A stretch of DNA of 64,000 nt from contig CAXVYR010000002.1 in the NCBI GenBank assembly GCA_963666975.2, forward strand, positions 64,001 to 128,000. The letters are read 5' to 3'. Both the position numbers and the translations under genes were made by a program. Position 1 is the stretch's first letter, and each line of letters opens with the position of its first letter. The notes under the pieces are model-generated. The model worked only from the letters and a program-made list of their open reading frames with translations. It searched no databases and was not told the origin of the DNA. Below are positions 1-64,000 of the stretch, in pieces. The DNA comes from Terriglobia bacterium (GTDB taxonomy: Bacteria; Acidobacteriota; Terriglobia; 2-12-FULL-54-10).

Positions 1-104
1 TGTTGCGCGACAGCGAAAGGGCCGCCATGCCACTTTAACCTTGATTTGACCGGGCAGCCAACCTAGGATTTTGCGGAAGATTGACAGTTCAATCCTATCT
101 CTGA

Positions 105-410
105 ATGGCGGATTCAATTTTGAACTGTTTTCGATCAAGACATCGTTGGCTGGCACTCTCTGCTGGAACCAGTTTCCCAGCAGTTTCCGCCAACAAAGAC
201 TCCGGCCTGCTCCTACGCATCCTGCACTATCATCCAACGCGGGTCGGGCGCATCCCTGCGCAGATTGACTATGCTGATTATCGTGATGTGGACGGCGTGA
301 AGGTTCCCTTCCGCTGGACAGTTTCGCAGTCGAGAGGACGCAGTTACGAATATCAAATCAGCCAGGTGCAGCAGAATGTCCCGATTGCAGCCTCTCCATT
401 CGAGGAATAA
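105..410 (+). pseudogene. C-terminal fragment of an acidobacterial periplasmic protein (c-type cytochrome / lipoprotein-sorting-like family)
   Basis: Only the C-terminal part (DSGLLLR...PAQIDYADYRDVDGVKVPFRWTV...VQQNVPI) looks like a real protein. The upstream part has no credible start or signal peptide. Confidence 0.45.
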
Positions 411-470
411 CGGCGGGCCGGCGCGCGCAGATCCGAATGAAGCAACGCTGCAAGCAGAGCGGCGAACGCC

Positions 471-956
471 TCAGTGTTTGATCTTCCAATTGCCCTCCAC
501 ATTTTTACGATGCGCCCTGTGACAGCCGGTGCAGTTGGCGCGGGTTGCGTGAAATTTGGCCAAGGCTTCCTCCATCTTGCCCGCGGAGGCAAGTTCGCCA
601 GCTTCTTGGAAGCCGGACTGTGTGTCGTCGGCAAACTTCATGGCGCTGCTGACGCTTCTTTTCTGGAAGAAGGCATAGACCCGCCCAAAAAGTTCTTGCA
701 GTTTCTTCGCGTCCGCTGCGACCGCTTCTCCGGCCATGTCTTGCAGATTCAAGGCCATGCTGCCGACCGTTCGCCGAATGGTCTCCACCCATTCCTGGAA
801 TTCGGCTTCATCTTGAGCCAAGCCTGCATCTTGAGCCGAGCCTGCCCTGCCTGCCGAGCCTGCCCTGAGCGAAGCCGAAGGGAGCGCAGCCGAAGGGGCT
901 CGGAATGACAACGCGTTGTGGTTTACGCCAACTGTGAAAACGCCATAGGCACTCAT
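471..956 (-). CDS. class II-like (cytochrome c') c-type cytochrome with an in-frame REP insertion near the N-terminus
   Basis: Helical protein with a C-terminal CxxCH (NCTGCHRAHR). The N-terminal region is disturbed by the repeat at 840-898, so the start is uncertain. Confidence 0.7.
   Translation of the reverse strand: MSAYGVFTVGVNHNALSFRAPSAALPSASLRAGSAGRAGSAQDAGLAQDEAEFQEWVETIRRTVGSMALNLQDMAGEAVAADAKKLQELFGRVYAFFQKRSVSSAMKFADDTQSGFQEAGELASAGKMEEALAKFHATRANCTGCHRAHRKNVEGNWKIKH
840..898. repeat. nested REP-like element (GCCTGCCCTGAGCGAAGCCGAAGGG family)
   Basis: Near-identical nested copy at 20221-20277; diverged single copies at 54612-54636 and, inverted, at 55524-55548. Confidence 0.85.
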
Positions 957-1058
957 TTTTTGGATTGACTTAGGGGTTATCTTTCTTCCAAATAGCTGTT
1001 GGCAAAATTGAATTTGTTTTGCTCCGGCATCCATTAAGCCATTTCACCAGGAGGACAC

Positions 1059-1424
1059 ATGAACGGACCTCAGAGGTTTTGGATTGCAATTTTATTTTTG
1101 GCATTCTTCCCGTGGCTGCCGCTGCTCGCCCAGGGCCAGTTGCCCGAAGGGGAAGGAAAGGAGATCGTCGAGACCGTATGCACGCAGTGCCACGGATTAA
1201 GCAATATTACGAACGCGCGCTACCCTTTGGAGGAGTGGCGAAACGTGCTGTACGACATGATCTCCGAAGGGGCTCCCTTGCTGGACGATGTGGCGCAGTA
1301 TCTGGCGAAACATTTCGGTCCGGAGAGTTCCTCCGGCAGTTCATCGAAAAATACCGGAGAGGCTGCTGGTAAGAAAACAATCTCAGTAAATCCGGCTGCG
1401 GCGCAGGAACCGGGAAGAAGTTAA
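1059..1424 (+). CDS. small exported monoheme cytochrome c; a C-terminal helix-hairpin-helix domain appears truncated
   Basis: AGGAGG RBS, signal peptide (LLAQ), LPEGEGKEIVETVCTQCHG motif. The ORF ends just after ISVNPAAAQE, which resembles the start of a ComEA-type HhH domain. Confidence 0.75.
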   Translation: MNGPQRFWIAILFLAFFPWLPLLAQGQLPEGEGKEIVETVCTQCHGLSNITNARYPLEEWRNVLYDMISEGAPLLDDVAQYLAKHFGPESSSGSSSKNTGEAAGKKTISVNPAAAQEPGRS

Positions 1425-1545
1425 AAAAGCTGTCCGGTCTGGATGCCAGCGAGCATGCGAAAACAGGAAACCGGACAGCTTTTCAGGGAATTGGACTTTG
1501 CTGTTGGATTTCTGCTGTTGGACTTCTAAGAACGAGGTGAGAACC

Positions 1546-2988
1546 ATGCGGAACCGAGGTGTCACGCGAAGGCGATTTCTGGAACAAGCTGGGAGCGTCA
1601 CCGCCCTGGGGGTCATGGGAAGTCTGCTGCCCTGGACCCGGTTCAACGCGGCCGAGTTGCCTCGACCGGGCACTGCCGACTGGGCCCGGTATGGTTATGA
1701 TCTGCACAATACCCGCTTCAATGCGAACGAGAAGACCATCGGCCCCGGCAATGTGGACCGGCTGAAGCTGAAGTGGAAGTTTGACACGCTCGACGATTGG
1801 CCGATCCAGACGACTCCGACCATAATCGGCGACACCGTATTTTTCGGGGCCGGGGGCTATCAATATGCGCTCGACAGCGCCACGGGAAACATGAAGTGGC
1901 GATACGAGGTGGGGCTGGCCGGGGAGTGGCTTTCCGGGCTGAAGAACCGGGGAATTCGCTCCTCCTCTTCCTACGCGAACGGCCGGGTCTACTTTGGAAC
2001 GGGCTTTTGCGATGTGCATTGCGTGGATACGGCCGCCGGAAGGGAAATCTGGAAGACTAATCTGGAAGACGACAAGCTCTTGAATGCCAAGATGGGGTAT
2101 TCCCCGGTCGTTTATAACGGAAAGGTGCTGGTCGGCTGGACCTCCGGCATGGCCGGGATAGCCTGCCTGGATGCGGAAACGGGAGCCATCCGCTGGCGCT
2201 TCCGCGTCGCGCAAGACGTGCCCGCCGAAAACAGAACAGGAGGCGGATCGCTTTGGACATCCGCGGCCATTGATGAAAAGCAAAATGTGGTTTTCAACGT
2301 GACCGGCAGCACCAAGGGACTTTGGCCCAACGCCATGCTGTACACGGAAAGCATCCTGGCCCATGATATTGACACCGGCGAGCTGCTCTGGCACTACCAG
2401 GCACATCCCCAAGATGCATTTGACTTGGATTTTTGCGCCCACCCGATCCTCTTTGACGCGGAGGCCCCGCCCAGAACTCGCGGGTACGTGCGGCCCTGCG
2501 TAGGGGCCGGCAACAAGGCGGGCATTTACTGCTGGAACCGGCACACCGGGGAGCTTTACTGGAAAACGATGCTGGGTGCAGGAGGCGCCGGGGGCGGACC
2601 GCGGATCAACGCGATGGCGGTCGCTTATAACAAGGTTTTCGTGCAGAACACTTCCCCCGGCGGGCCGCCCTTGTACGTCACGGCAGCTTTGAACGCCTAC
2701 AACGGCGATATTGAATGGATTGTGCCGAATCCCAGCTCGCAAACCGCGCCGATTGCCGTCGCCAACGGGGTGCTCTACCAGGGATTCGAGCCGGGCGCCA
2801 AGGTGGAGGCGTTGGACGCCCAAACGGGTCGCAGGCTCTGGGAATATCCTTTGCCGAGTCCATACCGCGGCGGTGTTGCCATCGCCAACGGCGCTCTGTA
2901 CACGAGCAACGGCGAGGCGGCATCCTGGAGCGGGGAGGACGTGCCCTATAAGTATTCCGTCTATTGTTTTACGGTTGACGGCAAATAG
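1546..2988 (+). CDS. Tat-exported PQQ-binding beta-propeller protein (polyvinyl-alcohol/quinoprotein dehydrogenase-like)
   Basis: GAGGTG RBS, TRRRFL twin-arginine signal, DWARYGYDLHNTRFN start motif, repeated A(L/H)DxxTGxxxW Trp-docking motifs. Confidence 0.85.
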   Translation: MRNRGVTRRRFLEQAGSVTALGVMGSLLPWTRFNAAELPRPGTADWARYGYDLHNTRFNANEKTIGPGNVDRLKLKWKFDTLDDWPIQTTPTIIGDTVFFGAGGYQYALDSATGNMKWRYEVGLAGEWLSGLKNRGIRSSSSYANGRVYFGTGFCDVHCVDTAAGREIWKTNLEDDKLLNAKMGYSPVVYNGKVLVGWTSGMAGIACLDAETGAIRWRFRVAQDVPAENRTGGGSLWTSAAIDEKQNVVFNVTGSTKGLWPNAMLYTESILAHDIDTGELLWHYQAHPQDAFDLDFCAHPILFDAEAPPRTRGYVRPCVGAGNKAGIYCWNRHTGELYWKTMLGAGGAGGGPRINAMAVAYNKVFVQNTSPGGPPLYVTAALNAYNGDIEWIVPNPSSQTAPIAVANGVLYQGFEPGAKVEALDAQTGRRLWEYPLPSPYRGGVAIANGALYTSNGEAASWSGEDVPYKYSVYCFTVDGK

Positions 2989-3049
2989 CATTGCCAAACC
3001 GGGCTGTGCTTTGGGATAGTGCCGAAACCAAGGAAGGGAGTATCGTGCT

Positions 3050-3655
3050 ATGACATCTGGAAAGCTCCATCGTCGCGACGTATTGAAAGGCTGGGGAATG
3101 GGGGTGTTGGCACTGTCGCTTCCCGGATGGCGGTTGCCGGTGTTAGGAGCGGAACCGGAGGCCGCCGTGGTAACCATCGGCAACAATTATCGGCTGGGCC
3201 AATGGTTTTTTAATCCCGCAGGTCTTTACATTCAAAAAGGACAAACGGTGCGTTGGGAGAGCAGAAAGTGGGGAACGACGGTCACTGCATTCCACCCTTC
3301 CAACGGCAATCATGAATTGCGAATCCCGGAGAACGCGAAACCGTTTGACTCCGGCTTGATCGGACAAACTATCCAGAGCACGTTTGAATGGACCTTCGAT
3401 GTGGAAGGGACCTACGACTATTTTTGCCGTTATCACGAAATCCTCGGGATGGTAGGACGCATTGTGGTGGGATCGCCGGGCGGACCGGACGAAGAGAACC
3501 TGCCTGGTTATGGGGCCCGCGAGGGAAGGACGCCGGTCTTCCATTTCCAAGCCAAGCTTTTGGCGGCCCTCCCCTCTCAGCAGATCGTTGAGAACAAGAC
3601 CCTTTCTTATCCGAGGGATTTGTTGGTTCGGACCTACCCGTACGGGGATAAATAA
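3050..3655 (+). CDS. Tat-exported cupredoxin (plastocyanin/halocyanin family)
   Basis: HRRDVLK Tat signal, FNPAGLYIQKGQTVRW strand, C-terminal YDYFCRYHEILGMVGRIVV (C-x2-H-x4-M copper ligands). Confidence 0.85.
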   Translation: MTSGKLHRRDVLKGWGMGVLALSLPGWRLPVLGAEPEAAVVTIGNNYRLGQWFFNPAGLYIQKGQTVRWESRKWGTTVTAFHPSNGNHELRIPENAKPFDSGLIGQTIQSTFEWTFDVEGTYDYFCRYHEILGMVGRIVVGSPGGPDEENLPGYGAREGRTPVFHFQAKLLAALPSQQIVENKTLSYPRDLLVRTYPYGDK

Positions 3656-3799
3656 GCGATAGCACGCTGTCCGCTTACGATGGGCTCCCGCCGTCGGGCA
3701 AGAAGGCAACAGGTTATCAATCCAGGTTTTATCAATCCAGGTTGCCTGACTAAATTTTCCACAAACCAACGAATCATCATCCTTTTCAATTTCGGCTTT

Positions 3800-4228
3800 C
3801 GTTTGAACATGCCACTCCCTCGCCCCGCCCATCCACGCTGCCCCCTCAAAAACGTGAGCGAAAACTTCGGCAGCCGGACGCGTGGCTTTGTAGTTTCGCC
3901 AATAGGCGCGCGCCTCCCGAACTCCCGCCCAGTCGAGAACACGAAAGCTCGATTCCCTGCGCAACCACTCCAGAGCTTCCTCGCTGCTCTCCATATTTCT
4001 GTTTTCTGCCTCCAGGATGATTCTGTCCAAGACATACTCTTGTCCCGCCACAAGCTCCAGCGGGGCACGGGGTTGTCCATTGCGGATCGACAGAGTGATT
4101 CCGGGCGGCTCGGCTGGGGAAGCAGCATCCTCCGAATTGGGGGCCGGATTGGGGGAAGGTCTCCCGCAGGATGAGACAAGCAGCATCCCCCAAACGAAAA
4201 CAACAAAAATAATTTTACTCTTCATCAT
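3800..4228 (-). pseudogene. truncated lipoprotein of unknown function
   Basis: MMKSKIIFVVFVWGMLLVSSC lipobox and a Pro-rich linker. Protein-like sequence decays near 3800 and the ORF then runs antisense through the cupredoxin gene. Confidence 0.5.
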
Positions 4229-4498
4229 GAATGGTTTGCTTTTGCTCATTTCCGTCAGATTCCGGGCGATCCTAACATAAGAGACGGATCGTACGATTAT
4301 CAATCCGAATGCCTTCCATAGAAAACCCTTCGCAAAGGACATGCAATGTGAGCAGGCTTTCCCCGATAGCGCTTCGCTGTGCTGATGACCAGCCACAGGT
4401 CTCCCGGAACGAATCCCGATGTATACTCTTCGTTGCCCGGAAACCAGAAATGGAAATTCCGGTGGACGGCATTCTTCAACTAACAGGAGGTATTATTC

Positions 4499-4693
4499 AT
4501 GCCCCATATTCAGATCACGCTTCTGGAAGGACGTCCGGCGGAACAAAAGCGCAAGATTGCCGAACGCATCACCGACACCATGGTCGAAGAGACCGGCACC
4601 AGTCGCGAAGGGGTTAGTGTGGCTTTCGTGGATGTTTCTCCAGACAGTTTTGCCCGGGGAGGCGTGCTGATCATAGACCGGAAAAAGAGCTGA
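4499..4693 (+). CDS. 4-oxalocrotonate tautomerase family protein
   Basis: AGGAGG RBS; 64 aa starting MPHIQITLLEGR (catalytic Pro1, Arg11) with a C-terminal GG motif. Confidence 0.92.
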   Translation: MPHIQITLLEGRPAEQKRKIAERITDTMVEETGTSREGVSVAFVDVSPDSFARGGVLIIDRKKS

Positions 4694-4747
4694 ATCCGGT
4701 GCTGCTGCAGGAAAACCCCTTCCGAAAATCGGCATAGGAGATTCAGG

Positions 4748-5203
4748 ATGAATTTACAGGGAACGGTTCAGGTGAAAGCCCCGCGGGACCGTGTTTGGGA
4801 AGCTTTGAATGACGCGAAAGTTCTGGAGCAGTGCACACCTGGATGCAAGCAAATGACCCTCGCGGAAGATGGGTCCTACGATGTCCTGCTGGAGGTGGGC
4901 ATAGCCTCCGTCAAAGGGCGCTATACAGGCAAGATTCGGATTAGCGACCGAATCCCCGGCACTCAGTACAAGCTGGCAGTGACGGGAAAGGGCACTCCCG
5001 GTTTTTTGAACGCCGAAGGTATCCTCCGGCTGGAAGAGCAGGGCGCAGAGACTCGGATCGATTACAGCGGGCAGGCGCAGGTGGGAGGGCTAATTGCCGG
5101 TGTGGGCCAGCGCATTATGAGCGGCGTGGCCAAGCAACTGGTAAGGCAATTTTTCCAAAGTTTCGAGAAGGTTGCAGTCCAATCCGCAGAAGGCGGCAAC
5201 TAA
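4748..5203 (+). CDS. coxG: CoxG family (SRPBCC) accessory protein of Mo-hydroxylases
   Basis: APRDRVWEALND...CTPGC...YSGQAQVGGLIAGVGQR is a typical CoxG pattern. Confidence 0.88.
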   Translation: MNLQGTVQVKAPRDRVWEALNDAKVLEQCTPGCKQMTLAEDGSYDVLLEVGIASVKGRYTGKIRISDRIPGTQYKLAVTGKGTPGFLNAEGILRLEEQGAETRIDYSGQAQVGGLIAGVGQRIMSGVAKQLVRQFFQSFEKVAVQSAEGGN

Positions 5204-5278
5204 CCCGGATTTCTCGCCAAGCCCGGCAGGCCTGAGACTTTGCCAAAAAACAGCGAGGGAAAACGTTTCAGGAAGCAG

Positions 5279-5731
5279 CTATATGAGCTTAGAGACTGCC
5301 TCGCGAATCTTCAGCTCGATGATAATGTTCTCCTCCTCGGAGTTTTCCGGTGGAAGGGACCGGTGAGCAATCCCCCGGGGGATGACAAACATCTCGCCGG
5401 ATTGCAGGGTAATGTTGCCCAACTCCGTCTCCCAGTGGATGCTCCCCTTGTAGCAAAAGATCACCTCGTCGGCCTCCATATTGCGATGCCAGAAAACCAT
5501 CGGCTCCTTCGTCCTCTTGGAAAGGTCCAGCCGCACCCCTTCGGCTTGCAACAGCGGCAAGGGCGTCCCCTCGGCCTTGGCGTAGTTCGATGGCCGCAAG
5601 TTTGGATCGTTGACGTTGATCTTTTCCAGCTTGACCTGCTTGCTCTCGACGGAAATAACCTGCACGGGAGGAATTTCACGTTTCAAGATCAGTTCTTTTC
5701 CCTGCCATGTGAATTTCTCGGTGTAGGTCAT
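5279..5731 (-). CDS. cupin-domain protein (homogentisate-dioxygenase-like motif)
   Basis: FWHRNMEADEVIFCYKG...GEMFVIPRGIAHR cupin motifs 1 and 2. Confidence 0.75.
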   Translation of the reverse strand: MTYTEKFTWQGKELILKREIPPVQVISVESKQVKLEKINVNDPNLRPSNYAKAEGTPLPLLQAEGVRLDLSKRTKEPMVFWHRNMEADEVIFCYKGSIHWETELGNITLQSGEMFVIPRGIAHRSLPPENSEEENIIIELKIREAVSKLI

Positions 5732-5820
5732 GATTCTTTTCCTTTCTCAAAAACTCAATTTCCATCGCCAATATAAGAAGCTTGCTCCCGGAAGACCATC
5801 TAAACAGAGGCCGTCAGCCT

Positions 5821-6699
5821 CTAAGAACGAATGCAAGCCGCCGCGATCGCCCGCGAGACATAAACGCGGGCAAGGTGGGAGCGAAAATCGCTCGAGGCAT
5901 GCATATTCTCCATCACATCCACGCCCTGAACGATGGCGGACGCTGCCTCTTCAATAATTTTGGGTTCCAGTTTTTTTCCTTGCAGTCTCTTTTCTGTCTC
6001 TTCCGCCCGATAAGGCTTATCCGTCACTCCGGTAACCCCGATTGAAATTTCTTCGCATGTTTGATCGTCCCCTGCCTTCAGGCATAGGGCGATCCCGACC
6101 ATGGCAAAGTCCGATGGTCTCCGAGCAGCTTTCCGATAGATCGTTTTGTGGTCCGGCAAAACCGGCACGCGAATCTCGGACAGAATCTCATCCGGCGACA
6201 AAGCAGTTTCCATCATGCCGAGAAAGAAATCATCCGCTTGGATCCATCTTTCGCCTTTAGGACCGGCCACTTTTAATTCCGCTTTCAGAGCCAGGATCGC
6301 CGCCGGCATATCACCGGCCGGGTCGGCGTGGGCCAGACTGCCGCCGAGCGTCCCGCGGTTACGCACCTGGACATCGCCAACCACAGAGGCCGTTTGCGGC
6401 AAAAGAGGACATTTGCTTTGCAATAGTTCGGATTCCTTGATCTGGGCGTAGGTGGTAAGCGCGCCAATTGATATTGTGCCGGAGGGCCCGGCGCTTTCTT
6501 CGCGGATATAGTTCAGTTCCGCGATGCCGGCCAAATCCACAAGATAGTTTAGGCTGGCCAAGCGAAGCTTCAGCAGCGATATGAGGCTTTGCCCCCCCGC
6601 GAGAGGTTTCGCCTCCTCCTGGTAGCTGGAGAGAAGAGAAACAGCCTCGGAAAGAGATGCTGGAGCGAAGTATTCGAATTTGCTAGGTATCATAACCAC
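5821..6699 (-). CDS. xanthine dehydrogenase family FAD-binding (medium) subunit
   Basis: FEYFAP, AGGQSL, QVRNRGTLGGSLAHADPAGD motifs. Confidence 0.93.
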   Translation of the reverse strand: MVMIPSKFEYFAPASLSEAVSLLSSYQEEAKPLAGGQSLISLLKLRLASLNYLVDLAGIAELNYIREESAGPSGTISIGALTTYAQIKESELLQSKCPLLPQTASVVGDVQVRNRGTLGGSLAHADPAGDMPAAILALKAELKVAGPKGERWIQADDFFLGMMETALSPDEILSEIRVPVLPDHKTIYRKAARRPSDFAMVGIALCLKAGDDQTCEEISIGVTGVTDKPYRAEETEKRLQGKKLEPKIIEEAASAIVQGVDVMENMHASSDFRSHLARVYVSRAIAAACIRS

Positions 6700-6772
6700 T
6701 CCCGCCCGAAGAACCCCCCGCCCGAAGAACCCATAGTTGAAGAACCCATAGTTTCAGTGAAGCGACTGCTCA

Positions 6773-9178
6773 TCAAATCTCCTTGGTCTCCTTTACGGCC
6801 CTCACAACTTTTTGAGGTGTAATCGGCAGCGAGACAACTTTAACATGGAAGGGAGAAAGGGCGTCTTCCACCGCGTTGGCCACGGCGGCGACAGAACCAA
6901 TCGCCCCTCCTTCTCCCACAGCCTTGGATCCCAAAAGGGTGTAAGGGCAGGGAGATTCCATATGGGCGAGCTCAATTCTCGGCAGTCCGCCGGCTACCGG
7001 CTTCATGTAATCCATGAAGGAAGCCGATAAGGGCTGCCCGTTCTCGTCATAAACGAATTCTTCCAAAAGGGCCGCTCCGATTCCATGTACCGTCGAGCCG
7101 ATAGTCATGCCCTCCACGATCCCGGGATTGAGCTGCCTGCCGCAATCATGAACGATGACGTATTTGAGGAAGGTTACTTCTCCGGTCTCCATATCCACCT
7201 CCACCGCGACCACGTGGACGGAGTTGGAATGGGTAATTTGCACATTAAAGTCATCCCTGCTGGGACGTTTCGCCATGGAGTTTTTGTAATAGGCGATCTC
7301 CTTCAATCCCGGCTCCACGCCATCGGGAAGCAGTAGAATTTTTTTGTAGGCCAGAGAAGCAATCTCCTGGAATGAAACCGATTTCTGCTCGTCCTTGCTG
7401 GAACAGACCGCTCCGTTCTTCAACTGGAGTTCCCCTGTTTCCTCTCCCAACATGTGGGAAGCGATCCGAACCATTTTGTCTCTGACCTTTTTGGTGGCCA
7501 TAATGACGGCGCCGAGATCCACATCGTTGAACTTGTTGGAATAGGCCCCGGAATGGCCGAGAAACGGCGAGACCAAAGAATCGAGATGTGAATCGACCGA
7601 CACTCTTTCCGGATGGATGTCCAGCATATCCGCAATCACCTGGGTAATGGTGGTTGCATGGCCCTGGCCTTGGTCTACGGAACCCATCACCACATTCACG
7701 TTCCCGTCATAGTCGATGCTGACGATCGCGCCCTCGGCATTCCCCATGTATTCAGGGACACCCCTGGAGGTGTAGTAATACCCCAGGTTCGAGGTTCCCG
7801 GCTCTATTCCCGCGCTGATGCCTAAACCGATGTACTTCCCCTTTTTCCGCATTTCCATCTGCTGCTTTTTTAACTCGTTATAACCGCTCAGGCTCAATGC
7901 TTTCTGGAGACATTCCGGATAGTTTCCGCTTTCGTAGATTTCACCCGAAGGGGTGGTGTAAGGCATCTGCTTCGGCTGGACAAAGTTGCGGAAGCGAATC
8001 TCGACCGGGTCCAGCCCCAGTTTCTTGGCTGCTATGTCCATCATCCTTTCGAGAACAAAGATCATGGTGGGCTTGCCTACGCCCCGGTTCTGAACCGTGG
8101 GACCCTTCTGGGTCACGACGCTGATTAACTCGGCCCGGGTCGCTCGAATGTCGTAGCAGCCGACCATCGTGGCGAATTTGATCAGCCCATAGATGCCTGC
8201 CGTATGGACGAAGGAGCCGTCGTTTTCGATATCCTTGATAAAGAGGCCCAGAATCTTCCCGTCTTTTTTCATGGGCAGTTCAATCTCCACATCACAATCG
8301 GGCGCATGGCTGCCGCCCAGCAGGTGCTCTCTTCTGGTTTGCACCCACTTCACCGGCTTATCGACCTTTTTAGCCAGCAGACAAAGAATGACGATGTAGG
8401 GCCAGATGGCGAGTTTGATGCCGAAGCCTCCGCCGCTGTCGGGAACGATCAGCCGAAACCGGTTATTGGGAATGCCCAGCGTGTTGCAGACGTTCGTGGT
8501 GCTCCTGCCCGGCTGCTGGTCATTCGCCCACACGACGAAGGAGTCGTTTCCCTTCTCGTGTTTTGCGATCATGGCCCAATTTTCCAGCGGAGTTGAGCTG
8601 TACCTGTGAACCCGGAAGTGTTCCTTGACAACCAAGTCGGCCTCTTGGTAAGCGGCATCCATATTGCCGTGCTCCAGCTTGTCATGAAGCAGCACGTTGC
8701 TCCCCGCCTCTTCAAAGATCAAAGGGGAGTCATTCTTCAGGGCGTCCTCAATCTCCACTACCACTGGCAGCGGCTCATACTCCACATCGATCAGCTCCAG
8801 AGCGTCTTCGGCAATGTAGCGGTCCTCGGCGGCAACAGCCACAAGCGGCTCGCCTACGTAGCGGACCTTTTTATCGGCCATCACGTACTGAATGGCAGGC
8901 TGAGTGATGGCTCTCGCTACGATCGGTTTTGTCTGCTTCGCCACCTCCGGCCCGCTCACCACCGCGATGACCCCCTTGAGCGCCTCGGCCTTGCTGGTGT
9001 CGATCTTTGTGATGCGCGCGTGAGCGTAAACACTTCTCAGGAACGCGACATGCGCGCAATCCATGTCCAGATCATCCACATAGGCGCCCTCGCCTTTGAT
9101 TAAGCGGATATCCTCGTCTCTCCGGACGGGCTTGCCGACCCAGTTCCTCGTCACAAAGATCTCATCTAAATTCATCAT
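6773..9178 (-). CDS. xanthine dehydrogenase family molybdopterin-binding (large) subunit
   Basis: GGGFGIK, QGQGHATT, HDCG..LNP and KAVGEGG (catalytic Glu) motifs; ATGA overlap with the small-subunit gene. It lacks the CO-dehydrogenase AYxCSFR loop and has QNRGVG instead. Confidence 0.93.
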   Translation of the reverse strand: MMNLDEIFVTRNWVGKPVRRDEDIRLIKGEGAYVDDLDMDCAHVAFLRSVYAHARITKIDTSKAEALKGVIAVVSGPEVAKQTKPIVARAITQPAIQYVMADKKVRYVGEPLVAVAAEDRYIAEDALELIDVEYEPLPVVVEIEDALKNDSPLIFEEAGSNVLLHDKLEHGNMDAAYQEADLVVKEHFRVHRYSSTPLENWAMIAKHEKGNDSFVVWANDQQPGRSTTNVCNTLGIPNNRFRLIVPDSGGGFGIKLAIWPYIVILCLLAKKVDKPVKWVQTRREHLLGGSHAPDCDVEIELPMKKDGKILGLFIKDIENDGSFVHTAGIYGLIKFATMVGCYDIRATRAELISVVTQKGPTVQNRGVGKPTMIFVLERMMDIAAKKLGLDPVEIRFRNFVQPKQMPYTTPSGEIYESGNYPECLQKALSLSGYNELKKQQMEMRKKGKYIGLGISAGIEPGTSNLGYYYTSRGVPEYMGNAEGAIVSIDYDGNVNVVMGSVDQGQGHATTITQVIADMLDIHPERVSVDSHLDSLVSPFLGHSGAYSNKFNDVDLGAVIMATKKVRDKMVRIASHMLGEETGELQLKNGAVCSSKDEQKSVSFQEIASLAYKKILLLPDGVEPGLKEIAYYKNSMAKRPSRDDFNVQITHSNSVHVVAVEVDMETGEVTFLKYVIVHDCGRQLNPGIVEGMTIGSTVHGIGAALLEEFVYDENGQPLSASFMDYMKPVAGGLPRIELAHMESPCPYTLLGSKAVGEGGAIGSVAAVANAVEDALSPFHVKVVSLPITPQKVVRAVKETKEI

Positions 9179-9657
9179 AGGGCTTTCCCCGCGGACCCTT
9201 TTATCATTTCTGCCGCATATTTTATGGCGTCGACAATTTGCTGGTAGCCGGTGCACATGCACAGGTTCCCCTCAATCGCCTCGCGAATCTCGGCTTCGCT
9301 GGGCTCTGCGTTGGATTCGAGCAAGGAAACAGCGCTTAGAAGCATACCCGGAGTACAATAGCCGCACTGCACGGCGAATCGGTTCAGGAAGGCTTCCTGA
9401 ACGGGGTGTAGGCCATTCCCGGCAAGACCCTCTACGGTTGTGATCTCGGCTCGATTGGCTTGAACGGCCAGCATCATGCAGGATTTGACGGGCTTCCCAT
9501 TATAAAAAACCGTGCAAGCCCCGCAATTTCCCGTATCACAACCCACGTGCGTTCCCGTAAGCCTCGCTTTCTCGCGGATGTAATGGACGAGCAGAAGCCT
9601 GGCGTCCACTTCATGCTCGTAGTCCTTTCCGTTGATTCTCGCTTGGACCCTGTGCAT
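9175..9657 (-). CDS. xanthine dehydrogenase family 2Fe-2S (small) subunit
   Basis: GCDTGNCGACTV, QCGYCTPG and GNLCMCTGY cluster motifs. Confidence 0.95.
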   Translation of the reverse strand: MHRVQARINGKDYEHEVDARLLLVHYIREKARLTGTHVGCDTGNCGACTVFYNGKPVKSCMMLAVQANRAEITTVEGLAGNGLHPVQEAFLNRFAVQCGYCTPGMLLSAVSLLESNAEPSEAEIREAIEGNLCMCTGYQQIVDAIKYAAEMIKGSAGKAL

Positions 9658-9666
9658 GGCTCACCC

Positions 9667-11061
9667 CTAGATCACCGGCCACTTGGGCTTGACCTTTTCT
9701 TCCAGCTTGGTTTTTTTCAAAATGCCCGGCATGAGGCGCGCGATTTCATCGTAAATTTTCTCTTCATCCACCGTTTGCAGTTGGCGGCCCTCCATCAGGA
9801 TTTTCCCGTCGCAAATCACCGTGTCCACGCTGCCACCCGTGGCGCTGTACACCAGGTTCGAGACAGGATTGTACAGAGGCTGCCATTGCGGCGTGCGGGC
9901 GTTGAAGAGGGTTACGTCCGCTTTTTTGCCGGCCTCGAGCGAGCCGATCTCTTTCTCCCAAAGGGCGCAGCGCGCACCATTGATGGTCGCCATCTCAATC
10001 ACTCGCTCGGGCGGCATCACGCCCGTGTTCAGCCGGACTTCCTTATAGACCCCCGCTTCCAACGACATCTCTTGCACCAGGTCCACAATCCCCGAAGAAG
10101 CATGGTCCGAGCCTAAGCCCACCGCCAAGCCCATCTCCAGAAACTCCGGAATCTTTCCCATCAAAATACAGCCGTACGCGTTATGCAGGCTGGAGCTGGG
10201 CGAGGAGACGATCTTCACGTCGGACTCCACCATCCACTGCAACTCATGCGGACTCACCCATGCCGAATGCACCAGAAGCAGATTGGGTCCCAGCACGCCG
10301 AGACGCTTCAAACGCTCGATCTCCGGCACGCCGAATTGTGTTTTGGAAGCCTCCATCGTATCCCTGGAAAAGCAGGCATGCGTTTGCACCCCGGTCCCAT
10401 AACGGTCGGCAAGCTCTTTGAGCCGTGTAATCAACTGGTCCGTTGAGTTAGGAATGCCTCGGAATTGAAACCAAGCGCGAATCCGGCCGTTGTAAGCGCC
10501 GTTCCATTCCTGGACCACTTTTTCCGCCCGTTCCACGGCTTGATCGGTGGTTTCAATGAACCTCTCCGGCAGCCGTCCAAAGCTCGATTTCGTGATATCC
10601 AAAGAACTCTTGGCGACGATGCAACGGATTCCAACCTCTCCCACAGCCCGCGCCGTTTGGTGCGGATGGTAGGTGCCGGCGTCAATAAACGTGGTCACCC
10701 CGTTGCGCAGCAACTCCAAGACGCACAGCATGGCGCTCCAGTAGCTTTCCTCTTCGGTTAATAACCCCTCATACGGGTACATGCGCTCGAAGAGAAATTT
10801 CTGCGCGCTGACCTCATCCGCCAGACCCCGGCTGAGATGAAAGGCGCTGTGCATGTGGCCATCGATCAGGCCGGGCAATACCACCTTGCCGCGGGCATCG
10901 ATCACCCGCCGTGCCGATGCATGTTGCGGTTCCAGGTCCTGGGTTTTGCCGATTGCGACGATTTGGTCGTCCCGGATAGCAATGGCGCCGGAGGTGAAAA
11001 TGCGCCGCTCCGCATCCACCGTGATCATCCAATCCGCATCCCGGATGAATATGTCAGTCAT
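9667..11061 (-). CDS. amidohydrolase, Atz/Trz/MtaD-like deaminase or chlorohydrolase
   Basis: PGLIDGHMH, QTH, LVH and GLGSD metal ligands; IGSLEAGKKAD C-terminal motif. Confidence 0.88.
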   Translation of the reverse strand: MTDIFIRDADWMITVDAERRIFTSGAIAIRDDQIVAIGKTQDLEPQHASARRVIDARGKVVLPGLIDGHMHSAFHLSRGLADEVSAQKFLFERMYPYEGLLTEEESYWSAMLCVLELLRNGVTTFIDAGTYHPHQTARAVGEVGIRCIVAKSSLDITKSSFGRLPERFIETTDQAVERAEKVVQEWNGAYNGRIRAWFQFRGIPNSTDQLITRLKELADRYGTGVQTHACFSRDTMEASKTQFGVPEIERLKRLGVLGPNLLLVHSAWVSPHELQWMVESDVKIVSSPSSSLHNAYGCILMGKIPEFLEMGLAVGLGSDHASSGIVDLVQEMSLEAGVYKEVRLNTGVMPPERVIEMATINGARCALWEKEIGSLEAGKKADVTLFNARTPQWQPLYNPVSNLVYSATGGSVDTVICDGKILMEGRQLQTVDEEKIYDEIARLMPGILKKTKLEEKVKPKWPVI

Positions 11062-11394
11062 ATCGATTGAGTCCTTCCGGATCGGCCCCCCATCGGCTGG
11101 AAATTACCCATTCCACAGTCACCGTTTTTCGACATGGGGGGGTCAGGGAAGATTTGCAATATTATCCATACCGCTTCAAATTGCAAGCAAAATCAATGGA
11201 TGGCGCGCCCTGAGGCGGGGGTTCTTTCCCTTGAGCGGACATCTTTCTTCTGCTACCCTTCCCTCCGCCGTAATTTCCGGTTGAGCGGGCACCGGCATTG
11301 CATCCGGCATTGAACCCATCATTGAATCCATTGAGGAATCTATTGAGGAAGCCATCATAATTTTCTTTTCCAGGAGGTCACCCAGGAGGTCGCG

Positions 11395-12411
11395 ATGATC
11401 CTAGATATCTTTCCGCACATCTTTCCCCGTCCCTTTTACGAGGCCATGTTGAAGACCGAGCGTTCCGCCTACATGCAGAGACGCGTCAGCGCCATTCCCG
11501 TTCTGCTCGACCTGGAATTGCGGTTCCGCATCATGGATCAGTTTCCCGGCTACCAGCAGGTCCTTACGATGGCCTCGCCTCCGCTGGAGGCCGCAGGAAC
11601 CCCTGAAACCTCGCCCGAGCTGGCACGCATCGCCAATGACGGGTTGGCTGAGCTGACAGCCAAGCACCCTGACCGCTTCCCGACCTTTGCAGCCTCTCTT
11701 CCAATGAACAACATGGATGCCTGCCTGACGGAGGTGGACCGCGTCGTCCAGCAGCTCGGAGCACGGGGCGTGCAGATATTCAGCAACGTGAACGGACGCC
11801 CTCTGGATGACCCCGAGTTCCGTCCGCTGTTTGAGCGAATGGCCGCGCACGACCTGCCCATCTGGCTGCATCCGATACGCAGCGCCTCTTTCCCTGACTA
11901 TCAGTCGGAAAAAAAGTCCCGCCATGAAATGTGGTTTATCTTCGGATGGCCCTATGAAACCAGCATCGCGATGAGCCGCATAGTCCTTGCCGGCATGTTT
12001 GCTGAGTTTCCGAACCTGAAAGTGATTGCGCACCACACGGGCGGCATGGTGCCTTTCTTCGAAGGCCGCGTTGGACCGGGTCTGGACACTTTGGGTTCCC
12101 GCACGCCAAAAGATGAACAGGACCTGGTCAAAACCAATCTCAAAGGACGCCCGATCGATCACTTTCGGAAGTTTTACGCCGATACAGCGTCGTTCGGAGC
12201 GGTGGGACAGATCGTATGCGGCATGGGTTTCTTTGGGGTGGACCACATGCTCTTCGCCTCCGATATGCCCTTTGACCCGGAAAAAGGACCCGGCTTTATC
12301 CGCGAGACCATCCGCGCGATCGAGGCGATGGCGATTGCGCCCACAGACCGCGCGAAAATCTACGAGGAGAATGCCCGCCGCGTTCTGAAGCTGCCCAAGG
12401 CGAGTTCTTAA
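11395..12411 (+). CDS. amidohydrolase-2 family protein (ACMSD/aromatic acid decarboxylase-like)
   Basis: DIFPH, PIWLHP, GWPYET, IAHHTGG, FASDMPF motifs; AGGAGG RBS. Confidence 0.88.
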   Translation: MILDIFPHIFPRPFYEAMLKTERSAYMQRRVSAIPVLLDLELRFRIMDQFPGYQQVLTMASPPLEAAGTPETSPELARIANDGLAELTAKHPDRFPTFAASLPMNNMDACLTEVDRVVQQLGARGVQIFSNVNGRPLDDPEFRPLFERMAAHDLPIWLHPIRSASFPDYQSEKKSRHEMWFIFGWPYETSIAMSRIVLAGMFAEFPNLKVIAHHTGGMVPFFEGRVGPGLDTLGSRTPKDEQDLVKTNLKGRPIDHFRKFYADTASFGAVGQIVCGMGFFGVDHMLFASDMPFDPEKGPGFIRETIRAIEAMAIAPTDRAKIYEENARRVLKLPKASS

Positions 12412-12498
12412 GAAACTTTGGGAGCAATCCGAGAATAGCAGGCTCTTTTATTTTTGGAGTTGCCTGCTGCTTTTTCGATCCTGCTGGCTTTCCTCTAA

Positions 12499-12628
12499 CA
12501 GCTTGTTGAAAAAAGGATTTTGAACGACGCTACGAACACGTAAATCGTTGTAACCCATTGATTCTTCGTTCGACGGCATTACAGAAAAGTGGTTTTCGGG
12601 CAGGCGAAAATGATTTTTCAACAAGCTG
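12499..12628. mobile_element. 130-bp MITE with 15-bp perfect terminal inverted repeats and a CTAA target duplication (IS5/IS1182-like ends)
   Basis: CTAA-CAGCTTGTTGAAAAA ... TTTTTCAACAAGCTG-CTAA, with no transposase inside. Confidence 0.88.
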
Positions 12629-12679
12629 CTAAGCGCTTTCCCCAAGTGTTTCTTTCTATCCGTGTAGCAGGGGGCCGGT

Positions 12680-14080
12680 TTGGAGGCTGCGAGCAAAGAC
12701 GAAAGCGGGACCAGAGAACGCGGCAGTGGCCCCTCCACAAGCCGGAATCGGCTCGTTTCCCTGGGAATCATCCTGGCAGCGATGGCGATTGTATTGTTTG
12801 CCGTTCCCCGGCCGGAGGCCATCCAGCCGGAAGGTTGGCGTCTGCTGGCCATCTTTGTGGGAACGGTCATAGCCCTGATGCTGAACCCGTTTGCGGGAGG
12901 CGCAGCGGTGCTCCTGGCAATTACGGCAACCATCGCCACCGGAACGCTTTCGCCCGGCGAGGCCTTGTCGGGCTATTCGAACCCTACCGTTTGGCTGGTG
13001 CTGGCAGCGTTTTTCATCGCCCGTTCCCTGCTCAAGACGGGCCTGGCGCGCCGGATCGCCCTCAATTTTGTCCGCCGCATAGGACACAGTTCGCTGGGAT
13101 TGGGTTACTCCATCGTCTTTTCCAACGTAGTCCTGGCCGCCGTGATCCCCTCCAACACGGCCCGCAGCGGCGGAGTGCTTCTTCCCATCACCCGGAGCTT
13201 GGCTGAAATCTACCACTCTCACCCGGGAGCTAGCAGCAGCCTGCTGGGAACGTTTTTGATGCTGACCCTGTATCAGGGAGACGTAATCGCCTGCGCAATG
13301 TTTTTGACCGGGCAGGCCAGCAACCTGCTGGGGCGGAATTCGCGACGTAGACAGCCCATGTTCCCGTCGATTGGACGCGATGGCTGTGGGCTGCCCTGCT
13401 CCCCGGACTGGTCTCGCTTGCGCTGGTGCCCTGGGTGATCTTCCGGATCACCAAACCCGGCATCGCACGCACTCCGGCCGCCGCGGAATTTGCCCGCAAG
13501 GAGCTCCAGGATATGGGCCCCAGGAGCCTCCAGGAAAATATCGTGCTGGCCGTTTTTATCGCCGTCTGTGGCTTGTGGATTACGGCGCGCTTCCATTCCT
13601 TCACCACGACCACCGTCGCCCTGCTCGGTGTCTCAGCACTGCTGGTCAGCGGCATCCTCACCTGGCGCGATGCCTTGGAAGAACATGCTGCCTGGGATGT
13701 GTTCATTTGGTACGGCGGGCTGTTTGCGATGGGGGAGTGCATTGCACGAGTTCGGCGTCACTTCTGAATTTGCCCGTTTGGTTTCCAGCCTCTTTACAGG
13801 ATGGGGCTGGCTATGGGTTTTGTTCCTGATTGGATTAATTTTTTTCTACGCCCATTATGGTTTTGCCAGCATCACGGCTCACATGGTCTCCATGTACCCT
13901 CCTTTTTTAGGCGTGTTGCTGCTGCTCGGAGCGCCGCCCGGGGCAGCCGCCTTTCTCCTGCTCTTCTTCGCTAATCTCAACGCCGGCTTGACCCACTACG
14001 GGACCGTCCCCGCCCCGATCGTCTTTGGGACAGGCTACGTCTCGCAAGGACTCTGGTGGAAGGTAGGATTCCTCGTGTAG
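12680..14080 (+). pseudogene. DASS family anion (di/tricarboxylate) permease, frameshifted
   Basis: TGLARRIAL, PSNTARSGG, MFLTGQASN, WDVFIWYGG, HYGFASITAH and LTHYGT motifs are split over three frames (shifts near 13330 and 13735), with an early stop at 14080. Confidence 0.85.
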
Positions 14081-14378
14081 CGCCATCCTGCAAAAACGCA
14101 ATCGCATCAAGGAAAAAACTATGATCTTAAGAAAACAGTTGCACTTTAAAAGAAGGGCGGCCTAACATCAACCCAGAGGAGCCAGAACACTACCTTATTT
14201 TCTTACCCTCTGTGTCCCAAATTATCTGACGACGTACACTTCCGTGCCGCCTAAAGAGCATTTGGAGAAAGTCGCCGCCGCCTGGGCAAGCTACGGAATT
14301 GGGGAAGTCAAGCCCAAGGAGAAATAACAGAACCGATCTGTCCCCTGGATTTTGTTCTGTAATGTCCGGCTTTTCAGC

Positions 14379-15881
14379 ATGACGGATTCCCAGACCCAGA
14401 ATCCGCGCAAGACCCGATGTAAGCGCACCATGAAGCTGCTGCTGCAATTCGCCTCCGGTCCTTTTACTCTTCTTGTTTTGTATCTGCTTCCCTATGACGC
14501 CCCATCGTCAGACGGCCGCATCGCGCTGGCAATCTTCGGGTGGATGGTGATGTGGTGGATGACCCAGCCGGTCCCTTGGGCCATCACCGCAGTGCTCCCG
14601 CTGTTGTTGTTCCCGGGCTTTCAGCTCATGACGATTGGCAATACCGTCAGCCTGTACGGGCAAAACATTTTCTTTTGGGTCATGGGCACGATCCTGATGG
14701 GTTATGCGATGCAGCGCCATGGGCTGGCGAAACGCTTTGCACTTTGGTTTTTGTCGCGGCGCGCGGTGGGCGGCAACACCTACCGCTTGGTCTTCGGGTT
14801 TATGCTGGTGACAGCCCTGGTCTCGATCTTTATTTCCAACGCCGCCACGGTAGCCATGATGATGCCCGTGGGGATATCTCTGGTCTCTTTTGTCCGGACG
14901 ATCTCGGGGATCGCCCCCTCGAAAAAGAGCAATTTGGGAGCCTTGATGGCGCTCGGCGCCCTCTACGGTGCGGTAGCCGGCGGCACAGCCAGCATGATGG
15001 GAACTCCTTACAATGCCTTGAGCGTTGACCTGTTGCAAACACTGACCGGACGCGCTTTCGGATTTTTCAACTGGATGGCCGCTTGCGTGCCCATTTTCCT
15101 GGTCACACTCGTTACGTTCTATTTTGTCCTGCGCTTGTTCTTGCGGCCTGAGATTATACGCATTCCCGGCGGCGAGGAGTTTATCCGGGGGGAACGAGAC
15201 AAGATGGGCAGCCTCACTGCGGGCGAGCGAGCCACCCTTTTCGTTTTTCTGGTGATGGTCTTCCTGTTCACGCTGCCGACGCTGATCGATTTGACGCTGG
15301 GCACGGAGCACTCGCTGGCGAAGTGGGCTGACACGGCGCTGTCCATCTGGATTGTGCCGCCTACGATTTTGCTGCTGCTGTTCTCGGTGCCGGCGAATTG
15401 GAGAAAAGCCGAATTCGTCTTGACGTGGCGCGAGGCGGTAGAGCACGCCCCCTGGAACATCATGATCCTGTGCACGGGGGCAGTGGCCGTCACCAGCGCG
15501 CTCGTTCAGTTTGGCTTCGTCGATTTCGCAAAAACCCTGGTCGCCGGGATGGGCCTGGGTCAGTATTCGGTACCGTTCGTCTCTGCTTTGCTTGTGGCTC
15601 TCGGCACCAACTTCCTCTCCGGAACGGCAGCCACCGCGCTGTTCGGGACCATCTTGATCCCGGCATCCCAGCAGATCGGTTTTAACCCCGCCTCCATGGC
15701 TATGCTGATTCCCAACGTGGCTACGGGAATCATGCTGCCCTGGGCAGGCGCAACGGCGGGAACGGCCTTCGCCACCGGCGAGGTGGATATGAAGAACATG
15801 ATCCGGGTCGGCGCGGTCGCCACGTTAGTGTTCTCGTTGCTGGTGGCAGGTATCCACACGTTGCTGGCTCCCATCGTCTAG
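14379..15881 (+). CDS. SLC13/DASS family sodium:dicarboxylate-type permease
   Basis: HGLAKRFAL, FISNAATVAMMMP and GGTASMMGTPYN motifs; many TM helices. Start may be 14430. Confidence 0.9.
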   Translation: MTDSQTQNPRKTRCKRTMKLLLQFASGPFTLLVLYLLPYDAPSSDGRIALAIFGWMVMWWMTQPVPWAITAVLPLLLFPGFQLMTIGNTVSLYGQNIFFWVMGTILMGYAMQRHGLAKRFALWFLSRRAVGGNTYRLVFGFMLVTALVSIFISNAATVAMMMPVGISLVSFVRTISGIAPSKKSNLGALMALGALYGAVAGGTASMMGTPYNALSVDLLQTLTGRAFGFFNWMAACVPIFLVTLVTFYFVLRLFLRPEIIRIPGGEEFIRGERDKMGSLTAGERATLFVFLVMVFLFTLPTLIDLTLGTEHSLAKWADTALSIWIVPPTILLLLFSVPANWRKAEFVLTWREAVEHAPWNIMILCTGAVAVTSALVQFGFVDFAKTLVAGMGLGQYSVPFVSALLVALGTNFLSGTAATALFGTILIPASQQIGFNPASMAMLIPNVATGIMLPWAGATAGTAFATGEVDMKNMIRVGAVATLVFSLLVAGIHTLLAPIV

Positions 15882-15896
15882 CAGGTTGTTGAAAAA
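15878..15896 (+). mobile_element. solo MITE/IS end related to the 12499 element
   Basis: CTAG-CAGGTTGTTGAAAAA overlapping the permease stop codon; one mismatch to the MITE TIR. Confidence 0.6.
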
Positions 15897-15931
15897 CGCC
15901 ATTTGCCCGCTTCCATTTCCCTCCCGAACCT

Positions 15932-17596
15932 TTACAGCCGGGGCTTATACCCTCTTCCGTATATAACCTTTCCCGGACGAGCCTTCGTATGTTCGCCGTT
16001 GTCGATGACGAGCACTCCGTTGACGAGCACGTAGGATATCCCCTCCGGATAGGATTGCGGCTTGTCGAATGAGTTGGTCCCGCGCACTTGGACCGGATCG
16101 AATACCACCACATCGGCGGCAAATCCTTCCCGCAACAGTCCCCGGTCCCGCAAGCCGAGAATCTGCGCAGGCAGCGAGGTCATCTTGCGCACCGCCTCCT
16201 CGATTGCCAGCACCTTCTCGTCCCGGACGTAGTGTCCAAGCACGCGAGAGTTGGTATTGTAGTTCCGTGGATGGGGCACGCCCGGGGCCTCCAGGTTGAT
16301 GGCCGAACCGTCGCTGGCGTGCGCGACCCACGGCTGCCGCATCACCAGGCGGACATCCTCCTCCGACATCGCGTGAAAGACGCCGCTGATGCGGCCTCCC
16401 TCTTCAGCCATCAAAGTGATACAGGTATCGGCTGGATCGGCATCCCCGCGCAGCCGGGCGATCTCCGCCACGCTCATTCCCTCATATTTTTCGTTCTCCC
16501 GCGTGGAGGCGAGGGCCATCGTGATCCCTTCCCACCAACCGTGCTCCTTTGCCCAAGCGATAAACTCCGGGTCCTTCTTGATCTTCTCTCGCAAAGACAG
16601 GTCCTTCAGCCGCCCGGCGAACTTGTCCGGGCCGCCCTCCCTCATCCACAATGGAAAAAACGAACTCCAGTTGTGGAACATAGCGGTATACGGGTACTGA
16701 TTGGCGGTGATCTCAAGGCCACGGGCGCGCGCCGCTTCGATCTGCGCGATGAAGGAACTCATCGTCCCCCAATTCTCGCGGGCTCTTACTTTCAGGTGAA
16801 ACAGATGCACGGGGATCGGCACTTGCTCCGCTACCCGGACCGCAAAGGCAATTTCCTTTTCCTGCTCGAATCCCTCGCTGCCGATGTGCGAGGCGTAGAT
16901 GCCGCCGTAAGAGGCGGCCACCTTGGCCAGGGCGATGGCCTCTTCGGGATGCACCGGGCCACCGCTCTCGAAACGGGTCACAAGGCCCCAGGCCCCCTCT
17001 TCCATCGACCTTGCGGCCAACTGCTTCATCCGCTCCAGCTCGGCCGGGGAAGCCGCCCGCGATTCATATCCCAGAACCACGAGCCGAATCTGTTGCAAGG
17101 AAACGTAAGAAATGACGTTCATCGAAATTGTTTTGCGCCGGAGCAACTCAAAGTAGCCTGTGAAGGTTGTCCAATCGATGCGAACACCGCTGCGGCCTTC
17201 CGCCGGAGGCAGCCCATCGCGCGGAGCAACCGTTGTGGATTCGCCCAGCACGTCTAGGGTGACCCCTTGCCGGACCTTGCTTTGCGCATCTCCGTCCGCC
17301 AACAGCGGCATGTCGGAGTGGGTGTGCAGATCGATGAATCCGGGAGCGACAGTCAGTCCTCTCGCGTCGATAACCCGGGCGGCCTGCGCGCCAGCCAGCC
17401 GGCCAACCGCTGCAATGCGGCCTGCCGTGATCGCGACATCGCCCCGGAACCAGGGATTGCCTGTCCCATCTACAATCCGCCCGCCGCGAATCAACAGATC
17501 GTACGTCTCACTCTGAGAGGATTGCGCGTGCAGGCCGGACACCGCGCTCAGACACACCACCATGACTGCCAGCCACAATTCACATCGCAGGATCAT
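15932..17596 (-). CDS. exported N-acyl-D-amino-acid deacylase family amidohydrolase
   Basis: Signal peptide, DGTGNPWFRGDVAI, PGFIDLHTHSD, QYPY, HPRNY, EAVRKMTSLPA motifs. Confidence 0.9.
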   Translation of the reverse strand: MILRCELWLAVMVVCLSAVSGLHAQSSQSETYDLLIRGGRIVDGTGNPWFRGDVAITAGRIAAVGRLAGAQAARVIDARGLTVAPGFIDLHTHSDMPLLADGDAQSKVRQGVTLDVLGESTTVAPRDGLPPAEGRSGVRIDWTTFTGYFELLRRKTISMNVISYVSLQQIRLVVLGYESRAASPAELERMKQLAARSMEEGAWGLVTRFESGGPVHPEEAIALAKVAASYGGIYASHIGSEGFEQEKEIAFAVRVAEQVPIPVHLFHLKVRARENWGTMSSFIAQIEAARARGLEITANQYPYTAMFHNWSSFFPLWMREGGPDKFAGRLKDLSLREKIKKDPEFIAWAKEHGWWEGITMALASTRENEKYEGMSVAEIARLRGDADPADTCITLMAEEGGRISGVFHAMSEEDVRLVMRQPWVAHASDGSAINLEAPGVPHPRNYNTNSRVLGHYVRDEKVLAIEEAVRKMTSLPAQILGLRDRGLLREGFAADVVVFDPVQVRGTNSFDKPQSYPEGISYVLVNGVLVIDNGEHTKARPGKVIYGRGYKPRL

Positions 17597-17744
17597 GATC
17601 AGCGCTCCTTTTTAGCTGAGGTTTACTATTGCCGCTTCCGCATTGCGACCCATGTTACGCCAGCCCTTTTCATCGTTCAAGGTTCAAGCGTGGACCAAGG
17701 TTCAAGCATGGTTCAAGCAAGCGCTCCGCCCATGAACCACCAGC

Positions 17745-20183
17745 TTGACCTTGAAAGCAACCATCGCTTCTGCTAAACTTTTTTTGCGGCAAATCTTGCG
17801 TTTGATCTGTCTAAAAACTAACTTGCAAAATACAACGGCTCACAAGCATGAGGCTTTATTCGCGCAGAACTGTAGTGTGCGCCGCGGACTTCTGCTGGCT
17901 ATCCTACCCCTGCTGTATGCGCTAGCCTCCCCGCTCGGACTCGCTCAGAACACTGCGGGCAATGGAACTAGAACACACGGCCAGAAGACCATCACCGCCG
18001 TGCGGACGGAATTGCCCGTGACCTTGGACGGAAACCTCGACGAGCCGGCCTGGCAGGCTGGCCGGATCTCCCTGGGTTTTGTGCAAAGAGACCCCCAGGA
18101 AGGCGAGCCCTCCACGGAGAGAACTGAATTTCGCGTCCTCTATACCGCGACCATCTTATATATCGGTGTCGTCTGCTATGACTCCAACCCCGAAGGGATC
18201 GTGGCCAGCGAACGGCGGCGGGACAATGATCTTGGAAACGACGACAGCTTGAGCATCGTTCTGGACACCTTCCACGATCACCGCAACGCCTTCCTGTTTC
18301 GGACCAACCCGCTCGGGACTCAATACGACGCCCTGATCACCGACGAGGGGAGGGATATCAACGAAAGCTGGGACGAGACATGGGACGTAGCGAGCCAGAT
18401 CAGCACGGTGAGCTGGACCGCTGAGTTCGCTATTCCGTTTAAGAGCCTGCGGGTAAGCGAAGACGACGCTCAAAACTGGGGATTGGACCTGGAGCGCGTG
18501 ATTCGGCGGAAGAATGAGTTTTCCTACTGGAACAGCTTCCGACGCGATTTTCAGCTGGAAGACGTCTCGCAGGGAGGACATCTGGAAGGACTGGAGGCCA
18601 TTGAAACAGGGCTGCGGTTGAGGGTCAAGCCGTACGTGTTGGGAGGGTTTGTCAACGAACGCAGGCTCAATCCAACACCTGGGGCAACCGATGCGTTCCG
18701 GAGCACGACTCGCAATTCTTCCGATGTCGGCATGGAGGTGTTGAAATACCGCATCACGCCCAGTCTGACCGCCGATGTGACCTGGCGAACCGACTTTGCC
18801 CAAACCGAAGTGGACGACCAGCAAGTAAACCTGAGCCGCTTCCCGCTATTCTTCCCCGAAAAAAGGGAGTTCTTCCAGGAAGGCGCTGGTGTCTACGAGT
18901 TTGGTGTGGCCTTGGGCGAGGGCTCACGAGCGGCCATGAAGCTATTTCACAGCCGACGAATCGGCCTTTCCCGCAGGCGGCTGCCCGTGCCCATCATCGC
19001 CGGCGCGCGCATCACGGGCAAGCTCCAGGGCTTTACGCTGGGCCTGTTGAACGTCCAGACCGAGGCTTTGCCGTCGGAAAACATCGCAGCCAGCAACTAC
19101 GGTGTCCTGCGAGTGAAACGGGATATCCTGGCGCGTTCCACTATAGGCGGCTTCCTGGTCAGCCGCGAGCAAGGGGGAACCAGCGATTACAACCGCGTCT
19201 TCGGCGCCGACGCCAACTTTATATTCTTCCAGCACCTGACCGTGGGGGGATTCGTAGGTAAATCCAGCGAGCCGAATTCGAAGGGTGACAACTGGACAAC
19301 CGCTGGCAAGATCGATTGGAACAGCGACTTCCTGGGCGTTGGGACTTCCTGGCTGGTCGTGGACCCTAACTTCCGGGACGACGTTGGATTTGTTCCCCGC
19401 AGAAATATGCGGCAGTTTTCGCCATCGATTCAATTCAGGCCACGTCCCGCCAACAACCCATACATCCGGCAGTTCATCATCCGGGCCCGCTCGGACTACA
19501 CCATGAGCCAGCAGAACGTGCTCCAGACCCGCATCAACCACTACGCCTTTGAAATCCGCTTTCAGGACGGCGGTGTCCTGGCATGGAATCCGCATACCCG
19601 CCTGGACCGGCCGGAGGAACCCTTCCGTATCCGTCCGGATATCGTCCTCCCTCCGGGGCTATTATACAGTTGGTGGAATAACGGCTTCCGCTACCGGTCG
19701 AACCCGGCCAAGCAATTCTCGTGGTTCGCCACCTGGAGCCACCATTTCGGCTACTACCGGGGGGGGACGCTTGACAGTTTGAGGCTCAGCGGGCGGCTCC
19801 GGCTGAGCGAACAGTTATCCATCGAACCGGAATATGACTTGAATAATGCCACCCTGCCGGCGGGAGTTTACATGGACGACGATGGGATTTTCCCCGACAC
19901 GGACGGCAAATTTACCGACCACGTGGTCAACACTCGCCTCAACTACAACTTCAACAATCAGTGGCTCACCAGCACCACCATCCAATACAACAGCAGCGAC
20001 TCTTTCCTGGGGTTCAACTTCCGGCTGAACTACATCTTCCGCCCCGGCGACGACCTCTTCCTGGTTTATAACGAGGGCCGGCAGCCCGTGTTCGATGACG
20101 AAGGCCACCGGGTTGCGGGACTACTCGACGGCCGGCGGGACCGTTCCCTGCAGGTCAAGCTTACCTACTCGTTCGACTACTAG
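17745..20183 (+). CDS. CBM9-like domain + DUF5916 outer-membrane beta-barrel protein
   Basis: LDGNLDEPAW, WTAEFAIPFKSLR, DFAQTEVD..VNLSRFPLFFPEKREFF motifs and a C-terminal KLTYSFDY. True start uncertain (possibly near 17877). Confidence 0.85.
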   Translation: MTLKATIASAKLFLRQILRLICLKTNLQNTTAHKHEALFAQNCSVRRGLLLAILPLLYALASPLGLAQNTAGNGTRTHGQKTITAVRTELPVTLDGNLDEPAWQAGRISLGFVQRDPQEGEPSTERTEFRVLYTATILYIGVVCYDSNPEGIVASERRRDNDLGNDDSLSIVLDTFHDHRNAFLFRTNPLGTQYDALITDEGRDINESWDETWDVASQISTVSWTAEFAIPFKSLRVSEDDAQNWGLDLERVIRRKNEFSYWNSFRRDFQLEDVSQGGHLEGLEAIETGLRLRVKPYVLGGFVNERRLNPTPGATDAFRSTTRNSSDVGMEVLKYRITPSLTADVTWRTDFAQTEVDDQQVNLSRFPLFFPEKREFFQEGAGVYEFGVALGEGSRAAMKLFHSRRIGLSRRRLPVPIIAGARITGKLQGFTLGLLNVQTEALPSENIAASNYGVLRVKRDILARSTIGGFLVSREQGGTSDYNRVFGADANFIFFQHLTVGGFVGKSSEPNSKGDNWTTAGKIDWNSDFLGVGTSWLVVDPNFRDDVGFVPRRNMRQFSPSIQFRPRPANNPYIRQFIIRARSDYTMSQQNVLQTRINHYAFEIRFQDGGVLAWNPHTRLDRPEEPFRIRPDIVLPPGLLYSWWNNGFRYRSNPAKQFSWFATWSHHFGYYRGGTLDSLRLSGRLRLSEQLSIEPEYDLNNATLPAGVYMDDDGIFPDTDGKFTDHVVNTRLNYNFNNQWLTSTTIQYNSSDSFLGFNFRLNYIFRPGDDLFLVYNEGRQPVFDDEGHRVAGLLDGRRDRSLQVKLTYSFDY

Positions 20184-20220
20184 CGCACTTTCACCGTTCG
20201 TGTATAGTCAGAGCCCGCGC

Positions 20221-20277
20221 GCCTGTCCCGCCTGCCCTGCCTGCCCTGAGCGAAGCCGAAGGGAGCGAAGCCGAGGG
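20221..20277. repeat. nested REP-like element between convergent genes
   Basis: GCCTGCCCT[GCCTGCCCTGAGCGAAGCCGAAGG]GAGCGAAGCCGAGGG, the same family as 840-898. Confidence 0.85.
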
Positions 20278-20328
20278 ATCAGCAAGCGGTCTCCGAACAC
20301 CAGGTGAGCAAGCAAAGCCGACGGTTCG

Positions 20329-22062
20329 TCAGCAACGGCGTTTGATGGCCTGCTGGAACTTGGCGGCGGGCAATGTGTTCAGCACGTCGCGCTTTTCAAG
20401 CCATCCCCGGCGGGCCATGAGCACCCCGTATTTCAAATGCGACAGGTGCTTGGTGTGGTGGGAATCGGTGGAAATCACCAGCTTGACTCCTTGTTGCTTG
20501 CATAAACGGATGTGGTTTTCGCGCAGGTCAAGCCGGTCCGGAAACGAATTCACTTCCATGGCGATGTTTCTGCGCCGGGCCTCGGCAACAATCTTTTCCA
20601 TATCGAACCCAAACGCTTCCCGGCGGAGAACCAGCCGCCCCGTCGGATGCGCCAAAATATTCAGATAAGGATTCTCAAAGGCCACCAGCAGCCGGCCGGT
20701 CATTAGTTCCGCAGAGAGATTCATCAGGGAGTGAACGCTGGCTACCACTACATCCAGTTGGGCCAGGACTTCATTGTCGAGGTCGAGCCTGCCCTCCCGG
20801 TGAATATCCACTTCGGTGCCGGCAAAGATGCGGAACCCTTCCATGCGGGACTCTGCTTTGCGAATCTCTTTGATCTGGGCCAGCACCCGTTTTTCATTCA
20901 TGCCGTTGGCCATCGCCAGCGCCTGGGAATGGTCGGTGATGGCGATGTATTCCAGGTCCCGCTGCTGCGCCGCCTGAGCCATCTCCAGGATGGAACAACG
21001 CCCGTCGGTTGCGGTGGTATGCATGTGCAGGTCTCCGCGAATGTCCTCCTGCCGCAACAGACGGGGCAGCTTCCCGGCGGCAGCCGCGTCAATCTCTCCG
21101 GAATTCTCCCGCAGTTCCGGCTCGATATAAGAAAGACCCAATGCCTGATAGACCTCCTCTTCGGTCCGGCCTGCGACTTTGCGGTCGTCCGAGATACGGA
21201 ACAGGCCGTACTCGCTCAGCTTGTAACCCATCCGCTTGGCCCTGTCGCGGAGCGCCACGTTATGGGCTTTGGAACCTGTGAAATATTGCATCGCCGCGCC
21301 GTAACTCTCCGGCGCAAGCATGCGGACATCCACCTGGATGCCTTCCTTCAATTTCACGCTGACTTTGTTCTCCCCGCTGGCGACGACTTCGGCTACTTTG
21401 GGAAACTTCAGCAGATGACCAGCCGTGTGTTTCCGCGATCCGCCCGTCACCAGAAAATCCAGGTCTCCGATGCTTTCGCATCCGCGCCGCAGGCTGCCCG
21501 CCGAAGTTACTTTTTTCACGCCGCGAGATTGGGCAAGATATTCCCGCAACTCGGCGGCCAGCCCGTCGGCTACATCAATGAGATACCGCCCGGCGCTGCG
21601 CTTATATGCATCTATGGATTTAAGAATTTTCTGTTCGAGCTTCTCCCCCATGCGCGGCAGATCGCGCAGCTTTCCCTCCCGTGCAAGCTGCTCGACATCT
21701 TCCAGCGACTGCACCCGGAAATGGTTCAACAGCAGCGCCGTGCCTTTGGGTCCAAGCCCCTGTATCTGAAGCAGACTGAGCGCGACCGCCGGGTAACGGG
21801 AACGCAGCTCCTGATGCACCGACAACTCGCCGCTCTGGCAGATTTCGCTGATATGCGCGGCCATGCCCTTTCCGATGGAAGGAATGTCGGTCAGCTTGCG
21901 CTCCGGATCGGACAAGATGTCTTCAAGGCGCTCGGTCAGGTTTTCAATCGCCCGGATGGCATTGCGATAGCTTCGAATCCGGAAAGCGTCCTGGCCGCCA
22001 ATCTCCATCAGGTCGGCAGTCTCAGAAAATATCTGAATGATCTCTTTATTTTCCATGCTCAT
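20329..22062 (-). CDS. polX: DNA polymerase X / PHP-domain 3'-5' exonuclease
   Basis: AGSLRRG, GDLDFL, VDVR catalytic Asp triad, YFTGSKAHN; PHP domain with GDLHMHT, TDHS, AHPTGR, STDSH. Confidence 0.95.
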   Translation of the reverse strand: MSMENKEIIQIFSETADLMEIGGQDAFRIRSYRNAIRAIENLTERLEDILSDPERKLTDIPSIGKGMAAHISEICQSGELSVHQELRSRYPAVALSLLQIQGLGPKGTALLLNHFRVQSLEDVEQLAREGKLRDLPRMGEKLEQKILKSIDAYKRSAGRYLIDVADGLAAELREYLAQSRGVKKVTSAGSLRRGCESIGDLDFLVTGGSRKHTAGHLLKFPKVAEVVASGENKVSVKLKEGIQVDVRMLAPESYGAAMQYFTGSKAHNVALRDRAKRMGYKLSEYGLFRISDDRKVAGRTEEEVYQALGLSYIEPELRENSGEIDAAAAGKLPRLLRQEDIRGDLHMHTTATDGRCSILEMAQAAQQRDLEYIAITDHSQALAMANGMNEKRVLAQIKEIRKAESRMEGFRIFAGTEVDIHREGRLDLDNEVLAQLDVVVASVHSLMNLSAELMTGRLLVAFENPYLNILAHPTGRLVLRREAFGFDMEKIVAEARRRNIAMEVNSFPDRLDLRENHIRLCKQQGVKLVISTDSHHTKHLSHLKYGVLMARRGWLEKRDVLNTLPAAKFQQAIKRRC

Positions 22063-22619
22063 TATTTTCCTTGCTCACTTTTTTCCATGGGACGCAACTG
22101 ACTGAAAGAAACTAAAAACAAAAAAAGCAGCCGGTCTGCCCGCAGGAAAAGGATCTAAAACATCTCCGGAAAATAGTAAGTCACTACGGAGTTCAAGCGC
22201 ATCTCCGTGACAATGAGTTCCTTATTGGGGGGGGTCTAATGCAACCCCGCGCGGGTCGGCCAAACACGTTTGGTTCCCCGCCTGGGTTCGCAGCGGTTTC
22301 TCCTCCCCTTCCGACATCTTGCGATGGACAATCACCGCAAGAATCGCGGTCACGCCTGCCTTCCGGTAGAAATGGGATACTGGAGCCCTATTCATGCCTA
22401 TGAGTCGTTCCTCCACGAATTTCGATCTCAAGCGAACCACACAATAATGCTTAAATGATAGAATAATTTCCACGGAAAGAGAACGATTAGCATGCTTCGG
22501 ATGGGGTTATCTGCAAAGCAGTTTTTTCAGGACACCAAAAAGGGAATGCGTTGCTCCCCGGGAGCAGCCTCCGGCTTGCGGGGATTGTCTCCAGCTTTTC
22601 AAGAAATTGAGGTGCAGGC

Positions 22620-23318
22620 TTGTTGATTTTGTGGGTTCTCGCTTTTCTGCTTCCTCTAGGAGTCCTCGCGGCGACAGTCTACTACGCCGTAGCGACCCCG
22701 GCCTCCCAATGGCTGGGCAGGACACTGGTTTGCGGGAATCCTGCTGCGGAAACAATCGCGCTGACGTTTGACGACGGGCCTGGCGAAGCCACGCCGCTCG
22801 TCCTGGAAATATTGCGCAAGGCGGGCATTCGCGCCACCTTCTTTCTGTGCGGCCAGAATGTGGAACGATTTCCCGAGCACGCGCAGCTCATTGCGGAGGA
22901 GGGTCACGAGGTTGGCAATCATACACACTCGCACCCCTCTTTCCTGTGGAGGACCCCCGGAAAGATCGCCTGGGAAATTGACCGGGCGCAAGAGGTGATC
23001 GTCTCACGAACCGGACACCGCCCCCGGCTGTTTCGCCCGCCCTACGGGCGTCGCTGGTTCGGACTCTTCCCCGTCCTTCACAGTCGTGAGTTGAGGACAG
23101 TCATGTGGTCCGTTTCCGGCCGGGATTGGCGATTACAGGCTGCGGCAATTGCAGACCGGGTCCTCCGCAAGGCGAAGGGGGGGGCGATTATTATCCTTCA
23201 TGACGGCTGTCCTCCCGGCCAGCGAGGCGACCGCAGGCAAACCGCAGAGGCGCTCAAAGGAATCGTGCAGGCTCTGAGCAAACGTTATCGCTTTGTCACT
23301 GTCTCGGAGATGTTTTGA
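22620..23318 (+). CDS. polysaccharide (peptidoglycan) deacetylase, NodB domain
   Basis: ALTFDDGP, GNHTHSH, FRPPYG, IILHDG motifs; N-terminal TM anchor. Confidence 0.93.
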   Translation: MLILWVLAFLLPLGVLAATVYYAVATPASQWLGRTLVCGNPAAETIALTFDDGPGEATPLVLEILRKAGIRATFFLCGQNVERFPEHAQLIAEEGHEVGNHTHSHPSFLWRTPGKIAWEIDRAQEVIVSRTGHRPRLFRPPYGRRWFGLFPVLHSRELRTVMWSVSGRDWRLQAAAIADRVLRKAKGGAIIILHDGCPPGQRGDRRQTAEALKGIVQALSKRYRFVTVSEMF

Positions 23319-23429
23319 AGGCGCTCAGCGAGCAGGAAGGCAGCGTGCAGAATTGCAGGCTGGAAAATCGGCGCGAGAACAAGACAGGAGTCCCTTTTCC
23401 TGCCAGATCGAGCGGGTTCTAAAGAAAAA

Positions 23430-24209
23430 CTACAGTTTCAGCAACTCTCGCAGACGCTTGGTTTGCGCGCGGCTAACGGGAATTTCCGCATTCCTGCGGT
23501 CATCCATCTTCAGTTGGTAAGAGCTTTTGAACCAGGGAACCACTTCCTTGATGTGGTTGATGTTCACGAGGTAGGAGCGATGGACGCGCCAGAAGACGGA
23601 GGGGTCCAGGTTAGCCTGCAGGTCTTCAATCGTGCGGTAATTCGACTGTCCTTCCAACCCTCGCGTCACCATGCTGATGAGTCCGTCTTCGATCGTTGCA
23701 TAGATGAGTTCGCTGGCGTCGATCAGCAAGAGCCGGTTATTGCTGCGGACGAGCAATTTCGTCTGCTGGGTCGGTTGCACGCTCAGCATACGCATCATCT
23801 CTTCGAGCTTCGCCGCCGGGCTCGGCGGCGACTCCAGCACGCGGCGGACTTTCTGCAACGACTGCGTCAGCCGCGCCTTGTCGATCGGCTTCAGAAGATA
23901 GTCGATGGCGTTCAGCTCAAAAGCTTTGACGGCGTACTGATCGTAAGCGGTAACAAAAATCATATAAGGAACCGGAACCTTGCTTTTTTTGTCCAGAAGC
24001 TTGCGCACCAACTCCATACCATCCAGCCCGGGCATCGCGACATCCAGAAACAGCACGTCCGGCTGGTGTTCTTTGATCAGGTGGTAGGCTTCCAGGCCGT
24101 TCTTGCCCTGGGCCACCAAGTGAACTTCCGGGTGCGCTTTCAGCAGGAAGGCTAATTCCTCGCGGGCAAGCGGCTCGTCATCCACCAGTATTGCGGAAAT
24201 GGTCGCCAT
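23430..24209 (-). CDS. LytTR family response regulator
   Basis: VDDEPLA, FLDV, FVTAYDQYA, DYLLKP receiver domain; FWRVHRSYLVN...IPVSR LytTR domain. Confidence 0.95.
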   Translation of the reverse strand: MATISAILVDDEPLAREELAFLLKAHPEVHLVAQGKNGLEAYHLIKEHQPDVLFLDVAMPGLDGMELVRKLLDKKSKVPVPYMIFVTAYDQYAVKAFELNAIDYLLKPIDKARLTQSLQKVRRVLESPPSPAAKLEEMMRMLSVQPTQQTKLLVRSNNRLLLIDASELIYATIEDGLISMVTRGLEGQSNYRTIEDLQANLDPSVFWRVHRSYLVNINHIKEVVPWFKSSYQLKMDDRRNAEIPVSRAQTKRLRELLKL

Positions 24210-24587
24210 CGCCGCCACCGTAGCTGTGTGCTCTCCCTTCATCTTCCCTCCTCAACAAATAACACTAAGTATAGCAACATCTCGCGATCCATCCAAATGC
24301 TTTGCTTCCTCCACCGGTTTTCGAAAATGAGGGGTCGTGTCACCCCGCCCGGCCCCAGGCCGCGCGCGTTACGCATGGTATAATGCGCTCCGGCGAGGCG
24401 AGGGCTGAAAGCTCCTTGTGGAAATGGGAAGGCTCCCTCACAGAGATTTGCACCAGCACGATCGGCTGCTTGGACCCCAGCATTGGAGCCGCGGTGAAGG
24501 AAAGCTCCCAAAGCTTTTTTTCCCGCCGGAGGCAAACCGGGGTTGGGCGGCGAAGGGTTGGGCAACAAAAAGCAGGGCGGCGAAGAG

Positions 24588-25121
24588 TTGACATTGGCCA
24601 GATTGCGCAGCTCGTCTCAAGCGATTTTCCGCGGCAAGGTCTTTTCCGTTCGCCGGCACTCCGTCGTCGAACCGGGAGGCGTGTCGGCCACAAGAGAGTT
24701 GGTTCATCACGCCGGTTCCGCCGTCATTCTGCCGCGTTTTCGCGACGGGAGAATTATCCTGGTGCGCCAGTTTCGTTTGGCCGCCGGGGGTTCTCTTTGG
24801 GAGTTGCCCGCCGGCTCCCTCGAAAAAAATGAAAGCGCGCTGCATGCGGCCAAACGGGAGCTTGCAGAGGAAACCGGCTATGGTTCCTCGTCCTGGCGCA
24901 AGCTGGTGGAATATTATCCCAGCCCGGGATTCCTCGACGAGAAGCTGACGCTTTTTCTGGCCCGAAACATTCGTCCCGGCCCGCCCTGCCCGGAATCCGA
25001 TGAGCGCATCCGGGTCCGTTCCTTCCACATGCCGGAGTTGCTGTCTATGATTCGAACGGGAAAGATTCGAGACGGAAAGACGCTTCTTGGATTGCTCTAC
25101 TTCCAGTGGCTCGCTTCTTGA
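24588..25121 (+). CDS. NUDIX hydrolase (ADP-ribose pyrophosphatase-like)
   Basis: ELPAGSLEKNESALHAAKRELAEETG Nudix box, SPGF, IRDGKT. Start uncertain. Confidence 0.9.
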   Translation: MTLARLRSSSQAIFRGKVFSVRRHSVVEPGGVSATRELVHHAGSAVILPRFRDGRIILVRQFRLAAGGSLWELPAGSLEKNESALHAAKRELAEETGYGSSSWRKLVEYYPSPGFLDEKLTLFLARNIRPGPPCPESDERIRVRSFHMPELLSMIRTGKIRDGKTLLGLLYFQWLAS

Positions 25122-25135
25122 AAGGGTTTTGAGAC

Positions 25136-25537
25136 ATGCCAGAATACACGCCAGGACACGCGCGTTCCGGGCTCGACGCTCCGCTTCCCCCCCTAGCCAC
25201 ATGGCCCAACCAATTTTCCGGCTACGAGATCACCATTCAGATTCCGGAATACACCTCCATCTGTCCCAAGACGCGTCTGCCGGATTTCGGCGTCATTACC
25301 ATCCGCTATATTCCAGGCCGGCTGTGCGTGGAATTGAAGTCGTTGAAGTATTACATCCTGGGATACCGGAACCTGGGCATCTTTTATGAAAACGCCGTGA
25401 ACCGCATCCTGCAGGACTTAGTGAAGGCATGCAAACCGCTTCAGGCCACTGTCACAGGTGAATTCAAGATTCGCGGCGGAATGAAAAGCGTGATCGAGGC
25501 CCGCTACCAGCGCAAACGCGCCTCCCGAAAAACTTGA
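25136..25537 (+). CDS. queF: NADPH-dependent preQ0 reductase (preQ1 synthase)
   Basis: EYTSICPKTRLPDF (catalytic Cys) and the VELKSLKYY QueF motif. Confidence 0.95.
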   Translation: MPEYTPGHARSGLDAPLPPLATWPNQFSGYEITIQIPEYTSICPKTRLPDFGVITIRYIPGRLCVELKSLKYYILGYRNLGIFYENAVNRILQDLVKACKPLQATVTGEFKIRGGMKSVIEARYQRKRASRKT

Positions 25538-25584
25538 TAGAACAAACCCTTCCTGTTCAACCCTGAGCGAAAAGGCTTGCCGCT

Positions 25585-28500
25585 TTATTGGGCGGGCGCT
25601 TCGGCGACCGGAAACACGACGGTGTTGCTGATGATGTCAAATTGGGTAACGGAACCGAAAATGATGAGGTTCTGGGCAAGCGATAATTTCGTTTCCGGGT
25701 CTGGAGTTATGGAGTCCGGGACGAGGAAATTTACTTGGTAAAGTCCTACCGCGCCTTTCACCAGGCCCGCAAAGGTAACCGAGGCGGGGGTTCCGTTGGT
25801 AATGTTCAGGCTTTGCAGCAGCGCGGTGAGGGTGGCGCCCTCCGATACGGAGGCCGTAAAGGACACGCTTGTCCCGACGGCATTCTTGGCGCCCAAAACG
25901 ATTCGGAGGTTCGCAGTATCTGCGGTAGCAGAAACGTTGGAGTCGTTGTTGATGAGGCTGGCCAGCCTGGTCACGACCGTCTCCAGCGTGTCGTCTTCGA
26001 CTGTCGTGTAGGAATAGACAGTTCCGCTGAGCGTGACCGTCACAGTTTGGCCCGGTCCCGCAGTCCCGCCGATGAAGACGTCTCCGGGCACCGTAGCAGT
26101 GATGTCTCCCAGCGTAACACTGACAGTGTTAATCGCGTTGGCAACTCCGGGGGCCAAGTGGTCGCTGGGCGTAAACGCGGTCATGGTGATCCCCCCCGGT
26201 CCCGTAGCGGTAGCTGAGAATGAAATGTTCAGTCCTCCGTCAGGGTTCCTGAGCTGCAGGTTCACTGCGAGATTGGCGAGGTCCGCTGTGGCAGAGACGT
26301 TCGGATCGTTGTCGAGCAACTCGGCCAGCTTGCTGACGACCGTCTCCAAGGTATCCCCGGCGACGGTTGTATAAGAAATAACGGTGGTGTTGGCGAGAAC
26401 GACGTTCACGATATTGTCCGGCTCCACAGCGCCGCCTATGGTTACGGTTCCGGGCACCAGAGTAGCGGACCCTGTATCCACTGTGAGGAGGGTTGCCGAG
26501 GTCACAGAGACCGTATAGGGAACATTCAAGGCGTCGTCGGGATTCCTAAGAAGCAGGTTGATGGTGAAAGCGTCCAGGTCCGCCGTGGCAAAGACGTTGG
26601 GATCGAAGTTGATCGATTCGGTCAACCGGAGCACGACCGTCTCTAATGTGTCCCCTGCAACGGGAGTGTAGGAAATGACAGTGCCGGTAAGAGTGATCGT
26701 CACGGTCTGTTCCGGTGTCGGTGTCCCGCCGAGGGTCACGCTTCCGGGGACCACCTCCTGAGCTTCCACGCTTGCCGTTAGGGTGGAACCCAGCGGTGCG
26801 GAGGCCCCATAGGTAAGGTTCGCCCCTTCATCGCCGAAGACCCTTGCCCGCAAATTCACCATTGAATCAAGGGTGTCCGCAGTAGCAGTTACATTGGGGT
26901 CGTTTTCGCTGATGAGATCGGCCAGTCCGTTTACGACGTCCGCCAGAGTGTCTTCCTCAACCGTCGTGTAGGAATGGTCCAAACCGTCCACCGTGATCGT
27001 AGCGGTTTGGCCCGTCCCGGCAGTCCCTCCGATCGTGACGATTCCCGACGCGCCGAACTGCGCTGCAGCGCCGCCTAACACCGGGTGATCCACCGTTCCC
27101 AAGCCGGTCGCAAAAACGGTGAGCGTCTCCCCGGGTATGGCAGGCGATCCTTCCGTTACCGGCGTAAAGTCGGAGTGCACAACTACGCCAGCACCCTCCC
27201 CGGTTCCCGACCGGGAAAAGATTCCGGGCGCGCCGTTCGCCAGCGCCACCGGAGCAGCGGCGGAAACAACCGTTCCCGTGGGAGTCTGTTTCTCAATCAC
27301 CATCGAGGCGCTGAAGCCCTCCAATTCCCAGGGAACCTGAACGTTAATCTGTCCCGGAGAGACAAAAAACAGGGGGGCCTCCATGCCATTGAACTTTACC
27401 TTGACGCCCCCCATCTCGTTCGGCAGGGGGAGCGAATCGGCTCCGGCCGTGGTATCGGCCAGGTCGGCTCCGAAAATGGAGGCTATCCCGCCCCGCGCCA
27501 CCGGCGGCTGCGACAGAAAGACTCCGCAGGCAGCCGTTTGCGAGGCGGTGGAAAAGCTGGCGGCGTTAACTACTCCTCTCGGCGCCACCAGAGCGGGCCC
27601 GGGCAGGAAGCCCAAGACACGGCGGTTGCTGCTGTCGCTCACATACAGCATCTCGCCGTCGCTGGCCACCGACATCGGCACGGCGAAATTCGAGGCCGCG
27701 CAGCTTTCCAGCAGCCCCAGGAAATCCTCCTGCCCCAGCACAATGTCCGCCGCCGCTCCGTTTTCGGTGGGAATCGGGTTGTAGATCAAGATGCGGTTAT
27801 TGCCGGAATCGGCGATCAACAGGCGGGCACCGTCGCTCACGGCGTAGCGCGGAAAGTTGAAAGAGGTTTCCGTATTGCCCGCCGCATTGCTGGTCATGTC
27901 GGGCTGGCCCAAAACTACATCAGCGGTTGTGCCGTTTTGCGTGGGGATGCTGTTGTAGATGAGAACCCGGTTATTTCCGAGATCCGACACAATCAAACGC
28001 TGGCCGTCTGTGGTCGCGCTCATGGGGTTGACCATCGTAACGGCATCCGGGGGCATTATCTGGGTGGTGTCAGAACCCAAAACCACATCGGCGCTGGCCC
28101 CGTTCTGCGTTGGAATTTCGTTATAAATCAGAACACGATTGTTCAGCGTGTCCGCAATGATCAGGCGGACCCCGTCGGTATAAGCGCTGTTCGGACGGCG
28201 CAATTCGTTGGGGGCCGACCCGAAGTTCGACGTATCGAAACCCTGCTGTCCCACCACGACGTCCGCCGCCGCCCCGTTGGTTTCCGGAATCTGGTTGTAG
28301 ATGAGGACACGGTTGTTTCCCCAGTCCGCCACAAGAAGACGGCTCCCATCGGTCGCGACTCCCACCGGCTGGTTCATCCGCTGGGCGCTGGTACCGAATT
28401 CGGTGGTGTCAAAATCCGACTGCCCCACCACGACGCTGGCAGCAGGCAACTCATCTTGGGGCAGCCGCGCTTGGAGCGAACTCAAATCGTTGTAAATCAG

Positions 28501-28830
28501 AATGCGGTTGTGGTTGGGCGGAGAGAGATAGGAGCTGTCGGCCACAATGAGCTTGTTACCCGCGACGGCGATCCCGGAGATCGATCCCAGGTGAATCGCG
28601 CCGGGACCGACGCATTCCAGAGTGACCGTTTCATCCTCTGTTTCCGGCTCGACAAGCATCGTCGTGCAAAAAGAAATATCGGAGAAATTTCTCTGACCCA
28701 AAACAAAGGACGCCGCCTGCCCGGTATGGAGGCCTTGCGGAAGCGGAAATGGTTGCGATTGAGCAAACAGGTTTCCCGTCAAAGGGATGCTCAACAGCAA
28801 ACAGAGTAAGGCGACCCTACTCCTGGTCAT
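25585..28830 (-). CDS. large exported protein: NHL-repeat beta-propeller + TIGR03437-type domain interrupted by four ~95-aa repeats
   Basis: Signal peptide; six (S)DGxRLxxADxGNNRxLIYNxIPTxNGxxADxVxGQ repeats; GVVNAASF, PLFFVSPGQINVQVP and GLYQVNF motifs. Confidence 0.85.
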   Translation of the reverse strand: MTRSRVALLCLLLSIPLTGNLFAQSQPFPLPQGLHTGQAASFVLGQRNFSDISFCTTMLVEPETEDETVTLECVGPGAIHLGSISGIAVAGNKLIVADSSYLSPPNHNRILIYNDLSSLQARLPQDELPAASVVVGQSDFDTTEFGTSAQRMNQPVGVATDGSRLLVADWGNNRVLIYNQIPETNGAAADVVVGQQGFDTSNFGSAPNELRRPNSAYTDGVRLIIADTLNNRVLIYNEIPTQNGASADVVLGSDTTQIMPPDAVTMVNPMSATTDGQRLIVSDLGNNRVLIYNSIPTQNGTTADVVLGQPDMTSNAAGNTETSFNFPRYAVSDGARLLIADSGNNRILIYNPIPTENGAAADIVLGQEDFLGLLESCAASNFAVPMSVASDGEMLYVSDSSNRRVLGFLPGPALVAPRGVVNAASFSTASQTAACGVFLSQPPVARGGIASIFGADLADTTAGADSLPLPNEMGGVKVKFNGMEAPLFFVSPGQINVQVPWELEGFSASMVIEKQTPTGTVVSAAAPVALANGAPGIFSRSGTGEGAGVVVHSDFTPVTEGSPAIPGETLTVFATGLGTVDHPVLGGAAAQFGASGIVTIGGTAGTGQTATITVDGLDHSYTTVEEDTLADVVNGLADLISENDPNVTATADTLDSMVNLRARVFGDEGANLTYGASAPLGSTLTASVEAQEVVPGSVTLGGTPTPEQTVTITLTGTVISYTPVAGDTLETVVLRLTESINFDPNVFATADLDAFTINLLLRNPDDALNVPYTVSVTSATLLTVDTGSATLVPGTVTIGGAVEPDNIVNVVLANTTVISYTTVAGDTLETVVSKLAELLDNDPNVSATADLANLAVNLQLRNPDGGLNISFSATATGPGGITMTAFTPSDHLAPGVANAINTVSVTLGDITATVPGDVFIGGTAGPGQTVTVTLSGTVYSYTTVEDDTLETVVTRLASLINNDSNVSATADTANLRIVLGAKNAVGTSVSFTASVSEGATLTALLQSLNITNGTPASVTFAGLVKGAVGLYQVNFLVPDSITPDPETKLSLAQNLIIFGSVTQFDIISNTVVFPVAEAPAQ

Positions 28831-29078
28831 GAGAAGATATATCACTCGAACCTTTCCTGTCCCGGCATGGCTTCCAAATGCTGGGTTTGCAATTTGCCAA
28901 TGACACTGACCGAATGGCTCTTCAACATATATTTTAGTCAAAGGCAGGCCTTCTGCGCAACCGGAAAGCTGCCATAAGTCATTCGGATCAGGGTTAGCAG
29001 GCTAGCACAGCCGGACCGCAAGGCCTGAACCGGTCTCATGCTAGAATAGGCGGATCGGACGGCTTCGGGGTTTCTAAA

Positions 29079-32000
29079 TTGGGTTTCGACAAAAGGCACT
29101 CTTCTTCTTTTTTCTCGCGATTATCTCTTTTGCTTACTCTGGCGCTTTGTTTGCCGCCAGACGCCTACGCCGCCTCCGTCGGCGGGGATATGGTCTGCGG
29201 CACCTACCCGGGCCGCGTTTTTACAGAACTTGCGTTGCACAATCAGTACTCCAGACAGCGGGCGCGCCTTGGCTTCCAACCCCAGGCTGCCGCCCTCGCC
29301 GGACCGACCGCATCAGTGGACGAGGGCCACATCGCCGTTTTGACGGACGATGGAAGCCTGGTGACACAAGCCAATTCATTCGATATGGATCAAAGGAGCC
29401 TGACATTTGTTCCGGAGGCACAAGGTTTTACTGTATCGGCAGGGCCCGGCACTTTCGATCCGGACGCCGCCGCCAGCAATCCAGCCAATATCGGAGATGA
29501 CGGCACCCGGCAGGTGGCCCTCGGCTTCTCTTTCCCTTTTTTCGGAGAGCTGTACGGCGATGTATTCATCAACTCCGACGGGAACCTGACCTTCCGGGAA
29601 GGAGACACGGCTATCAACGAGAGAAGTCTAGCGCGGTTTCTGTCGGGGCCGCCACGGATCGCCCCTTACTTTGCGGACCTGGACCCTTCCGCTGCAGGTC
29701 AGTTGACCTACCTGTCATCGGGCAGCCGCTTTGTCGTCACATGGAGCGCGGTCCCTGACTATTCAGAGTTCGTGCTGGGGCCGCGGGAAACTTTTCAGGT
29801 GGTCCTCACGCCGGACGGCGGCATCCAGTTTGCCTATAGCGGCATCAACGGGCGGCAGACGATAGTGGGGGTCTCGCCCGGCGACTTCTCTGCTTTGCCG
29901 AACCTTCCCGACCTCAGTGAAACCAGCGCCGCTACGGTGCTGGAGGGGCCCGTAGCGGAGATCTTTACCGATTTGACCCGTCTCGACTTGGCCGCCATTG
30001 CCCAGCGTTTCTATCAGACACACGAGGACGTCTATGACTTCCTGATTGTGTTTACCGATTTTGATTTTGATATGGATGGAGCGTTTGCGTTTGCAGTGAA
30101 CGTCTCGAACCAAGTTACGGGCATTGGGGAAGTCTCCGTGCCGCCGGTCTTTGATTTTTCCAGCCAGTTCGGCAGCTCGCGCTTGCAGAGCGTGTTGAAT
30201 ATGGGGAATCTTCTGAAGTACCCCATCGATCCATCCACTATCTTTCTGCGAGGAGTCGATTCCACGCTCAGCATCCTGGGGCAGGAAGCCGGCCATCGTT
30301 TTTTGACCTACGTCACCTTCGACGACCCGGAGGGCAGTTCCAACAGCACGGCGCTGCTGGGGCGCGACCTGCAACACTGGAGTTTTCTTTTCAACTCCGA
30401 GGCCTCGGTGATGGAGGGAAACCGGATACGCGACAACGACAACGGAACCTTCACTACCACGGGCGCGGTGGAGCAGTTCAATAAGATTGACCAATACTTG
30501 ATGGGTCTTCTGGCCGCTCAAGAAGTGACATCCTCATTTCTGGTAAAAGAGCCGGGCATCCCCATCAGCCCCGCGCGCCCTCCGGAATTGAATGTGAGCT
30601 TTTCCGGCAAGCGGGCCGACGTAGTGATCCAGCAGATTATCGACGCCAACGGTCCCCGCGTGCCCAACTCCGTCATCGCCCAGAAAAACTTTAATTTTGC
30701 GTTTCTCCTGATAGCACAGCAAGGTGCTTCTCCAAGCCCGGAGCGAGTTGCGCATTTGGATACGATCCGGCAGCAGTGGGAACCATTCTTCGCCAGTGCC
30801 ACTTCGTTTCGGGGCGCAGCCAGCACCACGCTGATTCGCGGCCTGCGATTAACCCCCAGCCCGCTGGGCCTGTTTCCCGGAAACCAGGTGCAAGGGAAGC
30901 TCGAACTGCTGGCGCCGGCCGCCTCAGATATCACCGTCAGCTTGGCAAACTCCAGCCCTGCGGCGGCGAACATTCCACCAAGCGTGGTTATACCCAGCGG
31001 GACCACTTTCTCCACTTTCCCGATCTCAGCCCTTAGTCCCGGCAGAGCCTTGGTGAGCGTCTCTGCTCCGGGTTTTGAAACCAGCTCAACGGTAGTGGAA
31101 GTCCTTTCGGGGCTCACAGAACCGAACCTTTCGCTTGCTGCCACAGCGGGTGACGGTCAGCTCGGCAGCCCGGGGAGCGCTTTGAGCCAGCCCCTGCTGG
31201 TGGCGGTTCAAGATTCCAATCAAATCCCCTTCGCCGGAGTCCCGGTCGAATTTGCAGTGCAACAAGGGAATGCCTCGCTCACGGCGGCCTCAACGAGCAC
31301 CGACGCATTAGGAAATGCTTCTGTGACGGTTTTATTGGGAGCGGAGTCCGGTTCGATTACGGTCACGGCCACCGTGCCCGCGACCTCATTGACTGCCAGC
31401 TTTACAGTGTTTTCCGTGGGCAACGCCCTGGTCCCGCAGGCTGGAATCGTCAATGGCGCGAGTTTCGGTCCCGAACCGGCATCTTTGTCCCCCGGCTCTA
31501 TCATCTCCATCTTTGGGACAAACTTGTCTGCCTCCACCGCTACCGCTTCCGTTCTGCCTCTTCCGGCCAACCTGGCAAACACGACGGTAGAAATCGGCGG
31601 GATGCAAGTTCCGCTCTTCTTTGTATCCCCGGCGCAGATCAACGCTCAAATCCCCTTCGAGCTGAACGGCTCCACCGTCTCCCTGACGGTCGACAACGGG
31701 GTGTCTTCTTCAATGCCTGTTTCTCTTACTCTCGATACCGTTCGTCCCGGAATATTCAGCCAGGACTCCAGCGGCAGCGGACCTGGCGCAATCACCCACC
31801 CTGTCAGCCAGCTTCCGGTGAGCGCTTCCCTGCCAGCCACGGCAGGGAAATTTGTGCAAATCTTCGCGACCGGATTGGGAGATGTGATGCCCAGCGTTCC
31901 CAGCGGACGGCCTGCGCCCCTTTTTACTGTTTCCCGTACAACTTCCCTGGTTGAAGTTACGATGAACGGCGTTCCGGCGGATGTCGATTTTGCGGGGCTG

Positions 32001-32144
32001 GCTCCGGGATTTGCAGGGCTTTACCAAATCAACGCTCGTGTTCCCGAAGCAATTCCCGGAACGGTGGACGTGATTTTGCTTGTCGATGGTGTAGCCAGCA
32101 ACACAGTTACCATGGAAGTGGCTCAGAGGGGGGGGATTGAATAG
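29079..32144 (+). CDS. large exported protein: NIDO-like + metalloprotease-like + Ig-like + TIGR03437-type domain
   Basis: FSFPFFG..Y..VFINSDGNLTF, PRIAPYFADLDP, GQEAGH, GIVNGASF, PLFFVSPAQINAQIP and GLYQINARVP motifs. Confidence 0.85.
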   Translation: MGFDKRHSSSFFSRLSLLLTLALCLPPDAYAASVGGDMVCGTYPGRVFTELALHNQYSRQRARLGFQPQAAALAGPTASVDEGHIAVLTDDGSLVTQANSFDMDQRSLTFVPEAQGFTVSAGPGTFDPDAAASNPANIGDDGTRQVALGFSFPFFGELYGDVFINSDGNLTFREGDTAINERSLARFLSGPPRIAPYFADLDPSAAGQLTYLSSGSRFVVTWSAVPDYSEFVLGPRETFQVVLTPDGGIQFAYSGINGRQTIVGVSPGDFSALPNLPDLSETSAATVLEGPVAEIFTDLTRLDLAAIAQRFYQTHEDVYDFLIVFTDFDFDMDGAFAFAVNVSNQVTGIGEVSVPPVFDFSSQFGSSRLQSVLNMGNLLKYPIDPSTIFLRGVDSTLSILGQEAGHRFLTYVTFDDPEGSSNSTALLGRDLQHWSFLFNSEASVMEGNRIRDNDNGTFTTTGAVEQFNKIDQYLMGLLAAQEVTSSFLVKEPGIPISPARPPELNVSFSGKRADVVIQQIIDANGPRVPNSVIAQKNFNFAFLLIAQQGASPSPERVAHLDTIRQQWEPFFASATSFRGAASTTLIRGLRLTPSPLGLFPGNQVQGKLELLAPAASDITVSLANSSPAAANIPPSVVIPSGTTFSTFPISALSPGRALVSVSAPGFETSSTVVEVLSGLTEPNLSLAATAGDGQLGSPGSALSQPLLVAVQDSNQIPFAGVPVEFAVQQGNASLTAASTSTDALGNASVTVLLGAESGSITVTATVPATSLTASFTVFSVGNALVPQAGIVNGASFGPEPASLSPGSIISIFGTNLSASTATASVLPLPANLANTTVEIGGMQVPLFFVSPAQINAQIPFELNGSTVSLTVDNGVSSSMPVSLTLDTVRPGIFSQDSSGSGPGAITHPVSQLPVSASLPATAGKFVQIFATGLGDVMPSVPSGRPAPLFTVSRTTSLVEVTMNGVPADVDFAGLAPGFAGLYQINARVPEAIPGTVDVILLVDGVASNTVTMEVAQRGGIE

Positions 32145-32498
32145 ACCAGGCTCCGGCTCCCGTCCGATGCAGCCGTGCGGCACACACAGCGGGTTGCACG
32201 AAAAAGAAGTGTCCCATAGCCATTGACAAAAACAAGGAATCTGGCAACCTTATAGCGCGCAGGTTCCCGAACCGTGTGCTGGGGTTCGCTGCACCGCAGC
32301 ACGGCTGCGGTGGGGCGGTTCATGGTTTCGAAGTTTGGCCGGGACTGCTAAGAAGTCCCGCAGCGTTGTTCGCTTAGGCGTTCGCTTCGGCAGACGGATC
32401 GGTTTCACGTCAAGCCATCGCGAAAGTCCAGAGCATGGACGAACCGGATGCCGGATGAGATGACAGAAAACAATTCTTTCAGCGAGGTGAAGCTAAAC

Positions 32499-34421
32499 AT
32501 GAAACGGATTGCCTCTTTTAGCGTGTGGATTTTGTTGGTCCTGAGTTTTCTTTATGTAGCGGAGAGGGCGCAAGGGCAAAGCGCTGCTGATTTGAGCAGG
32601 AAGCTGCAGCGGCTTCAGGCTTATCCGGAAATCATTGTGGTCAACGGCAAGATTTCTACCATAGATGAGCGGATGACCGAGGTCGAGGCCATGGCGGTGA
32701 AAAACAACCGAATTCTGGCGCTGGGAACCAATGACGAGATCCGATTTCTGGCCGGTCCCAACACCGAGGTGCTGGACGCAAAGGGACGGAGAGTGTTGCC
32801 GGGCCTGATTGATAGCCACACCCATCCGCATCTTTGGGCCGTGGAGCACTGGCTGGGCGCGGAAGGGGATTTTGCCGCCAAGAGGTACAACGATCCCCAA
32901 CTGCAGATCTTCTACGCCAAGGGCAATGACCAAGCCACAGTCCTGCGGGAACTGGAGCGGATTGTTCGGGAGAGGGTAAGGGTATTGGGCCCGGGCAAGT
33001 GGATTTGGACTTCCGTGTTCGGCGGCAACAGCCTGCCTGAATCGAGAAACATTGTCTATGCCCTCTTTCCGCAAAGGGGACCGGTGGGGGGATCAGGAGG
33101 ACCATCGGCGCCGCTCACCAGAGAATTCCTGGATACGCTGGCGCCGGACAACCCCCTCATGGTGATGACCGGAGAAGCCATTGGACCTGCCGCCAACAAC
33201 ACCAGAGCCAAAGAGGAGATGGAAAAGATCCTGGGCACCGAGATGGTGGGACTACAGGCACGCACTTCGGTCACCTATGACATCCTTTTCCGGGGACGCT
33301 CCGAGGAGGCAGCGGACTTCCTCAAGCGGGAACTGCTCGAATGTGTGGTAGCCCAAGGAATCACCACCTTTGGGAACCATTACTACGGCAGCCCCTCCAT
33401 CTTTAAGATCTACAATAGGCTCTACCAGCAAGGCGAGTTGCCCGTCCGTTGGGCTTGGTTCGTGGGAGGCGGGAACGCGCAGGGAGATCCGGATTTCTTT
33501 TACCGGAATCTGGGCGACTTCCGGGGAATCGGGAACGACTACATTTGGAACGCCGGAATTGCCAACGAAGGTTGGGAATGGGGGCCTCAGGGTGAAGGCG
33601 GTATTGGAACCTGTACCGCTGCCGAGACGAACCCGAATAACCCGGTGGAACTGTATATCCCCTGCTCTGACCCGAAGGCGACAGATTACGAGCAATACAA
33701 AGGCTTCCGGGAGGTTCGCTCGGCGCTGGAATCCGGCTTGCGAATCGGATATCTGCACGTCTACAGCGATGGAACCATGGATGCTTTAATCGACCTGATT
33801 GAGAAGTCGATCGCCGATGGCAAGGTGACGCTGGAGGAAGTACGGGCCGCCCGGATCAGCACGGAGCACAACCCGATGCTTCGCCCCGACCAGGCTGCGA
33901 AGATGGCCCGGTACGGGATCATGCCTGGTTTTAACGGTTACCAGGTTCAAGGCGACATCAAGGGCGGGGCTTTCCTGAAAGCATACGGTGAGCAGTATAT
34001 GTCCTGGATGGCCCCGATGAAGACCTTGGCGGACGCCGGCGTGCGGGTGGTCTTCAACACCGACGCGCACTTGCACAAGGTTCCTCCCGAGTCAAAAGAC
34101 ATGGATTACCCGCCTCAATGGGATGGCAACATCTGGGGGTTTATAGAGTTCTTCATCACCCGCCGGATGCCTCATGATGGGATTACCTACCAGCGGAGCG
34201 AAGCGTTGGATCGAGCGACCCTGATGAAGGCGGCAACCATCTGGGGGGCTGAGCAGGTGCTGAACGAGAAAAACATCGGCTCGCTGGAAACGGGAAAGCT
34301 GGCCGATTTCATCGTGATTGACAAGGACTATTTCACGATTCCGGAAGACCAGATCGGCACGATCAAGACAGTGCTGACCGCCGTCGGCGGGAAGGTCGTG
34401 TTCCGGGCTCCCAATTACTAG
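32499..34421 (+). CDS. exported amidohydrolase-3 (YtcJ-like)
   Basis: GAGGTG RBS, signal peptide, LPGLIDSHTH, TEH, GSLETGKLADFIVIDKD motifs. Confidence 0.88.
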   Translation: MKRIASFSVWILLVLSFLYVAERAQGQSAADLSRKLQRLQAYPEIIVVNGKISTIDERMTEVEAMAVKNNRILALGTNDEIRFLAGPNTEVLDAKGRRVLPGLIDSHTHPHLWAVEHWLGAEGDFAAKRYNDPQLQIFYAKGNDQATVLRELERIVRERVRVLGPGKWIWTSVFGGNSLPESRNIVYALFPQRGPVGGSGGPSAPLTREFLDTLAPDNPLMVMTGEAIGPAANNTRAKEEMEKILGTEMVGLQARTSVTYDILFRGRSEEAADFLKRELLECVVAQGITTFGNHYYGSPSIFKIYNRLYQQGELPVRWAWFVGGGNAQGDPDFFYRNLGDFRGIGNDYIWNAGIANEGWEWGPQGEGGIGTCTAAETNPNNPVELYIPCSDPKATDYEQYKGFREVRSALESGLRIGYLHVYSDGTMDALIDLIEKSIADGKVTLEEVRAARISTEHNPMLRPDQAAKMARYGIMPGFNGYQVQGDIKGGAFLKAYGEQYMSWMAPMKTLADAGVRVVFNTDAHLHKVPPESKDMDYPPQWDGNIWGFIEFFITRRMPHDGITYQRSEALDRATLMKAATIWGAEQVLNEKNIGSLETGKLADFIVIDKDYFTIPEDQIGTIKTVLTAVGGKVVFRAPNY

Positions 34422-34598
34422 GTCCGTGCCGTTCGGAACAGACGGTTATTCCGGGCACCTTTCAATGCGGGGTAATGGCAGGCCTGGAGGAAGTAACCCT
34501 CAGGGATGCGTGCTCCAAGTCCGCCAGCACACTAATCCTCGTTCATGAGACGGCGGGCCGGAGTCAACCTCCCTTGCCGGGCCACAGGCAATGTCAAC

Positions 34599-35261
34599 GT
34601 GGCGGAAATACTGAAGATCCGGAGCCGCTTTCCGGAGCCCTCCCGAATTGTCCGTGCAGCGGAACTGGTGCGCCAGGGCCAGGTGATCGCCATCCCGACC
34701 GATACTTTTTACGGGCTGGCCGCCAATCCGTTTGACCCTTCAGCCGTCCAGAAAATTTTCGCCCTCAAGAACCGCCCGGAAAGCCAGCCGCTGCTCTTGC
34801 TTGTGGATTCCCTGGAGATGGCTGCTGATCTATCGGCAACTCCGCCCCCCGAGTTCTACCGGCTGGCCGAGCAATTCTGGCCGGGACCCCTGACCATCGT
34901 CGTGGAGGCTTCTCCCAAAATACCTCCTCCGGTCACTGCCCATACCGGGAGGATCGGGCTTCGCCTGCCCTCCGCTCCCATTCCTGTAGCGTTGATCGAA
35001 GCGGCAGGTTGCCCGCTCACTGCCACCAGCGCCAATGTGGCGGGTGGAAAGGAATGCTCCACCGCGCAGCAGGTAAACGACTGCCTGGGCAGCCAACTGC
35101 CCTTGATCGTCGATGGAGGCGACAGCCGGACGGCAGAGCCCTCTACGGTCCTCGACCTTCGTCCGAATTCTTGGGAAATTCTCCGGGAAGGTGGTGTTGC
35201 AGAAAAGGAGATCCAAACATTTTTTGCCGCCGTCAGGAAAAATCAAACAGGCCCAAAATGA
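34599..35261 (+). CDS. tsaC: L-threonylcarbamoyladenylate synthase (TsaC/YrdC)
   Basis: IPTDTFYGL, KNR, FWPGPLT, TATSAN, PSTV motifs. Confidence 0.93.
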   Translation: MAEILKIRSRFPEPSRIVRAAELVRQGQVIAIPTDTFYGLAANPFDPSAVQKIFALKNRPESQPLLLLVDSLEMAADLSATPPPEFYRLAEQFWPGPLTIVVEASPKIPPPVTAHTGRIGLRLPSAPIPVALIEAAGCPLTATSANVAGGKECSTAQQVNDCLGSQLPLIVDGGDSRTAEPSTVLDLRPNSWEILREGGVAEKEIQTFFAAVRKNQTGPK

Positions 35262-35303
35262 AAAAACCCAGCATCTCTATTTTCAAGAGCGCTGGGCTGT
35301 TTT
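35262..35303. terminator. bidirectional intrinsic terminator between tsaC and csp
   Basis: AAAAACCCAGC...GCTGGGCTGTTTT hairpin with A and T tracts, between convergent genes. Confidence 0.65.
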
Positions 35304-35340
35304 CAAAAGCCGGTTGGCTTTTAATCGGAAGTTATACTGG

Positions 35341-35553
35341 TTAAGGTTCTACTTTGGTTACGTCTTCCGCCTGCGGGCCCTTCTGGCCCTGAGTGACCTC
35401 GAACTCCACCAGATCACCCTCTTGGAGAGTCTTGTAACCATCTCCCTGAACGGCGGAATAGTGAACGAACACGTCCGCCCCGTCGTCTTGGCCAATAAAG
35501 CCATAACCCTTGGTGTTGTTAAACCATTTTACTTTTCCGGTAGTGCGTGACAA
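35341..35553 (-). CDS. csp: cold-shock protein
   Basis: [15 protein letters not shown] (RNP1), VFVHYS (RNP2); AGGAGG RBS with TTG start. Confidence 0.97.
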
Positions 35554-35635
35554 TGTACTTTGCTCCTCCTTTTACAAAACCGTTGCGGGTTGGAACGACG
35601 GGAACCACTCAGCTGTGCAGGACCGTTTGGACCAG

Positions 35636-35673
35636 AAAAAAGCCACCTGACTGCCGTAGCAGAAACGGTGGCT
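35636..35673 (-). terminator. intrinsic terminator inside the csp 5' leader
   Basis: Minus strand reads AGCCACC-GTTT-CTGC-TACG-GCAG-TCA-GGTGGC-TTTTTT (UNCG-type loop, U6 tract). Confidence 0.75.
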
Positions 35674-35723
35674 ATAAACATTTGCCTTTCGAGGTACGCC
35701 GACACCCAACAACTCCGTAAACT

Positions 35724-35752
35724 ATATTAGCTACTGTTATATTCCGTGTCAA
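35724..35752 (-). promoter_or_regulatory. sigma70 promoter for csp
   Basis: Minus strand TTGACA-N17-TAATAT. Confidence 0.7.
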
Positions 35753-35836
35753 GCAAATATTCGCACGGGCAGTACAAGAAAGGGTGCGTAGCGGAACAAT
35801 ATAAGCTGTTCACATTTATCTAGTTCTGTATGCATT

Positions 35837-37468
35837 TTAGGGTTTCTTGCCGGAAGTTGCCTGCAGGCGCAGTTTGAAGCGCTGTATCTTGCCCGTAGCA
35901 GTTTTGGGCAAGTCCGGAACAAAATGAAAGGATTGGGGACACTTATAGGGCGCCAGGTGTTGCTTGGCAAACTGCCGAAGTTCTTGCTCCATGGAAGCGC
36001 AGGTCTGCAAACCGGCTCTTAACACCACATAGGCGATGGGCTTTTCGAGCCCTTCCGGATCGCGCTCCGGCACTACGGAGACCTCGGCGACACTCGGATG
36101 CTCCAGCAAGGCGCTCTCCACCTGAATGGGGGAAACCCATATGCCGCCGGACTTGAACAGGTCGTCGGTGCGCCCATGATAGGCGTACCAGCCATCCGCA
36201 TCGCGGGAATATTGGTCTCCCGTACGCAACCATTCCCCCGCGAAGGTGCGCTTGCTGACCTCATGATTGCGCCAGTAGAAAGCCGCGATGCTGGGAGAAG
36301 AAACCCAAAGCTCGCCCAGTTCCTCGCCTTCTACATCATTACCCGCCGCATCCACCAAGCGCGCTTTGTGTTCGGGGAGAATTTTGCCGCTGCTACCGGG
36401 CTTCACCTGCTCGGGCCTGTTGCTGAGGAAGATGTACCCGAACTCCGTGCTTCCCACTCCATCCAGAATCTGCAAGCCGGTCTTCTGAAGCCACTCCTGA
36501 TAAATCGGAGCCGGCAGCGCTTCCCCGGCAGAGACGCACAGCCGCAAACTGCTTAACTTTTTATGGTCTATGTTCTCCCGCAACATTCTGTTGTAGGCCG
36601 TTGGCACCGAAAAGAAAATTGTGGGATGGTACTGTTCCATCGCCGCAAGCACCGGACCCGGCTCCGGGCGGTCCGGCAGAAGCAGGGCAGCCCCCCCCAC
36701 CCATAAAGGCATAAAAAAAGAGTTCGTCAGCCCGTAGGAAAAAAACAACCGAGCCACCGAAAAACAGATGTCCTGCTGGGTCATTCCGATCACATGCCGC
36801 GCATAAGGCTCTACGCAAAAAATATTGTCGCGGTGCAGATGCACGGCGGCCTTGGATTCTCCGGTGGAACCGGAGGTGTAAACCCAGTGGCTGGGCTCGT
36901 TCTTGTGCGTCGGCGTGGTTTCGAGTTCAGCGGGTTGTGAAGAGATGATTTCCGTAAAGCCGTGTGCCCGTTCCATTCCCTTGCCACGGACGCCGACGAT
37001 GGTGCAGGCAGGAAAACGTTCGAGGACCGATTCCAAAGGCGTCAAAAACTCGGCCTCCCCCACCAGTATCGTGGCCCGGCTGTGGCGCAGGTAAAACTCG
37101 TAGTCGGAAGGATGGGCGAAGGTGTTCAGAGGCACCGGCACGGCCCCCAGCTTCATAGCAGCCAAAAAGCAGGCAATGAACTCCGGCGAGTCGCGCAGCA
37201 ACAGCAGGACACGCTGTTCCCGCTGCAAGCCCAGCGCGCGCAAAGCGTGCCCCGCCTGGTTGGTGAGCCGGTAAAGCTGCCCGTAGGTCAAATCCCCGGC
37301 CGGCCCCAGCAGCGCCGCCTGCGACTCCCTGCCCTCGGCCACGTGACGGTCCACGAGCGCCGCAGCCATGTTGAACTGTTCCGGCAACTCTTCCGGGCTT
37401 TTCACCGCCCTCAAGTCCTTCGCGCCCCAGGTTAGCCCGCTTCTCAGATGCATGGATTTCCCCGTCAC
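35837..37468 (-). CDS. benzoate-CoA ligase family protein
   Basis: YTSGSTGESK, ARLFFSYGL, SAGEALP, DGVGSTE, GRTDDLFK, PKTATGKIQRF motifs. Confidence 0.92.
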   Translation of the reverse strand: MTGKSMHLRSGLTWGAKDLRAVKSPEELPEQFNMAAALVDRHVAEGRESQAALLGPAGDLTYGQLYRLTNQAGHALRALGLQREQRVLLLLRDSPEFIACFLAAMKLGAVPVPLNTFAHPSDYEFYLRHSRATILVGEAEFLTPLESVLERFPACTIVGVRGKGMERAHGFTEIISSQPAELETTPTHKNEPSHWVYTSGSTGESKAAVHLHRDNIFCVEPYARHVIGMTQQDICFSVARLFFSYGLTNSFFMPLWVGGAALLLPDRPEPGPVLAAMEQYHPTIFFSVPTAYNRMLRENIDHKKLSSLRLCVSAGEALPAPIYQEWLQKTGLQILDGVGSTEFGYIFLSNRPEQVKPGSSGKILPEHKARLVDAAGNDVEGEELGELWVSSPSIAAFYWRNHEVSKRTFAGEWLRTGDQYSRDADGWYAYHGRTDDLFKSGGIWVSPIQVESALLEHPSVAEVSVVPERDPEGLEKPIAYVVLRAGLQTCASMEQELRQFAKQHLAPYKCPQSFHFVPDLPKTATGKIQRFKLRLQATSGKKP

Positions 37469-37522
37469 TCGATCTTCCCTTTGCCATCCCTACACTGACC
37501 CTTGAGCGGCCCTTAAGTGGCC

Positions 37523-38014
37523 CTATGGGTCCCGGCGAAGGCCCGCCAATACCTTTTGTCCGCGTTCGATATAAGCCGCGTCCATCTGCGGATTCTCAAA
37601 CCGTATGCCGGTGGTGATCCGCGCCGCGCCCTCATAGTCCAGCGCCTTGTCCTCCAGCACGGATTCAATCCGGACGTTTACCTTGGCCATGCCCGGAAAG
37701 CCCTCCATGTCGCGGGCCATCTCCGTGCCTGTTCCCTGGACATAGTAAGCCATGTTCTCATCCACCACCAGCAAGGTGACCTTGCCGTTGCTGCGGATAT
37801 TGGCCGTCGTGGTGCTGTTGCTCCAGGGCGCCATGCGAATGTTGGCGCGGTCGGGAGCAAGCACCTCCAGGTAGCTCAGAATAGCCGCGTAGGGCCATCC
37901 CTTCCCGTCCACCGTCACCAGCATAATCACCTTGTTGAGGTTCGGCGGAAGGTTCTCCCCGTTCAGCAGATCAAATAGACAGTCCGGCAATACCGGTTCT
38001 AATCGTTTAGACAT
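37523..38014 (-). CDS. pyridoxamine 5'-phosphate oxidase-like FMN-binding protein
   Basis: LVTVDGKGWPY..LS..EV...STTTANIRSNGKVTL split-barrel pattern; GGGAGG RBS. Confidence 0.75.
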   Translation of the reverse strand: MSKRLEPVLPDCLFDLLNGENLPPNLNKVIMLVTVDGKGWPYAAILSYLEVLAPDRANIRMAPWSNSTTTANIRSNGKVTLLVVDENMAYYVQGTGTEMARDMEGFPGMAKVNVRIESVLEDKALDYEGAARITTGIRFENPQMDAAYIERGQKVLAGLRRDP

Positions 38015-38150
38015 GAAACCCTCCCGCGCTCCCCTCAAACTGAATGGGCCACTATACGCCATGCCGCCGCATCTGGAAATACTCTATAATGCCCCCAAAT
38101 TGAATGGCGATTTCAGCCGAAGCCGGCAGGTTCGGATGGAAGGCAACGGA

Positions 38151-38532
38151 ATGCTCAAGTGCTTTTTCTCTCTGGTGATTGTTTTTGGGGTGATTGTTTC
38201 TGGATTGCTGCTGGGCTCTCCCGCCCAGGCCACCAAGCTGGTGACCTATTCCAGCGGAGATGAAGCGCGGGCAGGAGCCGTCGAGGGGAGCTATGTCATC
38301 GATCTGAACCGCGGCTATGCCTTTTATCTGTCCGATAGCGGAGCAGCAAGTCCCGAAACCGGTGACGCGCTGGTGCCTCCGGACCTTTTGCGCATACTGC
38401 ATTGCCACCGGCACGCCCTCGGGCGTTGGATCGGGACGCACCCCTCCGCGCTGGCTGCGTCCCGGCGAAACGGTTCGCGTGGAAGTCCAGGGGCTGGGAG
38501 TGCTGGAAAACCCGGTTGAACAAGGGGAATAA
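38151..38532 (+). pseudogene. chimeric remnant: exported-hydrolase N-terminus plus fumarylacetoacetate-hydrolase family fragments
   Basis: [37 protein letters not shown] is an FAH C-terminus with the catalytic core missing. The upstream frame has a signal peptide, VTYSSGDE and [12 protein letters not shown]. Confidence 0.7.
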
Positions 38533-38608
38533 GCAGCGGACTGGGAAATGGTCCCAATAGACGCTCCGTGGGGAGCACCCTCCGGCGGAGCCAAAGACCG
38601 CAAGCTGC

Positions 38609-38639
38609 TTGACATCGCCATGCGAAAAGGGGGTACAAT
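38609..38639 (+). promoter_or_regulatory. putative sigma70 promoter with 19-bp spacer upstream of iscA
   Basis: TTGACA-N19-TACAAT. Confidence 0.45.
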
Positions 38640-38718
38640 TAGTTTGGCGGGATATGGAGAGGGGAACCCTCTCTACACGCACTACAGCTAGAGTGAAGCG
38701 AATCGAGGAGGTATTTAG

Positions 38719-39054
38719 ATGGTAACGTTAACCCCAGGCGCAGTGAACAAGGTAAAAGAGATCATGAGCCAGCAAGAACCGCAGCCGGTGGGACTACGGC
38801 TTGGGATCGTCGGCGGGGGATGCTCGGGATTTTCCTATTCGATGACCTTTGAAACCAATGCCAACGGAGACGACTTCAGCATGGACAAGGTCTTTGAATT
38901 CGGCGGAGTGAAAGTCTTCGTGGACCAGGCCAGCTTGCTGTATCTCGACAATACCGAAGTTGACTTCGTCGATTCCATCGAAGGCGTTGGGTTTAAGTTT
39001 GGCAACCCGAACGTGAAAAGCACCTGCGGTTGCGGCAGCTCGTTCAGCGTCTAA
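38719..39054 (+). CDS. iscA: A-type Fe-S cluster carrier (HesB/IscA/ErpA)
   Basis: GGGCSGFSY and TCGCGSSF motifs; GGAGG RBS. Confidence 0.95.
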   Translation: MVTLTPGAVNKVKEIMSQQEPQPVGLRLGIVGGGCSGFSYSMTFETNANGDDFSMDKVFEFGGVKVFVDQASLLYLDNTEVDFVDSIEGVGFKFGNPNVKSTCGCGSSFSV

Positions 39055-39241
39055 ACGGCCCAGCGGTCTGTCTGGCAAAAGTTTCAGGGATTCGACAGCT
39101 ATTCGTCAGCGAACCGTCAGCCGCCTCCCTTGCAGTGGGTTCCATGGCAGGACGATGGCGGCTTCGGCAACGCAAGCGGCAACCCTAACGCCTTGCCCTC
39201 TTTCGCTAGAGCGCTAACGCGGAAGGACAAGAGGCGGGTGC

Positions 39242-40225
39242 ATGCCTTTCGATTCATATCAACGCGATATCAACTATCTCCGCATCTCTTTAACAGACCA
39301 TTGTAATCTGCGGTGCGTGTATTGCATGCCGGTCAATGGCCTGCAATTCCTTCCCCGAGAACATCTGCTGACCCCGGAGGAAATAGCCAGCGTAGTGCGC
39401 GCGGCTGTCTCGGTCGGGTTCCGCAAATTCCGGCTCACCGGAGGCGAGCCGACGCTGCGTCCGGACTTGCTGGACATTGTGCGGTTGATCGCCCAAACGG
39501 ACGGGGCGGGAGAGTTGTCGATGACCACAAACGGCATACTGCTCCCCGGCCTAGCCAAGCCTCTGGCGGAAGCAGGCCTGCGGCGCGTCAACATCCATCT
39601 GGACACGCTCCGGCCCGAGCGGCTCGGCCAGATCATGCGCTGGGGCCGTCTGGAAGACATCTGGGGAGGCATCGAAGCCGCCGAGCAGGCCGGGCTGCGG
39701 CCGATCAAGCTGAATGCCGTGATTGCACGGGGGCATAACGACATGGATGTAGCCGAACTGGCCGCTTTGACGATTGACCGGGACTGGCACTTCCGGTTCG
39801 TCGAAATGATGCCTTTTGGCGACGGTGAATGCGACCGCGTCGCAACAGATCAGTACGTCTCGAATGAAGAGACGCGCGCCCGGATCGAACAAAAACTGGG
39901 AACCCTGACGCCTCTGGAGGGTGACTCCTCCGATGAGTCGAGCAACCATAAACTGCCCGGCGCCCGCGGCGTGGTTGGTTTTATCAGCCCCGTCTCGGCG
40001 CCCTACTGCGGGAGCTGCAACCGCATGCGGTTGACGGCCGAGGGCAAGCTCCATCTCTGCCTGCTGAACGACGACGAGATGGACATCAAAAAACAGCTTC
40101 GCCAGGGCGGTCCCGAAGCCGTCCGCGAGGTGCTCTGCAAGGCGGTCGAGCTCAAGCCGATGGGACACCGGCTTCCGGAAGGAATCTTCACCCAGAACCG
40201 CAGGATGTACCAGATTGGAGGCTGA
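39242..40225 (+). CDS. moaA: GTP 3',8-cyclase
   Basis: YLRISLTDHCNLRCVYCMP, TGGEP, CGSCNRMRLT..G.LHLCL and a C-terminal IGG. Confidence 0.97.
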   Translation: MPFDSYQRDINYLRISLTDHCNLRCVYCMPVNGLQFLPREHLLTPEEIASVVRAAVSVGFRKFRLTGGEPTLRPDLLDIVRLIAQTDGAGELSMTTNGILLPGLAKPLAEAGLRRVNIHLDTLRPERLGQIMRWGRLEDIWGGIEAAEQAGLRPIKLNAVIARGHNDMDVAELAALTIDRDWHFRFVEMMPFGDGECDRVATDQYVSNEETRARIEQKLGTLTPLEGDSSDESSNHKLPGARGVVGFISPVSAPYCGSCNRMRLTAEGKLHLCLLNDDEMDIKKQLRQGGPEAVREVLCKAVELKPMGHRLPEGIFTQNRRMYQIGG

Positions 40226-40393
40226 GATGAGCCTCCAGCAAACCCTCCATCAAACCTTTTATCAAACGACGAGGCGGCACCCTCCCTTGCCCTCCCCGCC
40301 ATTTCATCTCGCCCGCATGGAGTGCGCGTTGCAGTTTTTCCCCGGCTCTCTTTGGAGACAAAATCTGGGGAGACAAAAACTGGAGACGAAAAG

Positions 40394-41173
40394 ATGACGC
40401 CGGTCGCCCTGACCATCGCGGGGTCGGACCCATCCGGCGGGGCGGGCATTCAGGCGGACTTGAAGACGTTCCATCAGTACGGTGTATACGGAACCAGCGT
40501 TCTGACTCTGCTGACGGTCCAGAACACATGCCGCGTCAGTTCCGTCGAGCACCTGAGGCCGGACTTTGTTCTGGCGCAACTGGATGCGGTGCTGGAAGAC
40601 ATGACTCCCCAAGCAGCCAAGACTGGAGCCCTCGGCACGCTGGAGATTATTGAGGCAATCGCGGAAAGAGCCGCTCAATTCACCTTTCCCCTGGTGGTGG
40701 ACCCGGTCATGATCAGCAAGCACGGAGCGTCTTTGATCCACGAAGACGCGCGGACCACCCTGGCCCGGAAACTGCTCCCGCACGCAACGCTGGTCACCCC
40801 GAATGTCCACGAGGCGATGGCGCTTTCGGGTCTCGAGTTTCACGGCATGGCTTCGCTGCAAGAGGCGGCCAAAGCGATTGCCGGATTAGGTCCACGGGCA
40901 GTCCTGGTGAAAGGCGGCCATCTGGTGGAGGAAGCCGCCGATGTTCTCTACACGGAGAACCGTTTCCAAACCTTTTCCGCAAAGCGCATCGCGACCTCGC
41001 ATACGCACGGCACCGGCTGCACCTATTCGGCTGCGATCACCGCAGAGCTGGCCAAAGGAGCGGAGCTGATCCGCGCGGTGGAGGCTGCCAAGCGATACAT
41101 CACCCGGGCCATCGAAACTAATCCCGCTCTCGGGCACGGCTACGGGCCGGTAAACCATATGGCGCCGATCTGA
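40394..41173 (+). CDS. thiD: hydroxymethylpyrimidine/phosphomethylpyrimidine kinase
   Basis: LTIAGSDPSGGAGIQADLKT, VVDPVM, VKGGH, THGTGCT motifs. Confidence 0.96.
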   Translation: MTPVALTIAGSDPSGGAGIQADLKTFHQYGVYGTSVLTLLTVQNTCRVSSVEHLRPDFVLAQLDAVLEDMTPQAAKTGALGTLEIIEAIAERAAQFTFPLVVDPVMISKHGASLIHEDARTTLARKLLPHATLVTPNVHEAMALSGLEFHGMASLQEAAKAIAGLGPRAVLVKGGHLVEEAADVLYTENRFQTFSAKRIATSHTHGTGCTYSAAITAELAKGAELIRAVEAAKRYITRAIETNPALGHGYGPVNHMAPI

Positions 41174-41207
41174 CCCGATTTCTTTTTCTATGAGAAAATA
41201 GTGAAGT

Positions 41208-42617
41208 ATGAACGTCGTCCTCCTATCAACCTATGAACTGGGCCGTCAACCGTTCGGGCTGGCCTCGCCGGCGGCATGGCTTCGGGAGGCTGGCGTTACC
41301 GTCACCTGTTTGGATCTCTCCCGCTCCGCCTTCGAGGAAGAACTGATCCGCTCGGCGGACTTGGTGGGTTTCTACGTTCCCATGCACACGGCCACCCGCA
41401 TCGCTACGCTTCTGGCCGGACGAGTAAGCAAGTTGAACCCTCGGGCGCATATGTGTTTCTTCGGTCTTTATGCTCCCGTCAACGAGAGCTTCCTGCGAAA
41501 GCTGGGGGCCGAGACGATCCTCGGCGGCGAGTTTGAAGCAGGACTGCTGTCGCTCGTCGAAAGGTTGCAGACAACGAATCACCGGCCTGCCGGGCTCCCG
41601 CAGCACGAGCCGGTGATTTCAACCGCCCGGCAAAGGTTCCGCGTCCCGGACCGCAGGGGGCTCCCCGCTCTGCGAAACTATGCAAAGCTCGATTGGGGCA
41701 ACGGCGAACAGCGCTTGGTTGGGTACACGGAAGCGAGCCGAGGCTGCAAGCACCTTTGCCGCCACTGCCCGGTTGTGCCGGTCTATCAGGGCCGTTTCCG
41801 GGTTGTCCAGCGAGAAGTGGTGCTGGAGGACATCCGGCGGCAGGTTGCGGCGGGAGCCTCGCACATCACCTTCGGCGACCCGGACTTCTTCAACGGCGTC
41901 GGACATTCCATTGCGCTCGTGGAGGAATTCCACCGCGAGCATCCACGCCTCACCTATGACGCCACGATCAAGATCGAGCATCTGCTCCAGCATGCGCGGC
42001 ATCTGAGAACGCTCCGCGACACCGGCTGCCTGTTTGTAACGAGCGCAGTCGAAGCTGTCGATGACCGAGTGCTGCACCTTCTGGACAAAGGCCACACGCG
42101 GGCAGATTTTGTGCAAGTGGTAAAGCTGGTTCGCAATGCGGGACTGCATCTGTCACCCACCTTTGTAACCTTTACCCCGTGGACATCGCTGGAAGGTTAT
42201 CTGGATATGCTTTCGCTTATGGCCGAACTGGACATGGCGGAGAGTATCTCCCCCATCCAGTTGGCCATTCGGTTGCTGATCCCCGCCGGCTCGAAGCTCC
42301 TGGAACTGGCTGAGGTTCGCGAACAGGTTGGAGAATTCGACGAGGGGAAACTCAGTTATCCGTGGATGCATTGCGATGCGCGAGTGGAACAGTTGTTTCA
42401 GGACGTCCGCGAGACCGTGGGACGGACGGAAGCTCTCGGCCAAACCCGCAGCGAAATCTTTCCCCAAGTTTGGGAGTTGGCCGAGCGCGCGGCTGGAAAG
42501 AAGGGCGGAGCCACTTTTAAGATGTCCCCGCTCCCCGCACGGGCGACGCTTCCCTACATCAACGAGCCGTGGTTCTGCTGAGCGGAGCCTACCGCAGAGC
42601 AGTTTGCTCTGGTTTAG
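41208..42617 (+). CDS. B12-binding-like radical SAM selenoprotein with CUAEP tail (UGA at 42579-42581 read as Sec; 469 aa)
   Basis: YELGRQPFG N-terminus and SRGCKHLCRHCP (CxxxCxxC). The C-terminus reads NEPWFC-UGA-AEPTAEQFALV-UAG, with a SECIS-like hairpin directly downstream of the UGA. Confidence 0.9.
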
Positions 42618-42619
42618 GC
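42587..42619 (+). promoter_or_regulatory. bacterial SECIS-like stem-loop
   Basis: GCCTA..CAGAGCA-GTT-TGCTCTG..TAGGC: a 7-bp upper stem with a G-first apical loop about 20 nt after the UGA. Confidence 0.75.
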
Positions 42620-42660
42620 AATGGCCGGAAATCAGAAGACGGGAGGCCGACCGAACTACA

Positions 42661-42690
42661 ATCAGAGCCGCGACCGCGAGGGAGCGGTTC
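42661..42690. repeat. REP-like element (ATCAGAGCCGCGAC..GGAGCGGTT family)
   Basis: Second copy at 54871-54900. Confidence 0.75.
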
Positions 42691-42717
42691 TTCTGCCTTC
42701 AGCCCTTCTCCGCTTGC

Positions 42718-44067
42718 ATGATGAATCGATCCCAGCAAAATTCGTTAGTCAAACTCGCTCAGAAAACAGTGCAGAAAAACCGTCTTTTACTGCTGTTCAC
42801 CACCACGGGCTATCAGGCCGCCGCTTTCAAGGAGGCTGCCGATAAGCTCGGCATCGCCGCCGTGGCGGGCAGCGACCGCTGCCACGTATTGGAAGACCCC
42901 TGGCGGGATGGCGCTATCCCTCTGCGATTTGAAGAGCCCGCCGCCTCGGCAAAAATGGTCGTCGAGTACGCCGCCAAGCATCTGCTCGACGCCGTCATTC
43001 CAATCGGCGACAAACCCACCCTTACCGCTGCAATGGCCTGCCAAGCGCTCGGGCTGTTGCACAACTCTCCCGCTGCCGTTCGGGCCTGCCGTGACAAGTA
43101 TCAGTTCCGCCAGCTTCTCCAGGCCGCAGGGGTGGATGGCCCCGCCTTCTGCAGGCTTCCCGCGCACAGCGATTCTCCTCCTATTCCACCACCCGGTGTT
43201 GGATTTCCCTGCGTCCTGAAACCGTTGTCGCTCTCGGCCAGCCGGGGAGTCATCCGGGCGGACAACACAGAGCAATTCACCGGCGCATTCAACAGAATCC
43301 AGGCGCTGCTCAAAACGCCGGACATCCGAAGAACCAAAGATGAGGCAATCGAGTGGATACTAGCCGAAAACTACCTGGAAGGGCCGGAAGTGGCTTTGGA
43401 GGGAATTCTCGACCGGGGCGCTTTGCAGGTCCTGGCTCTGTTTGACAAGCCGGACCCGCTGGAAGGTCCCTACTTTGAGGAGACGATCTACACGACTCCT
43501 TCCCGTTTACCCGAAGCCGTCCAGAACCAAATAGTAAAGTGCGCGGAGCAAGCCATCGCGGCGGTGGGACTGTCCCACGGGCCGATCCATGCCGAGCTGC
43601 GGCTGACGCCACAAGGCCCCAGGGTTCTGGAAGTGGCGGCCCGCTCGATTGGCGGTCTCTGCTCGCGGTCGCTGCGGTTTGATGCGGGCATGTCGCTCGA
43701 AGAGCTGATTATCCGCCATGCCCTGAACTGGCCCATCGGCTCGGTGCGCCGCGAGGATGCCGCCTCCGGGGTGATGATGATTCCGGTTCCCGCAGCAGGA
43801 GTGCTGCTTGAGGTAAGGGGTCAAGAGAAGGCGTTCGAAACTCCAGGCATCGAGGAGATCCGCATTACGGCCAAAATACAGCAGACTCTGGTTCCCTGGC
43901 CGGAGGGCTCCAGCTATCTGGGATTTATTTTCGCGCGCGCGGCGTCATCTTCGTCTGCCACGGCATCTTCCCCAGCGTCTGCCCCAGCGGAGGTTGAGGC
44001 CGCCTTGAGAACCGCCCACAGCAAGTTGCAATTTGTGATTTCCCCTGCCCTGCCCGTGGTGCGCTAG
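42718..44067 (+). CDS. ATP-grasp ligase (L-amino acid ligase-like)
   Basis: CRDKY, GFPCVLKPLSLSASRGVIRAD, ENYLEGPEVALEG, GPIHAELR..LEVAARSIGG motifs. Confidence 0.9.
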   Translation: MMNRSQQNSLVKLAQKTVQKNRLLLLFTTTGYQAAAFKEAADKLGIAAVAGSDRCHVLEDPWRDGAIPLRFEEPAASAKMVVEYAAKHLLDAVIPIGDKPTLTAAMACQALGLLHNSPAAVRACRDKYQFRQLLQAAGVDGPAFCRLPAHSDSPPIPPPGVGFPCVLKPLSLSASRGVIRADNTEQFTGAFNRIQALLKTPDIRRTKDEAIEWILAENYLEGPEVALEGILDRGALQVLALFDKPDPLEGPYFEETIYTTPSRLPEAVQNQIVKCAEQAIAAVGLSHGPIHAELRLTPQGPRVLEVAARSIGGLCSRSLRFDAGMSLEELIIRHALNWPIGSVRREDAASGVMMIPVPAAGVLLEVRGQEKAFETPGIEEIRITAKIQQTLVPWPEGSSYLGFIFARAASSSSATASSPASAPAEVEAALRTAHSKLQFVISPALPVVR

Positions 44068-44095
44068 GCGCGGCAGGACATTTCCCGGACGGGAT

Positions 44096-44377
44096 TTACT
44101 GCTTGGTCTGCTCAGGGACATAACCCGGAGGAAGCGCAGCGCCTTCGCCGAAAAAGTAATCCTCCATCTGCTGACGAACGACCTTTTGCGCCTCGCGCTC
44201 CACCAGGTTGAGCCGGTATTCGTTGACGATCATCTTCAGGTGCTCCAGCCACAATTTCCAGGCGTCTGCCGAGACATTCTCGTAGATGCGCTTGCCGAGT
44301 TCGTTGTTGAAGGGAGGCTCCTCCATCCCTGGCATCTCGCGTTGAAACTTGACGCATTTCACCATTTTTGGTGCCAT
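44096..44377 (-). CDS. yggX: Fe(II)-trafficking / oxidative damage protection protein (YggX family)
   Basis: MVKCVK...ELGKRIYENVS.DAW..W...MIVNEYRLN motif. Confidence 0.92.
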   Translation of the reverse strand: MAPKMVKCVKFQREMPGMEEPPFNNELGKRIYENVSADAWKLWLEHLKMIVNEYRLNLVEREAQKVVRQQMEDYFFGEGAALPPGYVPEQTKQ

Positions 44378-44555
44378 TTTTCCTCCCCTTGTGGCGGCTC
44401 TTGCTGCCACCGAAAGCGATCGAATGAACAGGATACACTGATCCCGCGAGCAATCAGGCTACGAGCATTCTCCGCGCCTTGTCAACGTTTAAGTATTTTT
44501 CGGTAATGGGAAGGAAGTTGAAAACCTCCTCCCCACTGCGATAACATATCTATAC

Positions 44556-45371
44556 ATGGATGTATATGAGGAAATCACGCGACTGCGGAATTCTGGGATC
44601 AAGGCGGCCCTGGCTACCATAGTCAACGTTCGCGGCTCGATTCCCAGTTTTGAGTCCGCAAAGCTTTTGGTCCGCGAGGACGGCTCGATCGTAGGCACGG
44701 TGGGGGGAGGCTGCGTGGAGGCTGAGGTGTGGGCTGCCGCCCGCCAGGTGATCCAGGAAGAGAAGCCCCGCAAGCTGACTTTTGATCTGAACAACGATCC
44801 CTCCTACGATACCGGGCTGCTCTGTGGCGGAACCGTGGAGGTCTTTGTGGAGCCTATTCTTCCCACCCCGTTCCTGTACATTTTCGGAGCGGGCCACGTC
44901 TCTCTCAGCCTGTCCAAAGTGGCAACCGTCGCCGGGTTCAGCACGATCATCATTGACGACCGCGACACCTATGCCAACCGGGAGCGCTTCCCCGAGGCGG
45001 CGGAGATTTACGCCGATGATTACGAGAAAGTTTTCGACCGGCTGCTTCCCAATAGCTCCTCATTTTTGATTGCCGTCACACGCGGGCATCGCGACGACAT
45101 GCGCGTGCTGCGCTGGGCGGTGGGGACGGCGACCCGTTACGTGGGCATGATCGGCAGTAAGCGCAAGGTCCTGGAGATCGTCAAACACTTGGAGCAGGAA
45201 GGGATCGCCCGGCCGCAGTTTGAGCGGGTGCACGCCCCGGTTGGCCTGGATATCGGCGCCGTCACTCCGGAAGAAATTGCCGTCAGCGTTGTGGCAGAGA
45301 TGATTGCCGTGCGCCGCAGCGCCCTCCAGGACGCCAAACCCCACCCCAAGTCGATCCTGGCAATTTCCTGA
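44556..45371 (+). CDS. xdhC: XdhC/CoxI family molybdenum cofactor chaperone
   Basis: GTVGGGCVE, CGG, IFGAGHV, TRGH..D, GMIGSKRK, APVGLDIGAVTPEEIA motifs. Confidence 0.93.
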   Translation: MDVYEEITRLRNSGIKAALATIVNVRGSIPSFESAKLLVREDGSIVGTVGGGCVEAEVWAAARQVIQEEKPRKLTFDLNNDPSYDTGLLCGGTVEVFVEPILPTPFLYIFGAGHVSLSLSKVATVAGFSTIIIDDRDTYANRERFPEAAEIYADDYEKVFDRLLPNSSSFLIAVTRGHRDDMRVLRWAVGTATRYVGMIGSKRKVLEIVKHLEQEGIARPQFERVHAPVGLDIGAVTPEEIAVSVVAEMIAVRRSALQDAKPHPKSILAIS

Positions 45372-45375
45372 CGCG

Positions 45376-46020
45376 ATGGAACCCGTGCCTCTTCCCGACC
45401 CTCCCTCCAAAGCTGTGGCGGGAATCATCCTGGCCGCCGGTGAGTCGCGGCGCATGGGGCGCGACAAAGCGCTCCTTCCTTTGGGGCAATGGAGCTTTCT
45501 GGAGCATTTGGCCGGGGCTCTGCAAGGAGAGGTTTCTCCGCTCCTGGTGGTTCTCGGATACCACGCGCAGGAGATCGAACGCCAAATTCCTCCCGCCGAT
45601 GCCCTCGTTGTCCTGCGAAATCCGAACTATTCGCTGGGACAACTGAGTTCCTTGCAGGTGGCGTTGCGGCATATCGAAAATCAACCGGTGGCGGGGGCTC
45701 TGGTATGTCTGGTGGACCATCCGGCAATCACCAAAAAGGTGGTCCGGTTGCTGCTGGAACGATTTGCGAAAACACAGGCGCCGATCCTGATCCCAACCTG
45801 CCGGGGGCGACGAGGACATCCGGTGCTGTTTGCCCGCCGCTTGTTCCAGGAATTGCTGGACGCGCCGCTGGAGGAGGGAGCGCGGTCGGTGGTCCGGAAA
45901 CATGCTGCGGAAGTGGAGTTGGCGGAAACCGGCGAGGAAGGAATTCTGCTGGATATTGACAAGCCGGAGGACTATCAGGCGTTGCTGGCGAGGCGGGATA
46001 TGCCGGCTGAATCTGTCTGA
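45376..46020 (+). CDS. mocA: molybdenum cofactor cytidylyltransferase (MocA-like)
   Basis: ILAAGESRRMGRDKALL, GQLSSL, LVDHP, RRGHPVLF, DID motifs; next to xdhC. Confidence 0.85.
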   Translation: MEPVPLPDPPSKAVAGIILAAGESRRMGRDKALLPLGQWSFLEHLAGALQGEVSPLLVVLGYHAQEIERQIPPADALVVLRNPNYSLGQLSSLQVALRHIENQPVAGALVCLVDHPAITKKVVRLLLERFAKTQAPILIPTCRGRRGHPVLFARRLFQELLDAPLEEGARSVVRKHAAEVELAETGEEGILLDIDKPEDYQALLARRDMPAESV

Positions 46021-46031
46021 TAGGATCCGGA

Positions 46032-46388
46032 TCACTGGAGATGGCGAAACGCCTCCCGCAAAGCGTCTTCAGCCAGCACGCCGGCATGACCGCTTGCAGG
46101 CGGCAGGCCGCCGAGTCCTGCACTGAGGTCGGCGGCAGAAAGCTTTTTTGCTTCCTCCAGCGACTTCCCTTTGATGAGTTCGGTGAGCAGCGACCCGCAG
46201 GCGATGGACGCCACGCAGCCACGGGTTTTGAAGCGGACGTCCCGGAGTTGCCCCTGCTCGGCCAGCAGGGACAGTTGCATGATGTCTCCGCAGGCCGGGT
46301 TGCTGACCTCCACCGTCACGGCGGGGGGTGGAAGCTCTCCTACGTTTCGAGGATTCTGGAAGTGGTCGAGCAGCAAAGAGCTGTACAC
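46032..46388 (-). CDS. IscU/NifU N-terminal-like scaffold protein
   Basis: DHFQNPRNVG, NPACGD, FKTRGC; the third conserved Cys is replaced (GHAG). GTG start with GGAG RBS. Confidence 0.88.
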   Translation of the reverse strand: MYSSLLLDHFQNPRNVGELPPPAVTVEVSNPACGDIMQLSLLAEQGQLRDVRFKTRGCVASIACGSLLTELIKGKSLEEAKKLSAADLSAGLGGLPPASGHAGVLAEDALREAFRHLQ

Positions 46389-46622
46389 AAAGTCTCCAGT
46401 AATCTCAGACCAGTAATCTGAGAAAAGACCAGTAATCTCAGAAAAGAGTGGATTCGTCCAGCCCGCCGTGTTCGGTTTTAGCTTGCTGGGGCCGGGCATA
46501 CTAGCGTAGCGGAGAACAGGCATCGGCTCAAGGCCTAGTGCAAGGCCAGTACAAGCCCAAGATCAAAAGCAGGATCAAAAGCAAGATCACAAAGCAAGAT
46601 CACAAAGATAGTTCGGACCGTT

Positions 46623-47054
46623 ATGGACATAAAGAAAACCGTGGTAGCGGGACTGTTGTTTCAGAAAGATCAAATCCTGATTTGCCAAAGACCGGCACTG
46701 GATGATTTCCCCGGCCAGTGGGAGTTTCCGGGAGGCAAGACTAAGGCCGGAGAAGAGCTGCAGTCAGCCCTGCGGCGGGAATTGCAGGAAGAGCTGGGCA
46801 TCGTCGCCGAAATCGGAGAGGAGATATGGCGAACGGAGCACCAATATTCGGGCCATGCCCCTGTACTTTTATACTTTTTTGCGGTCTCCCAATACCAAGG
46901 GACCGCAGAGAATCGTGTCTTCCAGCAAATCTGCTGGGCCGGCCGGCAGCAGTTGCTGGAGTATGATTTTCTGGAGGCCGACAGGCCTCTGGTCCAAAAA
47001 ATAGCGGCTGGGGAAATACAGATACCGCCTGCGAAAATCCTTGCCGGCCTGTAA
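46623..47054 (+). CDS. MutT-like (deoxy)nucleoside triphosphate pyrophosphohydrolase
   Basis: WEFPGGK..AGE....ALRRELQEELG and FLEAD motifs. Confidence 0.9.
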   Translation: MDIKKTVVAGLLFQKDQILICQRPALDDFPGQWEFPGGKTKAGEELQSALRRELQEELGIVAEIGEEIWRTEHQYSGHAPVLLYFFAVSQYQGTAENRVFQQICWAGRQQLLEYDFLEADRPLVQKIAAGEIQIPPAKILAGL

Positions 47055-47119
47055 TTTTATGGAGAGTATTTCGGTCCGCGAGAAAGCAAAACTGTTAACT
47101 GTGCGAGAGGAGAGAACCG

Positions 47120-47440
47120 ATGATTGTAGTGTGCAACCGAATTCCCGTGGCCAAGGGCCAAGAGGCAGAGTTTGAGAAGCTGTTCCTGGAGCGGGACGAC
47201 TCGAAACGCCAGCATCCCGTGGGCAAATCCCCCGGGTTCATCCGCAACGATGTTCTGCGCCCGATCCAGGGCGAGACTTACGTTGTGCTGGCTTACTGGG
47301 AGTCGCGCGAGCACTTCGACGCCTGGACCAACAGCGAATCTTTCAAAGAAGCGCACGGAGGGCGCTCCCGCCCGGAAATCTTCGCCGGAAAACCGAACCT
47401 GGAAATCCACGAAGTGATTAAAACCGTTACGGCATCGTAA
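47120..47440 (+). CDS. ABM-domain monooxygenase (IsdG/HmoA-like heme-degrading family)
   Basis: VCNRI, PGFI, WESREHFDAWTNSESFKEAH motifs. Confidence 0.85.
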   Translation: MIVVCNRIPVAKGQEAEFEKLFLERDDSKRQHPVGKSPGFIRNDVLRPIQGETYVVLAYWESREHFDAWTNSESFKEAHGGRSRPEIFAGKPNLEIHEVIKTVTAS

Positions 47441-47533
47441 AGTGGCGGTGGAAATGAACGCGCGGTAAGGTTCTAGAGTTTGAAACCTGTCACTTAGCCC
47501 ATTATTTGGATCGCGCAGACGGGGTTGGGGAAA

Positions 47534-48736
47534 TCACTGCGGGCCGGGCGTTTGGGAATTGAATCTGCCGGCTTCCTGGGCCTTCAATTCCTCGATCTGC
47601 GCCAGGGTGTCCTTCATCTCTTCAGCGAATTGTCCCTCGGGCGACTCTTCCAGGTAGGTTCGTATTTCAACGGCCGCCTGCGGATAGTCTTCTCTTTGCA
47701 GATAGATTTCAGCCAGCAGGGCATGAACCTGCGGGATGTTTGCGTGCGGGCCTTGCTCCGCATCTCGCGCGCCTTTCTCGGCGGCATCAATATTGTTCAG
47801 ATTAAAATTTCCCATCGCCTGAATGAAGCTGGCATGACCGATGCTCGGGTCCATTTCGAGCGCTTTTCCGGCCATCTCCACAGCGTTCTGGTACTGCCCG
47901 GTTTGGAATTGCAAGGCAGCCAGATTTATATACGGCGGGATGTATTGCGAGTCCACCGCAATGGCTTTTTCAAAGGCTGCGGCGGCTTTTTCCTCTTCCT
48001 GGTTGGCGCGATGAATCCAGCCCAGCATGTTCCAGGCAGCGGCATATTCATCGTATTTAGCGATAGCTTTTTCCAAGTGCTCCTTGGCATTCTTCGTGCG
48101 GTTCTTCTCGATATCTTTCAGCGCCTTCTCATATTCCTTCCGTGCGTCCTTGGGAACCAGCAGAGAGGTGACGCTGATGGAGGAACCCGTTACTCCGGCG
48201 ATGCGGGACAGCCGCAGCGAGCCGACATCGACTCTTCCCATATCCGAGTGCTGGCTGAGCGTATAGTTCAACGGATGATATCCCGGCACAGACACCCGTA
48301 TTTCGCATCCCGCTAAGGAATTGCCGAACCGCCTCGGCAAAGCGCTCTGGCTGCCGCCAAAACCAGTGGGGCTTTGATTGCTGGCGCTAAAATCCATGTT
48401 GCTTTGAAGGCCGGTGCCTATGGAAAAAGTGAAGTATCCGCCGAGATCCGTGTGGATCACCTGCACCGGCTTCATCCCGCAATTCAACTCCACCGATACG
48501 GTTTCCGAGACGGGCTGGCCCGTGTTCATCACAACGCGCCCGTTCACGTAGGTAGGCCGGCGCGATTGTTCCGTAGACCGTCGCGTGGTCGGCGAGGGCG
48601 TGGGTCGGCTCGGGGAGGAACTGCTTCCCCCTCCCGAGGAGGAGCCGGAAGACCCTCGTCCCTGCCCATACAACGGCAGAACCACCAGCAGCGTCAACAC
48701 CCATAGCCCACAAAATTTCTCCAGGATCAGTTTCAT
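47534..48736 (-). CDS. exported carboxypeptidase-regulatory-like domain + TPR protein
   Basis: Signal peptide, Ser/Gly/Pro linker, ISVTSL.VPKDARKEYEKA and multiple TPR helices. Confidence 0.85.
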   Translation of the reverse strand: MKLILEKFCGLWVLTLLVVLPLYGQGRGSSGSSSGGGSSSSPSRPTPSPTTRRSTEQSRRPTYVNGRVVMNTGQPVSETVSVELNCGMKPVQVIHTDLGGYFTFSIGTGLQSNMDFSASNQSPTGFGGSQSALPRRFGNSLAGCEIRVSVPGYHPLNYTLSQHSDMGRVDVGSLRLSRIAGVTGSSISVTSLLVPKDARKEYEKALKDIEKNRTKNAKEHLEKAIAKYDEYAAAWNMLGWIHRANQEEEKAAAAFEKAIAVDSQYIPPYINLAALQFQTGQYQNAVEMAGKALEMDPSIGHASFIQAMGNFNLNNIDAAEKGARDAEQGPHANIPQVHALLAEIYLQREDYPQAAVEIRTYLEESPEGQFAEEMKDTLAQIEELKAQEAGRFNSQTPGPQ

Positions 48737-48989
48737 GGCTGACCTCCCACAGTTGCCCCCCAAGGTTGACCTCGATGAAGGATACCCCAATTTGACCCAG
48801 AGTACCCTAGATATAAGGCGAATGAAACAGATTTTTTGTCTCCCGGAAGCAGCAAAAATACTGGAATCTCTGGAGAAAGTATTTCTACTCCCCCCTTTCC
48901 GGCATCAAATGTAGTTGCGAAAGCCGTCTGTGTGGCATCATACTAGCGAGTACCTGAGTGAACACCGACAGTGAACACAAGGAGGGGTC

Positions 48990-49940
48990 ATGGCGTACCT
49001 GAAGATTCCCAAAGGATGGGAGATTCCCGAGCGGGAGGCAACTCCCGAGGCGGCTTTTCTCAACCGGCGAAAATTCCTGGCGGCAATGGGAATCGGCGCG
49101 GTAAGGGCAACCGCAATTGGAGCAACAGGAATACTTCCCCGCCCCCTGGCGGCAGCCGACTCACTCTACCCGGCGAAAAGGAATCCCGCCTATAAGCTCG
49201 ACCGCCCCATCACCGATGAACTGGCCGCCACCCGCTACAACAACTTTTACGAGTTTTCGGAACAGAAAGAAGATGTTTGGAAGCTGGTAAATGCTTTCAA
49301 GCCGGAGCCCTGGACAATCGACGTGACCGGGCTGGTTCACAAGCCCCAGAAGCTGGACATAGACCAGATCCTTCGCCAGATACCTCTCGAAGAGCGGTTA
49401 TACCGCCATCGTTGCGTCGAGGCATGGTCGATGGCCGTGCCCTGGACCGGGTTTCCCTTTAAGGCTCTGATCGATTTGGTCGAACCGAAATCAGAGGCGA
49501 AGTATGTTCGCATGGTGACGTTTTTCCGGCCAGGCCAGGCCCCCGGACAAAGGATGCTGCGTCACTACCGGTGGCCCTACTATGAAGGGCTGACGATGGC
49601 GGAGGCCATGAACGAGCTGGCTTTCCTGGTCACCGGGATGTACGGCCATGCCGTTCCCAAGCAAAACGGCGCGCCGATTCGTTTGGCCTTGCCCTGGAAG
49701 TACGGTTTCAAGAGCATCAAGTCCATCGTCGCGATTGAATTTACTTCCAAAAAACCGCGCACTTTCTGGAATGACGCGGCCCCCCGCGAATACGCTTTTC
49801 AAGCCAACGTGAACCCTAAGGTGCCCCATCCCCGCTGGTCGCAGGCAACCGAGACGGTGATCGACACGGGCCAGGTCCGGCCTACGCTGATGTACAACGG
49901 CTATGGCCCCTTCGTAGCTTCCCTGTACGAAAAGACGTAA
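48990..49940 (+). CDS. msrP: protein-methionine-sulfoxide reductase catalytic subunit
   Basis: Tat signal NRRKFL, YNNFYEF, RHRCVEAWSM, QNGAPIRL..PWKYGFKSIKSI, HPRWSQA motifs. Confidence 0.95.
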   Translation: MAYLKIPKGWEIPEREATPEAAFLNRRKFLAAMGIGAVRATAIGATGILPRPLAAADSLYPAKRNPAYKLDRPITDELAATRYNNFYEFSEQKEDVWKLVNAFKPEPWTIDVTGLVHKPQKLDIDQILRQIPLEERLYRHRCVEAWSMAVPWTGFPFKALIDLVEPKSEAKYVRMVTFFRPGQAPGQRMLRHYRWPYYEGLTMAEAMNELAFLVTGMYGHAVPKQNGAPIRLALPWKYGFKSIKSIVAIEFTSKKPRTFWNDAAPREYAFQANVNPKVPHPRWSQATETVIDTGQVRPTLMYNGYGPFVASLYEKT

Positions 49941-49980
49941 CCGGGACTCGCGCAAAGCAGGCTGGAGAGAGGCTCTTTAA

Positions 49981-50421
49981 TCAGGTTTTTTGCGGCAGGT
50001 GAGATTGAATGAACCGGATGATGCCGTCGAGAGACGTGCCGGGTTGAAAGACCTCCGCCACTCCCAAGGCTTTCAGCGCACTAACATCTGCATCCGGGAT
50101 AATGCCGCCGACCACCACCATCACATCTTCCATCCGGCGCTCTTTCACCAGCTTCATCAGCTGCGGCACAATCGTGGTGTGCGCCCCGGACAAGATGGAC
50201 AGGCCAATCACGTCGGCATCCTCCTCCAGCGCCGCCTTTACAATCTGTTCGGGAGTTTGCCGCAAGCCGGTGTAGATGACCTCCATGCCGGCGTCCCGCA
50301 GCGCGCGGGCAATCACCTTAGCTCCGCGGTCGTGTCCATCGAGGCCGGGCTTGGCCACGATCACCCGAATCTTCCTTTCATCCTTTGTTTCCTTTTCTGG
50401 CTTTGTATTCAAGTTGGTCAT
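49981..50421 (-). CDS. stand-alone cobalamin-binding subunit of acyl-CoA mutase
   Basis: [24 protein letters not shown] motifs. Confidence 0.93.
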
Positions 50422-50429
50422 ATTGCTAG

Positions 50430-52319
50430 TTAGAACGTCTGCTCCAAATCGATGCCCGCTTTTTCCAGGGTGACGCCCATGGCCCGGTCCATCTGCACCG
50501 CGGCTTTGGCATAGTTGGCGCGAGCCTCCACCGCAGCAAGCTGCGCGGCCAGCACGTCCCGCTGCACCTGAATTACATTGTAGGGAATGGAAACTCCCGC
50601 TTGCAGCTTTTTTTCTTCGGCATCCAGGGTTTGCTCCATGCGGTCCACGGCCTTGCGCGCCGCCGCCACTTGCGCTTTCGTCTGCATCAAGCCAATGACG
50701 GCGTTGCGCACTTCCAGGCCGATCTGGTTGCGGGTGCGTTGCAGGGCCGTCTCGGCCTGCCGCTGTTCGAGGCGGGCCCGCAGATCATCGGCTTGGGCGC
50801 TCCGATTCAACAAAGGAAAGCTCAGCGAGAAACCAACCGCGTACTCGGGAAAATCAATGCGGCCCACCTGATGGAGCACCGAGCCCAACCCTCCGGATGA
50901 TCCCGCAGTGGCGAAGCGGCCAAAGATATTCAGCGTGGGTTTCAGGCGGTTCCGGGTGAATTGGACCGCTGTTTCCTGGTTCAGAATGTTTCCTTCCGCT
51001 TGCTGGATTTCCGGCCGGTTGCGCATGGCGGCGCTCAACGCCTCCTCCAGTCCGGGAATGTTGGCGTCTTGCGGCTCCGGCAACGAGTCCGTTATTTCAA
51101 TCCGCGCACCCCGCAAAACCGGAACGGTCTGTTTGCTGAAGACGTTTTTCAGCGCCACTTCTCTCATCTGCAAATCTGTCTCGGCTACGATCCGGTCGCG
51201 CTCCCTGGCCGCCACCTCGGCCTCCGCCGTCAGGACATCCAGCGGAGCGAGCGTGCCGATCTCGGCCCTCTTCCTATTGTCCTCATACAACCGCTCGGCG
51301 ACGGTCAATGCCTGTTCGGCCGCGCGGAGCCTGTCGCGGGAAGCAACCAGATCCCAGTACAGGCTTTGCGCCTGCGCCACAGTGTCGATCACCTGCTGCC
51401 GGAACCATTCCCGGGCAATCCGCCGCCCGTTTTGCGCCACATTCAAAAAGCGGCGCGTGACGCCGAAACCGAATCCGTTCATCAACTGCTGGTTGACGGA
51501 AAGAGAAAAGCCGGAGACAAAAGACGGGTTGAACAACAGAAATTGCTGGGTAGAACTCTGCCGCTGCGTATTGAAGCTGACGCTAAAGCTGGTTCCGGTT
51601 GTGAAGCCCTGGGCGTAAAAGGCCTGCAGGGCCGTCGTGTTGGCCACAACGGTCGGAACGCCGGCAACCCGCAGAGTGTTCAGCGGGCTGGTGGTACGGT
51701 CCACGCTGAAGTTCAGGCCGGCTACCGGATCAAAGTTGCTGCGCGAGCCTATAAACACCTGCCGGGCACGGCCGCTGATGGCGCTTCCACCGCCGCCTCC
51801 TCCTCTACCGCCTCCTCCGCCGCCTCCCAGTCCGGCTCCGATAGCTCCCGCAAACAGCCCGCTGGGGACACGGGCTCCGGCCACGCCGCGAGGCGACTGA
51901 CCCGCCTTGGCGCGCAAGATATCAGTTTCCGCAAAAGAGTTGTTGTAGCGAGCGACAGCGAGATCGAGATTGTTCTCCACCACGGCGTCCAACAACTGGG
52001 CGAGCGACAGCTCCAATTTTCCGTCACGGATCCTCTCGATGACACTTGCTCCAGTTCTTAGATTCGGAGATGGAATCCGCTGCGGCACGTAAGGCTTGTA
52101 GAATTTCGGGAACCACTCCTGGTTCCTGCTGTAGTCTTGCTTTACCAGATGGGGCGCCAGATCGGGAGGCACCAGATCGGGAGGTAGAGGTTGAGCCGCC
52201 GCCGGCATGCCTGCCAGGAAAAGCGCCAGCACGAAGAACACGATCCCGGAACGAGCAACAGTGTGAGTCCGGTCTGGGCGAGCCTGGTCTGGTTTCCAAT
52301 GTCGGGACGGGGTAACCAT
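50430..52319 (-). CDS. TolC family outer-membrane protein
   Basis: [37 protein letters not shown] motifs; Gly-rich insert. Confidence 0.9.
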
Positions 52320-52328
52320 TGCGGGTTC

Positions 52329-54230
52329 CTATTCGCCTCCCGGGGTAAATCCCCGAGCGCTGAATGGCGGGGTCGGCATGCGGGAGACGGTGCCGCTCAA
52401 TGCGTCGGAAAGCCGGATACCATTCCGGTCGAGCGTGGTGCCCATGGACCGGTCCATTTCCACCAGGGCTTTCGCATATCCAGCCACGGCGTTCACCTCC
52501 GCCAACTCGGCGGCAATCAGGTCGCGCTCCCGCAAGATCACCTGGTAGGAGGTCGTCACTCCCGCCTGCAATTTTTTCTGCTCGGCTTCCAGGGTCTGGC
52601 GGCCCAGGCGAACCACCTGGTGCGCCGCTTCCACCTGCGCCTTGCCTTGGATCAGCCCGATGATGGCCTGCTGCACCTCCAGGGAAACCTGGTTCCGGGA
52701 ACGCTGCAAACTGACCTCCAACTGGCTCCGCTCAAGTTGGGACCGGAGGCTGTCGGCCTGAGCGGCACGATTCTTGATCGGAACCGTCAGACTAAATCCT
52801 CCTGCGTATTCCGGAAACTCGCCGCGAATGGTTTGTCCCAGAGAACCGGGAGCGCCCGCCTTCACCCCTTCGGCGTTTCCCCGCAGACCGGCGCCGGAAT
52901 AGAGGCCAAACACGCTGGCTCTCGGCAGCAGACCGTTTGTCGTGAACTGCGTGCTGATGGCCTGGTTTTGGAGGTTTCCTTCCGCCTGCCGCAAATCGGG
53001 CCGGTTTGCCAAGGCGTTGGTCAGGGCATTTTGCAACTCCGGGATGTCGGCATCCCGCGGCTCCGGCATCTGATGGGTGATCACAATGCGCGCCGCATCC
53101 AGTTCCGGCTCCACCTTCTTGCTCAACAGATTCTTTAGCCGCGCCTCCTGCTGCTGGAGGTTCGTCCGGGCCACGATCAAATCGCGCTCCCGGGCGGCAA
53201 CCTCCGCCTCTGCGGCCACCACGTCCAGGGGCGCCAGCGTCCCGATCTCCGCCTGGATTTTGTTGTCCTCAAAAAGTCTCTGCGCCACGGTCAAGGACTG
53301 TTCGGCTACACGGACGTTTTCCTGGTGCGCCGCCATATCCCAGTACATGTTTTCCAGCTCGACGACTGTGCTGACGACTTGCTGGCGGAACACCTCTTCG
53401 GAAACCCGGCGGTTGTTTCGCGCGACCATCAGGAACCGCTCATTCGGCAGCCGTCCGAATCCGCTGAGCAAGGGCTGATTAAACCCCACCGCAAGGCGGG
53501 TAATCACGGCCGGATTGAAAAGCTGATTCAGCTGCGTAGTGCTTTGCCGCAGTCCGCTCAGAGTCACAAAGTAACTGGTGCCGGTAGGGAACAGTTGGGT
53601 ATAGCTGCCCGAAAACGCAGTGGCGTAGGTGGTGACATTGGGGATGCCGGACACCACCGTGGTGTTCAGAGGAGAAGTGACACGGTCCCAGCTAAAATTA
53701 AAGCTAACCGCAGGATCAAAGCTGCCCGTTGGACCGATCTGGACAGCGCCGCCTCCTCCGGTGATGCCGCCCGCTGAGCCCAATCCGCCCCCGCCGGATG
53801 CCTCGCTGATACCCGCTCCCAATGCGCCTATCGAGAGGCCGCCCGGAACGGATGCGCCCGGAACACCACGAGCCGCCTGGCCCGACCGGGCCCGCAGGAT
53901 ATCCGCCTGGGCCATCGGCACGATATAACGAGCCACCGCAATGTCCATGTTGTTTTCCAGCGCCAGAGCCAGAGCATCGGCCAGAGACAGCTCCAAATTC
54001 CCGTCGCGGATGAGGTCCGCAAGCCGCCGGGAATTCTCCAGGATCATGGGACTGATCCTCTGCTGCTGATAGGGCCGGTAGAAAGAAGGAAACCAGCTTG
54101 GCCCTGCCGTGTAATCCCTCTGAAATCCTTGCGGGTCCTGCGGAGCTTGACCGAAGAGCCGAGTCTCCGGCGCAAGCCCGTACAGGCAAAAAACAACGAG
54201 CAAGGCTAACCCGTAAGGCTGTACTTTCAT
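52329..54230 (-). CDS. TolC family outer-membrane protein (paralog of the adjacent gene)
   Basis: [40 protein letters not shown] motifs. Start may be 54257. Confidence 0.9.
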   Translation of the reverse strand: MKVQPYGLALLVVFCLYGLAPETRLFGQAPQDPQGFQRDYTAGPSWFPSFYRPYQQQRISPMILENSRRLADLIRDGNLELSLADALALALENNMDIAVARYIVPMAQADILRARSGQAARGVPGASVPGGLSIGALGAGISEASGGGGLGSAGGITGGGGAVQIGPTGSFDPAVSFNFSWDRVTSPLNTTVVSGIPNVTTYATAFSGSYTQLFPTGTSYFVTLSGLRQSTTQLNQLFNPAVITRLAVGFNQPLLSGFGRLPNERFLMVARNNRRVSEEVFRQQVVSTVVELENMYWDMAAHQENVRVAEQSLTVAQRLFEDNKIQAEIGTLAPLDVVAAEAEVAARERDLIVARTNLQQQEARLKNLLSKKVEPELDAARIVITHQMPEPRDADIPELQNALTNALANRPDLRQAEGNLQNQAISTQFTTNGLLPRASVFGLYSGAGLRGNAEGVKAGAPGSLGQTIRGEFPEYAGGFSLTVPIKNRAAQADSLRSQLERSQLEVSLQRSRNQVSLEVQQAIIGLIQGKAQVEAAHQVVRLGRQTLEAEQKKLQAGVTTSYQVILRERDLIAAELAEVNAVAGYAKALVEMDRSMGTTLDRNGIRLSDALSGTVSRMPTPPFSARGFTPGGE

Positions 54231-54537
54231 CTGGAACCTCCTGAAGTAGTTCTGCATGAAACGCTCATGAAATACTGATGATAAGAACCCGAATCAGGTT
54301 GCCGAAGTTTCGCCAGGAACAGCACTGATGAGCAGAACTTTGGTTTGCGTGCGGGTTTGTGTGCGCCTGCGGTCTTCAACTTTTGCAGGGTGACCCGATT
54401 CGGGGAAATCCTTGACCAATTACGCTCGGATTTGAAGGAAATCAAAACCAAATATAAATGTTAGCACCAAATGTTCGCACCAAGGGCGGGAATTTGGTAG
54501 TGGATCAGCTTCCGTTGGGCGCAGCGTCACACGATTT

Positions 54538-54795
54538 GTCAGGGCACGGTTTTAATCGTGCCGATCATATTGCATGAAATGATTTCTTCCTTACTGCCGT
54601 AGGCCCAAGCGGCCTGCCCCGAGCAGAGTCGAGGGGAGGCGCAGCCGGAGCGCCATTGGAACGTCGGCTTTAGAACAGGTAAGAGCATGAACATTTGATT
54701 CTTGTCGCTACGCTGCCGCTGCGCGACAGCCTTCGGCAGAGTGGTTCTAAAGATGACTGCCGCCCATTTCGGCACGGTTAAAACCGTGCCCTGAC
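54538..54795. repeat. 258-bp REPIN-like fold-back element
   Basis: 27-bp inverted arms GTCAGGGCACGGTTTTAA(T/C)CGTGCCGA (1 mismatch), each arm self-palindromic; a REP of another family is nested at 54612-54636. Confidence 0.85.
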
Positions 54796-54870
54796 GAATC
54801 TTCTCTGCATTGCTCCGCGACGAGCGTAAGCGGCGTTATAATAAGCACCGCCATCGCGGGTGTGCCCGCA

Positions 54871-54900
54871 ATCAGAGCCGCGACAGTAATGGAGCGGTTT
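54871..54900. repeat. REP-like element, same family as 42661
   Basis: ATCAGAGCCGCGACAGTAATGGAGCGGTTT. Confidence 0.75.
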
Positions 54901-54966
54901 CCTAACCACCGCCCGCCAAGGCGGTTTGGGCGGGTCGGCATAAACAGGCGTTAGGTGATATCCAAA

Positions 54967-55471
54967 ATGAAACATCGCCTCCTAATATTTCGGGATGCTT
55001 GGTGGCTTGCGTTTATTGTTATTGCCATCACCTCGGTCGCGATCTGACTGAGCAAATCGGACGAAAAAGGGGCGCTAATCGCTTCGGTTGTAACTCTTGG
55101 CCTTGGCTTCTGCTATTTTGCACAACGGCAGGCGTTGGACGAATTGCGGCTATTCAAGGAATTGTTTGTCGAATTTAATAGGCGATACAACGACTTGAAC
55201 GATGATTTGCTCGACATTCGTGAAGGCCAGATGAATGACGATCGCAAAAAGCTCAAAACTCTGGTCGCCTATTTCAATTTGTGCAATTTGCGCGGAAGAG
55301 TTCTTTTTCCACGAACACGGCCATATTCATAGAGATGTATGGCACCCTTGGTGCAAGGGCATGCTGTTTTTCATTGAGCACGAGAGCATCAGTCCGATAT
55401 GGGACCGTGAATCAATGCAGGGCTCATATTACGGCCTGACAATTCAAAAGATTCGCGACGGTGCGAGCTAA
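54967..55471 (+). pseudogene. low-GC two-TM membrane protein, inactivated
   Basis: AGGTG RBS and ATG at 54967; in-frame TGA at 55045; a ~7-nt duplication (AATTTG(T)GC) near 55280 shifts YFNLC into the AEEFFFH frame. Confidence 0.65.
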
Positions 55472-55692
55472 CCACCCACTGCACTGAACCGTAAGCGGGG
55501 GAGACATGGTGAGCGTTTTTTTTCCTCTCGACTCCGCGCGGGGCAAGCTCGCCGGGGGCTGTTGGTGAGAAAGTTATCGCACTGCCATTGGCTGCAATCC
55601 GAGCCGCGCTGAGCCTGCACTTTTCCAGCGAATCTCTCCCTGGCTTCACTTCCGCTCTGTGTTTTGCCGGAAGCCTCGTTTATACTGAGAGC

Positions 55693-55977
55693 ATGTTGCA
55701 GTATCACGTTGCCTTCTACCTGCCGCGAGGGGAAGAGCGGATGGTAGTCGCGGAGGTGCTGGACTTTCCGGGAGTTGTCAGTCAGGGGTTTGATCTGGCC
55801 GACGCGCACGCGATGATCGCGAGCGCCTTGGAGGAGATGGCAGAATCCTGTCTGGAGGAAGGACGCCCGCTGCCGACGCCTTCCGCAACCGCTGCCGATC
55901 CCGAGGCTGACTCTGTGGAATTGATTCCCCTCTCGGTCGCCGCTGGCACGATGCGGCCCGGTCCGACGCGGCCATGA
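55693..55977 (+). CDS. hicB: HicB family antitoxin (no C-terminal DNA-binding domain)
   Basis: AEVLDFPGVVSQG..LADA..MIASAL...GRPLPTP; ATGA overlap with hicA. Confidence 0.88.
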   Translation: MLQYHVAFYLPRGEERMVVAEVLDFPGVVSQGFDLADAHAMIASALEEMAESCLEEGRPLPTPSATAADPEADSVELIPLSVAAGTMRPGPTRP

Positions 55978-56162
55978 AACGCGGCGACTTGCTGCGTCAT
56001 CTGAAACGATGTGGCTGTCAGTTAAATCACGAGGGCAGCCGCCACTCCATCTACAAGAATCCCGCAAACAGCAACAAGACTTCCGTGCCCAGGCACATGG
56101 AAATTGACAACCGCCTGGCCAGGAAGATTTGCAAGCAGCTCGGAATTCGGCCAATTAGCTAG
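55974..56162 (+). CDS. hicA: HicA family mRNA interferase toxin
   Basis: MKRGDLLRHL..CGC....EGSRHSIY.NP.....VPRH.EI...LARKICKQLGI. Confidence 0.93.
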   Translation: MKRGDLLRHLKRCGCQLNHEGSRHSIYKNPANSNKTSVPRHMEIDNRLARKICKQLGIRPIS

Positions 56163-56309
56163 CCGCGGCGAGCGTCTTAATTGAATTGCCGGCGGCAGCC
56201 CTCGCCGTGGGCATTTCATCGGAGTTTACAAACCCACGGCAAATCGGAACTGCAAATTTGCCGTGGCTACCCCGCTCCAAATGAAGTGACCTTGTCTTGG
56301 CCAGGGAGC

Positions 56310-57602
56310 TCAGGGAGTAGCCTCGGGCGCTGTGCCGCTCGCGGCGATCTTCGTGCCGGATGGGGAGCCAGCCGCCATCAGGGCAAGGAACCGATCACGT
56401 GCCGCATGAAATGAATCCTGCTGCTCCGCGCTGATGCTCGACCGCCGTGGCACTTTGAGATTTTTGAAGTTCACGTACCTGCCATTTTTCCGCACGCGGA
56501 GATCCAGATGCGGACCGGTAGCGATCCCGGTTGCCCCGACCAAACCGATGCGCTGGCCTTGCTCCACTTTCTGGCCCTTCCGCACCAGCCTTCTGGAAAG
56601 GTGCAAATATTGAGTTTCGTACGCATTCGCATGTCTGATCGTAATCAGATTGCCGGAACCTCCCGAACGGCCTGAAAAGACCACGCGGCCAGCAGCCACA
56701 GTCCGGACGGGCGTGCCGGACGGCGCTGCGTAGTCGATTCCCAGGTGTGGCCGATAAACCTTCAGGACCGGATGATAGCGGCGGCGCGAGAACTGAGAAC
56801 TGATTCGCACGTCGAACGCGATGGGAGACCGCAGGAAAGAGGACTGGAGGGATTGGCCGTCACTAGAATAGTAGTAACCGGGCTCCCCATCCTCATCCTC
56901 GTCTGGGAACAAGTATGCGTCGTAGATCGAGCCTGCATTGTTGTATTGCGCCGCGAGCACGCGCCGATATGTCGCTGGCCCCCCGTTGGCATACTCTTTC
57001 TTCTCGACCAGCACGCAAAACGCATCCCCCTCGCGAGGGTCCCGGTAAAAATCCAGGTCCCACGCGAAAATTTCGGCAAATCGGACGACAAGCTCCGGGC
57101 GTTCGCCAATCCTCTCCATGCTTTCAAACAATGAACCTTGAATCGTGCCGCAAACGGCATCCGAACGAATCGTGCCTGGAACCTCGGCAACATGCGCCAC
57201 AAAGGCCCCGTTGGACTTTGCCACCTGAAGCTTGTTGTCCGGGTCGATGACATATTCGAGCGATTCCAGAATCCCTTCCCCGGAACGGATCAGCGCCAAT
57301 TGCGAACCAGCGCGCAGTTTCTTGAGATCAAATTCCTTCTCAACGGCGGCAATCAACTCCACGCTCGCTTCCTGATCAATGTCGGCGCGCTTGAGCAAGT
57401 CCGCAAGGGTATCGCCGCGCAGAATCGGGACGATCTGCTGGGTCAGCACCCGGATGGGAACACTGGCTGGAAGCTCGATTGGGACCTCGCGCAGATCGGG
57501 TTTCGAGGCGGGACGAGTGTGCCGCCAAGTCAAAAGCGTTGCAGAAAAGCAGATTGCAACAACCGCCAGAAAGCGAATCGCCGGTCGAATAGGCCGTTTC
57601 AC
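56310..57602 (-). CDS. M23 family murein DD-endopeptidase (MepM/Csd3-like)
   Basis: FAWDLDF, HLGIDYAA (HxxxD), YLHLS, ATGPHLD motifs. Confidence 0.92.
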   Translation of the reverse strand: MKRPIRPAIRFLAVVAICFSATLLTWRHTRPASKPDLREVPIELPASVPIRVLTQQIVPILRGDTLADLLKRADIDQEASVELIAAVEKEFDLKKLRAGSQLALIRSGEGILESLEYVIDPDNKLQVAKSNGAFVAHVAEVPGTIRSDAVCGTIQGSLFESMERIGERPELVVRFAEIFAWDLDFYRDPREGDAFCVLVEKKEYANGGPATYRRVLAAQYNNAGSIYDAYLFPDEDEDGEPGYYYSSDGQSLQSSFLRSPIAFDVRISSQFSRRRYHPVLKVYRPHLGIDYAAPSGTPVRTVAAGRVVFSGRSGGSGNLITIRHANAYETQYLHLSRRLVRKGQKVEQGQRIGLVGATGIATGPHLDLRVRKNGRYVNFKNLKVPRRSSISAEQQDSFHAARDRFLALMAAGSPSGTKIAASGTAPEATP

Positions 57603-57843
57603 CGTTGTATGAAAACATTTCCTATGAAATGGGTCAACGTGATTCTGCGGACAGTTCCATTTCGGTTGCCCTGGCCGGGGCTTTTTCCCAGGGGAAATTG
57701 GCGGGGATTCATCTGACGCGGAAGGCAGATCACATCAGCGTTGACGAGGCAATTCGCTGCATTTCCTGAGAAGTTGACATTCCAGAAACTTCCCGTCGCC
57801 AGCAATCTGACACACTACCCGGCTTCGTTCCGTTTCCGTTTTA

Positions 57844-58743
57844 TTACTTTCCCAGAACGTGCCGCAGGGCGGCTTCGAGTTCAGGATAGCGGAATACGAA
57901 GCCGGAAGACTGGAGACGGGCAGGCTGGACGCGAGCGCTGGCGAGCAGAAGGTCGTTCGCCATCTCGCCCAAGGCGAGGCGCGCCGCAAAAGCAGGCAAG
58001 GGAAATATCGTGGGGCGCGAAAGAACTTTCCCCAAGGTCTTGGTGAATTCCAGATTGGTGACCGGGTTGGGAGCCACGGCGTTGATCGCTCCACGGATCG
58101 TGTCGTTGGAAATCGCATGTTGAATGACGCCGAGAAGGTCGTCCATCGCAATCCAGCTCATGTATTGCCGCCCCGAGCCCACCTTGCCTCCCAGGCCCAT
58201 TCGGAAGGGCAGCAGCATTTTTCCCAGCGCCCCACCGCCGGAGCTGAGAACGACTCCGGTCCGCAGATGAACAACGCGGATTCCCCGCCGGACCATCGGC
58301 TCCGCAGCCGCCTCCCAATTCCGGCAGGTATCGGCCAGGAAGCCGGAACCCGGCGCGCTCTCCTCCTGCAGCACTTCCTCGCCCCGGTCACCGTAGTAGC
58401 CGATGGCGGAAGCACAAACAATGACCTTCGGGGGCTGCCGAAGAGGAGCGAGGTGCTCGGCAAGCACCGAGGTGCCCTTCACCCGGCTTGCCTGTATCCT
58501 GAGCTTTTTTTGTGTCGTCCATCTTCCTCCGGCGATGCTTTCCCCGGCCAGATGCACGACCGCATCCATCCCTTCCAGATCATTCATGGCCACAGTCCCG
58601 GCAGCCGGGTCCCAGTAAATCTCTGCGGCATCAGGACGGGGTTTAGAGCGCACGAGCCGGGTGACGGCGTGTCCGTTCGCAATGAGCAATGGAACCAGCG
58701 AGGAGCCGATCAATCCGGTTGATCCCGTCACTAAAATTTTCAC
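57844..58743 (-). CDS. TIGR01777/YfcH family NAD-dependent epimerase-like oxidoreductase
   Basis: TGSTGLIG, HLAGESIA..RW, ASAIGYYG, GRQYMSWI, LSRP motifs. Confidence 0.93.
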   Translation of the reverse strand: MKILVTGSTGLIGSSLVPLLIANGHAVTRLVRSKPRPDAAEIYWDPAAGTVAMNDLEGMDAVVHLAGESIAGGRWTTQKKLRIQASRVKGTSVLAEHLAPLRQPPKVIVCASAIGYYGDRGEEVLQEESAPGSGFLADTCRNWEAAAEPMVRRGIRVVHLRTGVVLSSGGGALGKMLLPFRMGLGGKVGSGRQYMSWIAMDDLLGVIQHAISNDTIRGAINAVAPNPVTNLEFTKTLGKVLSRPTIFPLPAFAARLALGEMANDLLLASARVQPARLQSSGFVFRYPELEAALRHVLGK

Positions 58744-58874
58744 AGATACCCCTCCGCACTAAGAACTGTAATTGCCGCCGGAAATGATGGTGCGGTAGCG
58801 ATAGTCTAACATTTTTCCGGTTTCCAGCCCCGTGCCGATGAGCCGCATGCGGAAGGAAGTGCCGCCCTTTGGGA

Positions 58875-60299
58875 TTATTCCGGTTTGCGTTTGAGAAGGA
58901 TTGCGGCGAAGAAGCCGTCAGCGCTATCGCGCGCGGGAGAAGTTTCCAGGAACTTCTTTTCCAATATCCAGCCGGCTGACGGGTGGAACGACGGACGCAA
59001 GCGCGGGGCATCGGCATGCAAAGGAAGCAGGTGGAAATCAGGCCGGAGGGCGAGAAAGTTTTTCACCACGGCCCGGTTCTCTTCGTCTTCCAAAGAACAG
59101 GTCGAATAGACCATGCGGCCCCCGGCGGAGAGAACCTCGGCGGCGCAGGTTAACAAACGAAGCTGCTTTTCCGCCAGAGCTTGCACGCCGGAGTGCGTCA
59201 AGCGCCACTTGATCTCCGGATGCCGCCGCAAGGTTCCGGTGCCGCTGCAAGGCGCGTCTACTAAAATCCGGTCAAACGAAGCGCGGAAGGGCAACGGCCC
59301 GGCGCCGTCTAATGCGACCAAATTGATGTTAGGAAGCTTTTGTGTGGACCCCATCCCCGACAGCCGGCGCAGGTGGACATCACATGCCACCACGCACCCT
59401 TCCTTCCCCGCCGATTGCGCAAGCTGGGAGGTCTTGTTGCCCGGCGCCGCGCAGAGATCGAGCACGCGGTCTCCCTGCTGCACATCAAGCAGACCAGCTA
59501 CCATCTGCGAAGCCTCGTCCTGAATGGCGATCTCTCCCCGGCGATAGGATTCCGTCCGCGTGATGTTTCCCTGAATAACCGCCCGGCACTGCTTCAGAAA
59601 ATTTCCCGGCTGCGTTTGAATTCCCTGACGGCGCAAACGTTCCTCTAGCTCCGCTTCTGTATCAACTGTATCAACGCCACTTTCAAAACCCCTGCTGGGA
59701 AGCAGCGGATTGGGCCGCAGATAAGTGACCGGCGCTTGATTGTTGGCGCGAGCCAGCGATATCGCCTCCTCTGGTCCGAACTGTCCGCTCCAGCGCTGGA
59801 GCATCCAGGAAGGGTGCGAAAGCTCAATCGCCGCCCATTCGGCTTCGTCCATTGACTGGGGCATTGACTGAACTATTGACTGGACCATGGCCGGACCTTG
59901 TAACGACGCCAGGTCCGCCTCCGCGCCTTTGCGCAAAACCACGTTGACCAGTCCCGCCGCAGAGCGCTTGCCCGCAGTCTTTACCAATTCCACCGTTTCG
60001 TAGATAGCGGCCCGCGCAGGCATCCGGGTGAGGAAACGAAGCTGGTAGAGACCCATCCGCAGCGCCACCCGCACCTCCGGGTCAAAAGAGGTCCAGCGCC
60101 CCTGGGCGAAGTGTTGCGAGATGAAATCGAATGTGCCCTGCCAGCGCAACGTCCCCAGCACCAACTCCGTACAGAGCGCCGCGTCAGCGAGGGAGAGCCC
60201 GGCAGTCATTGGGCTGGCGAGCAGTTCCGAGGCGTAGCTCGCTTGGGTTTCCACGCGGAGCAAAATCTCAAAGGCTGTCCGGCGGGCAGGAGTAGGCAT
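58875..60299 (-). CDS. rsmB: 16S rRNA (cytosine967-C5) methyltransferase
   Basis: NusB-like N-terminus, QDEASQ, DLCAAPGNK, DAPCSGTG, YSTCS motifs. Confidence 0.95.
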   Translation of the reverse strand: MPTPARRTAFEILLRVETQASYASELLASPMTAGLSLADAALCTELVLGTLRWQGTFDFISQHFAQGRWTSFDPEVRVALRMGLYQLRFLTRMPARAAIYETVELVKTAGKRSAAGLVNVVLRKGAEADLASLQGPAMVQSIVQSMPQSMDEAEWAAIELSHPSWMLQRWSGQFGPEEAISLARANNQAPVTYLRPNPLLPSRGFESGVDTVDTEAELEERLRRQGIQTQPGNFLKQCRAVIQGNITRTESYRRGEIAIQDEASQMVAGLLDVQQGDRVLDLCAAPGNKTSQLAQSAGKEGCVVACDVHLRRLSGMGSTQKLPNINLVALDGAGPLPFRASFDRILVDAPCSGTGTLRRHPEIKWRLTHSGVQALAEKQLRLLTCAAEVLSAGGRMVYSTCSLEDEENRAVVKNFLALRPDFHLLPLHADAPRLRPSFHPSAGWILEKKFLETSPARDSADGFFAAILLKRKPE

Positions 60300-60411
60300 G
60301 ATTCACCTCTATTACTTGCGCCGCTCAATCGCGCATTTCGGATCGTGGTCGATTCAGCCGGTTAAAAGCAAGCTGCTTTTCCCAGTCCGCCGATTCATTT
60401 TTTGGAGGGAC

Positions 60412-60440
60412 AAAAAAATCCCCGAAGAATCGGGGCTTTT
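60412..60440 (-). terminator. intrinsic terminator
   Basis: Minus strand CCCCGA-TTCT-TCGGGG-ATTTTTT. Confidence 0.7.
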
Positions 60441-60458
60441 CAGAAATTGTTGCTTCGG

Positions 60459-60626
60459 TTACAGGTTGCGCGTAGGACTGAATACCGGCTCGACGCCGCC
60501 CTGCATTATTGGCACAAAGGCCCATTCAATCTGCAACGTGATGCGGGAAAAGGTTTCAAAGCAAAAACAGCATGCAGGGAGTATCTTATTTGATTCCCCC
60601 TGAAGGGTCCATGCTTTTGCAGACAT
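60459..60626 (-). CDS. possible 55-aa small protein with a CCFC motif
   Basis: ATG-to-TAA ORF MSAKAWTLQGESNKILPACCFCFETFSRITLQIEWAFVPIMQGGVEPVFSPTRNL fills the gap and ends about 20 nt before a terminator; weak RBS. Confidence 0.3.
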   Translation of the reverse strand: MSAKAWTLQGESNKILPACCFCFETFSRITLQIEWAFVPIMQGGVEPVFSPTRNL

Positions 60627-60678
60627 TCTGGACTCTGATTTTACCGGTCCCTACCGCTAGAAGGACGAAATGCTCCTC

Positions 60679-61224
60679 TCAAAACAAGGACTCCTGCATC
60701 CGGAGGTATGCATTCCGCTGCATCCCCTGCAAGTCTCGCTTCACCAGATGCAGGCCAAAAACACAGGTCTCAAATTGCTCGGACATTTTCTTGAACAAGG
60801 GAGCGCTGCTGCGATACTCGAATTGATTGAATGCCGAGACAATATAGTAGGACTCCTTCCCGGCCTTCACATAGTCCACCACGGCATCGAGCCGCTGCCG
60901 CCGCAGCCGCCATCGATTGATGGCTTCGGGAAACAACCCCGCAAAAAAGAGCGTGTAGTCACCGATGTGCTTCCGCACCTCCCTCTCGCGGTCAAAGGAT
61001 GGGGCATCAAAAAGCGGGTTGGAGGCCAGCAGCATCTCGCCGACATCTTCCAACAGCTTGCCCTGAGTGTCCCGGATGCAGTACAGATTCTCGAATTGGC
61101 TGAACTGGGTCAGAAGATTGGAAACGTATGCGGTGATCTCGGAGTCGGATACTCTTAATGCCTCCCCAAAACTCCGGTCGACCAATTCTTCGAAAAGCTC
61201 TTTTAACGTTTGCTTCGGCAACAT
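60679..61224 (-). CDS. conserved hypothetical protein
   Basis: GGAG RBS; YVSNLL..F, LEDVGEML, REREVRKHIGDYTLFFAGLFPE, DYVKAGKESY pattern, which I recognise as a conserved uncharacterised family. Confidence 0.85.
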   Translation of the reverse strand: MLPKQTLKELFEELVDRSFGEALRVSDSEITAYVSNLLTQFSQFENLYCIRDTQGKLLEDVGEMLLASNPLFDAPSFDREREVRKHIGDYTLFFAGLFPEAINRWRLRRQRLDAVVDYVKAGKESYYIVSAFNQFEYRSSAPLFKKMSEQFETCVFGLHLVKRDLQGMQRNAYLRMQESLF

Positions 61225-61420
61225 GAAAGGCTCCTCTCTCTCGGTGCATTTCAATACCCACCACCACGGGGAGAACTCTGGGCAGAATGCGCTCCTACCT
61301 GCTTCCGATGCGCTGCTCCCCGCCAGGGCTGTCCAGCATCTGAACAAAACCCTGTCCGCTTCTTATTAGTTAATCGGCTAAATCGCAGAACTCCTATAGG
61401 CTACTCTCCCGGCTTAACTT

Positions 61421-61770
61421 GGGGCTGTCCTAGCTAAGGGTGGCCAGCTTGAAGCGCCATTCGCACTCCTTCAGGAAGAGGTGATGCCGCTTTGCCTTCC
61501 AGAAGTTCTCGATCCCATTGATGTGGTTCCGTTCGTCGACGAACCGTTCCGAGTGGTTGATCCGAACATGGTGGAAGTCCGACACATCCAGAGCATCGTA
61601 GCTCGAAAAGCCATCCGTGTAGACGATGCTGTCGGGCAGGCTCCATGACTCAACGTGTCCGTACGGGCATTGGGGATCATCACCGTGTAGACCCTTCCTC
61701 CACGCTTCAAAAGCCCGAAAACCGGGACTTTCCAGCACCACGACCGCGCTTGCCCTTGCGGCGACCACCA
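61421..61770 (-). mobile_element. IS1595 family (IS1016-like) transposase remnant with right inverted repeat
   Basis: Fragments RKGKRGRGAGK, KRGGRVYTVMIPNA, PDSIVYTD, RINHS..NHINGIENFW and LFLKECEWRF lie across frames with internal deletions; terminal GGGGCTGTCCTAGCTAA. Confidence 0.85.
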
Positions 61771-61927
61771 GGACTTAGCGCTTTCCCCTGCCCCGGTGTC
61801 ACCGGAAATGGAGCAAATTCTGTATTACTTTTTGCAGCTATAGATTAGTTCGGAAGAATTGTGTTTGAGAGAACCTTGAATAGCAAAAGGCAAGAAAGAG
61901 AACAAAACATTCCAGGCCAACTGAGGC

Positions 61928-62785
61928 TTAAGGCCGCACTACATCTCCTGGAGGAGCGCTGGTGCCGTCCTCGCCCGGGGGAGGGGCTGGCTCGTTGGAA
62001 CCGGCGTCCCCTCCGGAAGACCCGGCGCCGGCGGTGGAGCCACCCGAAGAACCGGAGGGTGTTCCAGAGCCTCCCCCAGAACCGCCTTTTGATTTGCCGC
62101 CCAGGCCATCCACCCGGGCGATTGTCTCGCTGGCAAACTTGACGATGCGCCCGACCACCGCCAGAGGTATCGTCTTGTTTGCGGCCGTCAGCGGCGCGCT
62201 CTGAATAACTTGCAAACTCTGTCCCGACTCGACCAGAACATCACCGCCCGGCAACAGGCGATGGCGGACCAGGACCGATCCAGTCTCCACGTAGACCAAG
62301 GTATCTTCCGCCAAATCCACCTCAACCTCCAATACCGTCCCGCGAACGGTGATTACGGCCGTCGGAGAAGTGACGCGATAGGTTTCATCATCATTGACTA
62401 AACGCTGAATGTGGAGGCGGACCTTGCCCAGATAGAGGTCCAGCAGGTCGTGCAAGTTGAAGCGATCGGCGCGGAAAACCAGACGCGAATCGGGGAAAAC
62501 CTCAATCGTGCTGTGATCGGATAATTCCAGCTTCGCGTAGCCGTCCGGGCCGGTGACCACCACCTGGCCGGCTTTGACGGTTTGTTCCGGCATCAGAACC
62601 CAAAGGTCTCCCGCTCGCTCAACAGACACGCGGCCGGTCAGCGTCAGGACACGGGCCGTCTCCGAACCCAGTTGCGCCTGCAAAGAGGTTGCGCCCGCGC
62701 TTAGAAAAACACCCAACATCAGCAGGGTATGCCAGCGCAGGAGCTTCCGTAGCGTTGTTGGTCCTGTTCCGCTTCTCATCTTCAT
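61928..62785 (-). CDS. FecR-domain exported protein
   Basis: VVTGPDGYAKLELSD.S.IEVFPDS, VTSPTAVITVRGT, VETGSV motifs; Gly/Ser tail. Confidence 0.85.
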   Translation of the reverse strand: MKMRSGTGPTTLRKLLRWHTLLMLGVFLSAGATSLQAQLGSETARVLTLTGRVSVERAGDLWVLMPEQTVKAGQVVVTGPDGYAKLELSDHSTIEVFPDSRLVFRADRFNLHDLLDLYLGKVRLHIQRLVNDDETYRVTSPTAVITVRGTVLEVEVDLAEDTLVYVETGSVLVRHRLLPGGDVLVESGQSLQVIQSAPLTAANKTIPLAVVGRIVKFASETIARVDGLGGKSKGGSGGGSGTPSGSSGGSTAGAGSSGGDAGSNEPAPPPGEDGTSAPPGDVVRP

Positions 62786-62961
62786 TCCGTCCGGTCCATG
62801 CCAATTCCTAAATGCTTCGGTTCTTAGACCTTTCCCATTATTTGTGAATCTACCAAAGCTTGCCAGAAAGCACAAATAGTTTGTCGTTTTATCGTTGGAA
62901 AGTTCTACGGAACGAGACGAAAAAAGCAGCAATGAGGAAAGCGTTTCCGGGAAGGGGTTCT

Positions 62962-63156
62962 TCAGCGCGGGCGGCGAAAAGTGAACGCCAGCAAGCCGTA
63001 GAGGGCCAGGCAAATCCAGAAGTCCACCACCAGTCCTAAGTCTATCTGGCTGGGACGATGACGGGCGGCAGGCGGCAAATAAGGAAGCAAAACAATAAAG
63101 TAGAGCAAATTGCCCCCTAGGACAGCCAGCAAGGTTTTCCAGTAGCGTCGCAACAC
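62962..63156 (-). CDS. small two-TM hypothetical membrane protein
   Basis: LLAVLGGNLLYF...ARH....DLGLVVDFWICL, two hydrophobic helices. Confidence 0.7.
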   Translation of the reverse strand: MLRRYWKTLLAVLGGNLLYFIVLLPYLPPAARHRPSQIDLGLVVDFWICLALYGLLAFTFRRPR

Positions 63157-63510
63157 AATGGACCACGCAACACAAGAACCAGCAACACAAGAACCAATAG
63201 TTACCGGCAGCGGCAGGAAAATCCAGAATGGATTCCTGCCGACCCCCTCCGCCCCGGAAATTCAGCGGAACACTTCCCCGCACCCGCATCCTTCCCTGCC
63301 CCAGGAAACCATTATTCCCGATGGCACTATCAAGAGGCAGCGAACACCCGCCTATTTTAACGTGTTGCATTGCTCCTTGTCTTTCGCCGTTCTGCCTTGC
63401 GGCTGCTCTGCATCGCGGCTGCCCTGCATCGCGGCTGCCCTGCATCGCGGATTGTTACCAACCGGCGAGGCGAAAAGAGCTACAATAAAAAAACAACGGA
63501 CAGGGATTGC

Positions 63511-64000
63511 ATGATGCGGGTTAAAGTGCTCTTTTTCGGGATGCTGAAGGATATCGTCGGCCAGACAGAGGATCAAGTGATCCTGGAAGAGGGCGCCAGC
63601 ATCGGCCAACTTTATGAAAGCTACGCCGCCCGGCTTCCCCGGCTGGCCGCGCATTCCTCCAGCATTCTTTTTTCCAGAAACCGGGTATTTGCCGGCCGGA
63701 GCGAGCCCTTACAGGAGGGAGATGAGGTAGCCTTCCTGCCTCCGGTCAGCGGAGGCGCGCCGGGCCGCGCGGAAGATTCCGAAGGAGACAGCGAACCGGA
63801 GACCGTGCACCGGCTGACCAGGGAGCCGATCGACAGCCGCGCCCTGGTGGAGGAGTTGAAACGGGGAAAGGACGGGGCGGTGGTGGTCTTTGAAGGCATC
63901 GTGCGCAACCATTCCAGAGACCCGTCCAGAGACCCGTCCAGAGACCAGAAGTCCGGAGACCGGGCAACCCTCTATCTGGAGTACGAATCCTATGAACCGA
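63511..64000 (+). CDS. moaD/moaE: fused molybdopterin synthase MoaD-MoaE (partial, runs off the window)
   Basis: Not in the ORF track. Reads MMRVKVLFFGMLKDIVG...EGDEVAFLPPVSGG, then in frame LTREPID...GAVVVFEGIVRNHS...LYLEYESYEP. Confidence 0.92.
   Translation, partial: MMRVKVLFFGMLKDIVGQTEDQVILEEGASIGQLYESYAARLPRLAAHSSSILFSRNRVFAGRSEPLQEGDEVAFLPPVSGGAPGRAEDSEGDSEPETVHRLTREPIDSRALVEELKRGKDGAVVVFEGIVRNHSRDPSRDPSRDQKSGDRATLYLEYESYEP

Follow-up and report, generated by a model that had tools for sequence, protein, structure and literature searches.

We found that the gene at 41208..42619 of the window (the whole 64,000-nt stretch of DNA that was analysed) encodes a radical SAM enzyme in which UGA 42579-42581 is almost certainly decoded as selenocysteine (Sec). 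Under translation table 11, the ORF at 41208..42581 gives 457 aa and ends with ...INEPWFC before TGA 42579-42581, while the same frame past this codon reads AEPTAEQFALV and then TAG 42617-42619. An earlier note, made from the sequence letters, had claimed that the stop after NEPWFC is a TGA with the frame open up to a TAG, and that the product is a radical SAM enzyme with CxxxCxxC and a Cys-Sec tail. The former is read directly in the sequence at 42579-42619, and the latter agrees with the motif C180/C184/C187 and with a family match described below. The predicted features of the gene are as follows.

41208..42619, plus strand: radical SAM selenoprotein gene, 469 residues with Sec at 458 and terminal TAG at 42617-42619 (translation with TGA read as U)
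41745..41768, plus strand: CxxxCxxC for the radical SAM [4Fe-4S] cluster, C180-x3-C184-x2-C187, read from the translation
42576..42581, plus strand: Cys457-Sec458 pair, codons TGC and TGA, with the in-frame UGA at 42579-42581
42587..42619, plus strand: SECIS-like hairpin with a 5-bp lower stem, 3x3 internal loop, 7-bp upper stem and GUU loop

An alignment of 75 sequences shows no variation at the cluster cysteines C180, C184 and C187, nor at Cys457, the residue preceding the Sec site, and Pfam Radical_SAM (PF04055) matched residues 177-315 with 45.9 bits. Two further conserved cysteines are family-specific, C83 (99% of sequences) and C274 (100%), making four conserved Cys/Sec residues outside CxxxCxxC (C83, C274, C457 and U458). 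The gene is single-copy in the source genome. Pfam B12-binding scored 19.9 bits on the enzyme, below the cut-off of 32.1; a relative in another genome (G034) scores 36.3 bits. The AlphaFold2 model of the enzyme has a mean pLDDT of 90.7 and a pTM of 0.90, and its C-terminal tail is of low confidence (pLDDT 56-73), as would be expected for a mobile arm. Best fold matches of the model were the Rossmann-plus-barrel radical SAM enzymes AprD4, OxsB, MgmA and TsrM (TM 0.58-0.65, model-normalised; Foldseek E 1e-14 to 1e-16), although identity to them is only 14-18%; MiaB and RimO were also among the fold matches, with a TM of ~0.55. The fold resembles both the cobalamin-binding members and AprD4, which works without cobalamin. 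Searching the sequences of solved structures with the enzyme gave no match.

Judged by sequence, the gene product is a member of the curated NCBIfam family NF040546, "CUAEP/CCAEP-tail radical SAM (seleno)protein". The read-through protein scored 620 bits against a cut-off of 500 and aligned end to end (residues 3-467 on profile positions 1-467 of 468), and a six-frame search of the genome with NF040546 gave 613 bits with one TGA within the match. It shares with the family the CxxxCxxC, the C-terminal ...EPW(Y/F)-C-U-AEP and the occurrence of Sec or Cys at the same site; ahead of Cys-Sec its residue is Phe, in most members Tyr, and its tail is of the short form, neither being a difference of substance. 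A Thermomicrobium roseum homologue with 42% identity is named as this family in RefSeq, one scan of species-representative genomes confirmed 569 relatives, and 48 of 301 sampled genomes of the source phylum score over the NF040546 cut-off. The Sec reading of NF040546 members is already known, "(seleno)protein" standing in the NCBI family name. A current annotation run with this model would read through the UGA, and as a hidden selenoprotein the gene is ordinary. The ArsL family (NF040542) was the second-best model at 287.2 bits, below its cut-off of 450, and the next family reached only 54 bits. The earlier note had named a CUAEP/CCAEP-tail radical SAM family related to ArsL; both the family and the relation are borne out by these scores. 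The one paper that we found to name the family, the preprint of Haft and Gwadz 2022, describes it as uncharacterised, and our literature search (the CUAEP/CCAEP family, ArsL with selenocysteine, ACP radical with ligase) returned no paper on the family's function.

Comparison of the Sec site across 80 relatives revealed TGA in 70, TGC in seven and TGT in three, with the tail conserved after both TGA and Cys codons. The C-terminal motif was [CU][CU]AEP in 71/80 and CUSEP in 7/80, one further sequence being cut by a contig end and one masked. After the TGA, an open frame with AEP or SEP was present in 68/68 readable loci out of the 70 (one cut at a contig end, one masked). Sec and Cys were exchanged at least four times on the family tree. 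The AEP extension, whose absence from homologues would have refuted the earlier note, is kept as AEP or SEP behind TGA and Cys codons alike. The source genome also encodes the Sec machinery, so the note's second refuting condition does not apply either. We detected selA (563 bits), selB (372 bits), selD (349 bits) and tRNA-Sec (72.8 bits), all over curated cut-offs, and ARAGORN called a tRNA-SeC with anticodon tca. The selD of this genome is itself a selenoprotein with an in-frame TGA, and the hairpin after its UGA matches that of the radical SAM gene in shape, with a 7-bp stem and a loop of three bases, G first, at nt 24-26.

The hairpin behind the UGA of the radical SAM gene pairs 42587-91 with 42615-19 in the lower stem (GCCUA/UAGGC) and 42595-42601 with 42605-11 in the upper stem (CAGAGCA/UGCUCUG). 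Its apical loop GUU (42602-42604) begins with G and occupies nt 24-26 when the U of UGA is nt 1, as is expected of a bacterial SECIS, a stem-loop close behind the UGA with an early G in its apical loop. The hairpin is the minimum-energy fold of 42579-42625 (-19.2 kcal/mol, z -2.2, equalled in 4/200 shuffles). In a 71-nt context the minimum-energy fold differs, retaining just five upper-stem pairs, and at gathering thresholds Rfam gave no match over the whole window, with no curated SECIS family covering the hairpin. By itself the hairpin is only modestly above chance; comparison lifts it beyond chance. We counted it as kept when at least 6/7 pairs formed; shuffled 3' arms reached this level in 8.6% of cases. 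Its top lies at nt 23-27 behind the UGA, and it was kept in 63/69 Sec forms versus 0/10 Cys forms. The family uses two pairing registers, with a 5-nt loop (n=38) or a 4-nt loop (n=31), and pairs were counted per register; RNAalifold on all 69 Sec forms pooled returned only three pairs. In the 38-sequence register that includes the hairpin of the window, the only one covered by the compensatory-change count, 23 cells were altered on both sides compared with 4.4 in shuffles, 0/500 shuffles reached 23, and 91% of cells pair compared with 45-60% when the partner was slid. The SECIS-shaped hairpin described in the earlier note thus stands as a minimum-energy fold, conserved in Sec forms only and showing compensatory changes. 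We assign Sec to the UGA because TGA and Cys codons interchange ahead of a conserved tail, because the covarying hairpin is confined to Sec forms and because the genome holds the Sec machinery. The hairpin, starting 8 nt downstream, would help decode the UGA as Sec, and the product would carry a flexible C-terminal tail ...PWF-Cys-Sec-AEPTAEQFALV.

We then considered the genes around the enzyme, three of which are needed here.

42718..44067, plus strand: ATP-grasp protein of the L-amino-acid-ligase type, 449 aa (Pfam ATP-grasp_4, LAL_C2, ATPgrasp_N)
44096..44410, minus strand: YggX-type Fe(2+)-trafficking / oxidative damage protection protein, 104 aa, convergent with the ligase gene (NF003817, 123 bits versus a cut-off of 74)
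38719-39054: IscA/ErpA-type gene, in the window

The enzyme as first gene, the ligase-type ATP-grasp and YggX very likely form a functional three-gene module. The ligase gene starts 99 nt past the selenoprotein gene. Its nearest solved relatives by sequence are the L-amino acid ligases BL00235 (3vot, E 1.4e-36) and BacD (~2e-17), which have the same ATP-grasp_4, LAL_C2 and ATPgrasp_N domains; against NCBIfam the ligase reached no cut-off. BL00235 favours methionine as the first residue. The ligase adjoins the enzyme gene in 51/80 loci. Of 301 sampled genomes of the phylum, 49 have the enzyme and the ligase, two only the radical SAM enzyme, 11 only the ligase and 239 neither, so that the ligase accompanies the enzyme in 49/51; the two genes are non-adjacent in 24 of the 49 genomes holding both. 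The ligase occurs without the enzyme in 11/60 genomes, four of these 11 being 97-100% complete. In other groups, where no ligase adjoins the enzyme gene, 4/5 genomes encode a strong ligase elsewhere. The YggX gene is the sole PF04362 match in the source genome, and a homologue is found in 41/80 loci in two different arrangements. An NfuA-like gene stands beside the unlinked ligase in 8/20 loci. Three genomes (G034 and those of L043 and L070) have no ligase and carry in its stead DUF169, the methyltransferase CpaM and an HgcAB-like corrinoid fusion; G034 has an aminotransferase and an amino-acid dehydrogenase behind these as well. The HgcAB-like fusion was rejected as a general partner, only 2/10 genomes over the fusion cut-off holding the enzyme.

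The family is widespread and tied to an amino-acid ligase and iron-sulfur helpers, and its only characterised relative forms a carbon-arsenic bond via rare radical chemistry. Published work on that relative, ArsL of arsinothricin biosynthesis, shows that it breaks SAM down to an ACP radical and holds As(III) on its Cys-rich tail. The role in arsenic handling that the earlier note had given for this tail is therefore in print as far as As(III) binding goes. ArsL and the window protein have the same domain order, a Cys-rich flexible C-terminal tail in ArsL corresponding to the Cys-Sec tail here, and the identity to an RCCLKC-tail (ArsL family) protein is 33% over 407 residues. By analogy, we tentatively suggest that the enzyme may carry out an ArsL-like alkylation of a soft atom bound by the Cys-Sec tail, although we hold this to be somewhat doubtful. 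Its [4Fe-4S] cluster would cleave SAM to give a 3-amino-3-carboxypropyl radical. This radical would combine with a soft atom (As, or another metalloid or a chalcogen) held on Cys-Sec to give an unusual alpha-amino acid, which the ligase would couple to a second amino acid, while YggX and other Fe-S helpers would keep the oxygen-sensitive cluster working. The replacement genes in the three genomes (DUF169, CpaM and the HgcAB-like fusion), with the aminotransferase and dehydrogenase of G034, suit a product of alpha-amino-acid type that is afterwards methylated on its heteroatom, in the way that ArsM acts after ArsL. Gene context supports the proposed capture of a soft atom only indirectly. Taken as a whole, the best explanation, an NF040546 selenoprotein in a three-gene set with an ArsL-like mechanism, has in our estimate an even chance of being right.

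Several observations count against the ArsL-like mechanism. The window protein failed the ArsL model (287 versus 450 bits), and its tail, C-U-AEP, has no third Cys, in contrast to RCCLKC (CCxxC), which is absent. C83 and C274 are missing from the RCCLKC-tail protein and may be a sign of an auxiliary cluster instead. An amino-acid ligase takes the place of ArsM as the partner, and a scan of 19 ORFs between 32448 and 54257 turned up no ars gene (neither arsM nor arsQ, nor an ars island), whereas the Bacillus cereus RCCLKC-tail gene stands among ArsR, ACR3 and ArsC genes. An ATP-grasp near the latter gene was tried as the same pairing, but at 28% identity over 222 residues and 3.3 kb away it is suggestive only. 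The NF040546 family is also spread across soil and sediment phyla beside housekeeping genes, which one would more readily expect around a core function than around an antibiotic or arsenic pathway.

A second analogy is with the vicinal Cys-Sec of organometallic systems. Haft and Gwadz 2022, the sole paper found to treat the Cys-Sec dipeptide, places it in few selenoprotein families, mostly linked to heavy metals, reads it as a heavy-metal site and names HgcA, SaoL, SaoB and some MerT as CU-motif selenoproteins of organometallic systems. The window protein has such a pair, and three genomes have the enzyme followed by the HgcAB-like fusion and CpaM; however, the folds are unrelated and the HgcAB-like fusion does not generally track the NF040546 family. 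It is possible, if unlikely, that Cys-Sec holds As, Sb, Se, Te or Hg and that the atom is joined to the aminocarboxypropyl group of SAM, giving an organo-metalloid or organo-chalcogen amino acid that is so far undescribed and would be made by many bacteria of soil and sediment. The ligase would then make a dipeptide of it in most lineages, and in a minority (G034 and the genomes of L043 and L070) the HgcAB-like system and CpaM would methylate it instead. If true, this would be the first selenium-assisted radical SAM enzyme that forms a carbon-heteroatom bond. Nature would then also use the ACP-radical chemistry of ArsL a second time, not in an antibiotic pathway but for a core function that is widespread. 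At stake are the reach of ArsL-type chemistry beyond arsinothricin and the reason for selenium at the tail site.

Alternatively, a true selenoprotein may carry out sulfur or selenium insertion or another auxiliary-Fe-S-cluster reaction, as MiaB, RimO, LipA and BioB do, with C83, C274, C457 and U458 ligating or feeding a second cluster that YggX, NfuA and IscA-type helpers rebuild after turnover. This would account for the four conserved Cys/Sec residues outside CxxxCxxC, two of them (C83 and C274) absent from the RCCLKC-tail protein, and for the presence of MiaB and RimO among the fold matches. The recurrence of Fe-S helpers (YggX, NfuA-like, and the IscA/ErpA-type gene at 38719-39054) points the same way, and NfuA regenerates the sacrificed cluster of LipA. 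Such helpers would, however, equally suit any oxygen-exposed radical SAM enzyme, and the top fold matches (AprD4, OxsB, MgmA and TsrM) are not methylthiotransferases. The nearest family by sequence is ArsL, for which published work found the same iron and sulfur content after the tail had been removed. We consider an auxiliary-cluster reaction improbable.

Canonical chemistry in a true selenoprotein is likewise a low-probability reading. Here, the target of a 5'-deoxyadenosyl radical would be a small peptide or a free amino acid, with Cys-Sec as a redox pair or hydrogen-atom donor and not as a metalloid site. Nearly all PF04055 enzymes form the 5'-deoxyadenosyl radical, ArsL being an outlier, according to a 2026 ArsL preprint, and the identity to the ArsL family is just 33%. 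The ligase partner, together with the aminotransferase and amino-acid dehydrogenase of G034, points to general amino-acid metabolism. Yet no other named family comes near ArsL in score (287 bits versus 54 for the next), families with the Cys-Sec dipeptide are mostly tied to heavy metals according to Haft and Gwadz 2022, and the position of the tail matches that of the As-binding tail of ArsL, which suggests a like role. That the TGA is a plain stop, with the protein ending at Cys457 and the downstream frame and hairpin being a relic or a terminator-like structure, is extremely improbable: the complete 457-aa ORF, the weak significance of the hairpin alone and the lack of an Rfam match would allow it, but on the comparative sequence data it is already contradicted by the frame and AEP/SEP persisting in 68/68 readable TGA loci, the same tail behind Cys codons in 10 loci, a covarying hairpin lost exactly where Cys replaces Sec, the full Sec machinery and an NF040546 profile that spans the tail.

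Beyond the three-gene module, the genes for aconitase (24 loci), G6PD and glucokinase are repeatedly found close to the enzyme gene in Acidobacteriota; we rejected them as module members and attribute their presence to a gene order that related Acidobacteriota share. MoaA, ThiD, XdhC, NUDIX and MsrP are local to the window, and only the MoaA ORF falls in a shared cluster (6/81 sources).

Under translation table 11, the radical SAM gene is an ORF at 41208..42581 that terminates in ...PYINEPWFC-TGA. The earlier note had proposed that the frame continues past this stop, and translation bore this out: when TGA 42579-42581 is read as a residue, 11 more codons (AEPTAEQFALV) follow up to TAG 42617-42619, giving 469 residues in total. 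The read-through protein scored 620 bits against NCBIfam NF040546, 'CUAEP/CCAEP-tail radical SAM (seleno)protein' (cut-off 500 bits), over profile positions 1-467 of 468 with the tail covered, so the tail family that the note had named exists and includes this protein. The second family was ArsL (NF040542), at 287 bits and under its cut-off of 450 bits, in line with the kinship also claimed in the note; all families below ArsL scored at most 54 bits. Among Pfam domains, Radical_SAM was matched and B12-binding stayed under threshold (19.9 against 32.1 bits). The gene is single-copy in the 4.23-Mb genome. As far as sequence can settle it, we regard membership in NF040546 as settled. The Haft and Gwadz preprint (10.1101/2022.07.06.499078) places the family among the few Cys-Sec selenoproteins and calls its structure and function 'not well known'; our literature search found no other paper naming it. 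In RefSeq, a homologue from the megaplasmid of Thermomicrobium roseum (42% identity) already goes by the family name. There (L130, NC_011961.1, 4509-8855), the annotated gene is flanked by a divergent PLP-dependent aminotransferase on one side and a convergent MFS transporter on the other, and no ligase adjoins it.

A one-genome-per-species scan confirmed 569 relatives, the best 80 of which were compared. The aligned site carried TGA in 70, TGC in 7 and TGT in 3 of these. The note had suggested looking for CCAEP or C-UGA-AEP at this position; the following residues were AEP in 71 and SEP in 7, an extension in 78 of 80, and the other two were unreadable (one cut by a contig end, one masked). 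At locus L066, about 100 bases of N directly behind the TGA (after 5402) mask the tail and hairpin. Sec and Cys forms share the conserved tail AEPT-x-[ED]-Q-[LVF]-A..., which comes in two lengths, short (approx. 11 residues, as in the window) and long (approx. 25). On a family tree built without tail columns (79 rows; one masked-stretch and one cut-tail locus dropped), the Sec/Cys label required 6 changes, at least 4 of them forced by well-supported branches. The Sec machinery, another check named in the note (with selC for tRNA-Sec), is present in the window's genome, with selA (563 bits), selB (372 bits), selD (349 bits) and tRNA-Sec (72.8 bits) all above cut-offs; ARAGORN gave the tRNA-Sec anticodon as tca.

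Folding of the 47 nt that begin with the TGA gave the hairpin drawn in the note: a lower stem of 5 bp, a 3x3 internal loop, an upper stem of 7 bp and a GUU loop spanning 42602-42604. As a single sequence this is weak evidence, because its energy (-19.2 kcal/mol, z -2.2) was equalled by 4 of 200 shuffles and the best fold of the 71-nt context differs from it. Two pairing registers occur across the family, and the hairpin top falls at nt 23-27, the U of UGA being nt 1. In 63 of the 69 Sec forms 6 or more of the 7 pairs form, and no Sec form has fewer than 5; none of the 10 Cys forms reached 6 (range 2-5), and with a shuffled 3' arm 8.6% did. Codon constraint does not by itself account for the pairing, given that the peptide of the Cys forms is almost identical. 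Within the window's own register (38 sequences), 91% of cells were paired versus 80.9% in shuffles (0/500 reached this) and 45-60% with a slid partner, and 23 cells were changed on both sides versus 4.4 in shuffles (0/500); sequence relatedness inflates such shuffle tests, and the slid partner and Cys forms are the better controls. Compensatory change occurred in 4 of the 7 pairs of this register. Rfam held no family matching the hairpin. The genome's selD (L010, G000:C4:1360322-1361257) is itself a selenoprotein gene with an in-frame TGA (...KAAG-U-ASKLSP), behind which a 7-bp stem capped by a GGU loop (nt 24-26) has the same geometry. Within the limits of sequence evidence, we take the decoding of UGA 42579-42581 as Sec to be settled.

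Genes near the selenoprotein gene in the window
38719-39054, + strand, IscA/ErpA-type Fe-S carrier gene, 2 kb upstream of the selenoprotein gene
39242-40225, MoaA, and 40322-41173, ThiD, between the IscA/ErpA-type gene and the selenoprotein gene
42718-44067, + strand, ATP-grasp ligase gene, 99 nt downstream of the enzyme gene; ATP-grasp_4, LAL_C2 and ATPgrasp_N domains
44096-44410, - strand, YggX-type gene (NF003817, 123 bits), convergent with the ligase, sole copy in the genome
50430-54257, - strand, two neighbouring TolC-like outer membrane efflux genes (629 and 642 aa), unrelated to the enzyme finding

Among solved structures, the ligase is closest to the L-amino acid ligases BL00235 (E 1.4e-36) and BacD. 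A longer ligase ORF from 42328 was rejected, as it overlaps the selenoprotein gene and homologues give it no support. At the 80 loci of the best relatives, a ligase homologue adjoins the enzyme in 51 and is absent from 18 further loci whose flanks extend 3 kb or more in both directions; YggX is found at 41, behind the ligase or immediately ahead of the enzyme. We then counted both genes in 301 sampled genomes of the window's phylum (ligase threshold E up to 1e-40). The enzyme occurred in 51 (48 above cut-off and 3 fragments) and the ligase in 60: 49 genomes held both, 2 the enzyme alone, 11 the ligase alone (one, G024, flagged unpublished) and 239 neither, counts given without a probability because kin genomes are not independent. 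The two genes were non-adjacent in 24 of the 49. Among five genomes of other groups with no ligase at the enzyme locus, four have a strong ligase at another site (E 1e-139 to 7e-170); the ligase matches in a Nonomuraea genome, whose enzyme is a Cys form, were all weak. That enzyme, ligase and YggX form a three-gene module is well supported. An NfuA-like gene stands beside the unlinked ligase at 8 of 20 loci.

At three loci DUF169, CpaM (corrinoid-protein-associated methyltransferase; 228-245 bits, cut-off 180) and a fusion of HgcAB-like type (322-329 bits, cut-off 285) come after the enzyme in the same orientation.

Variant gene set
L132 (G034:C46:130500-144500), 3977-13319
L043, approx. 9600-12300
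L070, approx. 9500-12250

In genome G034, two unknown ORFs separate DUF169 from CpaM, and behind the fusion come a class I/II aminotransferase and an amino-acid dehydrogenase. The L043, L070 and G034 genomes yielded no strong ligase (best E 1.5e-21, 1.5e-41 and none); the L074 and L088 genomes encode one elsewhere, the L088 result resting on G308, flagged unpublished. The fusion was rejected as a general partner, the enzyme occurring in only 2 of 10 fusion-carrying genomes.

The enzyme's radical SAM motif is C180-x3-C184-x2-C187, and conservation extends to C83 (99%), C274 (100%), C457 and the Sec/Cys site. Its AlphaFold2 model has AprD4, OxsB, MgmA and TsrM as top fold matches, with MiaB next. 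The model is confident (pLDDT 90.7, pTM 0.90); residues 430-469 are the exception (pLDDT 56-73), as would be expected of a mobile tail. Two reports on ArsL (10.1101/2024.02.01.577332; 10.64898/2026.04.29.721666) describe cleavage of SAM to a 3-amino-3-carboxypropyl radical, C-As bond formation and binding of As(III) by three Cys of the RCCLKC tail, the role in arsenic handling that the note had ascribed to it. By analogy, the enzyme may transfer aminocarboxypropyl to a soft atom bound at its tail, which would yield an amino acid. Such a transfer would fit the kinship with ArsL, the position of the tail, the ligase as partner and a variant locus of methylation type. On the other side, no ars gene was seen among the 19 ORFs scanned around the enzyme gene (32448 to 54257), the neighbours are housekeeping genes, the enzyme has two additional conserved Cys and Fe-S helpers recur near the module genes; the mechanism may therefore instead involve an auxiliary cluster or canonical radical chemistry.

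An RCCLKC-tail (ArsL family) protein of Bacillus cereus is 33% identical to the enzyme over 407 residues, but has Thr and Val in place of C83 and C274. Its gene lies in an arsenic island on plasmid pAH820_272 (L131, NC_011777.1, 444-11215) that also carries ArsR, ACR3, ArsC, a GNAT acetyltransferase and an MIP channel. Some 3.3 kb upstream of it, a gene annotated as ATP-grasp shares only 28% identity with the window's ligase over 222 residues.

Follow-up and report, generated by a model that had tools for sequence, protein, structure and literature searches.

A radical SAM protein with a predicted selenocysteine tail and an ATP-grasp amino-acid ligase form a conserved accessory pair in Acidobacteriota and other phyla

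What do a radical SAM protein that appears to end in a selenocysteine tail and the ATP-grasp ligase encoded directly behind it accomplish together? The two genes lie in a 64,000-nucleotide stretch of contig CAXVYR010000002.1 from a Terriglobia bacterium, hereafter the window. The original prediction, made from the letters of the window alone, had proposed that the pair makes a peptide containing a carbon-arsenic or other carbon-metalloid bond, or a novel cofactor, and had allowed that it may instead belong to core metabolism. The features of the locus are collected in Table 1.

Table 1. Features of the radical SAM-ligase locus (positions are those of the window).
Feature	Position	Strand	Basis
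CUAEP-tail radical SAM selenoprotein (predicted)	41208..42617	+	469 aa, Sec458; NF040546 620 bits; model pLDDT 86.8
In-frame TGA, predicted to be read as selenocysteine, residue 458	42579..42581	+	frame continuation; homologous loci
SECIS-like hairpin	42587..42619	+	fold prediction; stem conserved in homologous tails
REP-like repeat unit	42659..42688	.	inside 100-nt gap; 41 further genomic matches
L-amino-acid-ligase-type ATP-grasp enzyme, 449 aa	42718..44067	+	Pfam domains; 3VOT match; model pLDDT 85.3
YggX-type Fe(2+)-trafficking / oxidative-damage protection protein	44096..44410	-	NF003817 123.3 bits, cut-off 74

As listed, the radical SAM reading frame covers positions 41208-42581, with the terminating TGA included. 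When this TGA is read as selenocysteine, the frame runs on as ...PWFC-U-AEPTAEQFALV up to a TAG at 42615-42617. The CU/CC-AEP motif was detected in 78 of 80 homologous loci, in which the codon at the selenocysteine position is TGA in 67 cases (CU) and TGC in 11 (CC). The hairpin predicted downstream comprises an outer stem (42587-42591 paired with 42615-42619), an inner stem (42595-42601 with 42605-42611) and a GUU apical loop (42602-42604). Its stem is kept across 19 aligned homologous tails, with compensatory changes on both sides at three of five predicted pairs. A scan of positions 41000-44500 against Rfam, with E values up to 1, returned no families, so that none of the curated models for SECIS elements or riboswitches fits here. 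Elsewhere in the genome selA, selB, selD and tRNA-Sec are present, each above its cut-off; the selD gene itself has one in-frame TGA. On the combined grounds of the UGA, the hairpin, the cysteine-containing homologues and the selenocysteine machinery, the gene is predicted to encode a bacterial selenoprotein, in agreement with the original prediction.

The encoded protein is placed by its sequence as a full-length member of NF040546, the "CUAEP/CCAEP-tail radical SAM (seleno)protein" family: residues 3-467 of 469 match profile positions 1-467, the score of 620 bits exceeds the curated cut-off of 500, and both the C-U-AEP tail and the CxxxCxxC motif are found. The family is termed uncharacterised in the Haft preprint (10.1101/2022.07.06.499078), and no ligase partnership was found for it in the literature searched. 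The sister family ArsL (NF040542) aligns with residues 4-402 at 287.2 bits (E 2.4e-85), below its cut-off of 450, and the next-best radical SAM model after these two reaches 53.8 bits. Pfam Radical_SAM matches at 45.9 bits. The kinship with ArsL that had been proposed thus stands insofar as ArsL is the closest curated relative, but the protein falls outside ArsL itself, being under the cut-off and having no RCCLKC tail. Among 36 aligned sequences, the CxxxCxxC cysteines (C180, C184 and C187) are invariant, as are the tail residues C457, C/U458, E460, P461 and Q465.

The ligase gene begins with an ATG on the same strand, 100 nt beyond the TAG, essentially at the distance first reported. The gap contains an element of ~29 nt, which recurs in 41 further copies on both strands of the genome (83-100% identity, most of them at least 90%), so the earlier description of it as a REP was correct. 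A scan for promoters and terminators found nothing within the 100-nt gap, and the counts for the region, which did not exceed those of shuffles (1 versus 1.0; 3 versus 5.0), are uninformative on co-transcription. Three metatranscriptome runs and one presumed RNA run yielded short pieces, mostly those of other organisms; the contigs of exact identity covered the YggX region only and are uninformative on expression or co-transcription of the pair. Both sets of domains occur in a single ORF in three of seven long relatives; these are not taken as true fusions, since the CU/CC motif is absent where the two parts meet and the sequence there resembles a shifted frame of the tail.

The second gene is predicted to encode an intact, dipeptide-forming L-amino-acid ligase with the ATP-grasp fold. 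Its ATP-grasp_4 (103.1 bits, gathering threshold 27), LAL_C2 (40.6, threshold 29.4) and ATPgrasp_N (31.0, threshold 27) domains are common to BL00235 (3VOT), its closest solved relative (E 1.4e-36 over 347 residues, 61-407), and to BacD/YwfE (3VMM and 3WNZ; E 1.8e-17). No NCBIfam model matched at its cut-off (best, 98.3 bits versus 625). The columns that are invariant in 13 orthologues include K168, E293, R295, E305, R309, G312 and G313, which may correspond to the catalytic residues of BacD. The DRCH motif noted earlier in the N-terminal domain is present at residues 53-56, at the border of a low-confidence loop in the predicted model; R54 is conserved in at least 90% of the same orthologues, and D, C and H predominate at the other three positions. 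Unlike the domains, the segment to which it belongs, DRCH-x-L-x-DPW, is specific to the family of this ligase and lies outside the portion aligned to BL00235 and BacD.

The co-occurrence of the two genes was analyzed in a sample of 401 genomes of the phylum. Both genes were present in 68 genomes, the radical SAM gene alone in 3, the ligase alone in 13 and neither in 317. Where both occur, they are adjacent (<5 kb) in 40 genomes and non-adjacent in 28. In 7 of these 28 they share a contig, at distances from 5.5 kb to 4.2 Mb, and in the other 21 they are on different contigs. The ligase is present in 54 of the 80 homologous radical SAM loci. Of the 59 loci whose flanks reach 2.5 kb or more on both sides, 43 have it adjacent to the radical SAM gene. 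Among the 54, it lies downstream on the same strand in 40, downstream on the opposite strand in 11 and upstream on the same strand in 3. Pair-bearing loci are labelled Acidobacteriota, Methylomirabilota, Latescibacterota and Gemmatimonadota. The radical SAM gene and the ligase gene are therefore a conserved functional pair, and the objection that the original prediction had raised against itself, that they might not be conserved neighbours elsewhere, fails. The radical SAM family is distributed patchily (71 of 401 genomes, 58 of 228 genera); the module is thus accessory and not part of core metabolism, the alternative offered at the outset.

The pairing has its exceptions. In three of five genomes whose radical SAM locus lacks the ligase, an orthologue is found elsewhere in the genome; in the two others the orthologue is absent. 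Five of the 13 ligase-only genomes were rechecked; they are 97-99% complete and their best radical SAM match is at most 61.7 bits. The existence of such genomes indicates that the ligase does not strictly need the product of the radical SAM enzyme. Two loci without an ATP-grasp gene carry other enzymes: in Nonomuraea the radical SAM gene has a glutamate-cysteine-ligase-like neighbour, and in locus P0124 a PaaK-like adenylating enzyme is encoded upstream of it in the same frame.

In the window, the YggX gene (NF003817/PF04362) is convergent with the ligase gene, and its real start probably lies further downstream than the first GTG. YggX, or in its stead an NfuA-like Fe-S carrier, recurs beside the module, as do MoaA and DUF169. 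YggX is found in 44 of the 80 loci. Among the 54 ligase-bearing loci, YggX appears in 43 and an NfuA-like gene in 7 others (50 with either); three of the remaining four end at a contig edge. YggX and NfuA-like neighbours are mutually exclusive across loci, and a ligase that is unlinked from the radical SAM gene, or occurs without it, abuts one or the other in 10 of 12 loci. Genes for IscS-IscU-Rrf2-NfuA lie immediately upstream in Gemmatimonadota and Latescibacterota loci. When the neighbouring ORFs of the 80 loci were clustered, the only large real clusters besides the radical SAM family were the ligase and YggX; the remaining large ones consisted of shadow ORFs over these three genes or of low-complexity ORFs. 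Genes for export, resistance or peptide assembly do not recur in the neighbourhoods.

YggX is not specific to the module: it occurs in 161 of 401 genomes of the phylum, whereas a YggX match at E 1e-10 or better is lacking in at least 26 of the 68 that have both module genes. A tree built from 41 YggX sequences interleaves module-bearing genomes with the others (9 label changes, no module clade), which rules out a module-specific subfamily. A predicted complex of the ligase (residues 18-449) with YggX (score 0.00, mark 0.32) is neutral on binding. The YggX loci of three same-class genomes without the module revealed no readable clean site of insertion or deletion; the comparison is uninformative, since those loci share no other gene with the window.

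The chemistry of ArsL provides the starting point for a mechanism. As stated in the reports on this enzyme (10.1101/2024.02.01.577332; 10.64898/2026.04.29.721666), ArsL is the sole radical SAM enzyme with a classical CxxxCxxC motif so far shown to make an aminocarboxypropyl (ACP) radical, which is also made by Dph2; the cysteines of its C-terminal RCCLKC bind As(III), and ArsL without this tail still cleaves SAM to MTA but yields 2-aminobutyrate only. Dph2 has no sequence relation to the module. ArsL, from the arsQML arsinothricin cluster, is the closest characterised relative and shares with the protein the CxxxCxxC motif and a short Cys-rich C-terminal tail at the same position, which reads C-U-AEP, with the predicted selenocysteine, in place of RCCLKC.

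We tentatively favour, at somewhat less than an even chance for the reading as a whole, a two-enzyme accessory module that works beside genes for iron or Fe-S donors. The radical SAM enzyme would cut the C(gamma)-S bond of SAM, as ArsL does, and would pass the 3-amino-3-carboxypropyl group on to X, a soft atom held by the flexible Cys457-Sec458 dyad, which would occupy the place of the arsenite-binding tail of ArsL. This would yield 2-amino-4-(X)butanoate, an amino acid resembling methionine, where X may be S, Se, As, Sb, Hg or another atom; the ligase would couple it with a further amino acid into a dipeptide. The radical SAM enzyme may have its iron or Fe-S clusters supplied or repaired by YggX or NfuA, which may alternatively donate X. 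In the biosynthesis of diphthamide, bacilysin and phosphinothricin tripeptide, an unusual amino-acid moiety is made from SAM or another precursor and an ATP-dependent amide bond follows; the same logic may apply to the module, although exporter, resistance and peptide-assembly genes do not recur around it. The products of BL00235 are given in a review table as Met-Gly and Met-Met (PMC6920838), so that its N-terminal substrate is itself a 2-amino-4-X-butanoate. Against ACP transfer, the proposal draws on a sister family whose cut-off the protein misses (287 versus 450 bits), and the predicted fold is shared with AprD4, MgmA, TsrM, OxsB and MiaB, which use 5'-deoxyadenosyl or methyl chemistry. 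The 13 ligase-only genomes among the 401, and the two genomes with a radical SAM gene and no ligase orthologue, also count against this reading.

A special case of the favoured reading, which we regard as unlikely, is that X is sulfur or selenium. Sulfide or selenide, either bound to the Cys-Sec tail or drawn from a sacrificial Fe-S cluster, would trap the ACP radical to form a (seleno)homocysteine-type amino acid, from which the ligase would make a low-molecular-weight thiol or selenol dipeptide, with NfuA or YggX rebuilding the cluster. NfuA rebuilds the consumed cluster of lipoyl synthase, and YggX or an NfuA-like carrier is adjacent in nearly all ligase-bearing loci (50 of 54). The upstream Isc genes, the glutamate-cysteine-ligase-like neighbour in Nonomuraea, the sulfur-inserting MiaB and RimO among the fold matches and the use of methionine by BL00235 (PMC6920838) are likewise consistent with it. 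However, no auxiliary-cluster motif is evident in the 36-sequence alignment, in which the extra conserved cysteines are limited to C274 (invariant), C457/U458 and C83 (kept at 90% or more). Moreover, making homocysteine from SAM would be circular, the adjacency of Fe-S genes may merely reflect cluster needs common to radical SAM enzymes, and YggX is a resident gene that is not specific to the module.

Rather unlikely, in our estimation, is a more canonical or B12-type chemistry, in which a 5'-deoxyadenosyl radical or a methyl transfer would act on a small molecule or peptide, the Cys-Sec tail would serve as a redox or H-atom relay, and the ligase would act before or after on the same substrate. 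A sequence search against solved structures gave no matches for the radical SAM protein, and its predicted fold is of the B12-domain type: its best structural matches are AprD4 (E 7e-15, TM 0.65/0.67), MgmA, TsrM, OxsB, CysS and TokK, and MiaB and RimO are also among the fold matches. Pfam B12-binding matches the N-terminus weakly, at 19.9 bits, under its cut-off of 32.1. In sequence, however, ArsL (287 bits) is far nearer than any B12-type model (at most 53.8 bits). Since ArsL has the same architecture and CxxxCxxC motif, yet produces the ACP radical according to the reports on it (10.1101/2024.02.01.577332; 10.64898/2026.04.29.721666), the fold does not decide the chemistry.

That X is arsenic or antimony, the module making an arsinothricin-like amino acid as a dipeptide, either a "Trojan horse" antibiotic or a detoxification product, is improbable. 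The idea draws on the relationship to ArsL and on the Cys-Sec dyads that the Haft preprint describes in mercury- and organometal-handling proteins (10.1101/2022.07.06.499078). Behind its radical SAM gene, moreover, one Pyrinomonadaceae locus has DUF169, then a CpaM methyltransferase scoring 244.9 bits (cut-off 180) and an HgcAB-like fusion scoring 332.2 (cut-off 285), a context that recalls ArsL followed by ArsM. This context, however, is confined to 1 of 80 loci, the arsenite-binding RCCLKC tail is missing, and there is neither a recurrent exporter nor a self-resistance gene, only the ligase and YggX clustering over the 80 loci. ArsL is associated with arsM and ars genes, in contrast to the ligase and YggX/NfuA/MoaA context found here: among 201 neighbouring proteins (84 + 94 + 13 + 10) searched with Pfam and NCBIfam, no ars, arsM, ACR3-type or arsenic-transport gene was detected. 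Nothing connects the module to arsenic, and the proposed arsenic link is not borne out.

A diphthamide-like protein modification, in which the ACP group would be placed on a residue of YggX, NfuA or another protein and the ATP-grasp enzyme would amidate or extend the carboxylate, is very improbable. The order of steps would mirror that of the diphthamide pathway, where the ACP radical step of Dph2 precedes an ATP-dependent amidation; the module has either YggX or an NfuA-like gene next to it, never both, and one cysteine is invariant in 14 of 14 aligned YggX sequences. The ligase, however, carries LAL_C2 and aligns over 347 residues with an enzyme acting on free amino acids, and YggX, besides not being module-specific, has no match at E 1e-10 or better in 26 or more of the 68 genomes that have the pair. 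That synteny alone holds unrelated neighbours together is extremely improbable: the adjacency counts are not independent, many of the 80 loci being from Acidobacteriota that are related to one another, but the pair is kept in three arrangements across several phylum labels, co-occurs with the genes apart in 28 genomes and is wholly absent from 317 of 401.

NF040546 is a much larger family than its sister ArsL, with a relative in at least 571 species genomes, and most of its members are predicted selenoproteins. With a dedicated ligase partner, and a context of Fe-S rather than arsenic genes, the so far uncharacterised family becomes a two-enzyme pathway that can be tested and whose class of product is predicted. 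The module also points to selenium being used widely in soil Acidobacteriota, Methylomirabilota, Chloroflexota and Gemmatimonadota. Quite unlikely as it stands, the boldest form of the proposal is that ArsL-type chemistry on the Cys-Sec tail would create an unprecedented methionine-like amino acid with a Se-, S- or metal-carbon bond, which would be ligated into a dipeptide cofactor for Fe-S delivery or protection in aerobic soil bacteria. If true, such a cofactor would constitute a new low-molecular-weight thiol/selenol system, and its synthesis would be the second known type of reaction for ACP-radical enzymes of the CxxxCxxC class.

Reading the in-frame TGA of the radical SAM gene as selenocysteine (Sec) adds AEPTAEQFALV and gives the C-terminus ...EPWFC-U-AEPTAEQFALV. 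The resulting protein matches NF040546, the CUAEP/CCAEP-tail radical SAM family, end to end (620 bits; cut-off 500). The second-best model is that of the arsinothricin enzyme ArsL (NF040542), at 287.2 bits under a cut-off of 450, and the remaining radical SAM models reached at most 53.8 bits. Pfam recognized a Radical_SAM domain, with a B12-binding-like N-terminus only below threshold. The AlphaFold model (36-row alignment; mean pLDDT 86.8, pTM 0.88) has a low-confidence linker, residues 440-446, ahead of the tail. Foldseek groups the model with B12-domain-type radical SAM enzymes; the top match is AprD4 (E 7e-15, TM 0.65/0.67), with MgmA, TsrM, OxsB and then MiaB also found. No relative was detected when solved structures were searched by sequence.

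Features of the pair and its downstream neighbours (window positions; ends include the stop codon)
Feature	Position	Strand	Remarks
Radical SAM ORF	41208-42581	+	457 codons, ending at TGA 42579-42581
Radical SAM selenoprotein, TGA read through	41208-42617	+	TAG at 42615-42617; 469 residues
SECIS-like hairpin	42587-42619	+	loop GUU, 3' of the TGA
REP-like element, ~29 nt	about 42659-42688		in the gap; 41 further genome matches, both strands, 83-100% identity
L-amino-acid-ligase-type ATP-grasp gene	42718-44067	+	ATG at 42718, 100 nt past the TAG
YggX	44096-44410	-	convergent with ligase; NF003817 123.3 bits (cut-off 74)
XdhC-family aldehyde-oxidoreductase maturation factor and MocA/DVU_1551-like nucleotidyltransferase	44556-46020		XdhC-family match 283.7 bits, missing the cut-off of 350; ORFs overlap by 68 nt as listed
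IscU-like gene	46032-46523		convergent; N-terminal extension of ~45 residues

Four independent observations support the reading of the TGA as selenocysteine. The stem of the hairpin was seen again in an alignment of 19 tails drawn from different lineages, with compensating changes on both sides in three of five predicted pairs, a conservation that is partly at the protein level since the same stretch encodes the conserved tail. Among the best 80 of at least 571 relatives' loci, the codon was TGA in 67 and TGC in 11, and was unreadable in two (one at a contig end, one apparently shifted). Beyond this codon, E460, P461 and Q465 are invariant in 36 sequences. The genome encodes the selenocysteine machinery, all above cut-offs: selB (371.8 bits), selA (563.5), selD (349.5) and tRNA-Sec (72.8). 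One in-frame TGA was also present in 61 of the 71 NF040546 matches of the phylum genomes. No Rfam model matched the region of the pair. The selD gene of this genome (C4:1360322-1361257, locus L012) itself contains one in-frame TGA, so that the selenophosphate synthetase is a selenoprotein as well.

The partner protein carries ATP-grasp_4, LAL_C2 and ATPgrasp_N domains, and no NCBIfam model reached its cut-off. Its closest solved structures are BL00235 (3VOT, E 1.4e-36, residues 61-407) and BacD (E 1.8e-17). The DRCH motif (residues 53-56) falls outside the part alignable with BL00235 and adjoins a low-confidence loop of the ligase model (mean pLDDT 85.3); across 13 orthologues, conservation of R54 is 90% or higher, and the other three positions have D, C and H as majority residues. 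The features described in the original prediction, namely the radical SAM selenoprotein and, about 100 bp downstream on the same strand, the ligase with its DRCH, were all borne out in the sequence, as was the REP in the gap. This element recurs elsewhere in the genome (e.g., loci L119-L125), at times in clusters of two or three spanning a few hundred bases, as at C4:1459540 and C4:1460105. A scan of the gap found no promoter-like or terminator-like sites.

The expectation that the two genes would be neighbours elsewhere was upheld. A one-genome-per-species scan gave at least 585 pattern matches, at least 571 of them encoding a relative, and the best 80 loci were kept. A ligase orthologue (phmmer with the window's proteins, >100 bits, mostly 350-520) was near the radical SAM gene in 54 of these 80; counting only the 59 loci flanked by 2.5 kb or more on each side, it was there in 43. 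Over the 54 loci it lay downstream on the same strand in 40, downstream on the opposite strand in 11 and upstream on the same strand in three. Pair-bearing loci were labelled Acidobacteriota/Terriglobia, Methylomirabilota (NC10), Latescibacterota and Gemmatimonadota, together with one Verrucomicrobia-labelled MAG.

Within the phylum, 401 genomes including that of the window were surveyed with NF040546 (E <=1e-60) and a 13-sequence ligase alignment; four weak ligase rows (141.5-175.6 bits) were excluded as non-orthologues before counting, and the rest all scored at least 428 bits. Both genes were present in 68 genomes, the radical SAM gene alone in three (one of them a genome 71% complete, with an incomplete hit), the ligase alone in 13 (five <90% complete; one, G024, unpublished) and neither in 317. 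In the 68 two-gene genomes, the genes were within 5 kb in 40, on the same contig 5.5 kb-4.2 Mb apart in seven and on separate contigs in 21. Joint presence and joint absence are therefore clear, unlinked cases included; the genomes are related, so that the counts are not independent and the Fisher p-value is given no weight. Outside the phylum, the genomes of five loci lacking an adjacent ligase were searched, and three encoded an orthologue elsewhere: Chloroflexia (487 bits), Bryobacterales (553) and Gemmatimonadales (382 and 263). The Nonomuraea and Pyrinomonadaceae genomes contained distant ligases only (125 and 140 bits), and no orthologue. Conversely, five high-quality ligase-only genomes rechecked with NF040546 gave nothing above 61.7 bits; the ligase can therefore function without the radical SAM enzyme.

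When the neighbour ORFs of the 80 loci were clustered de novo, just three of the large clusters proved real: those of the radical SAM gene (80 loci), the ligase (55) and YggX (44). The others were dismissed as shadow ORFs. YggX was present in 43 of the 54 ligase-bearing loci and an NfuA-like carrier (Fe-S_biosyn and NifU domains) in seven others, the two never occurring together; three of the four loci with neither stop at a contig edge. In Gemmatimonadota/Latescibacterota loci the genes run cysteine desulfurase, IscU, (Rrf2), NfuA-like, radical SAM, ligase; in Terriglobia they run MoaA, YggX, radical SAM, ligase. The window's own genes fit this Fe-S/cofactor theme, with an ErpA-type carrier, MoaA and ThiD upstream of the pair and YggX, an XdhC-family maturation factor, a MocA-like transferase and an IscU-like scaffold downstream. 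Of 12 loci in which the ligase is unlinked from the radical SAM gene or occurs in its absence, 10 have an NfuA-like or YggX gene next to it, usually in tail-to-tail orientation; the other two have just 1.5 kb of flank. In G086, a genome lacking the radical SAM gene, a diverged ligase relative (C352:3108-4461; 175.6 bits) is likewise tail to tail with YggX. Together with the ligase-only genomes, this suggests that the link of the ligase to YggX/NfuA is older or tighter than that to the radical SAM gene.

YggX occurs in 161 of the 401 phylum genomes (unpublished G152 included), and in the largest same-class family in 33 of 33 genomes, five of which carry the module. A module-specific YggX was rejected: in a maximum-likelihood tree of 41 sequences (20 module, 21 module-less genomes), which follows taxonomy with unsettled bootstrap support, the two kinds interleave (nine label changes), and those of module genomes form no clade of their own. 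The module therefore lies next to a resident YggX gene rather than a paralogue dedicated to it. A fourth recurrent component, DUF169 (PF02596), was found in eight of the 80 loci, in four of which (L040, L051, L054, L071) it separates the radical SAM gene from the ligase; L032 and L079 are further examples.

Several loci depart from this arrangement. Upstream of a Cys-form (CC) radical SAM gene, Nonomuraea (L050:5129-12881) has a divergent glutamate-cysteine-ligase-like gene (TIGR01436, 234.3 bits, under cut-off), and downstream a protein whose C-terminal part resembles a HilA-like dioxygenase (111 bits, sub-cut-off) and DUF169. In the protein P0124, a PaaK-like adenylating enzyme is in frame upstream of the radical SAM part. 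P0123, P0125 and P0126, which come from public assemblies, are single predicted ORFs (860-877 aa) uniting radical SAM and ATP-grasp domains; their junctions lack the CU/CC-AEP motif and resemble another frame of the tail (e.g., 'VVLLRRA'). Errors of assembly or gene calling may explain them, or genuine frame changes. Immediately downstream of the radical SAM gene, a phage-type integrase occupies the usual place of the ligase in L049:6270-7571 (Dormiibacterota-labelled) and L058:8552-9835 (Acidobacteriota-labelled), with aconitase upstream in each.

Published accounts of ArsL (10.1101/2024.02.01.577332, 10.64898/2026.04.29.721666) describe cleavage of the SAM C(gamma)-S bond to MTA and an aminocarboxypropyl radical, which joins As(III) bound to the cysteines of the C-terminal RCCLKC motif; tail-less ArsL retains SAM cleavage, with 2-aminobutyrate as sole product. 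In contrast to ArsL, its sister in the window ends in an invariant tail of another kind, in which selenocysteine is usually the key residue. By analogy, we infer most simply that the enzyme would perform the ArsL-type transfer on another atom, held by the Cys-Sec dyad, to give a methionine-like amino acid. Three kinds of carboxylate-amine ligase stand beside the family in one lineage or another: L-amino-acid ligases in the great majority, the glutamate-cysteine-ligase-like protein of Nonomuraea and the PaaK-like enzyme of P0124. They are consistent with an amino acid as the product to be ligated. A review gives the products of BL00235, the closest solved relative of the ligase, as Met-Gly and Met-Met (PMC6920838); its first substrate is methionine.

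As to the atom that would accept the group, the surrounding Fe-S genes speak for sulfur or selenium, or else for mere cluster supply. A metal or metalloid is also conceivable, given that Cys-Sec dyads have been linked with mercury and organometal proteins (10.1101/2022.07.06.499078) and given one locus in a Pyrinomonadaceae MAG (L070:8603-11279). There, DUF169 comes after the radical SAM selenoprotein, and then CpaM, a corrinoid-protein-associated methyltransferase (244.9 bits; cut-off 180), and an HgcAB-like fusion protein (332.2 bits; cut-off 285); this gene set may represent a version of the pathway that transfers methyl groups. Of the original interpretation, the pairing and the ArsL kinship stand. 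Its alternative of core metabolism does not, since the family is patchy (71 of 401 genomes, 58 of 228 genera) and the module hence accessory. Arsenic found no support: scans of 84 + 94 + 13 + 10 neighbour proteins turned up no ars, arsM or arsenic-transport family.

NF040546 is a curated family, termed uncharacterised by the sole paper found to name it. In the open-access papers and preprint main texts searched, nothing relevant was found tying ArsL to ATP-grasp, or joining the 3-amino-3-carboxypropyl radical with selenocysteine. The system of the window centres on an ArsL-type enzyme whose tail, partner and context are all new.
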